This document shows, piece by piece, positions 1-32,000 of a stretch of DNA of 32,000 nt. The position numbers and the translations under genes are program-made. The stretch covers positions 960,001-992,000 of the forward strand of contig NC_014972.1 of the NCBI RefSeq assembly GCF_000186885.1, in the 5' to 3' direction. Below the pieces are notes generated by a model. It ran no database searches and was not told where the DNA came from. It was given only the letters and a program-made list of their open reading frames with translations. Numbering within the stretch: the first letter of the stretch is position 1; the number at the start of each line of letters is the position of its first letter. The stretch is from Desulfobulbus propionicus DSM 2032. GTDB taxonomy: Bacteria; Desulfobacterota; Desulfobulbia; Desulfobulbales; Desulfobulbaceae.

Positions 1-17
1 ACCTGCGAGGAAGAAGC

Positions 18-1808
18 ATGACCTCCAGTTTTATCCATCCCTCTGTGCTGCTGATCGTAGGCGCGCTGCTTTTACCCCTTGTTCAGGGGCCGTTGCGCAA
101 ACCGTATCTCTTTTTGGTGCCGTTGCTGGCCCTGGGGGCGGTGGTCCTGAACACGACCCTGAGCGGCACCTTTGCCGTCATGCCCTTCCTCGACTGGCAG
201 CTGGTACTGGGCCGGGTGGACAAACTGTCCACCGTTTTTGCCCTGATCATGGCGGTGATGGCGGTGATCGGTACGCTGTATGGCCTTCAGGTCGATCGGG
301 CCGGCGAGCACATGGCCGCCTGGTTCTATGCCGCCGGGTCGCTAGGGGTCATTTATAGCGGCGACTACCTGAGCCTCTTTCTCTTCTGGGAGATGATGGC
401 CTTTGCCTCGGTGTTTCTGGTCTGGTTCCGGCGCGGACCGCAATCGTTGCGAATTGGCTACCGCTATCTGCTCATCCACACCATCGGCGGCATTATCCTC
501 CTGGCCGGCATTTTGTTGCGCTACCAGGCGGTGGGCAATATCACCTTCGATCTGATGGATGTGGCCCATCCCCAGCTGTACACCTGGTTGATCATGATCG
601 GTTTCGGCCTCAATGCCGCCATGGTGCCGCTCCATTCCTGGCTGCCCGAAGCCTACTCCGAGGCCTCGTTCAACGGCGCGGTCTTCCTCTGCGCCTTCAC
701 CACCAAGACCGCGGTCTACACCCTGGCCAGGGCCTGCGCCGGCATGGAGATTCTAGTGGTGCTTGGCGTGATCATGGCCCTCTACGGCGTCCTCTACGCG
801 GTGATGGAGAATGACATCCGCAAGCTGCTGGCCTGGTCGATCGTCTCCCAAGTGGGCTACATGGTCGCCGGTATCGGCATTGGCACCGACATGGCCATCA
901 ATGGCGCCGTCGCCCATGCAGTGGTCCATATTCTGTACAAGAGTTTGCTGTTCATGGGCACCGGCTCGGTGCTCTACATGACCGGCAAGACCAAGTTCAC
1001 CGAACTGGGCGGCCTGTATGCCAAGATGCCGGCCACCTTCTTCTTCACCATGATCGGGTGTCTGTCGATTTCGGCAGCCCCCTGTTTTGCCGCCTATGCC
1101 AGCAAGTCGCTGATCATCACTGCCGGTTTTGAGCAGCATCTCAACTGGGCGGCCTGGCTGTTGATGTTCGGCGCCACCGGCACCTTCATGTACAACGGCC
1201 TCAAATTGCCCTATTTTTTGTTTTTCGGCAAAAATAACTGCAGCCGGGAAACCTGGGAGAGGGCGGCTGATCCCGCCTGGAACATGCTCATCGCCATGAC
1301 CTTGGGGGCCACTCTCTGCGTGCTGGTTGGCACGGCGCCCGGTTTTCTCTATGCCTTGTTGCCCCATGCGGTGGACTATACCCCGCATACGATGTACCAC
1401 CTGATGGAAACTCTGCAGTTGCTCGGGTTTGCTGCCCTGGCCTTTTTCCTGCTCAAGCGCTTTGTGCAGCCGGTGGATCGTCTCTGCCTGGATGTGGATT
1501 GGTTGTACCGCAAGGCTGGCTGCGCTTTCCTGTGGCTGATCAAACGGCCATTACAGGCGGCCGATACCGCCTGGGGCGAGGCCTATCGGGTGGTCGGCAT
1601 TGATTCCTTGAAAACACTCAGCCGTTTTTGGAGTTGGTTCGACTGGCAGGTGATCGACGGCGTGGTTGACGGTCTTGCCCGCTCGGTGCGGGTCCTTGGA
1701 GGCAAGGTCCGCATCCTGCAGAGCGGCCAAATTCAGCTTACCCTGTATTACGCCTTTTCGCTTGCCGCCGTTGTTTTGGTAACCTTTATTTTTTTTCAGC
1801 TGCTTTAA
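18..1808 (+). CDS. nuoL: NADH-quinone oxidoreductase subunit L-like proton-conducting membrane subunit (NuoL/MrpA family)
   Basis: 596-aa polytopic membrane ORF. The motif LFLFWEMMAFASVFLVWF resembles the NuoL/MrpA antiporter-like core. The C-terminal segment FDWQVIDGVVDGLARSVRVLGGKVRILQSGQIQ plus a last TM resembles the NuoL lateral helix. It lies directly upstream of nuoM and nuoN. A GAGGAAG Shine-Dalgarno precedes the ATG at 18. Confidence 0.65.
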   Translation: MTSSFIHPSVLLIVGALLLPLVQGPLRKPYLFLVPLLALGAVVLNTTLSGTFAVMPFLDWQLVLGRVDKLSTVFALIMAVMAVIGTLYGLQVDRAGEHMAAWFYAAGSLGVIYSGDYLSLFLFWEMMAFASVFLVWFRRGPQSLRIGYRYLLIHTIGGIILLAGILLRYQAVGNITFDLMDVAHPQLYTWLIMIGFGLNAAMVPLHSWLPEAYSEASFNGAVFLCAFTTKTAVYTLARACAGMEILVVLGVIMALYGVLYAVMENDIRKLLAWSIVSQVGYMVAGIGIGTDMAINGAVAHAVVHILYKSLLFMGTGSVLYMTGKTKFTELGGLYAKMPATFFFTMIGCLSISAAPCFAAYASKSLIITAGFEQHLNWAAWLLMFGATGTFMYNGLKLPYFLFFGKNNCSRETWERAADPAWNMLIAMTLGATLCVLVGTAPGFLYALLPHAVDYTPHTMYHLMETLQLLGFAALAFFLLKRFVQPVDRLCLDVDWLYRKAGCAFLWLIKRPLQAADTAWGEAYRVVGIDSLKTLSRFWSWFDWQVIDGVVDGLARSVRVLGGKVRILQSGQIQLTLYYAFSLAAVVLVTFIFFQLL

Positions 1809-1821
1809 GGGGAACGAGAGA

Positions 1822-3339
1822 ATGGATTTGTTACTCATCAAAGAGGGATTTCCCCTCCTCAGCTTCCTCATCTTCCTGCCGCTGGCCGGGGCAACGGTGC
1901 TGCTTTTTTTTCACGGTGCGTCCTTTGCCCGGATATGGGCGCTGTGCGTCACCTCGCTGACCGCCATCTGCTCTGTCCCATTGCTCATCGGCTTTGATCC
2001 GGCCAGCGCCAAATATCAGTTTGCCGAGGCGCATGCCTGGATTCCCCGGTTTCATATCAACTATATCGTTGGTATGGACGGCATTTCGATCCTGTTGGTG
2101 CTCCTGACCACCTGCATCATGCCGTTTTGCGTCCTGGCCTCCTGGAAGTATATTCAGAAGCGGGTGACACCCTTCATGTTCTGTCTGTTGGCCATGGAAA
2201 CCTCGATGATCGGGGTCTTTGTCGCCCTGGATTTCGTGCTATTCTATATATTCTGGGAATTCATGCTCATTCCCATGTATCTCCTGATCGCCATTTGGGG
2301 TGGTCCGCGCAAGGCCTATGCGTCGATCAAGTTCTTTCTCTATACCTTGGCCGGCTCGGTGCTACTCCTGGTGGCCATTATTGCTCTTTACCTCAAATCC
2401 GGGAGTTTCTTCATTCCGGAAATGATGTGGAAGCCCTATTCGCTTACTTTTCAACTGCTCGTTTTCCTGGCTTTTTTCCTTGCCTTTGCCATCAAGGTGC
2501 CGATGTTCCCCTTCCACACTTGGTTGCCAGCCGCCCACGTCGAGGCGCCGACCGCCGGTTCGGTAATTCTGGCCTCGGTCTTGCTGAAGATGGGTACCTA
2601 TGGTTTGCTGCGCTTCTGTTTGCCGATCACCCCCGATGCGACCTTGTTGCTGGCCGAACCAATCCTGTGGCTGTCCATCGCCGGCATCATCTACGGCGGT
2701 TTTACCGCGCTTGCGCAACAGGACATGAAGAAGCTGATCGCCTACTCGTCCGTGGGCCACATGGGGTTCGTCACGCTGGGAATCTTTGTGCTGAATACCC
2801 GAGGGGTTGAAGGCGCGATGCTGCAAATGATCAATCACGGCGTGACCACCGGCGCGCTTTTCCTTTGCGTGGGGATGATCTACGAGCGCACCCACAGCCG
2901 AGAACTGGTGGCGGCCACCGGGGTGGGCAAGTACATGCCTTGGTTTGTCACCTTTCTCACCTTTTTTTCGCTTTCATCCTTCGGTTTTCCGGGAACCAAC
3001 TCTTTTATCGGCGAATTTCTGGTCCTGGCCGGCACTTTTGAGCGCAACACCTTTATCGCGTTGGCTGCCATTCCCGGGGCGGTGCTGGCCGCGGCGTACA
3101 TGCTGCGAATGCTGCAAAAAGTAGTCTGGGGCGGGACCGACAATCCGGATCAGTCCCATCTCGGTGATCTTGGCATTCGGGAGATCGTGGTCTTGACGCC
3201 GTTTCTGCTCTTTGTTTTTTGGATTGGACTAGGGCCGCAACCCTTTATTGATTTGATGCATACCTCGGTGAGCCAACTGCTTGAGCAGTTCAACAGCTGG
3301 CAACAGCACCCTCAGGTTGCCACGATGCTCTGGCGTTAA
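1822..3339 (+). CDS. nuoM: NADH-quinone oxidoreductase subunit M
   Basis: 505-aa membrane ORF with NuoM/ND4-type motifs: FYIFWEFMLIPMYLLI, HTWLPAAHVEAPTAGSVILASVLLKMGTYG, MLQMINHGVTTGALFLCVGMIYERTHSR. Starts 13 nt after the upstream stop. Confidence 0.9.
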   Translation: MDLLLIKEGFPLLSFLIFLPLAGATVLLFFHGASFARIWALCVTSLTAICSVPLLIGFDPASAKYQFAEAHAWIPRFHINYIVGMDGISILLVLLTTCIMPFCVLASWKYIQKRVTPFMFCLLAMETSMIGVFVALDFVLFYIFWEFMLIPMYLLIAIWGGPRKAYASIKFFLYTLAGSVLLLVAIIALYLKSGSFFIPEMMWKPYSLTFQLLVFLAFFLAFAIKVPMFPFHTWLPAAHVEAPTAGSVILASVLLKMGTYGLLRFCLPITPDATLLLAEPILWLSIAGIIYGGFTALAQQDMKKLIAYSSVGHMGFVTLGIFVLNTRGVEGAMLQMINHGVTTGALFLCVGMIYERTHSRELVAATGVGKYMPWFVTFLTFFSLSSFGFPGTNSFIGEFLVLAGTFERNTFIALAAIPGAVLAAAYMLRMLQKVVWGGTDNPDQSHLGDLGIREIVVLTPFLLFVFWIGLGPQPFIDLMHTSVSQLLEQFNSWQQHPQVATMLWR

Positions 3340-3419
3340 CAGGTATTTCACCCCCTCCATTCTCACCGGCAGCCTGATCGCGTAAGGCGACAGTTGCTGA
3401 GGACACACGAAGAAAGGCG

Positions 3420-4841
3420 ATGTATATGGTTATTTTACCCGAATTGGTGCTGGTGACCGGAGCGCTGGCATTCTTTCTGCTCAGCTTGGGCAAAACGCCC
3501 TCCGAGCAGACGACAAAATCCCTGGCCATTGTCGTTGGCCTTGTCACCTTTGCCGCAACCCTGCTTTCGTTCCAGTCGCAGGTCACTCTGTTTTACGGGG
3601 CCTACGCCGTGGACCAGTATTCCCAGCTGTTCAAGGTGATGATCGGCTTCGCCTTGGCAGTGGTGATGATCTTCGGCCAGAATCTCAAGGGGATCAGCAT
3701 CAGTGTCCGACCCGAGTACTACTTGTTTCTGTTGCTCAGCGTGCTCGGACTGATGATGTTGGTCAGTTCGGTCGAATTGATCGCCATCTTTATTTCCCTG
3801 GAACTTTCCTCCTTTGCCTTGTATCTGCTGGTGCCGATGCGGGATGATCGCACCGGCATCCGCGTACAGATGGAAGCGGGGATGAAATACATTCTCTTTG
3901 GGGTCATGGCCACCGGTTTCATGCTCTATGGCATGAGCCTCTTGTTCGGTCTCACCGGCACCACCTATCTCAAGGACATCCTTGCCTACCTTGCCAAGGG
4001 CAACCTACAACCGGCGGTGGTGGTAGCTGTGCTGCTGGTGTTGGCCGGTTTTTTTTACAAACTGGCCATCTTCCCCCTCCATTTTTGGGTGCCGGATATT
4101 TATCAGGGAGCCTCGAACGAAACCACCGGGTTCATCGCCACCATCCCCAAATTTGGCGCCGTTGCCCTGCTGATCCGCTTTCTGACCATGCCCACCGGAC
4201 ACCCATCCTTCCTGATTGAGCTGATGGCGGTACTCGCCCTCTGTTCGATGTTTTACGGCAACCTCAGCGCCCTGGTGCAGAAGGACATCAAGCGGATGCT
4301 CGGCTTTTCCGGTATCGCCCATGCCGGCTTCATTCTCCTTGGACTGCTGTCGATGAACAGCGACGGGTATGGGGTGGCTATTTATTACATCGCCGGGTAT
4401 GTGCTGATGAACCTGGCCTGCTTTCTGGTCATCAGCCATGTCTCACGACAGGGTGAAAATCTGTGCATCGAGGATTTTAACGGTCTGTACAAGCGCCAAC
4501 CAGTCCTGGCCTTCATCCTGGCCATCGGCCTTTTTGGTCTGGCCGGCATTCCTCCTTTTGTCGGCTTCATGGGCAAATTCATGATTTTAACCTCGGCCCT
4601 GCGCGCCGATCATCTCCTGGTTGTCTGTCTGGCGGCCATCAATACCGCTATCGCCATCTACTATTATCTTTCGGTGGTCAAAGCGGCCTATACCGCCGAT
4701 CCTGAGGCAACCACCGCGGTCGAGGTTTCTCCGCTTGTCCAGTTGACCGGAATTGTCCTGGTGATCGCTATTACCCTCATAGGGGCCTTGCCGGCTCAAT
4801 TGGTCGATTTTGCAAGCACGGTAGCGCAGAGCCTCCCCTGA
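3420..4841 (+). CDS. nuoN: NADH-quinone oxidoreductase subunit N
   Basis: 473-aa membrane ORF with NuoN/ND2-type motifs (FISLELSSFALYLLV, FPLHFWVPDIYQGASNETTGFIATIPK). Last gene of the L-M-N order. GAAAGG lies upstream of the ATG. Confidence 0.85.
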   Translation: MYMVILPELVLVTGALAFFLLSLGKTPSEQTTKSLAIVVGLVTFAATLLSFQSQVTLFYGAYAVDQYSQLFKVMIGFALAVVMIFGQNLKGISISVRPEYYLFLLLSVLGLMMLVSSVELIAIFISLELSSFALYLLVPMRDDRTGIRVQMEAGMKYILFGVMATGFMLYGMSLLFGLTGTTYLKDILAYLAKGNLQPAVVVAVLLVLAGFFYKLAIFPLHFWVPDIYQGASNETTGFIATIPKFGAVALLIRFLTMPTGHPSFLIELMAVLALCSMFYGNLSALVQKDIKRMLGFSGIAHAGFILLGLLSMNSDGYGVAIYYIAGYVLMNLACFLVISHVSRQGENLCIEDFNGLYKRQPVLAFILAIGLFGLAGIPPFVGFMGKFMILTSALRADHLLVVCLAAINTAIAIYYYLSVVKAAYTADPEATTAVEVSPLVQLTGIVLVIAITLIGALPAQLVDFASTVAQSLP

Positions 4842-4872
4842 GTGAAGAGCGAGAACAGGAAACGAAAAGGAC

Positions 4873-4910
4873 AAAAAAAGGGACGCTTCCACAGAAGCGT
4901 CCCTTTTTTA
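4873..4910. terminator. Bidirectional rho-independent terminator between convergent nuoN and glyA
   Basis: Perfect 10-bp stem GGGACGCTTC (4880-4889) / GAAGCGTCCC (4894-4903) with a 4-nt loop. It is flanked by an A-run (4873-4879) and a T-run (4904-4909), so it reads as hairpin plus U-tract on both strands. Confidence 0.85.
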
Positions 4911-4929
4911 TCGCGTTGAAATGGGTGTA

Positions 4930-6180
4930 TTAGATCAGGTGTTCCAGTCCCGGTGCCGGGAAGCCGGCACAGAGCTGTCGCACGGATGAGGCGATTTCAG
5001 CCTGGAGGGCTGTGTTGGCTGGATCCGCCACCACGGCACCGATCCATTTGCCGACTTGTACCATCTGTTCCTCCTTGAAACCGCGTGAAGTGACTGCGGC
5101 CGAACCCAGGCGAATGCCGCTGGGATCAAAGGGCTTGCGGGTATCGTAGGGCACGGCATTGTAATTGAGCACGATACCGGCCGCATCGAGGGCCTTGGCG
5201 GCAACCTTGCCGGTCACGCCCTTGTTGGTCAGATCGATCAGCATCAGGTGGTTTTCGGTACCGCCAGTGACCAAATTGAAGCCGTTGTCGATCAGGGTTG
5301 CCGCCAAGGCTTGGGCGTTTTTAACGATCTGGGCGGCATACTGTTTGAAAGCCTCGGTGGAGGCTTCCTTGAGCGCCACGGCAATCGCGGCGGTGGTGTT
5401 GTTATGCGGTCCGCCCTGCAACCCCGGAAAAACAGCCTTGTCGATGGCCGCGGCATATTCCTGCTTGCACAGAATCATGGCCCCCCGTGGGCCGCGCAGG
5501 GATTTGTGGGTGGTCGTGGTGATGATATCGGCATAGGGAACAGGCGAAGGGTGGGCGCCCCCCGCCACCAAACCGGCGAAATGGGCCATGTCCACCAGCA
5601 GCAGGGCGCCGCAGGCATCGGCGATCTCACGGAATTTGGGGAAATCAAGCACCTGTGAATAGGCGGAGTGCCCGGCGATCAGGATCTTGGGTTTGCAGGC
5701 CAGGGCCTTTTCGCGGATGGTCTCATAGTTGAGCCGACCGCTCTCCTGGTCCAGGGAGTAGGACTCGGCGGTGAAATACTTGCCGGAGATGGACACCTTG
5801 GCCCCGTGGGTCAAGTGGCCGCCATGGGGCAGGGCCATGCCGAGGATGGTGTCGCCGGGATTCAGGAAAGCCAGGTACACGGCCAGGTTGGCCGGAGAAC
5901 CAGAGTAGGGCTGGACATTGACATGCTCGGCGCCAAACAGATCCTTGGCCCGCTGAATAGCCAAACTCTCCACCTGGTCGATGTACTGCTGCCCTTCGTA
6001 ATAACGTTTGCCGGGATACCCTTCGGAATATTTATTGGTCAGGACCGATCCCGTTGCCTCCATAACCGCTTTGGAAACGTAATTTTCCGAGGCGATGAGG
6101 CGGATTTTATCGCGCTGACGCAATTCTTCCTGCTTGATGAGATTGAAGATTTCCGGATCCTGCTGCTGTAATGTGCTCAT
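4930..6180 (-). CDS. glyA: Serine hydroxymethyltransferase
   Basis: Motifs LIASENY, GYPGKRYY, and TTTTHKSLRGPRG (PLP-lysine region). The track ORF extends to 6261, but the conserved N-terminus MSTLQQQDPEIFNLI starts at ATG 6180, preceded by a GGAG SD. The 27 upstream codons look like a spurious extension. Confidence 0.93.
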   Translation of the reverse strand: MSTLQQQDPEIFNLIKQEELRQRDKIRLIASENYVSKAVMEATGSVLTNKYSEGYPGKRYYEGQQYIDQVESLAIQRAKDLFGAEHVNVQPYSGSPANLAVYLAFLNPGDTILGMALPHGGHLTHGAKVSISGKYFTAESYSLDQESGRLNYETIREKALACKPKILIAGHSAYSQVLDFPKFREIADACGALLLVDMAHFAGLVAGGAHPSPVPYADIITTTTHKSLRGPRGAMILCKQEYAAAIDKAVFPGLQGGPHNNTTAAIAVALKEASTEAFKQYAAQIVKNAQALAATLIDNGFNLVTGGTENHLMLIDLTNKGVTGKVAAKALDAAGIVLNYNAVPYDTRKPFDPSGIRLGSAAVTSRGFKEEQMVQVGKWIGAVVADPANTALQAEIASSVRQLCAGFPAPGLEHLI

Positions 6181-6978
6181 GTCGACTCCTTCAGTGCATG
6201 AAAGTCCGGCTGGACGGGGCTCCCGCCGCTGTAACCGGGATTGGACAGGTGTGGTGGTCAAGGGACCATTCCATCATGGCGGCCGGCGAAAGAAAAGCCT
6301 TCGATAAACCACCACGATTAAGACCCATCATCATAATCAACCTATCCTTCGTTGCACAGTAGAAAATCGTCGCCGGCCGTTATGCCATGTCTGGCCTGAC
6401 CTCAAGGAGATCGGCAATCGATCGAGCGACAAGTGCCGGGTATGCAGTCGAAACCGGGAAGAGTTATTTCCACCTTGCATCGGATTGTGCGCGTTCCAGG
6501 GGGAGACCGTGATACCACGGCTCGGGGCATCGTCCTGAGAGGCGCCACCCGCTCACAAACGATCAAGGAGTGCCGCGTCCGTGATGCCTTGCGGGAATGT
6601 TTGCCTCCAAACGCCTCAAGGCGGTCGACAGCGGGATTTTACTGATAGGATGCTTCTGTTCTTGGAAAAACAGCGATGTTGGGGTATTTTACTTAACCGC
6701 TTGCCGCCGCTAAGGCGGGATGGACGCCCACGGGCAAAAGAGGACGATTGTGGGTTGATGGACAACACGACACGGCGACAACAAGCAGAGAAAGGGAGGA
6801 GAACAGAACACTTGCATGGTAGTGACCGGTGGGGCGCGTCTGCGCCGGTGTCAGGCGCCGGGACCGAATGCCATGGAAGAAGCGGCAGTTATGGTCGCAC
6901 TGCCTTGACGTTCTCAGGGGGGAACGTTCAAGCTTGACATACACTCAACTGATATCGAAAGACCAGGTAGGTAGGACA

Positions 6979-7419
6979 ATGGAGAAGAGTGCGTTATTTT
7001 GCTATGGAACGTTGCAGTCGCCACTTGTGATGAAAGCCGTCACAGGGCAGGCCTATGCGGGTCAGGAAGCAACCTTGAATAACTGGGCGAGATTCCGCGT
7101 TCGCGGTTCGGAGTATCCGGGGATCATTCGCCAGGAAGATTCCGTTGTGTCCGGAAAGCTGTACTGGGGGCTGAACGAGCAGGCCATGGAAAAACTCGAT
7201 GCCTTTGAGGGAGACAAATACGAACGGGTGTTGGTCCAGGTAACCATGGCCGACGGCTCTTGTCATGAGGCCTATGCCTATGCGATCAAAGACGATTGCC
7301 GCAAGTTGCTGTCCAATGATCCGTGGGATTTTGATCGCTTTTTGCAAAACGGTCTGGAAAAATTCATTCACTGGTTTGTCGAAGACCGACGCGATCTGTT
7401 CGACCGCGGCGATCTCTAA
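6979..7419 (+). CDS. Gamma-glutamylcyclotransferase-like (GGACT/AIG2-like) family protein
   Basis: 146-aa product starting MEKSALFCYGTLQSPLVMKAV, which carries the YGTL motif typical of AIG2/GGCT-like folds, and later DAFEGDKYERV. The start is set at internal ATG 6979 after AGGTAGGTAGGA. The track ORF start at 6829 has no support. Confidence 0.7.
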   Translation: MEKSALFCYGTLQSPLVMKAVTGQAYAGQEATLNNWARFRVRGSEYPGIIRQEDSVVSGKLYWGLNEQAMEKLDAFEGDKYERVLVQVTMADGSCHEAYAYAIKDDCRKLLSNDPWDFDRFLQNGLEKFIHWFVEDRRDLFDRGDL

Positions 7420-7440
7420 AAGAACTTTTCGCGTTTCTTT

Positions 7441-7484
7441 CCGCCGTTTCTCCTGGGTGTCTCCAGGGAAACGGCGGTTTTTTT
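7441..7484 (+). terminator. Rho-independent terminator downstream of the GGACT-like gene
   Basis: 10-bp stem CCGCCGTTTC (7441-7450) / GAAACGGCGG (7468-7477), followed by TTTTTTT (7478-7484). Confidence 0.8.
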
Positions 7485-7529
7485 CCGGAACAACAATTCC
7501 GTTCCGTTCGTTCCTTCTTTTCCACCTCG

Positions 7530-7859
7530 TTACACGACTATCCGCTTCCCCTGAGAGAGTTCCGGATTGGGGCGAAACAATAAAATCATCCGGCCGATGA
7601 CTTGCACCAGGGCCGCCCCGGACATTCTAGCCAGTTCAGGACCAGCCGCATTTCTTTCCACCGGACAGTTTTGTCCCAGTTTGATTTTGATCAGCTCGTG
7701 GGCCTTCAGTGCTGCGTCCATCGATTTGAGCAACGCAGGGGAGAAGCCTTCTTTGCCCACATGGACCACGGGTTCGAGGTGGTGGCCTAGGCTGCGCAGA
7801 CTCTTTTTCTGTCCGCTGGTCAGGTCGAGGGAAGGGGGTGCTTGTTCTGTCATGTTCAT
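7530..7859 (-). CDS. yhbY: Ribosome assembly RNA-binding protein YhbY (CRM/CRS1-YhbY domain)
   Basis: 109 aa. LTSGQKKSLRSLGHHLEPVVHVGKEGFS ... HELIKIKL ... ALVQVIGRMILLFR matches the YhbY/CRM domain pattern. Confidence 0.85.
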   Translation of the reverse strand: MNMTEQAPPSLDLTSGQKKSLRSLGHHLEPVVHVGKEGFSPALLKSMDAALKAHELIKIKLGQNCPVERNAAGPELARMSGAALVQVIGRMILLFRPNPELSQGKRIVV

Positions 7860-7908
7860 GGGGTGCTCAGGCAGTAAAAAATGGAAAAGGAAACGCCAGG
7901 GGTGGCCA

Positions 7909-9105
7909 TCAATTCAGCAGTGTGTCGACAATGCGGTAACCTCCGATCCAGGTGCCGATGCTGGAGCCAAGGGTGGTTAATATAAAAACCAGAAAAATGC
8001 GCAACAGCTTGTTACGCCACCACCCACTCACGGTGGCGATATCCTGGGCCGCGATCTCGAATTCCCTGACCACCGGTGGGCAGATCATGACTTGGATAAA
8101 CGCACAGACATAGCCGGCGCCTATCAGCGGAGACAGACTGGTGATCGGCGCGGCGGCGAAGGCCGAGACAATGGTCGCTGGATGGGCTAGGGCGATCACG
8201 GCGCCCAGGGATGAAGGAATGCCATGGGCCAGTATCCAATACACCGCATTGGCGGTGAATTCGGCCGTTCCTTGACGGATGCCGATAAGCAGCAGGCCCA
8301 GAAGGATCAGGCCGGGAATGAGCCATCCCAGGATCTTTGCCGTTCTTCCCGTTGGCGGGATGGCGTTGATCGCTTCCATCCGATCGCGGTTATCCTGCCC
8401 AATGGCCCGTCTGATGCCCTCGGTATGACCGGCTCCGACCACGGCCACCAGTCGCCGGCCTGCGGTTTGTTTGATCTTTTCCGCCATGTAGATATCCCGC
8501 TCATCGATCAACACCTCCTTGGTGTGGGGCAGGGCGGCTCCCATTTCGTTGATGAGCTCGGAGAGGACATCCTTGCGCCGCATCGCCGTCAGTTGCTCTT
8601 CATCCAATACAGTCTTGTCGAAGAGAGAGGTCAGAAGTGTGGCCAGTAGATAACCCTTTTTGCAAAAAGAAGTGGCGCGCCAGGCGCGGCGCAGGGTGAT
8701 GCGCACATCACGGTCGCAGAGCACGATTGGGATGCCCAGTTGTTCGGCGGTCTGGGACGCGGCCAGCAGTTCGGTTCCGGGCATGATTCCCAATTGTCCG
8801 CCCAGTTTTTTCTGGTAGGCGGCAAGGATGAGGTTGACCATGAGGGTGGCCAGTTGCTTGTTGCGCACCACTTGCTTCACGTCGAGGTTTTCCCAGGTAT
8901 CGCGTTTGGCCAGGGCTGCATGGCGCTTTTCATCCAGCTCAATGCACACCGCATCAGGTTGTTCCTGCACGATGACCTGCTTGACCAGATCGGTTGACTG
9001 TTGGGAAATGTGCGCGGTGCCAATCAGGAGGATGGTTTTGTCCTTAAGGTGAATGGTAGTCACATCGTCGGGATACGGATGCGTCGGGAAATTGGAGGTT
9101 TTCAT
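7909..9105 (-). CDS. TraB/GumN (PrgY-like) family protein with C-terminal membrane domain
   Basis: 398 aa. N-terminal TILLIGTAHISQQS, ERDIYMAEKI and VAVVGAGHTEGI are typical of the TraB family. The C-terminal third is hydrophobic (several predicted TM segments). Confidence 0.8.
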   Translation of the reverse strand: MKTSNFPTHPYPDDVTTIHLKDKTILLIGTAHISQQSTDLVKQVIVQEQPDAVCIELDEKRHAALAKRDTWENLDVKQVVRNKQLATLMVNLILAAYQKKLGGQLGIMPGTELLAASQTAEQLGIPIVLCDRDVRITLRRAWRATSFCKKGYLLATLLTSLFDKTVLDEEQLTAMRRKDVLSELINEMGAALPHTKEVLIDERDIYMAEKIKQTAGRRLVAVVGAGHTEGIRRAIGQDNRDRMEAINAIPPTGRTAKILGWLIPGLILLGLLLIGIRQGTAEFTANAVYWILAHGIPSSLGAVIALAHPATIVSAFAAAPITSLSPLIGAGYVCAFIQVMICPPVVREFEIAAQDIATVSGWWRNKLLRIFLVFILTTLGSSIGTWIGGYRIVDTLLN

Positions 9106-9189
9106 AGAGGACGTGTGCTCGGTGGCATTCTCTGGAACAGCGTGAAATCACACCATGTGAAGAAGAGAAACAGGGAAGGAGGGGACGAA

Positions 9190-10647
9190 TCAACGCTGAT
9201 CCATGCCGTCACGGGCATGCCGGCCTGAGGCCTGGTCAACGATTGTTCGACACAGGTCGGGAAAAATGAAGGCGTGAAACGGTAGTACCGCATACCAATA
9301 TACTCGTCCCCATAATCCACGGGGAATGAAATGAGCGGTTTGGACCAAGGTATCGCGCTGTAGATCGAATTCCAGCCAGGCCTTGCCGGGAAGTTTCATC
9401 TGTGCCACCAGGAGGAGGCGTTTGTTGGGCACAAGATCGGCGACTTTCCAGAAATCGACCGCATCGCCGATACGCAGATCCGAAGCAAGGCGACGACCAC
9501 GGTTCAGGCCATAGCCACCCATGATTTTATCAATCCACCCCCGCACCTGCCAGAGAAAGGTATAGGAATACCACCCTGTTTCCCCCCCAAGGCTGAGAAT
9601 TGAAGAAAACACCTGTTCTGCGGGAATCCCGGCGAAGGAAACCGTGCGGACATCGCGAAAAATCGATTCGCCCGGCATCGCTTGTTCGTTGATATCGCAG
9701 ACGGCTCCCGGGCTGGAATCGCACCAGCGGCTTAGCACCAGATCGTGTTCCAGTTCCTCAAGAGCCCGGCGGACAGCCTGTTGATAGGGCTGGGGATGAA
9801 TATGAGGAAAATATTGCCGCGCATGGTCATTTTGTACCAGAGTTTCCGATTTCAGTCCCTCTACCAATGCTGCCCCCACCTTGTAGGGGACCGGAGTGAC
9901 CAGCGTCAGCCAATAGGAACTCAGGCGCGGACTTAAAAAAGGAACGGGAACGATCCACCGCCGCAATCCCATGACCGTAGCGGTTTGGGTGAGCATGTCC
10001 ATGAAGCTCATGGGCGGTGCGCCGATATCGACGATCAGGTTCTCGGGTGGATCAAGGTCGACGGCTGCCGTCAGGTAGGCAATGACGTCATCAATGCCAA
10101 TGGGCTGGGTCAGGGTGCGTACCCAGCGAGGGGTGATCATGAACGGTAGTTTTTCGACAAGATGGCGGATTATTTCGAAACTGGTGCTGCCCGAGCCAAT
10201 GATTACCCCGGCGCGAAACCAGATGGTGCGGAGACGGTCGGGGAATGCGGAGAGAATTTCGCCTGTTTCAATGCGACTGGCCAAATGAGCCGAGGCCGAT
10301 TGTCGAAGACCAAGTCCTCCCAGATAAATGATTTTTCGTACACCCATTTCCATGCAGGCGTTGCGAAAATTTTCAGCACTTTCCCGATCGAGCCGGCTGA
10401 AATCTTCCCCGGTGCCCATGGAATGGATGAGATAAATGGCGGTCTCGACTCCGGCCAATGCCTGGCGCAACGCTCCCATGTCAAAGGTGTCTCCTTCGAT
10501 GACCACGGATTGCGCGCGGGTTTTTGCCGTGAGTTTCTTGGCATTGCGAACCAGGAGGCGGAGGGACAGGGTAGCCTGTTCCCGGAGCGCCTTTTCCAGA
10601 CGGCGGCCAATATACCCAGTGGCTCCTGTGAGCAAGACGGTGGACAT
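9190..10647 (-). CDS. NAD(P)H-binding SDR/NmrA-like oxidoreductase with C-terminal DUF2867-like domain
   Basis: 485 aa. The N-terminal Rossmann motif is VLLTGATGYIGRRL. The C-terminal roughly 150 aa (WYSYTFLWQVRGWIDKIMGG...) resembles the DUF2867 extension seen fused to such SDRs. Confidence 0.75.
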   Translation of the reverse strand: MSTVLLTGATGYIGRRLEKALREQATLSLRLLVRNAKKLTAKTRAQSVVIEGDTFDMGALRQALAGVETAIYLIHSMGTGEDFSRLDRESAENFRNACMEMGVRKIIYLGGLGLRQSASAHLASRIETGEILSAFPDRLRTIWFRAGVIIGSGSTSFEIIRHLVEKLPFMITPRWVRTLTQPIGIDDVIAYLTAAVDLDPPENLIVDIGAPPMSFMDMLTQTATVMGLRRWIVPVPFLSPRLSSYWLTLVTPVPYKVGAALVEGLKSETLVQNDHARQYFPHIHPQPYQQAVRRALEELEHDLVLSRWCDSSPGAVCDINEQAMPGESIFRDVRTVSFAGIPAEQVFSSILSLGGETGWYSYTFLWQVRGWIDKIMGGYGLNRGRRLASDLRIGDAVDFWKVADLVPNKRLLLVAQMKLPGKAWLEFDLQRDTLVQTAHFIPRGLWGRVYWYAVLPFHAFIFPDLCRTIVDQASGRHARDGMDQR

Positions 10648-10779
10648 GACGCGCTACAATTTTTTTGGTTGTTGGGGGGAAACGAAAAGTGGCTACAAGG
10701 TTCAGCAGGAGGAGACGACCCGCAGTACCCTTCTTTCGTCACTGCCGCGAACAGGCAACGGCAATCTTTGTGCATGAGG

Positions 10780-10810
10780 AAAAAAGAAACGGCGGGCTGG
10801 CGGCCCGCCG
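10780..10810 (-). terminator. Rho-independent terminator downstream of the MltD-like gene
   Basis: The minus strand reads GGCGGGC-CGCCA-GCCCGCC followed by GTTTCTTTTTT. It begins 6 nt after the stop at 10816. Confidence 0.8.
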
Positions 10811-10815
10811 GAGTA

Positions 10816-12663
10816 TCAGCCTTTTTTAACGAGCAGTTTATTGCCCGTTTGCACCGTGTTGGTGCTGAGTTTGTTCCAGGCTCGAATGTCCTGGGTGGAG
10901 GTTTGAAATTTTTTGGCGATCGCCGTCAGGGTGTCGCCATTTTTAACAACATACCATGTGTGTGGTTTTGTGCTTTTGGCGATCGCAACCGAAACCTTGG
11001 CTGCAGGCTCCGCTTTTGCGGTTTTGGCGATACTTGTTTTGGTCGCCGTCGGTTTGATCACTTCTGGCTTGTTGCCAGATGGCGCCTTGGCTACATTTTG
11101 CACGCTTTGTTTTTTGGTGGACGGATCCAGGGTCGGGATCGCGGCTGTCTTCGCCGCAGCAATCTTGACCGCCTTCGCGGCCACGGTCACCGGTTCTGGC
11201 TGCGGCCGCTCCGGATACAGGGAGAGTTTCTGGCCGCTTTTGATCGTGCTGGAGTTGGCGATTTTATTCCAGCGCAGGATGTCCTTGGTCGAAACCTGAT
11301 ATTGCTTGGCGATGGATGCCACGGTTTCACCCTGTTTGACCCGGTGGGAGACGGCCTGTTGCTTGGCAGGCTCGACTTTCACCATCTTCCCTGGTTTGTC
11401 GACTTTGGCGACGCGATCCTCGGCCTGGTCCTCGCTGTTGAGCAGCACATACTTTGTCGAGGTGGACGGTATCTGGAGACGTAATCCTCTTTTCAGCTGG
11501 GCGGTGCGCAGATTGTTCGCCTTGAGCAGGCTGGTCTTGCTGATCTTGTAAAGGTTGCAGATCTCGGTCAGCGTTTCACCCTTTTTGACGGTGTGGGTCG
11601 TGTAGACAGTTCTGGTCACCGGTCGCAATTTATCCAGATTGGCGGCAATCAATTCTTTGCATCCCACGGGGATGCGCAGGGTGTATTCATTTTTGGGCGG
11701 TGTCTGGTTCTTTCGCAGCTCGTTGTTGAGCGAGCGCAGTTGCTTGATCGAGGTATTGGCTGTGAGCGCCACGGCTTCCAGGGCAACGCCTCCAGGCACG
11801 GTGATGGTTTCGTATTCGTGAGGGGTTTTATAGGCAATATCGGTGAATCCGTATTTTTCCGGATTGCGGGCGATGATGATGGCCGCGATCAATTTGGGCA
11901 CATACCGTTTGGTTTCCATGAAAATACCTTCGGATGCGGCCACCTCCCAGAAATCCGAAGCATTGTACGTTTTCATGGCGGTGTCGATCTTGCCCTCGCC
12001 GGCATTATAGGCCGCAACGGCGAGGTACCAATCCCCGAATTGCGAGTAAAGGCGGGACAGGTAACGGATGGCTGCCTTGGTCGCCTTTTCCGGTTCGCGT
12101 CGCTCGTCGACCCAGGAATCAACCCGAAGTTTGTATGTTTGTGCCGTTCCTTCCATGAACTGCCACAGGCCGCAGGCTTCGGCCGGCGAATAGGCGGACG
12201 GGTTGAACCCTGATTCGATCATGGCCAGATACACCAGATCCAAAGGAAGCCCGGCTCTTTTCAATTCCCGCTCGATATACGGACGATATATGGTGGAGCG
12301 GGCGAGCCACTGGGTGAAATAATTGCGTTGTTTTCCCTGAAACAGTTCAAGGTAGTAGAGAACCTGCTTGTTGACGGTAATGGGAAAATCGTATTTGGAA
12401 GGATCAATCCCCAGCTTCTCCAGGGAATAGGTGGTCTTCACCCCATATTCCCACGCACCCGGCTTGTTGAGCGCTTCCAGTTCTTCCTGGGCGGTTTCTT
12501 CGGGTTCAGCCGATGCAATTTCCTCATCTTGGATGTCGGCATCCGTCACAGGGGTGGGTGAACGGTGCAGGGCCGAACGTTTTGGGTGTGAGGAGCAGGC
12601 GGAAAGTGAAATGCAAAGAAGGGCGATGCAACAGGAGTTAAGCAGAACGGGCAATATTTTCAT
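10816..12663 (-). CDS. mltD: Membrane-bound lytic murein transglycosylase D-like lipoprotein with three LysM domains
   Basis: 615 aa. Lipoprotein signal LLCISLSACSS. SLT catalytic region YLAMIESGFNPSAYSPAEACGLWQF. Three LysM-like repeats: HTVKKGETLTEICNLY, HRVKQGETVASIAKQY, YVVKNGDTLTAIAKKF. Confidence 0.88.
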   Translation of the reverse strand: MKILPVLLNSCCIALLCISLSACSSHPKRSALHRSPTPVTDADIQDEEIASAEPEETAQEELEALNKPGAWEYGVKTTYSLEKLGIDPSKYDFPITVNKQVLYYLELFQGKQRNYFTQWLARSTIYRPYIERELKRAGLPLDLVYLAMIESGFNPSAYSPAEACGLWQFMEGTAQTYKLRVDSWVDERREPEKATKAAIRYLSRLYSQFGDWYLAVAAYNAGEGKIDTAMKTYNASDFWEVAASEGIFMETKRYVPKLIAAIIIARNPEKYGFTDIAYKTPHEYETITVPGGVALEAVALTANTSIKQLRSLNNELRKNQTPPKNEYTLRIPVGCKELIAANLDKLRPVTRTVYTTHTVKKGETLTEICNLYKISKTSLLKANNLRTAQLKRGLRLQIPSTSTKYVLLNSEDQAEDRVAKVDKPGKMVKVEPAKQQAVSHRVKQGETVASIAKQYQVSTKDILRWNKIANSSTIKSGQKLSLYPERPQPEPVTVAAKAVKIAAAKTAAIPTLDPSTKKQSVQNVAKAPSGNKPEVIKPTATKTSIAKTAKAEPAAKVSVAIAKSTKPHTWYVVKNGDTLTAIAKKFQTSTQDIRAWNKLSTNTVQTGNKLLVKKG

Positions 12664-13231
12664 ATGTAGTAGTGGGGTTTATGCAACCTTGTATTGCATT
12701 GAAATGATATTGTTTTTCTGCAAACAGCATTATTTGTGAACACAGCAGGCAAGATGTAGTGGTTCTTTTACCATTAAAATAAAATGAAAGACAAGAAAAA
12801 CTCATTGAGAAGGCAATTTTTTTCATCCAATCAGTCAAGTATTCTTCGTATTTTTTTGAAAAACTGCCTTTTTCCCGTTTTCCACACCCAGGTGTACTCT
12901 CCTGCTCGGGAGACGAAGTGCGGGGAGAAACAGCCCTTGGCGCGATAGATTGGCTGGACTGCCCGAGCGATGGTCTGGTTGTGTTTCGGGGGTCTGCCGG
13001 ATTGGAAACAGGGGGCTGAGCGCGAAGGACAGGGGGGATTCGAAGAAAAACTCCGAGCTTGATTCCTCCTAGGCTCCGCAGGTTTCCCTTTCTGTTGCCA
13101 GCAAGGTCTGGTATCCTTGCCGATTTGTCAACAATGTCGAGGGTAATTTATCTAATTCGTGCTCCCGCCCGAAATTTTTCTGCAAACTCTTGTAATGGCG
13201 GTTGGTCGCGTGTCCATCGGTATCAAGAACC

Positions 13232-16200
13232 ATGATCAGATTTTTTAAATACTGTTTTGTCTTCTTTTTCTTTTGCTCCCTGCTGATGGTGGCGGCCGGA
13301 ACCGCAGGCCTCTATTACCTTGTCGTCATGGTTCCCACGCCCGAGATCGAGGAAGCGCATATCAACGAGATCCTGGGTCGGGAAAGTCCCGTGTTCTACC
13401 GTGACGGTCAGACAAAACTCGGGGTCCTGTTTGAAGGGATTCATCGCCAGTATTTGCCGTACAAGGACATTCCCCAAGATTTTGTCAACGCCCTGATCGC
13501 GGCCGAGGATAATCAATATTTTCATCATTTCGGCATTGACCCGCCAGGAATCATCCGGGCAATGATCGCCAACCTGCAGGCGGGCCGCATCGTCCAGGGC
13601 GGGAGCACCATTACCCAGCAAACCGCGAAAAACCTGTTTAAGCGGGAATCGCGGAGCATGGAGGCCAAGATCAAGGAACTGCTGTTCGCCCTGCGTCTGG
13701 AGCATCGGTACAGCAAGGAGAAAATCCTCGAATTTTATTGCAATCAGTTTTTTGTCAGCGGCAACGGACATGGTCTCGGGGTCGCGGCCCGCTATTTTTT
13801 TGACAAGGAACCCAAGGAGCTGACCCTGCTGGAATGCGCCTTCATCGCCGGCAGTGTCAAGCGGCCCAATTATTACAATCCCTTTCTGAGGAAAAATCAG
13901 GCGAATGCCGAGGAGGTCCGGCAGCGAGGAGAGGAGCGGGTCAATTACGTGCTCGAACAGATGCGCAAGGTCGGGATGCTGGGCGAGCGCGACTACAAAC
14001 AGCTCAATGTCTCTAATCTGGTCTTTCGTCAAGGGAAGATGTCCTTTGCCCAGAACACGGCCATGGACCTGGTCAAGGAGGGCCTGGAAACCGCTTTCAT
14101 CGCCGACACCCTGGAGGAAAACGGCATATCCAACATTTCCACCTCGGGCGCCCGGATCATCACCTCGCTGGACCAGTCCATTCAAGCAAAGACTGTGCAG
14201 GCCTTGCGGCGGCAACTCTCGCAACTCGATGTGCGCCTGCGCGGCTATTCACGCGCTCAGGTACAGAGCGAATACCAGTCGCTTGACTATTCAGGGGATG
14301 AAGACTTTGTGCCCGGCAATTGCGTTTTCGGCACCGTGGAGGAGATCACGGACACCCGGGAACGCGGACCGGTTGTGCGGGTGGTGTTTGACGAAGGGCG
14401 GGCTGTGGGGACAATCGACAGCTCCGGTCTGGTGCGGCTGGCCGATGCCCATGCCAAATTCGCGCGCAACGCCGCTGCTTCTGGACCGGCCGACCGCAAG
14501 GCCGTGCTGCGGCAGGTACAGGCGGGCGACAAGGTCTATACCTGTATCCGCGAGGTTGACGACGGGGGCATGCTGCTGCTTGACTTGGAAAAATACCCCA
14601 AGGTCGAAGGCGCGGCCTTTGTCCTTCAGGAAGGGGCTATCCGGGCGATGAGCGGCGGCATGTCCAATCTCAACTATAATCGGGCGACCACGGCCAAACG
14701 GTTGATGGGGTCAACGTTCAAGACCTTTGTCCTCGCCGCGGCCCTGCAGTTGGGGTGGAGTCCGATCGACATGATCAGCAATACCCCCCAGACCTTTATG
14801 TTCATGAACCGTCCGTATGCGCCCCAGCCTGATCATGACAGTCCCTTCGGCTCGGTTTCTCTCAGTTGGGCGGGCGTGACCTCGGAGAACGTGGCCGCCG
14901 TCTGGTTGCTCTACCATCTCACCGATCACCTGACCCCGGCGATGGTCCGGGAATTGGCGACTCAGGTGGACATGGCGCCGCGCGTTGTGGATGGAACAAC
15001 CGAGGACTACCAGCAGTACAAGGCGCGCATGCGCGATAAGTACGGTATCGTTGTGTCCCGGGAATATTTGGGGCGGGCCGTGTTCAGCAGTGCCGTGCGC
15101 GCCCTTAAGCCGGATTTCGTGTTCGAGAACCGGACCGGCGAGTACGGCCGTCTGGAGCGGATGCGTTACGACGAATTTCTCGGGCTGAGGGCGCTGCTGC
15201 CCCGGCTGGCCGAGTTCCGACGTTCGCCGCTGCAGAGCCCCCCCACGGTGGACCCGGACAGCGCTTTTGACAACCCGGGGGAGAGCGTTCCGCCAACGGC
15301 TGGACGTCTGGTGAAGGATACGCTTGGCCGTTTCATCTTTACCCGGCGCTCGGAGTTGCCGCCCAACTGGATGGAACTGAGCGCGCGCGAGATCGCCGAT
15401 CACCTGTTCTCCCTCGACCCGACCCGGTATGAATCCTTCTGGCAGGAGGAGGTACAGCTGGAGGGGGTGCTTTCGGCCGCCGATGTGCAGCAGCTGGACG
15501 AACAGATCCGCATCGAGCGCGACAAGGTGGACAGCGACAAGCTGTATTCCATGGAAGTGCTCAGTGAAGTCCGTGATTTCAGGGTGATGCTCGGTTTGCA
15601 GTACATGGTTCGGCTGGCCAAGGAATGTGGCATCAACAGTAATTTTGAACCGGTTCTGTCGCTGCCGCTTGGCTCCAACGTCGTTTCCCTGTCGGAAATG
15701 ACCCGTCTCTACGAGACACTGCTCACCGGCTACCGGCATGACGCCGCCGATGCGTCAACCCTGGCCCTCGCCGAGCTTGACGGACGTGTTGACCCGGATG
15801 GCGCGGCCATTATTGAACGGATCGAGACCCCGGAGGGAAGGGTGGTCTATTCTCGCCAGGTGCATAAAACGCGGGTGATCGATGCCAAGAGTTCGGCGGC
15901 CATCGGCAATATCCTCCAGAACGTCATTCCCTACGGTACCGGCAAATATGCCAAGGAACACGTCCGTCTGCGCAGTACCGATCCGGAACGGCAGAAGATC
16001 GTTGACGGCATCAAACAGACCTATCCGCTCCTGGGTAAGACAGGGACGGCCAACGATTATCGGAATGCCGCCTTTCTTGGTTTTGTTCCGGTGCTGTTGC
16101 CCGATCAATCCGGGGTGGGGTTCGAGGGGGGCTACACGGTTGGTGTCTATACAGGCTATGATGACAATATGCCCATGGTCAGGGGCAGGTTTCGGGTTAG

Positions 16201-16504
16201 CGGCTCCCAGGGCGCCTTGCCGGCTTGGAGCGACATAGCCCAGGGTCTTTTGGATGTGGAACGGATTGCCGATCGAATTGACCCGGTCGATCTGACCTTC
16301 GATGGCCTGAGCCTGCGCTATCCCGATGTGGGGCAAATTTTTGTGCCGGTTGCCCCCAATCAAGGCGGGGCAGCCGCCAGTTCGTCGGGCGCCCGCCAAG
16401 TCGTACCGCCGGCAGGTCCGGCCAGTCTCTGTTTCGGTGCCCGAACCGAGGGCGGACGGTTCGAGCCGCTCCGCCAGTTTCTGCCGTTCTGGAAAAATCG
16501 CTGA
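13232..16504 (+). CDS. Class A penicillin-binding protein (GT51 glycosyltransferase + transpeptidase), unusually long, with extra non-catalytic inserts
   Basis: GT51 motifs AEDNQYFHHFGID and GGSTITQQTAKN. Transpeptidase motifs STFK (aa 504-507 in track numbering), SEN (561-563) and KTG (946-948). N-terminal TM anchor. ATG 13232 (MIRFFKY) is preferred over the TTG at 13202 used by the track. Confidence 0.9.
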   Translation: MIRFFKYCFVFFFFCSLLMVAAGTAGLYYLVVMVPTPEIEEAHINEILGRESPVFYRDGQTKLGVLFEGIHRQYLPYKDIPQDFVNALIAAEDNQYFHHFGIDPPGIIRAMIANLQAGRIVQGGSTITQQTAKNLFKRESRSMEAKIKELLFALRLEHRYSKEKILEFYCNQFFVSGNGHGLGVAARYFFDKEPKELTLLECAFIAGSVKRPNYYNPFLRKNQANAEEVRQRGEERVNYVLEQMRKVGMLGERDYKQLNVSNLVFRQGKMSFAQNTAMDLVKEGLETAFIADTLEENGISNISTSGARIITSLDQSIQAKTVQALRRQLSQLDVRLRGYSRAQVQSEYQSLDYSGDEDFVPGNCVFGTVEEITDTRERGPVVRVVFDEGRAVGTIDSSGLVRLADAHAKFARNAAASGPADRKAVLRQVQAGDKVYTCIREVDDGGMLLLDLEKYPKVEGAAFVLQEGAIRAMSGGMSNLNYNRATTAKRLMGSTFKTFVLAAALQLGWSPIDMISNTPQTFMFMNRPYAPQPDHDSPFGSVSLSWAGVTSENVAAVWLLYHLTDHLTPAMVRELATQVDMAPRVVDGTTEDYQQYKARMRDKYGIVVSREYLGRAVFSSAVRALKPDFVFENRTGEYGRLERMRYDEFLGLRALLPRLAEFRRSPLQSPPTVDPDSAFDNPGESVPPTAGRLVKDTLGRFIFTRRSELPPNWMELSAREIADHLFSLDPTRYESFWQEEVQLEGVLSAADVQQLDEQIRIERDKVDSDKLYSMEVLSEVRDFRVMLGLQYMVRLAKECGINSNFEPVLSLPLGSNVVSLSEMTRLYETLLTGYRHDAADASTLALAELDGRVDPDGAAIIERIETPEGRVVYSRQVHKTRVIDAKSSAAIGNILQNVIPYGTGKYAKEHVRLRSTDPERQKIVDGIKQTYPLLGKTGTANDYRNAAFLGFVPVLLPDQSGVGFEGGYTVGVYTGYDDNMPMVRGRFRVSGSQGALPAWSDIAQGLLDVERIADRIDPVDLTFDGLSLRYPDVGQIFVPVAPNQGGAAASSSGARQVVPPAGPASLCFGARTEGGRFEPLRQFLPFWKNR

Positions 16505-16739
16505 GCTCCTGCCGTGGTGTTGATGGGAGCCGGCGGAGCGGCACAGTCGCGGCGCTTTTTGCACGCACTCCAAGAAAGCAATTGTCCCCCACCGTGTAAT
16601 TTGCTATTTTAAAATTTGTGTCTTTTGCTGTTTTTCCCCGCAGGATGAGAAGATGGCGAGGGATACAGATCTCAAGCGAACGTGTGCCGTTTTTTCAGGC
16701 CTCCCTTCCGTTGAACTGAATGTCTACCCGACCAACGCC

Positions 16740-18449
16740 ATGATGATACTCACTCCCCGTTGTACCGCCAAATCCCTGGTGGTTACTGCTTGTTGTTGCG
16801 GCCTGTTGCTTTCCGGATGCGCCACTGACAGCCGGATGATCGATCCCTCCGCAGCCCGCGCGCAGCGGGAAGCCGCTATGCGCCAGGAAGGGGGAGGGCA
16901 ACCCGCCACCGAAGTGGTCAATCGGGATGTGTTGCTGCCGGCGATGACCTCCATCAACACCCGGATCCGTGCCTATGAGGAGAAATTGCAGGATTGGCGG
17001 GAGGTACAGAAGAATTCCGAGATTCTGGCGCTGCCGCTTGAAAAACGCAACCGGATCAACGAGTGTGAATCTCAACTGCAGGATATTCTCCTGGAGTACA
17101 CCTCGTTGCAGAAACAGTTGCAGCAGGAAACCAGAGTCGATGCCGCCCAGCTGTTGGCCGGTAACTCGTTGTTGCAACTCAACCAGCAGGATATCGATTA
17201 TTTGGAAAGCGGCTGCGGCGCATTCCTGGTTGAGCTTAAGGAAACACCGCAACCAGCGGTTTCGGCGGCCGCCGATCCCCAGATTAAGGCCGCTTTCGAC
17301 CAGGGCGACTATGACCAGGTCATCAACTTGTATGCCAAGCTGCCGTTGGCGCCCAATCAGAGCCCGGCCGCTGAGACCACCTATCAATACGGCTTGGCCC
17401 TGCTGAAAAATCATCAGGAATCCGAGGCGCGCCGGATTCTGGGCGACCTGTTGCCCAAGGTACGCGAGCAGCAGGGGGACAGCGAACTCTTGTTGCCGAT
17501 GATGCAGCTCGTCGCGGACATTGATTTCGCCGGAGAGGCCTATGACGAGGCGCGGCGGCAATACGAGCAGGTCGTTCAGTTGTCGATCGAGAAGGGAGCC
17601 CACAAGGAAGAATGGCCCGGCCTGCAACTCGCCGCCCTGCAACCTGGTGGCGTGACGCCGGAAGAGATGAAGGAATATGGCGCGCTGCTGAAAAATTACC
17701 TGGCCTTCAACCCTAAACGTGACGGTAATGCCGTGGCCGAGCAGGCGGATCGGTTTCTGCAAGCGTATCCGGCGTCACGGTTTGTTCCCAACGTCAATAC
17801 CATGCGCAATGACAGCCGCGCGCAAGCGGAAGCCTGGGTCAACCAGGGGAGCAAGCGGGTGGAGGAGATGGCCGGCGAACGGAAGGCGACGGAGGTGCAA
17901 GCCACAGGCGGGCCGGTAGCCGCCGTGACCGCTCCGGCAGCTTCATCGACTGCGGTGGAAAATGTCCAGGTTGGGAACGCTCCACCGACACCGGTTGTCG
18001 ATGAAAAGGCCTTGCAGGAAGACTATGACCGGGGTGCGGCCCATCTGCAGGCGCGGGAATACGACAAGGCGATCGAGCGGTTGAACCGGCTGCGGCAGAC
18101 CGCCTATGAGGCCAAGGCCAATCCCCTGATTGCAGAAGCTTCCAAACTCGGTGCCCAGGATGCGCGGCAAAAAGCGGCCGAACTTTTTGTCCGCGCCACC
18201 AACAGCCGTGACACCGAGGAGAAGCGCAAACTTCTGCTCGGCTCCCGCGATTTGCTTCAGGGCGCCTTGACCAAATACCCCCAATCGGGCCTGGCCGACA
18301 AAATCCAGCGCAACCTCGCCCGGATCGAAGCCGAACTTCGTGCCGTGGACGCCACCACCGCTGCGCCGAAACCGGTCACCAGCGGCGGTGCCTATGTACC
18401 GCCGAAGGCCGGAACCGGCGCGGCAGGTGCGCCGGCGACCTCCTTGTAG
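16740..18449 (+). CDS. Predicted lipoprotein with coiled-coil and TPR-like helical repeats and an Ala/Pro-rich tail; function unknown
   Basis: Signal peptide plus lipobox, MMILTPRCTAKSLVVTACCCGLLLSGC. A heptad-like Q/L/E-rich segment (RIRAYEEKLQDWREVQ...LQKQLQQE). TPR-like stretches (DYDQVINLYAKL..., EDYDRGAAHLQAREYDKAIERL...). The upstream in-frame ATG 16653 (with an AGGA SD) is an alternative start; 16740 puts the signal peptide at the N-terminus. Confidence 0.7.
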   Translation: MMILTPRCTAKSLVVTACCCGLLLSGCATDSRMIDPSAARAQREAAMRQEGGGQPATEVVNRDVLLPAMTSINTRIRAYEEKLQDWREVQKNSEILALPLEKRNRINECESQLQDILLEYTSLQKQLQQETRVDAAQLLAGNSLLQLNQQDIDYLESGCGAFLVELKETPQPAVSAAADPQIKAAFDQGDYDQVINLYAKLPLAPNQSPAAETTYQYGLALLKNHQESEARRILGDLLPKVREQQGDSELLLPMMQLVADIDFAGEAYDEARRQYEQVVQLSIEKGAHKEEWPGLQLAALQPGGVTPEEMKEYGALLKNYLAFNPKRDGNAVAEQADRFLQAYPASRFVPNVNTMRNDSRAQAEAWVNQGSKRVEEMAGERKATEVQATGGPVAAVTAPAASSTAVENVQVGNAPPTPVVDEKALQEDYDRGAAHLQAREYDKAIERLNRLRQTAYEAKANPLIAEASKLGAQDARQKAAELFVRATNSRDTEEKRKLLLGSRDLLQGALTKYPQSGLADKIQRNLARIEAELRAVDATTAAPKPVTSGGAYVPPKAGTGAAGAPATSL

Positions 18450-18563
18450 CGGAATCGCCGGACAGTCAACTGATGCGGGGAGCGCTTCTGTTCAGGGAAC
18501 GTCGTCACCTTTGATCGTGAAAGGAGGGCGGCTGGAGTTGGGAGCAATGGAGGGGTGATTCTT

Positions 18564-18591
18564 TCCGGTACTGACAGGAGTCGGATATCCT
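18564..18591. repeat. Left copy of a split direct repeat flanking the low-GC islet
   Basis: TCCGGTACT[gacaggagt]CGGaTATCCT, versus TCCGGTACTCGGcgTATCCT at 19818-19837. The shared blocks are 9+3+6 nt in the same order and orientation. Confidence 0.35.
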
Positions 18592-18659
18592 CGGGGCAAT
18601 GCTTCATTGCCAAACGTGTGGGACAACGGCGTTCTCCTCTCGTTCGAACCGGTTGGTGG

Positions 18660-19673
18660 TCAGCCGAGCAACTGCTCGACATGGGGAATCAAATTCTTTT
18701 CGTTGACAAGCGTTACCTCGTACATGCTGGTCAAACCCTGGGCCTGTTCATCGCTTAATCCAGCGACGCAGAGTATGAAATGGGACCGGTCTATCGCAAG
18801 TCGCTTGCGCAATCGTGAATATTTGTCCAAATCTTGACGAAATTCTCCTGATTTGCATTCTATGCACAGAGGAATGTTGTTGTTGATCAGGAAAAAGACA
18901 TCCAGTTCGTGAAAGTCTTCATTGGGGAGGGTGACCGTTAGGCTGCGCGCACCAGAAAATGGTGTGTGCTTTTCTTGTAACAGGTTGAAGACCTTGATGA
19001 AAACAAACCATTCAAGCCAAGTGCCATTGAAAAATTGAACGATCGCCGGCGCGGTTTGCAGGGTAAGTTTTACGATTTTCTCGTGTTTTTGATAAAAACA
19101 CTTGGCGACAAAGGAAAATCGATAGAGCTGGTTGCAAAAATTCACGATCTCCTGAATATGCTTCTGGCTTTTCTTGGCCAGTTGAAAATGTACATTGGTA
19201 TAGCCTTTATTCTGAATTCGTTTTATCTTTTCGCTCACTTCTCGAAGGACTTCATAGTTATTCCCTAGTTCGACCGCCATCTCGTCAAAGAACCCTGTCG
19301 TGTCGAGTTCCTTTGGATTGACCTTCACGGTGACTTTTTTTGCTCCAAACCACTCGATGATCGGCTGGTATTGTTGATCATTGGCCAACTCGGTCGTGTT
19401 ATGGATGTCAATATCCTTCAGGGAAAAGAGTTCTCCGCTTGGCTGGTCAATGACTTGTATTTCCAGCGGATCGGAAGCGTTTGTTGTCTGTTGCAGTTTG
19501 ATCAGCTCTTTTTGTAGCGCAAAATATTTTTCCAGAATTTTCTCAACAAAGGCCACCGTGTCGTGGATGGGCGCGATGTGTTGGCATTGAGGACATTTGG
19601 CCGATTTTCCAATATGTTCGCTGGCCACCTCGCGAAGGTGACCGCATTTGTTGCAGCGAAAGAGAGCCATCAA
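18660..19673 (-). CDS. Zinc-ribbon protein with C-terminal Card1/Can2-like (DUF1887-type) PD-(D/E)xK nuclease domain; no CARF domain recognised
   Basis: 337 aa. N-terminal CxxC-x16-CxxC (C7, C10, C27, C30). The C-terminus GTWLEWFVF...HELDVFFLINNNIPLCIECKSGEF gives an E221/D258/E272/K274 restriction-endonuclease-like signature resembling the Card1/Can2 nuclease domain. Gene GC is about 37-48% by hand counts, against 62-72% in the flanks. Confidence 0.7.
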   Translation of the reverse strand: MMALFRCNKCGHLREVASEHIGKSAKCPQCQHIAPIHDTVAFVEKILEKYFALQKELIKLQQTTNASDPLEIQVIDQPSGELFSLKDIDIHNTTELANDQQYQPIIEWFGAKKVTVKVNPKELDTTGFFDEMAVELGNNYEVLREVSEKIKRIQNKGYTNVHFQLAKKSQKHIQEIVNFCNQLYRFSFVAKCFYQKHEKIVKLTLQTAPAIVQFFNGTWLEWFVFIKVFNLLQEKHTPFSGARSLTVTLPNEDFHELDVFFLINNNIPLCIECKSGEFRQDLDKYSRLRKRLAIDRSHFILCVAGLSDEQAQGLTSMYEVTLVNEKNLIPHVEQLLG

Positions 19674-19720
19674 AGAAACCTGTGTAATGGAAAGGGTGAG
19701 AGCGGGAGAGTGTATTGTCG

Positions 19721-19741
19721 TTAATTTTTTATTAAAATTAA
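19721..19741. promoter_or_regulatory. AT-only perfect palindrome upstream of the nuclease gene (possible operator/promoter element)
   Basis: TTAATTTT-ttatt-AAAATTAA. The 8-bp arms are perfect reverse complements. It lies 48-68 nt upstream of the start codon at 19673. Confidence 0.3.
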
Positions 19742-19817
19742 AATGTTGGGATGGTCAAGCAAAACTTCCCGCGCTTGCTTGGGGCCGCTTGCATCCACAA
19801 GTCGGCAGGCAGGTGCA

Positions 19818-19837
19818 TCCGGTACTCGGCGTATCCT
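19818..19837. repeat. Right copy of the split direct repeat flanking the low-GC islet
   Basis: TCCGGTACTCGGCGTATCCT; see the left copy at 18564-18591. Confidence 0.35.
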
Positions 19838-19957
19838 GTTGGTGTCAAGGTGTGCCCCTTCCCGTTGACAAAGCGGCGCCGGTCGCTTACTTCTGTGGCT
19901 GCTTTTAGCCTCGGCAAGGTATTTTCAAGGGAAACAGGCAAAAAGGAGGAGGCTCCC

Positions 19958-20557
19958 ATGACTGTCATCAGTGAACAAACCATCGATCTGGGATCGTGTG
20001 CGGTGCATGCGCTTGCGTGTGGACCAACCAGTTCCGCCACTGTCGTTCTGCTGCACGGCATGAAGTTTCAGGCCGAGACCTGGCGGCAATTGGGTACCCT
20101 GGAATTCCTGGCGGGCATGGGGCAGCATGTATTGGCGGTGGATATGCCCGGATTTGGCCGGAGTCCGGCCAGCGAGGCCGCGCCGGTTGCGGTGCTCGCA
20201 CGGTTGTTCGAGCATTTGGCCATCGAGCGGGTGACCCTGATCGGCCCTTCCATGGGTGGGCGCATTGCCCTGGAATTTTCCCTGAACTATCCGCAGCGAA
20301 TCGCTGGTCTGGTTTTGGTTGGTGCCGTGGGCGTGGAGGACAACCGGTCCGGTTTGGGCGTCATTACCGCGCCGACCCTGATCGTCTGGGGCGGCGAGGA
20401 CCAGGTTTCTCCGCTGGGCAACAGCGACATCCTGTTGGCGGGAATCAAGGGCGCCACCCGGGAGATTTATCCGGGAGCACCGCATCCCTGTTACCTGGAA
20501 CAGCCGGATCGTTGGCACGCCAGTCTGCGCACCTTTTTTACATCTCTCGCCAAGTGA
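19958..20557 (+). CDS. Alpha/beta-fold hydrolase
   Basis: 199 aa from ATG 19958, preceded by a strong AAGGAGGAGG SD. VVLLHGMKF (oxyanion region), nucleophile elbow GPSMGG, C-terminal GAPHPCYLEQP. The track ORF start at 19751 is an unsupported extension. Confidence 0.8.
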   Translation: MTVISEQTIDLGSCAVHALACGPTSSATVVLLHGMKFQAETWRQLGTLEFLAGMGQHVLAVDMPGFGRSPASEAAPVAVLARLFEHLAIERVTLIGPSMGGRIALEFSLNYPQRIAGLVLVGAVGVEDNRSGLGVITAPTLIVWGGEDQVSPLGNSDILLAGIKGATREIYPGAPHPCYLEQPDRWHASLRTFFTSLAK

Positions 20558-20577
20558 GGCAACAAGCGGCCCTCCCC

Positions 20578-23043
20578 ATGGGAAAAACACTGATCATTGC
20601 CGAAAAGCCTAGCGTTGCCGCCGATATCGTCAAGGCCTTGCCAGGAAAATTCACTAACGCCAAGACCCACTATGAAAGTGACGAGTACATCGTCTCCTAC
20701 GCCATCGGCCATCTGGTGTCCATCGCCTACCCCGAGGAGATCAACCCCGAACTGAACAAGTGGACCCTGGACAACTTGCCCATCCTGCCCGAGGAGTTTC
20801 CCCTGGCGGTGCTACCGGACACCAAGGCCCAATTCAATGCGCTGACCAAACTGATCCGCCGCCGCGACGTGGAGGTGATCGTCAACGGCTGCGACGCCGG
20901 CCGCGAGGGCGAATTGATCTTCAAGTACATTCTCAAGCAGGCCACCAATCGCTCGGTGGAGCACAAACGGGTCCAACGGTTGTGGCTGCAATCCATGACC
21001 CTGGATGCCATCCGCGACGGTTTGGGCAAGCTCAAGGACGACCAGGAGATGCGGCCTCTGGAGGATACGGCCCTGTGCCGCTCCGAGGCCGATTGGTTGA
21101 TCGGCATCAACGCCACCCGGGCCCTGACCTGCTACAACTCTCGCTTCGGCGGTTTCCGCAAGACACCCTGTGGCCGGGTGCAGACCCCGACCCTGTCGCT
21201 GTTGGTCAAGCGCGAGACTGAACGACGCGAGTTTGTGCCCACCACCTACTGGGAATTGCATGGCTGTTTCGTTTGCGGGCCGGTCGCCTACCAGGGGGTA
21301 TGGATCGATCCTGCCTTTGCCAAAGACGAGGAGCAGGCCCACGGCCGTCGCAACCGCATCTGGGAGGAAGAACGGGCCAAAGAGATTGCCGACCGCTGCA
21401 CCGGCAAGCCGGCCATGGTCGAGGAGAGCAGCAAGAAGTCGACCAAGGGCGCGCCGCCGCTGTACGACCTGACCCTGTTGCAGCGCGAGGCCAACAGCCG
21501 TTTCGGCTTTTCCGCCAAGAATACCCTGGCTCTGGCCCAGGCCCTCTACGAGCGGCACAAACTGATCACGTATCCCCGTACCGACAGCCGCTGCCTGCCC
21601 GAGGACTACCTGCCCACGGTGGTGAAGGTGGTTGGTCAGCAGCAGCAGTGGCAATATGGCCGTTTTGCGAGCGAGGCCCTGGAGAAGAAGTATCTCAAGA
21701 AAGACAAACGGATTTTTGACAACAAGAAGATTTCCGACCACTTCGCCATCATTCCCACCGCCGGCCTGCCCAAGACCCTGAGCGAGCCCGAGCTGAAGAT
21801 CTACCAGATGATCGTCCAGCGGTTTTTGGCCGTTTTCTTTCCCGCCGCAGTGTATCATAATACCCGGCGGCTTTCGCTGGTGGAGGGCGAAACCTTTCTC
21901 ACCGAGGGCAAGATCCTGGTGGAACCGGGCTGGCGGGCTATTTACGGCGCGAGCAGCGAGGAGGACGGCGATAAGGAATTGCAGGCACTGCCGCCGGATA
22001 CCCTGGTGCAGTGCGAGGACATCGACCGGCAGGAACATCAAACCAAGCCGCCGCCCCGATTCACCGAGGCGACCCTGCTCTCGGCCATGGAGCATTCGGG
22101 CAAGCTGGTCGAAGACGAGGAACTGGCCGAGGCCATGAAGGAGCGCGGCTTGGGCACGCCGGCCACGCGGGCGGCGATCATCGAGAAACTGATCAACGAA
22201 AAGTATATCGTCCGCGAGCAGCGCGAGCTGGTGCCCACGGGCAAGGCCTTCGAGCTGCTGAGTTTGCTTGAAGCCCGGAAGATCGACGTACTGGCCTCGC
22301 CGGAGCTGACCGGCGAATGGGAGTACAAGCTCAACCAGATCCTGAAAGGGGCCATGACCCGGACGCAGTTCATGAAAGAGATCCGGGAGATGACCGGGGC
22401 CATCGTCGACAAGGTCAAGCAGGGCGGAGGCACGGAGCGTCACGAGGCGCCTTTCTCGCCGGTGGACGGGGCCCGCTTTTACGAGACCGCCTCGGCCTAT
22501 GAATCCGAAGACAAGAAGCTGATCATCCGCAAGGTGCTGGGCGGCCGAGTGATGGACCCCGCGGAGATCGTCGAACTGATCCGGGGCAAAACCTTGGGGC
22601 CGTTCAACGATTTCCGCTCGAAAAAAGGCAAGCCCTTCACGGCCTCGGTGCACATCGCCAACTCCAAGGTCGAATTTCTCTTTGCCGATTCCACCGACGA
22701 ACTGAATCTGGACGAGATCCGCGGCCAGGAGCCGCTTGGTCTCTCACCCGTCGATCAGACCAAAGTGTTCGAAACGCCGGCCGGTTTTCTTTCCGAATCG
22801 GCGCTTGAGGGGGATCAGAAGAAGGGCTTGCGCATCTCCAAAATCATTTTGGGGAAAAAATTGGAACGGGAACACATCAGCCAGCTACTCGCCGATGGCC
22901 GCACCGAGCTGATTGGCGGTTTCATCTCCAAAAGGAAAAAGCCCTTTGACGCTTTCCTCCTGCTGGACGCCAAGGGCAAGCTGAGTTTTGCATTTCCCCC
23001 TCGGGGGAAGAAGGGCAAGGACAAGGAAGCCGATAACGGCTGA
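20578..23043 (+). CDS. topB: DNA topoisomerase III
   Basis: 821 aa from ATG 20578 (MGKTLIIAEKPSVA, TOPRIM). CDAGREGELIF. Catalytic-tyrosine region LITYPRTDSRCL. Two C-terminal repeats (GKTLGPFNDFRSKKGKPFTA and GGFISKRKKPFDAFLLLD) typical of the topoisomerase C-terminal repeat. The track ORF start at 19996 overlaps the hydrolase gene and is spurious. Confidence 0.9.
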   Translation: MGKTLIIAEKPSVAADIVKALPGKFTNAKTHYESDEYIVSYAIGHLVSIAYPEEINPELNKWTLDNLPILPEEFPLAVLPDTKAQFNALTKLIRRRDVEVIVNGCDAGREGELIFKYILKQATNRSVEHKRVQRLWLQSMTLDAIRDGLGKLKDDQEMRPLEDTALCRSEADWLIGINATRALTCYNSRFGGFRKTPCGRVQTPTLSLLVKRETERREFVPTTYWELHGCFVCGPVAYQGVWIDPAFAKDEEQAHGRRNRIWEEERAKEIADRCTGKPAMVEESSKKSTKGAPPLYDLTLLQREANSRFGFSAKNTLALAQALYERHKLITYPRTDSRCLPEDYLPTVVKVVGQQQQWQYGRFASEALEKKYLKKDKRIFDNKKISDHFAIIPTAGLPKTLSEPELKIYQMIVQRFLAVFFPAAVYHNTRRLSLVEGETFLTEGKILVEPGWRAIYGASSEEDGDKELQALPPDTLVQCEDIDRQEHQTKPPPRFTEATLLSAMEHSGKLVEDEELAEAMKERGLGTPATRAAIIEKLINEKYIVREQRELVPTGKAFELLSLLEARKIDVLASPELTGEWEYKLNQILKGAMTRTQFMKEIREMTGAIVDKVKQGGGTERHEAPFSPVDGARFYETASAYESEDKKLIIRKVLGGRVMDPAEIVELIRGKTLGPFNDFRSKKGKPFTASVHIANSKVEFLFADSTDELNLDEIRGQEPLGLSPVDQTKVFETPAGFLSESALEGDQKKGLRISKIILGKKLEREHISQLLADGRTELIGGFISKRKKPFDAFLLLDAKGKLSFAFPPRGKKGKDKEADNG

Positions 23044-23133
23044 TCCCCTGCGCCCGAAAGAAGAACGCATTTCGAATGGCGGCCGGAAGGTGCGAAAACC
23101 AACAATCACAGACCGTCATCACAACGTGAACCG

Positions 23134-23532
23134 ATGAAAAAATTAAAAAAAGAGTATGCGGAAAAAGAGGGCAGGGAACTGGCGGCGGTGTGCGCCCGCG
23201 TGGCCCTCGACACCAAGGCGGAGGAGGTGGTGGTGCTGGATGTGCGCGGCCTGGCTTCCTTCACCGACTATTTCGTGATCATGAGCGGCCGCTCCACCCG
23301 TCACGTGCAGGGGCTGGCCGAGGCCATCGAGGGCGAGCTGAGCACCAAGCGGATCAGCAGCAAGCACAGCGAGGGGTTGCGCGAGGGGATGTGGGTGTTG
23401 CTCGATTTCGGCGATGTGGTGGTGCACATCTTCTATCATGAGAACCGTGCTTTTTATGATCTGGAGGGGTTGTGGCACGATGCCCCCAAGATCGATGTCG
23501 ACAGCCTGCTGGCCGAAAACGCCCAGCCCTGA
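23134..23532 (+). CDS. rsfS: Ribosomal silencing factor RsfS (iojap family)
   Basis: 132 aa. VVVLDVRGLASFTDYFVIMSGRSTRHVQGLAEAI ... WVLLDFGDVVVHIF ... YDLEGLW matches the RsfS pattern. Confidence 0.88.
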   Translation: MKKLKKEYAEKEGRELAAVCARVALDTKAEEVVVLDVRGLASFTDYFVIMSGRSTRHVQGLAEAIEGELSTKRISSKHSEGLREGMWVLLDFGDVVVHIFYHENRAFYDLEGLWHDAPKIDVDSLLAENAQP

Positions 23533-23550
23533 TTGCCAAGGAGGTCCATC

Positions 23551-25110
23551 ATGTCCGCGCCCGTTCCCGTTATCCTGGCCATCCTCGACGGTTGGGGAAT
23601 TGCCGATCCCGTGCCGACCAACGCGGTTTTTGTCGCCAAGACCCCCAACATGGACCGGCTGAGCGCCGCCTATCCCATGACCACGCTCGTTGCCCACAAC
23701 GGCATGGTCGGCCTGCCTGAAGGCCAGATGGGCAATTCCGAGGTCGGCCACCTCAACATCGGCGCCGGACGGATCGTCTACCAGGATTTCACCCGCATCA
23801 ACCTGGCGGTGGAGCGGGGCGAGCTGGCCGCCAATCCGGTATTCAACAGGGTAATGGAGCAGGTCAAGGCGGCGGACAGCCGCCTGCATCTGTGCGGCCT
23901 GGTCTCCGACGGCGGTGTGCACAGCCATCTCCGTCACTTGATCGCCCTGATTGAACTGGCGGCAGCCAAGGGGGTCGAGGTGGTGGTGCACTGCTTCATG
24001 GACGGCCGCGACACCCCGCCGACGAGCGGCCTGGGTTTCATGGAGGAGCTGGTTGCGGCCATGGCACGGATCGGCTGCGGCCAGGTGGCCACGATCTCCG
24101 GCCGTTACTGGGCCATGGATCGGGACAAGCGTTGGGACCGGGTGAAAAAGGCCTGGGATGCCATGGTCGAAGGGGTTGGTCCGACCGCCGCCGATGCGGT
24201 CACGGTGATGCGCGAGGCCTATGCCCGGGGCGAGACCGACGAGTTTCTCACCCCGACCGTGCTGGTCGATGGCCAGGGCGTGCCGCTGGCCCGCATTCGC
24301 GATAATGATGCGGTGATCTTCTTTAATTTCCGCGCCGACCGGGTGCGCGAACTCTGTCATGCCTTTGGCGACGTCGATTTCAGCGGTTTTGATGCCGGCG
24401 TCCGGCCGCGGCTGCTGGCCCTGGCCACCATGACCGAGTACGAGGCCGATTTCCCCTTTCCCGTGGCCTTCCCGCCGGTGACACTCACCCACATCCTCGG
24501 CGAGGAGGTCAGTCGCCATGGCCGCCGCCAGCTGCGCATCGCCGAGACCGAGAAGTACGCCCATGTGACCTATTTTTTTAACGGCGGCAACGAGGTCCCC
24601 TATCCGGGCGAGGACCGGCTGCTGATCAATTCGCCGCGCGATGTGGCCACCTACGACCAGAAACCGCAGATGAGCGCGGTCGAGGTGACCGACCGGCTGC
24701 TCGCGGCCCTGGCCGAGCGGGAAGCGGCCGGTGCGCCCTACGATCTGGTGATCCTCAACTTCGCCAACGGCGACATGGTCGGCCATACCGGGATAATGGC
24801 CGCGGCGGTGGCGGCCTGCGAGACCGTGGACCGGTGCGTGGGCCGGATCGAGCAATTTGTCCGCGAGCGGGGTGGGGTGCTGTTGATCACCGCCGATCAC
24901 GGCAACGCCGAGCAGATGGTCGACCCGCAGAACAGCGGCCCCTACACCGCCCATACCCTCAGTCCGGTGCCGTTCATCGTGGTCTCCGAGGCGTTCCGAA
25001 ACCGGACCCTGCGCCCCGGCGGCGCGCTCAAGGACATCGCTCCCACCATCCTCACTCTGATGGAGCTGCCGATCCCGAAAGAGATGGAAGGGGAGAGCTT
25101 GATCGTCTGA
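23551..25110 (+). CDS. gpmI: 2,3-bisphosphoglycerate-independent phosphoglycerate mutase
   Basis: 519 aa from ATG 23551, preceded by an AAGGAGG SD. ILDGWG, MGNSEVGHLNIGAGR, GLVSDGGVHSH, NFANGDMVGHTG, TADHGNAE. Confidence 0.92.
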   Translation: MSAPVPVILAILDGWGIADPVPTNAVFVAKTPNMDRLSAAYPMTTLVAHNGMVGLPEGQMGNSEVGHLNIGAGRIVYQDFTRINLAVERGELAANPVFNRVMEQVKAADSRLHLCGLVSDGGVHSHLRHLIALIELAAAKGVEVVVHCFMDGRDTPPTSGLGFMEELVAAMARIGCGQVATISGRYWAMDRDKRWDRVKKAWDAMVEGVGPTAADAVTVMREAYARGETDEFLTPTVLVDGQGVPLARIRDNDAVIFFNFRADRVRELCHAFGDVDFSGFDAGVRPRLLALATMTEYEADFPFPVAFPPVTLTHILGEEVSRHGRRQLRIAETEKYAHVTYFFNGGNEVPYPGEDRLLINSPRDVATYDQKPQMSAVEVTDRLLAALAEREAAGAPYDLVILNFANGDMVGHTGIMAAAVAACETVDRCVGRIEQFVRERGGVLLITADHGNAEQMVDPQNSGPYTAHTLSPVPFIVVSEAFRNRTLRPGGALKDIAPTILTLMELPIPKEMEGESLIV

Positions 25111-25227
25111 AGGCTCCCGTTGGGGTGGAAGAGAAGGCGTATCGGCAAGCGCGATGGGCAGGATCACCCTTTTCCATCCAACAGACTCCAGATTGATAGA
25201 TTAACCAGCTGACAAAGGAACACAACC

Positions 25228-26619
25228 ATGCGCTATATCAGTACCCGGGGCGGCATCGAGCCCCTTCAGTTTCAGGATGCGGTGATGATGGGGCTGGCCC
25301 GGGACGGTGGCCTGCTTTTACCCCAGACCCTGCCCACGGTCGATACCGAGGTGCTCGACCGCTGGCAGCATCTGCCCTACCAATATCTGGCCCGGGAGAT
25401 CCTCTCGCTGTTCATTGACGATATCCCCCAGGCCGATCTGGAAGACCTGATCGAGCGGGCCTATGCCTCCTTTGCCCATCCGCAGGTGACCCCGGTGACC
25501 AAACGGGGGGATGTCTACATCCTGGAGTTGTTCCACGGTCCGACGCTCGCCTTCAAGGACGTGGCCCTGCAACTGCTCGGCAACCTGTTCGAATATGTGC
25601 TGGCCCGCACCGGCGGCTTCATGAACATCCTCGGCGCCACCTCGGGCGACACCGGCAGTGCCGCCATTGCCGGGGTGCGCGGCAAAAACAAGATCAACAT
25701 CTTCATCCTGCATCCGCACGGCCGCACCAGCCCCATCCAAGCCCTGCAGATGACCACGGTCCTTGACCCCAACGTGTTCAACATCGCGGTGCGCGGCACC
25801 TTTGACGATGCCCAGAGTATCGTCAAGGCCATCTTCAATGACCTCGATTTTCGCGACCGCTACCGGCTGGGCGCGGTCAACTCGATCAACTGGGCCCGGG
25901 TGCTGGCCCAGGTGGTGTACTATGTCTACGCCTATCTCAAGTTACGCAAACTGGGATCGGGCAGTGTTGATTTTTCGGTGCCCACCGGCAACTTCGGCGA
26001 CATCTTCGCCGGCTATGTGGCCAAAACGCTGCTTCCCGCCGGTTGCATCCACACTCTGATCCTGGCCACCAACGCCAACGACATCCTGGCCCGTTTCGTC
26101 AGCCAAGGCGACTACTCACGGGGACAGGTGCAGGCCACCAGCAGTCCATCGATGGACATCCAGATCGCATCCAACTTCGAGCGCTACCTCTATTACCTGC
26201 GCGGCGAGGACGGCGCGGCGGTCAAGGCGGACATGGAAGGATTCGCCGCCACCGGAAAACTGGATCTCTCGGCCTTCACGGCACGGGTGGCCCAGGATTT
26301 CCGTTCGCGTGCGGTGTCCGAGGAGGAGACCATCGCCACCATCGGCGCATTCCACCGGGAGCACGGCTACCTGCTCGACCCGCACACCGCCGTCGGGGTC
26401 AAGGCCGCGCTCGACCTGCGCGAACCGAGCCGGCCGGTGGTCTGTCTGGCTACCGCCCATCCGGCCAAATTCGGTGAGGCGGTCACTCGGGCCATCGGCA
26501 GCGAGCCGCCCCTGCCGCTGGCCCTGGCCGATTTGGCCAACCGCGAAAGCCGCTGCGTCGTGCTCGATGCGGAGGTCGAGACAGTCAAGGAATTCGTGGC
26601 CAGGAATGGACTCCAGTGA
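25228..26619 (+). CDS. thrC: Threonine synthase (long form)
   Basis: 463 aa. MRYISTRGG N-terminus. PLP-lysine region LELFHGPTLAFKDVALQ. TSGDTGSAA. Confidence 0.9.
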   Translation: MRYISTRGGIEPLQFQDAVMMGLARDGGLLLPQTLPTVDTEVLDRWQHLPYQYLAREILSLFIDDIPQADLEDLIERAYASFAHPQVTPVTKRGDVYILELFHGPTLAFKDVALQLLGNLFEYVLARTGGFMNILGATSGDTGSAAIAGVRGKNKINIFILHPHGRTSPIQALQMTTVLDPNVFNIAVRGTFDDAQSIVKAIFNDLDFRDRYRLGAVNSINWARVLAQVVYYVYAYLKLRKLGSGSVDFSVPTGNFGDIFAGYVAKTLLPAGCIHTLILATNANDILARFVSQGDYSRGQVQATSSPSMDIQIASNFERYLYYLRGEDGAAVKADMEGFAATGKLDLSAFTARVAQDFRSRAVSEEETIATIGAFHREHGYLLDPHTAVGVKAALDLREPSRPVVCLATAHPAKFGEAVTRAIGSEPPLPLALADLANRESRCVVLDAEVETVKEFVARNGLQ

Positions 26620-26640
26620 GGAGATGATCGGAGGGGAGCC

Positions 26641-27480
26641 ATGATCGACATTGACCGCCACCGGCACGAGGTCGAAACCGCGGTCGCCTTTCTCCGCGAG
26701 CGGATCAGCGCCCCGCCCGAGGTGCTCATCCAGTTGGGCACCGGTTTGGGTGAGCTGGTCCGGGCGATGGAGGTGGAGTGTACCCTGGCCTACGAGGCCA
26801 TTCCCCACTTTCCCCGCTCCACCGTGACCAGCCATGCAGGCAACCTGGTCATCGGCCGGCTGGCCGGCAAACGCGCCGCCATCCTCCAGGGACGGTTCCA
26901 CTGCTACGAGGGTTATTCGGCCCGCGAGGTGGCCTTCCCCATCCGGGTGCTGGCGCTGCTGGGAGCGAAAACGGCGATCATCACCAATGCCAGCGGCGGC
27001 CTCAACCCCGCCTTCCAGCCGGGAACGATCATGGTCTTGAACGATCACCTCAACCTGCTGGGCGACAACCCCCTGCGCGGGCCCAACGTGGATGCCTGGG
27101 GCGTGCGCTTTCCCGACCTTTCCACCCCCTATGCTCCGGAACTGCGTGACCTGGCCCTGTCGCTGGCCGAACGACTGCATCGTGCCGAAGTGACCAGCGG
27201 CACCTATGTGTGCATCCCCGGCCCGAGCCTGGAAACTCCGGCCGAGACCCGTTTTCTGCGCCTGATCGGTGCCGACGCGGTGGGCATGTCCTCGGTGCCG
27301 GAGATTCTGGTGGCCCTGCACGCGGGCTTGCGGGTGCTGGGGCTGTCGGTGGTGGCCAACGTCAACGATCCGGACCATTTTCAGCCGATCCTGCTCGACG
27401 ACATCATCGCCGCCGCCCGCAGGGCCGAACCGCGTCTGCAACAGCTGATCATCCATATCCTGGCGGAGCTGACTCCATGA
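26641..27480 (+). CDS. Purine nucleoside phosphorylase family protein (trimeric PNP/MTAP class; possibly inosine/methylthioinosine-specific)
   Basis: 279 aa. HFPRSTVTSHAGNLVIGRLAGKRAAILQGRFHCYEGY, ITNASGGLNP, VGMSSVPE. GGAGG SD. The stop overlaps the next start (ATGA). Confidence 0.85.
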   Translation: MIDIDRHRHEVETAVAFLRERISAPPEVLIQLGTGLGELVRAMEVECTLAYEAIPHFPRSTVTSHAGNLVIGRLAGKRAAILQGRFHCYEGYSAREVAFPIRVLALLGAKTAIITNASGGLNPAFQPGTIMVLNDHLNLLGDNPLRGPNVDAWGVRFPDLSTPYAPELRDLALSLAERLHRAEVTSGTYVCIPGPSLETPAETRFLRLIGADAVGMSSVPEILVALHAGLRVLGLSVVANVNDPDHFQPILLDDIIAAARRAEPRLQQLIIHILAELTP

Positions 27481-28805
27481 ACGATCCGGCGAACCTGATT
27501 ATCACCGGCCAGTACCTGTTGACCATGGACCGCGGCCAAACCGTGATCGAGGAGGGCGGGCTGGCCATCGCAGGCGACACCATCCAGGCGGTGGGCAGGG
27601 CGGAAGACCTTGTGGCCCGTTTCCCGAACGCCCAAGTCATGGCCGAGCCCCATGGGTTGATCATGCCCGGGCTAGTCAATGTCCATACCCACGCGGCCAT
27701 GTCCCTGTTCCGCGGCCTGGCCGACGATCTGCCGCTGATGCAGTGGCTGCAGGACTACATCTTTCCCCTTGAGGCCACCCTCACCGGCGACGTGGTTTAT
27801 CAGGGCACCCTGCTTTCCCTCTGCGAGATGATCCGCTCCGGCACCACCTCGTTCTGCGACATGTACCTCTTTGCCGGCGACGTGGCCCGGGCAGCCGCCG
27901 AGGCCGGCATGCGGGCCTGGGTCGGCGAGGTGCTCTACGATTTCCCCTCGCCCAACTACGGGGGGTTGGAAAACGGTTTCGCCTACGTTCGGGAGCTCCT
28001 TGGCCGCTACCGGCACCATCCGCTGGTGAGCATCACCGTCGACCCGCACGCGGTCTACACCTGTTCGCCCGAACTGCTCACCCGGCTGGGGGCGCTGGCC
28101 AGGGACGAGGGGGCACTGTATGTGATCCATCTGGCGGAAAACGAGGAGGAGGTACGCACCTGCCGCGAGCGGTACGGCCGTTCGCCGGTGGACCATCTCG
28201 AATCCCTGGGGCTGCTGCATCCCCAGGTGGTGGCCGATCACTGCGTCATGCTCACCCCGACCGAGATCGCCCTGTTGGCCGAGCGCGGGGTCAAGGTGGC
28301 CCACTGCCCGGAATCGAACTTGAAACTGGCCTCGGGCATCGCCCCGGTGGTCGACCTGTTGGCGGCGGGCATTGCCGTGGGCCTGGGCACCGATGGCAGC
28401 GCCTCCAATAACGATGTTGATCTGTTCGGCGAGATGAACACCGCCGCCAAGATTCATAAGGTCGATCGCATGGACCCGACCGTGATGAGCGCCGCCACCA
28501 CCTTGCACGCCGCCACCCTGGGCGGGGCCCGGGTGCTCGGCGCCGAGCACCTGATCGGCAGTCTGGAGCCCGGCAAGAAGGCCGACTGCATCGTGCTCGA
28601 TCTCGACCAGCCGCATCTGACCCCGATGTACAACCCGATCTCCCATCTGGTCTACGCCGCGCGCGGCGCCGATGTGATCCATTCGGTGATCAATGGCCAA
28701 GTGGTGATGCGGGACCGCAGGCTGCTGACCCTTGACGAGGCCGCGATCCTCGCCCGGGCCGCCGAGATCGGGGCCGGTTTCCGCCGGGGCCGCAATGGCG
28801 GTTGA
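27477..28805 (+). CDS. mtaD: 5'-methylthioadenosine/S-adenosylhomocysteine deaminase-type amidohydrolase
   Basis: 442 aa from ATG 27477 (MNDPANLIITGQYLLTMD). Metal-binding GLVNVHTHAAMSLFRG, HLAENEEE, GTDGSASNN. The track ORF start at 27210 lies inside the upstream gene and is spurious. Confidence 0.85.
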   Translation: MNDPANLIITGQYLLTMDRGQTVIEEGGLAIAGDTIQAVGRAEDLVARFPNAQVMAEPHGLIMPGLVNVHTHAAMSLFRGLADDLPLMQWLQDYIFPLEATLTGDVVYQGTLLSLCEMIRSGTTSFCDMYLFAGDVARAAAEAGMRAWVGEVLYDFPSPNYGGLENGFAYVRELLGRYRHHPLVSITVDPHAVYTCSPELLTRLGALARDEGALYVIHLAENEEEVRTCRERYGRSPVDHLESLGLLHPQVVADHCVMLTPTEIALLAERGVKVAHCPESNLKLASGIAPVVDLLAAGIAVGLGTDGSASNNDVDLFGEMNTAAKIHKVDRMDPTVMSAATTLHAATLGGARVLGAEHLIGSLEPGKKADCIVLDLDQPHLTPMYNPISHLVYAARGADVIHSVINGQVVMRDRRLLTLDEAAILARAAEIGAGFRRGRNGG

Positions 28806-28877
28806 CAGGGGATTGTTCCCGGTGCTATTATCGGTTTCTTTCGTTCTTTTTACGTCAATTCTTCACGAGGTGTCACC

Positions 28878-29060
28878 ATGTTCGGACTCGGAATGCCTGA
28901 ACTGATCATTATCCTGGTTATCATCGTCATCATCTTTGGCGCCGGCAAACTGCCGGAAATCGGCAGCGGCATCGGCAAGGGCATCCGTAACTTCAAGGAG
29001 GCGACCAAAAAGGATGACGAACCCAAAACACTGGACGACGACAAAAACAAGGAGGCGTGA
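28878..29060 (+). CDS. tatA: Twin-arginine translocase TatA/E family subunit (copy 1)
   Basis: 60 aa. [42 protein letters not shown], i.e. TM helix, hinge FG, then amphipathic helix. GAGGTG SD. Confidence 0.9.
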
Positions 29061-29102
29061 ACCGTCCCCTTTTTCGTCCCTTCCTTCCACCTGGTATGTG
29101 CA

Positions 29103-29351
29103 ATGTTTGGACTTGGAACCCCTGAACTGATCATCATTCTCCTGATCGCCTTCCTCATCTTCGGCAGCAAAAAACTGCCGGAAATCGGCGCCGGGCTCGG
29201 CAAGGCCATTGGCTCCTTCAAGAAGGGACTCGGCGAAGTCGAGGAGGCCGGCGACAGCCTCAAGAAAAATTTGCCGGTGGTCAAGGAGATCACCGACGTC
29301 AAGGAAACCATCGACAAGGCCAAGGGCATCACCAACGTCCTTGGCAAATAA
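29103..29351 (+). CDS. tatA: Twin-arginine translocase TatA/E family subunit (copy 2, longer tail)
   Basis: 82 aa. MFGLGTPELIIILLIAFLIFGSKKLPEIGAGLGKAIGSFKKG. No clear SD, but the family match is unambiguous. Confidence 0.85.
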   Translation: MFGLGTPELIIILLIAFLIFGSKKLPEIGAGLGKAIGSFKKGLGEVEEAGDSLKKNLPVVKEITDVKETIDKAKGITNVLGK

Positions 29352-29375
29352 CCTCCCCCGCCTCCGTTCCTTTTC

Positions 29376-29428
29376 CCCCTCGGCATCCCCGAATCGGCAC
29401 TGCGCCGGCCCACCTCTTCGCCGAGGGG
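29376..29428 (+). terminator. Possible terminator-like long hairpin after tatA copy 2
   Basis: 9-bp stem CCCCTCGGC (29376-29384) / GCCGAGGGG (29420-29428) with a 35-nt loop, followed by TCCTTTGCTCTT. The loop is atypically long and the U-tract is weak. Confidence 0.3.
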
Positions 29429-29438
29429 TCCTTTGCTC

Positions 29439-29467
29439 TTGACAACCATTTTCCTTTTCTGTAAAAA
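29439..29467 (+). promoter_or_regulatory. Candidate sigma70-type promoter for the glutamate-synthase-like cluster
   Basis: TTGACA (29439-29444), 17-nt spacer, TAAAAA (29462-29467, 4/6 to TATAAT). This would give a leader of roughly 115-120 nt before ATG 29593. Confidence 0.4.
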
Positions 29468-29592
29468 CTTTTCCCTGCAACCCTTGTCAATTTTGTGATC
29501 CGTTTATTACAAAGTTGTTAACAAGTGTACAAAAATGTAACTTTTGTCACGGTTGCCTCTGTTCGTCCACGATCGATTATCAGGAGCCGTTC

Positions 29593-30735
29593 ATGTGCCG
29601 ACTAGCCCTTAAAAGCGCAGATACACCCTTTTCGCCCTATGATGTCCTCACCGCCATGGAGGCCATGCAGGAAGGTTACGACGGCAGCGGGCTTGGCCTG
29701 CTGCTGCGCGGAGTGGAATTCGAGGATTTCAAACTCAAGCCCCACCATGTGGTCCTTTCCGGCATCGCCCACACCGAGGCGGCCTTCCATCGTCTGACCG
29801 ACTGGATGGGCGGTCAGGGGTTCCAGGTCAAATACGTCCATGAGTTCGAGCGACGGCCGGGGCTGATCGAAGCCAAGGACCGGTTCAACTACATGGTGCG
29901 CGCCTACAAAATGCCGGACGCCTGGGCCGGCTTAACCCCGGAGCAGATCGACGATAAATTGCTGGAGATCCGGTTGGCCATCCGCCGTGACGGCGACGCC
30001 CACGGCGGCGACATCACCATCTTTTCCCTGTACCGCGACGTGGTGATGCTCAAGGAGGTTGGCTGGCCGCTGGAGGTTGGTGACGCCCTGGGGCTGTCGG
30101 ATGGCCGACTCAGGGCGCGGGTGGTCATGGCCCAGGGCCGGCAGAACACCAACTACGGCATCAACCTCTATGCCTGCCACCCGTTTTTCATCCAGGGCAT
30201 CGCCACCATGACCAATGGCGAGAACACCGCCTTCGTGCCGATCAAGGAGTGGCTCCTGGGCAAGAACATCCCCGGCTACATCGGCTACCATTCCGATTCC
30301 GAGACCTTCACCCACATCCTCCATTACATCACCAAGAAGTTGAAGCTGCCGCTGGAACTCTACAAGCACGTCATCACCCCGCTCAAAACCGAGGAGCTGG
30401 ACGTGCATCCCAACGGCGATTTCCTCAAAGGGTTGCGTACCGCCTGCCGCCGTCTGATCATCGACGGACCCAACGCGGTCATCGCCACCCTCCCGGATGA
30501 AACCTGCATGCTGGTGATGGATCAGAAGAAGATGCGACCGGCCACGGTCGGCGGCCGTCCCGGCGCCTGGGCCATTGCCTCCGAGATGTGCGGGGTCGAC
30601 GCCATGGTTCCGGACCGTGACCCGGCCCTTGATTTTCAGCCCATGCGGCAGCACACCGTCATTATTCCACCCGAGCGAAAGGAACTCACAATATGGTCTC
30701 AGTTCGATCAATTTACACTTCCCCAAGCAGCCTGA
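29593..30735 (+). CDS. Class II (Ntn) glutamine amidotransferase-like protein, GltB domain-1 type of split/archaeal-type glutamate synthase
   Basis: 380 aa from ATG 29593, preceded by a CAGGAG SD. It begins MCRLAL, so the Cys is directly after the initiator Met as required for an Ntn nucleophile. The track ORF start at 29515 has no SD and would bury the Cys. Confidence 0.75.
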   Translation: MCRLALKSADTPFSPYDVLTAMEAMQEGYDGSGLGLLLRGVEFEDFKLKPHHVVLSGIAHTEAAFHRLTDWMGGQGFQVKYVHEFERRPGLIEAKDRFNYMVRAYKMPDAWAGLTPEQIDDKLLEIRLAIRRDGDAHGGDITIFSLYRDVVMLKEVGWPLEVGDALGLSDGRLRARVVMAQGRQNTNYGINLYACHPFFIQGIATMTNGENTAFVPIKEWLLGKNIPGYIGYHSDSETFTHILHYITKKLKLPLELYKHVITPLKTEELDVHPNGDFLKGLRTACRRLIIDGPNAVIATLPDETCMLVMDQKKMRPATVGGRPGAWAIASEMCGVDAMVPDRDPALDFQPMRQHTVIIPPERKELTIWSQFDQFTLPQAA

Positions 30736-32000
30736 GTTATCACGACCTCCCCTGGATCATCGAGCACCGGGAGGATCGCTGCACGCTCTGTGGCCGCTGT
30801 ACCGCGGCCTGCCCGGTGGGCGCCATCTCGCTGTCCCATTTCCGCCAGCGGGTGCCCAAGCTCGATGTGCTGCAGAAGAGGCGGGGCAGCGACTACCGCC
30901 ACTTCACCGGCATCCGCCAGAGCACGGACATCGCCAAGCGGTGCATCGGCTGCGGCATGTGCGCCTCGGTGTGTCCGAACGAGGCCATCGGCCCGCACGC
31001 CAACGACAACGAGCACCGGTCGGTCTTCCTCCTCAACCAGAAGGGCGAGGCCTACAAGCGCGGCGGCCGGCGTAACGTCCCCGGCCGGACCGTGCTCGAC
31101 CGCATCTCGTTCGGCCGTATTTCCATGCTCACCGATCCGGCGCTCGATGCCGGCCGCCACGAGTTCAACATCAATACCATCCTTGGCCGGGTGCTGCCGC
31201 CGGAGGAGTTTCTCCGCCGCAAGCTGGCCGGCGAGTGGATTCCGCCCACCCGCGAGATCTTCCCGTTCGTCATCGGCTCGATGTCGTTCGGTGCCCTGTC
31301 GCCCAACATGTGGCTCGGCCTGTTGCAGGGCGTGGCCTACTGCAACGAGGTGCTGGGCATTCCGGTGGTCATGGCCACCGGCGAGGGCGGCTGTCCGCCC
31401 TGGGTGCTGAAGAGCCCGTTTTTGAAATACATCATCTTGCAGATTGCCTCCGGCTACTTCGGCTGGGACGAGATCATCCGCGCCATTCCGGAGATGCAGT
31501 GCGATCCGGCGGCTATCGAGATCAAGTACGGCCAGGGCGCCAAGCCCGGCGATGGCGGTCTGCTGATGTGGTTCAAAGTCAGCAAGCTAATCGCCCGGCT
31601 GCGCGGCGTGCCCGAGGGAGTCGATCTGCCCTCGCCGCCGGTGCATCAGACGCTCTACTCCATCGAGGAGAGCGTCATGAAGATGATCCAGACCATGTCC
31701 ATGGCCTTCGGCTTCCGGGTGCCGGTCTATCCCAAGATCTCCGGTTCAACCTCGGCCAAGTCGGTGCTCAACAACCTGGTGCGCAACCCCTATGCCGGCG
31801 GTCTGTTGATCGACGGCATCGACGGCGGCACCGGCGCGGCCTACAACGTCAGCATGGACGCCACCGGCCACCCGATCGCCTCCAACCTGCGCGAATGCTA
31901 TCTCGATCTGGTCCGCCAGGGGCGGCAAAACGAGATTCCGTTGTTCGCCGCCGGCGGCATCGGCAAGAACGGCAACGTCGCCCAGAACGGCATGGCCCTG
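30693..32000 (+). CDS. 2x[4Fe-4S] ferredoxin domain fused to glutamate synthase FMN-binding (GltB domain-2) protein; 3' end outside the window
   Basis: Frame-3 ORF not in the supplied track (no stop in the window). ATG 30693 follows AAGGAA. Two cluster motifs, CTLCGRCTAACP and CIGCGMCASVCP. GltS FMN-domain motifs GSMSFGALS, EIKYGQGAKPGDGG, SPPVHQTLYSIEE, IDGIDGGTGAA. Overlaps the upstream gene by 43 nt. Confidence 0.85.
   Translation, partial: MVSVRSIYTSPSSLSYHDLPWIIEHREDRCTLCGRCTAACPVGAISLSHFRQRVPKLDVLQKRRGSDYRHFTGIRQSTDIAKRCIGCGMCASVCPNEAIGPHANDNEHRSVFLLNQKGEAYKRGGRRNVPGRTVLDRISFGRISMLTDPALDAGRHEFNINTILGRVLPPEEFLRRKLAGEWIPPTREIFPFVIGSMSFGALSPNMWLGLLQGVAYCNEVLGIPVVMATGEGGCPPWVLKSPFLKYIILQIASGYFGWDEIIRAIPEMQCDPAAIEIKYGQGAKPGDGGLLMWFKVSKLIARLRGVPEGVDLPSPPVHQTLYSIEESVMKMIQTMSMAFGFRVPVYPKISGSTSAKSVLNNLVRNPYAGGLLIDGIDGGTGAAYNVSMDATGHPIASNLRECYLDLVRQGRQNEIPLFAAGGIGKNGNVAQNGMAL

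What the first reader, a model, noticed from the sequence alone, without database searches (positions are those of the whole stretch)
18560..19840. Low-GC single-gene islet encoding a zinc-ribbon / Card1-like nuclease without a CARF sensor
One minus-strand gene (18660..19673) sits in a sharp compositional trough. Hand-counted 60-nt lines give 37% GC (18841-18900), 37% (19081-19140) and 48% (18781-18840). The flanks give 72% (18361-18420) and 62% (19981-20040). The C-terminal third of the protein (aa ~215-320, nt 18714-19031) carries GTWLEWFVF ... HELDVFF ... CIECKSG. This is an E/D/ExK restriction-endonuclease-fold signature that I recognise as resembling the DUF1887 nuclease domain of cyclic-oligoadenylate-activated Card1/Can2 CRISPR ancillary effectors. 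In those effectors the nuclease is fused to an N-terminal CARF sensor. Here the N-terminus is instead a CxxC-x16-CxxC zinc ribbon (aa 7-30), a short coiled-coil-like stretch, and an unassigned domain of about 120 aa (aa ~85-205). The window has no CRISPR array, cas gene or cyclase. This looks like a horizontally acquired, differently gated nuclease effector, that is, a candidate one-gene defence or addiction module with an uncharacterised sensor domain.
Basis: partly seen in the sequence, partly recalled or inferred. Interest (0 to 1): 0.75.

Follow-up and report, generated by a model that had tools for sequence, protein, structure and literature searches.

The report
Zinc-ribbon Card1-type nuclease, no CARF
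This gene encodes a nucleic-acid-cutting enzyme of the type that CRISPR systems switch on with a small signalling molecule, but its signal sensor is replaced by a zinc-binding head, and it is an old, vertically inherited resident of this genome rather than a recent import.

Summary
A minus-strand ORF (18660..19673) lies in a GC trough, 0.454 against 0.587 in the flanks. Its true start is probably the ATG at 19670, giving 336 aa. It has a CxxC-x16-CxxC ribbon and an intact E/D/ExK site.

The Card1/Can2 assignment is supported. Pfam PF09002 scores just above its cut-off, a PADLOC CARF_PDDEXK profile gives 2.6e-12, and the only significant Foldseek matches are VC1899, Cdn1, Card1 and Can2. No CARF domain is present.

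Two parts of the interpretation fail. The gene is not a recent islet: Desulfobulbus relatives carry it at the same position, it diverges in step with PBP1A under strong purifying selection, and it has no mobility hallmarks. It is GC-poorer than its flanks in 63 of 63 loci, so the trough is a family trait. About 8 of the 13 points come from amino-acid composition.

The "unassigned sensor domain" from about aa 155 is the accessory part of the Can2-type nuclease domain. Residues 93-155, with an invariant DTTGFFDE, remain unexplained.

The aa ~90-336 module recurs with other heads (TerD, zinc ribbons, TPR, S1) and never with CARF, always as a solo gene. No cas gene or cyclase was seen nearby. A defence role is plausible but unproven.

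The parts
18660..19670 (-). CDS of the zinc-ribbon/Card1-type nuclease (336 aa from the ATG at 19670; the ORF finder's TTG at 19673 adds one residue). Residue numbers below use the 337-aa numbering.
   Evidence: (P0001 is 336 aa and 100% identical)
19560..19667 (-). N-terminal zinc ribbon, aa 3-38, with C7/C10/C27/C30 invariant in the family
   Evidence: Weak, below-cut-off matches to Pfam Zn_ribbon_8 (3.9e-4) and NCBIfam FmdB-type CxxC_CxxC (1.7e-4). Four short strands in the AF2 model at pLDDT about 90. Invariant Cys.
19482..19559 (-). Long single helix, aa 39-64, a candidate coiled-coil/dimerisation element. It is much longer in some relatives.
   Evidence: AF2 helix H39-64. Relatives P0132 and P0134 have about 100-250 aa of coiled-coil-like sequence here. 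Dimerisation is inferred.
19398..19481 (-). Variable, disordered linker, aa 65-92
   Evidence: pLDDT below 50 for aa 65-81. Length- and sequence-variable columns in A1.
19209..19397 (-). Family-specific helical region, aa 93-155, with invariant D124-T-T-G-F-F-D-E131 and near-invariant Q154/K156/Y158. Possibly a remnant of the last third of a CARF domain; this is not established.
   Evidence: Invariant columns. hhalign A1 vs A6 places LDTTGFF on the CARF beta4 motif LNxTDGL and QNKGY on LKGY. The region alone is not significant (28 of 300 permutations). The isolated domain has no significant fold match.
19050..19208 (-). Accessory alpha/beta sub-domain, aa 156-208 (strand, helix 170-185, hairpin 189-205). 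It corresponds to the accessory motif that precedes the nuclease core in Can2/VC1899.
   Evidence: hhalign maps aa 155-275 onto residues 154-277 of a 361-aa CARF-nuclease. PADLOC PD_DExK profile PDLC01131 aligns from aa 149. Can2 domain description in PMC7969007. TMq of 0.47-0.50 exceeds what the core alone could give.
18663..19049 (-). Card1-type PD-(D/E)xK nuclease core, aa 209-337. Catalytic candidates: E221 (19011-19013), E256, D258 (18900-18902), E272 (18858-18860), K274 (18852-18854).
   Evidence: PF09002 at 26.9 bits against a 26.4 cut-off. PADLOC CARF_PDDEXK. PDB profile hits to Can2 at 1.2e-10 and Card1 at 3.4e-8, with ELD and ECK aligned. These residues are invariant or nearly so across the wider family.
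19671..19957 (.). Divergent intergenic region between the nuclease gene and the alpha/beta-hydrolase gene, including an AT-rich tract at about 19720-19745. The nuclease gene's promoter is presumably here.
   Evidence: Sequence. The consensus scan finds no sigma-70-like site on the minus strand here. A spacer of about 295 bp is kept in the syntenic locus L003.

Best explanation
The gene encodes a stand-alone member of the Card1/Can2 (DUF1887) nuclease lineage. The cyclic-oligoadenylate-sensing CARF domain is absent. In its place are a four-cysteine zinc ribbon, one long helix and a flexible linker. The rest of the protein (aa ~155-336) is the Can2-type 'extended' nuclease domain: an accessory alpha/beta sub-domain plus a PD-(D/E)xK core. 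All catalytic residues are conserved, so it is very likely an active metal-dependent nuclease. Can2, Card1 and Cdn1 act as dimers whose nuclease domains must be brought together. By that analogy I infer that this protein dimerises through its helix and/or the invariant DTTGFFDE region. I also infer that its activity is gated by something other than cOA, acting through the zinc-ribbon head. The same aa ~90-336 module occurs with other heads (TerD, other zinc ribbons, TPR, S1), as expected for an effector with exchangeable sensors. In this genome the gene is a long-standing, vertically inherited, strongly constrained single gene among housekeeping genes. Its low GC is a property of the family and not a sign of recent transfer. 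The biological role is inferred, not shown. Most likely it is a CRISPR-independent conflict or stress-response nuclease. A housekeeping nucleic-acid-processing role is the main alternative.
For: Identity: PF09002 above its gathering score. PADLOC CARF4--CARF_PDDEXK at 2.6e-12. Family profile against the PDB: Can2 1.2e-10, Card1 3.4e-8, Cdn1 3.8e-6, VC1899 1.3e-5. AF2 model with pLDDT 87.5. Its only significant Foldseek PDB matches (21 at E<=0.001) are all VC1899, Cdn1, Card1 or Can2 chains, over 234-315 columns. No CARF: no CARF family among the 13 Pfam matches listed at the E<=10 setting, a ribbon-plus-helix N-terminus in the model, and none of 68 longer relatives matches a CARF model. Active enzyme: E221, D258, E272 and K274 are invariant or nearly so, and dN/dS is about 0.05. 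Exchangeable heads: 882 clusters at 50% identity; 47 of 116 full-module representatives have an N-terminal CxxC..CxxC; TerD occurs in 6 of 68. Resident gene: synteny in L002-L004. Identity 81.5% and 74.3% against 80.1% and 74.2% for PBP1A. No repeats or tRNA. No phage, plasmid or viral relatives. GC: lower than the flanks in 63 of 63 loci, r = 0.86 with host GC. Expected GC with host codons is 0.506, against 0.454 observed and 0.587 for the host. Conflict link: CARF and TerD are both regarded as sensors of nucleotide-like ligands (PMC4012209, PMC7159879). About 10 of 143 dereplicated neighbours are defence or TA-like.
Against: No experiment exists for any member. No partner gene is conserved: no neighbour family occurs in more than 8 of 82 loci. 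Most neighbours are metabolic or housekeeping genes. Housekeeping-like conservation and long-term synteny are unusual for defence genes. Dimerisation and gating by the ribbon are inferences from Can2/Card1/Cdn1 papers, not shown here. The defence-neighbour fraction has no measured baseline. Residues 93-155 have no assigned fold.
Confidence: 0.6

Rival explanations
1. Housekeeping nucleic-acid-processing or repair nuclease. A dimeric, structure- or lesion-specific PD-(D/E)xK enzyme (in the manner of NucS/EndoMS) that the Desulfobulbaceae keep for genome or RNA maintenance, with the zinc ribbon and accessory domain used for substrate or partner binding.
For: Same syntenic slot among core genes in relatives. 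Divergence and dN equal to PBP1A, with dN/dS about 0.05. 50-60% identity across genera. Absent from phages, plasmids and viral contigs. Mostly housekeeping neighbours. Weak structural echoes of EndoMS/NucS (5gke, 2vld).
Against: All demonstrable relatives are conflict-system effectors. Heads vary (TerD, TPR, S1, ribbons), which is typical of sensor-effector systems. Genomic position differs between genera. About 56% identity between Desulfobulbaceae and a cyanobacterium implies lateral spread. Some loci show -0.23 GC offsets.
Confidence: 0.25
2. Recently acquired single-gene defence or addiction islet.
For: GC trough of 13 points and the lowest GC3 in the window. Single gene with its own intergenic spacers.
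Against: Syntenic orthologues at 74-82% identity that diverge in step with their neighbours. The trough is seen in 63 of 63 loci and tracks host GC. About 8 of the 13 points are due to amino-acid composition. No repeats, tRNA or integrase. No relatives on mobile elements.
Confidence: 0.05
3. Still a cyclic-nucleotide-responsive effector. A cryptic, reduced CARF remnant (aa ~98-138) binds a nucleotide signal made elsewhere in the genome, by a type III CRISPR or another cyclase.
For: The co-linear profile alignment runs into CARF alpha3-beta4-alpha4 and puts the invariant DTTG on the CARF [DN]x[ST]xG motif. NCBI labels some members 'DUF1887 family CARF protein'.
Against: The relic region alone is not significant (P about 0.09). 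The parts of CARF that carry most cA4 contacts (after beta1, beta2 and beta5; PMC7969007) have no counterpart. Acidic D130/E131 sit near where the phosphate-binding Lys would be. No CARF model matches and the isolated domain has no CARF-like fold match. No cyclase or cas gene was detected among the dereplicated +/-2 neighbours of 82 loci.
Confidence: 0.05
4. Non-catalytic DNA-binding regulator that uses the accessory domain and an inactive nuclease fold.
For: Weak winged-helix-like structural echoes of the middle region (SarA, MepR, ScpA-WHD).
Against: The full catalytic set is invariant across hundreds of clusters. The winged-helix matches are not significant (E >= 0.07).
Confidence: 0.03

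Closest known systems
Can2 / Card1 / Cdn1 / VC1899 (DUF1887, CARF4-PD-(D/E)xK type III CRISPR ancillary nucleases; PDB 7BDV, 6WXW, 9U49, 1XMX)
   Same: Card1-type PD-(D/E)xK core with the same E..ELD..ECK catalytic residues, and the accessory sub-domain that precedes the core. Overall co-linearity from about aa 155 to the C-terminus.
   Different: No CARF domain. The N-terminus is a zinc ribbon, a helix and a disordered linker. No CRISPR-Cas or cyclase association was found among the neighbours scanned across 82 loci. The gene is solo and vertically inherited among housekeeping genes. The activator is unknown.
TerD-headed and other non-CARF relatives of the same module (e.g. P0145, P0154, P0247; annotated 'stress response protein SCP2')
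   Same: They share the whole aa ~90-336 module at 30-46% identity, including the DxxFDxxAxxLG region. They are also solo genes in metabolic contexts.
   Different: The head is a TerD domain (or TPR, S1 or other ribbons) instead of the FmdB/Com-like ribbon. Many have a C-terminal extension of 80 aa or more (40 of 116).
Shedu (SduA, DUF4263), as a mechanistic analogy recalled from my own knowledge and not tested for homology
   Same: A single-gene system built from a conserved C-terminal PD-(D/E)xK nuclease with variable N-terminal sensing or inhibitory domains.
   Different: No PADLOC Shedu profile is among the 14 matches listed at the E<=10 setting. It is a different nuclease family. Shedu is a demonstrated defence system, while this family is untested.
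NucS/EndoMS
   Same: Dimeric two-domain PD-(D/E)xK enzyme. The Can2 nuclease domain superposes on EndoMS (PMC7969007), and there are weak Foldseek hits.
   Different: Only fold-level similarity (E >= 0.08), no sequence relationship, and a different N-terminal domain.

Membership tests
Card1/Can2 (DUF1887) cOA-activated CRISPR ancillary nucleases | Card1-type PD-(D/E)xK nuclease domain (Pfam PF09002) | tested here: met
   PF09002 at 26.9 bits against a 26.4 cut-off, aa 212-290. PADLOC CARF_PDDEXK at 2.6e-12. Family profile against Can2 at 1.2e-10. Foldseek VC1899 at 1.4e-10.
Card1/Can2 (DUF1887) cOA-activated CRISPR ancillary nucleases | Conserved catalytic E / D / ExK residues | tested here: met
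   E256-L-D258 and E272-C-K274 align with ELD and ECK of Can2 and Card1. They are invariant or nearly so in the family.
Card1/Can2 (DUF1887) cOA-activated CRISPR ancillary nucleases | N-terminal CARF (Rossmann-like) domain that binds cyclic oligoadenylate | tested here: not met
   No CARF family among the Pfam matches listed at the E<=10 setting. The AF2 N-terminus is a ribbon plus a helix. The isolated aa 85-210 model has no CARF-like match. A possible remnant is not significant. A genuine 597-aa relative does show a weak, sub-threshold PF23400 CARF_Card1 match (0.0035).
Card1/Can2 (DUF1887) cOA-activated CRISPR ancillary nucleases | Genomic association with type III CRISPR-Cas or a cOA-producing cyclase | tested here: not met
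   No CRISPR array in the window, and no cas gene among the proteins scanned. No cas or cyclase family appears in the listed summaries for 143 dereplicated neighbours from 82 loci; each summary shows only the first 25 families. The rest of the genome is unseen.
Card1/Can2 (DUF1887) cOA-activated CRISPR ancillary nucleases | Nuclease activity switched on by cA4/cA6 | not testable with these tools
   Needs biochemistry.
Recently acquired genomic islet | Atypical base composition relative to the flanks | tested here: met
   0.454 against 0.587. However, this is seen in 63 of 63 loci and is largely due to amino-acid composition.
Recently acquired genomic islet | Absent from the syntenic site in relatives, or divergence out of step with neighbours | tested here: not met
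   Present at the same site in L002-L004 and L010-L012. Identity matches PBP1A.
Recently acquired genomic islet | Mobility hallmarks (tRNA, flanking repeats, integrase; relatives on phages or plasmids) | tested here: not met
Known anti-phage defence system (PADLOC-DB v2.0.0) | Match to a defined system's protein set | tested here: inconclusive
   Matches only CRISPR-ancillary effector profiles (CARF_PDDEXK, Csx1, PD_DExK), and no other system. Databases newer than 2023 were not available.
Ter (TerD) stress-response proteins | TerD domain | tested here: not met
   This protein has no TerD match. Only paralogous architectures carry it.

The most novel reading that the evidence does not exclude
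The Can2/Card1 effector nuclease has a large, uncharacterised, CRISPR-independent sister radiation (at least 882 clusters at 50% identity). In it the CARF sensor was cut down to, at most, a short invariant remnant (DTTGFFDE) and replaced by interchangeable heads: zinc ribbon with coiled coil, TerD, TPR or S1. These proteins would be self-contained one-gene sensor-effector nucleases that respond to a non-cOA cue. The zinc-ribbon form, kept vertically in Desulfobulbaceae and cable bacteria, would be a domesticated, tightly controlled version.
Probability: 0.3. Interest if true: 0.7.

Novelty: new variant of a known kind. Interest (0 to 1): 0.5.

Why it matters
Card1/Can2 nucleases are understood only as cOA-switched accessories of type III CRISPR. 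A large family that keeps the nuclease and its accessory domain but has exchanged the CARF sensor for other heads would show that this effector is reused outside CRISPR signalling. It would also offer a tractable system for asking how the same nuclease is gated by a different input. In practice, public annotations of this family are misleading ('DUF1887 family CARF protein', 'phage FluMu protein Com', 'PII-like signaling protein'). The case also shows that a sharp GC trough can be a family-intrinsic trait of a long-resident gene rather than evidence of recent transfer.

Tried and rejected
1. The genome-contig scan used the single protein, whose patterns were too strict, and returned only one locus. 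That used the only scan, so a presence/absence survey across complete genomes was not possible.

2. A homologue search seeded with a 72-aa Can2 fragment found nothing. I reached CARF-containing relatives through tblastn on plasmids instead.

4. Modelling the middle domain alone (pLDDT 75) and fold-searching it gave no significant match, neither CARF nor Can2. The best resemblances were Smr and winged-helix folds at E >= 0.07. I therefore do not call it a wHTH or a new sensor fold.

5. CARF-remnant idea. It is attractive in the full profile-profile alignment, but the region alone fails a permutation control (28 of 300). I keep it as a lead only.

6. Searches for relatives on phages, plasmids, IMG/VR contigs and BFVD structures were all negative.

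7. Search for a conserved partner gene: none found.

8. The promoter and terminator scans gave nothing above shuffled expectation.

9. Literature searches for CARF-less DUF1887/Card1-like proteins found no description. The 2020 CARF classification paper is not in the searchable library.
Full report
OBSERVATION

The minus-strand ORF 18660..19673 exists and encodes 337 aa from a TTG. All homologues begin MALFRC, and an identical 336-aa protein (P0001) is in the public collection. The real start is therefore almost certainly the ATG at 19670.

The gene's GC is 0.454 against 0.587 for the rest of the window, with 300-nt windows falling to 0.41. The quoted motifs are present: CxxC-x16-CxxC at C7/C10/C27/C30, GTWLEWFVF, HELDVFF and CIECKSG.

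The window contains no CRISPR-like array, no Rfam family at gathering score and no tRNA. The neighbouring genes I scanned are core genes. They include an SLT/LysM lytic transglycosylase, a PBP1-type transglycosylase/transpeptidase, an alpha/beta hydrolase, topoisomerase III, threonine synthase and an amidohydrolase. The adjacent 598-aa protein, which I call the TPR-like lipoprotein, had no Pfam family at that threshold. Genes at the two ends of the window were not scanned.

WHAT THE PROTEIN IS

Sequence evidence:
- Pfam's Card1_endonuc (PF09002) matches aa 212-290 at 26.9 bits, just above its 26.4-bit cut-off.
- PADLOC's CARF4--CARF_PDDEXK profile gives 2.6e-12, and a dozen related profiles also match.
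- A family profile searched against PDB sequences finds Can2 (1.2e-10), Card1 (3.4e-8), Cdn1 (3.8e-6) and VC1899 (1.3e-5). The ELD and ECK catalytic motifs are aligned.

Structure evidence:
- An AlphaFold2 model built on 47 homologues is confident, with pLDDT 87.5 and pTM 0.71.
- It shows a four-stranded zinc ribbon (aa 3-38), one long helix (39-64) and a disordered linker (65-81). A helical region follows (93-155), then a small alpha/beta unit (160-205) and the nuclease core (209-336).
- All 21 Foldseek PDB matches at E <= 0.001 are chains of VC1899, Cdn1, Card1 or Can2, over 234-315 alignment columns.
- The nuclease core is only about 128 of 337 residues, so on its own it could contribute at most 0.38 to a query-normalised TM-score. 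The observed 0.47-0.50 means part of the region upstream of the core also superposes.

Catalytic residues: E221, E256, D258, E272 and K274 are invariant or nearly so in the close family. They stay so in alignments of distant relatives.

THE 'UNASSIGNED SENSOR DOMAIN'

The Can2 paper defines the CARF domain as residues 3-151 and the nuclease domain as residues 166-366. It notes an accessory motif of four helices flanking two antiparallel strands ahead of the PD-ExK core (PMC7969007). In Cdn1 the linker is residues 151-157 (PMC12825302).

To test the correspondence I retrieved genuine CARF-containing DUF1887 proteins and aligned the two families.
- Family profile against a single 361-aa Arcobacter protein: our aa 155-275 map onto its residues 154-277.
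- Profile against profile: our aa 98-274 map onto residues 68-276, with E = 1.8e-4 and probability 48%.

From about aa 155 onward, therefore, the protein is co-linear with what follows the CARF/linker boundary in Can2-type enzymes. The near-invariant Q154/K156/Y158 lands on their near-invariant LKGY.

The alignment also runs back into CARF. It puts the invariant LDTTGFF on the CARF beta4 signature LNxTDGL, and about 30 residues are missing between that point and the junction. The same register appears when the nuclease is left out, with E = 0.01.

The control fails, however. The candidate remnant alone against the CARF part alone scores no better than 28 of 300 column permutations, and that alignment stops before DTTG. 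Modelled alone, aa 85-210 gives no significant fold match. It retrieves neither CARF nor Can2, only weak echoes of Smr and winged-helix folds.

My conclusions on this region:
- There is no functional CARF.
- Residues 156-208 are the known accessory part of the nuclease domain.
- Residues 93-155, with the invariant DTTGFFDE, are family-specific and unexplained. A CARF-remnant origin is only a lead.

THE FAMILY

The protein belongs to a large, well-conserved family.
- 1163 clusters at 90% identity match at E <= 1e-3. The best 120 are nearly all full-length, at 51-100% identity. They come from Desulfobulbus, Desulfobulbaceae MAGs, Electrothrix, Electronema, Desulfosediminicola, Desulforhopalus, a KSB3 bacterium and the cyanobacterium Nodosilinea.
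- A search of 1.84 billion 50%-identity representatives finds 882 clusters, 110 of them at E <= 1e-30.
- In those hits the aa ~90-336 unit is a module that recurs in proteins of 330-924 aa.
- Of 116 representatives with a full module, 47 start with a CxxC..CxxC ribbon, 40 have a C-terminal extension of 80 aa or more, and only 5 have no N-terminal head.
- Among 68 longer relatives, 52 match PF09002 and 6 carry TerD. Others carry different zinc ribbons, TPR or S1 domains. None matches a CARF model.

TerD has been proposed to sense specialised nucleotide derivatives (PMC7159879). Links between VC1899-family genes and Ter gene clusters were noted in 2014 (PMC4012209).

IS IT A HORIZONTALLY ACQUIRED ISLET?

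No, at least not recently. The evidence falls into four groups.

Synteny:
- In an uncultured Desulfobulbus (74% identity) the gene lies in the same slot, between the lipoprotein/PBP1 genes and the hydrolase/topoisomerase III genes.
- In an 82%-identical relative the lipoprotein/PBP1/SLT side is conserved.

Rate of evolution:
- The gene's divergence matches its neighbours. It is 81.5% identical against 80.1% for PBP1A in one genome. In another it is 74.3% against 74.2% for PBP1A, 87.8% for topoisomerase III and 64.8% for the lipoprotein.
- Its dN of 0.115 is about the same as PBP1A's 0.121. Synonymous sites are saturated, so dN/dS is about 0.05.

Mobility:
- There are no flanking repeats of note, no tRNA and no integrase.
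- No relative was found in 50,697 phage records, 72,556 plasmids, IMG/VR contigs or viral structure predictions.

Composition:
- Across 63 loci with enough flank, the gene is GC-poorer than its surroundings in all 63, by 9.3 points on average.
- Its GC tracks host GC with r = 0.86. The gene ranges from 0.30 to 0.64 in hosts of 0.36 to 0.70.
- Recoding the protein with this genome's own codon usage predicts a GC of 0.506. About 8 of the 13 missing points are therefore due to a K/N/Q/F/E-rich, G/A/R/P-poor composition.
- The remaining points come from low GC3, 0.54 against 0.70 expected.

Lateral transfer has clearly happened on longer time scales. The gene sits in different contexts in Desulfosediminicola, Electrothrix and Nodosilinea. 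It is about 56% identical across phyla. A few loci have offsets as large as -0.23.

CONTEXT AND ROLE

- No neighbour family occurs in more than 8 of 82 loci, and the recurrent ones are lineage-specific synteny blocks. They are mostly housekeeping genes: a fumarase-class lyase, GlyS, DarP, an acyltransferase and a HAD hydrolase.
- Among 143 dereplicated neighbours within two genes, most are metabolic. About ten are defence or TA-like: AriA/AbiL-type ATPases (3), AbiEii (2), DndC, DpdF, ShosA and a type II methyltransferase.
- No cas gene or cyclase appears in the listed family summaries, which show only the first 25 families each.
- A TerD-headed relative is likewise a solo gene among sugar-metabolism genes.

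The evidence on role is therefore mixed. Ancestry and the exchangeable heads point to a conflict or stress effector. Conservation, synteny and the neighbours are compatible with a housekeeping nuclease.

MECHANISM (INFERRED)

Can2, Card1 and Cdn1 are dimers. Ligand binding at the CARF dimer re-orients the two nuclease domains to form the substrate cleft and the metal site (PMC7969007 and PMC12825302).

In this protein the CARF dimer is absent. I infer the following:
- The helix at aa 39-64, which is greatly extended as a coiled coil in some relatives, and/or the invariant DTTGFFDE surface provide dimerisation.
- The flexibly tethered zinc ribbon gates or targets the nuclease, by binding a protein or a nucleic acid.

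The substrate cannot be predicted. Family members cut ssRNA only (Cdn1), or RNA as well as DNA (Can2, and Card1 as recalled from the literature).

COMPARISON AND NOVELTY

The protein is a member of the Card1-type nuclease domain family. It is not a member of the Card1/Can2 class of cOA-activated CARF effectors, because two defining features were tested and not met: the CARF domain and the CRISPR association.

Public annotations vary ('Card1-like endonuclease domain-containing protein', 'DUF1887 family CARF protein', 'phage FluMu protein Com'), and the last two are misleading. I found no paper that describes the CARF-less architecture.

I rate it a new variant of a known kind and of moderate interest. 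The identity is solid, the islet reading is refuted, and the biological role is open.

Noticed in passing
window 12000-13500: A second, milder GC dip (0.485-0.50 in 1-kb windows). It covers the 5' end of the SLT/LysM gene and the 538-bp divergent intergenic region before the PBP1 gene (12664-13201).
   Followed up: no
window 23143-25167 (-): The 674-aa ORF here has no Pfam match and appears to be a shadow ORF. Its tblastn match in syntenic L003 lies antisense to the called RsfS and iPGM genes, so the real genes are on the + strand.
   Followed up: partly
window 19751-20557 and 19996-23043 (+): The mechanical ORF starts are too far upstream. Homologues indicate that the hydrolase starts near 19958 (199 aa) and topoisomerase III near 20611 (810 aa). 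The long N-terminal extensions overlap other genes.
   Followed up: partly
L091 4654-6447 (Caballeronia sp. SBC2 plasmid pSBC2-5): A 597-aa CARF-containing DUF1887 protein sits in an operon-like run: FtsK/SpoIIIE, DUF1887, VWA, PP2C phosphatase, Ser/Thr kinase, AAA. This is the TerY-P-type, non-CRISPR context that Makarova et al. 2014 mention for VC1899-family genes.
   Followed up: no
L007 9119-10905 (Electrothrix sp. GW3-4) and L085 9065-14233: In the DarP-linked lineage, the slot just downstream of the nuclease gene holds different defence-like cargo. One locus has an AbiL/AriA-type ATPase with a 227-aa partner. The other has a 1722-aa DpdF/GajB-like double helicase. This suggests a local variable defence spot.
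   Followed up: partly
L082 and L084 (marine sediment contigs): Here the family member has a GC of 0.298 against flanks of about 0.53 (-0.23), far beyond the family's usual offset. This fits a recent transfer in that lineage.
   Followed up: no
L092 8001-9524: A TerD-headed relative (507 aa, annotated 'stress response protein SCP2') is a solo gene between glycogen phosphorylase and sugar-phosphate metabolism genes. It is not in a ter cluster.
   Followed up: partly
family-wide: The named hosts include cable bacteria (Electrothrix, Electronema), a Nodosilinea cyanobacterium and KSB3 'Vecturithrix', several of which I recall as filamentous. This is anecdotal and was not tested for enrichment.
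   Followed up: no
window 18660-19670 vs orthologues: Synonymous divergence of the nuclease gene (pS 0.71-0.86) is higher than that of its neighbours (0.56-0.72), and its GC3 differs between orthologues (0.54, 0.49, 0.45). This fits weak codon-usage constraint or low expression.
   Followed up: partly
window 29280-29315: Two copies of an 18-nt tandem repeat, 83% matching, inside a coding region. Probably trivial.
   Followed up: no
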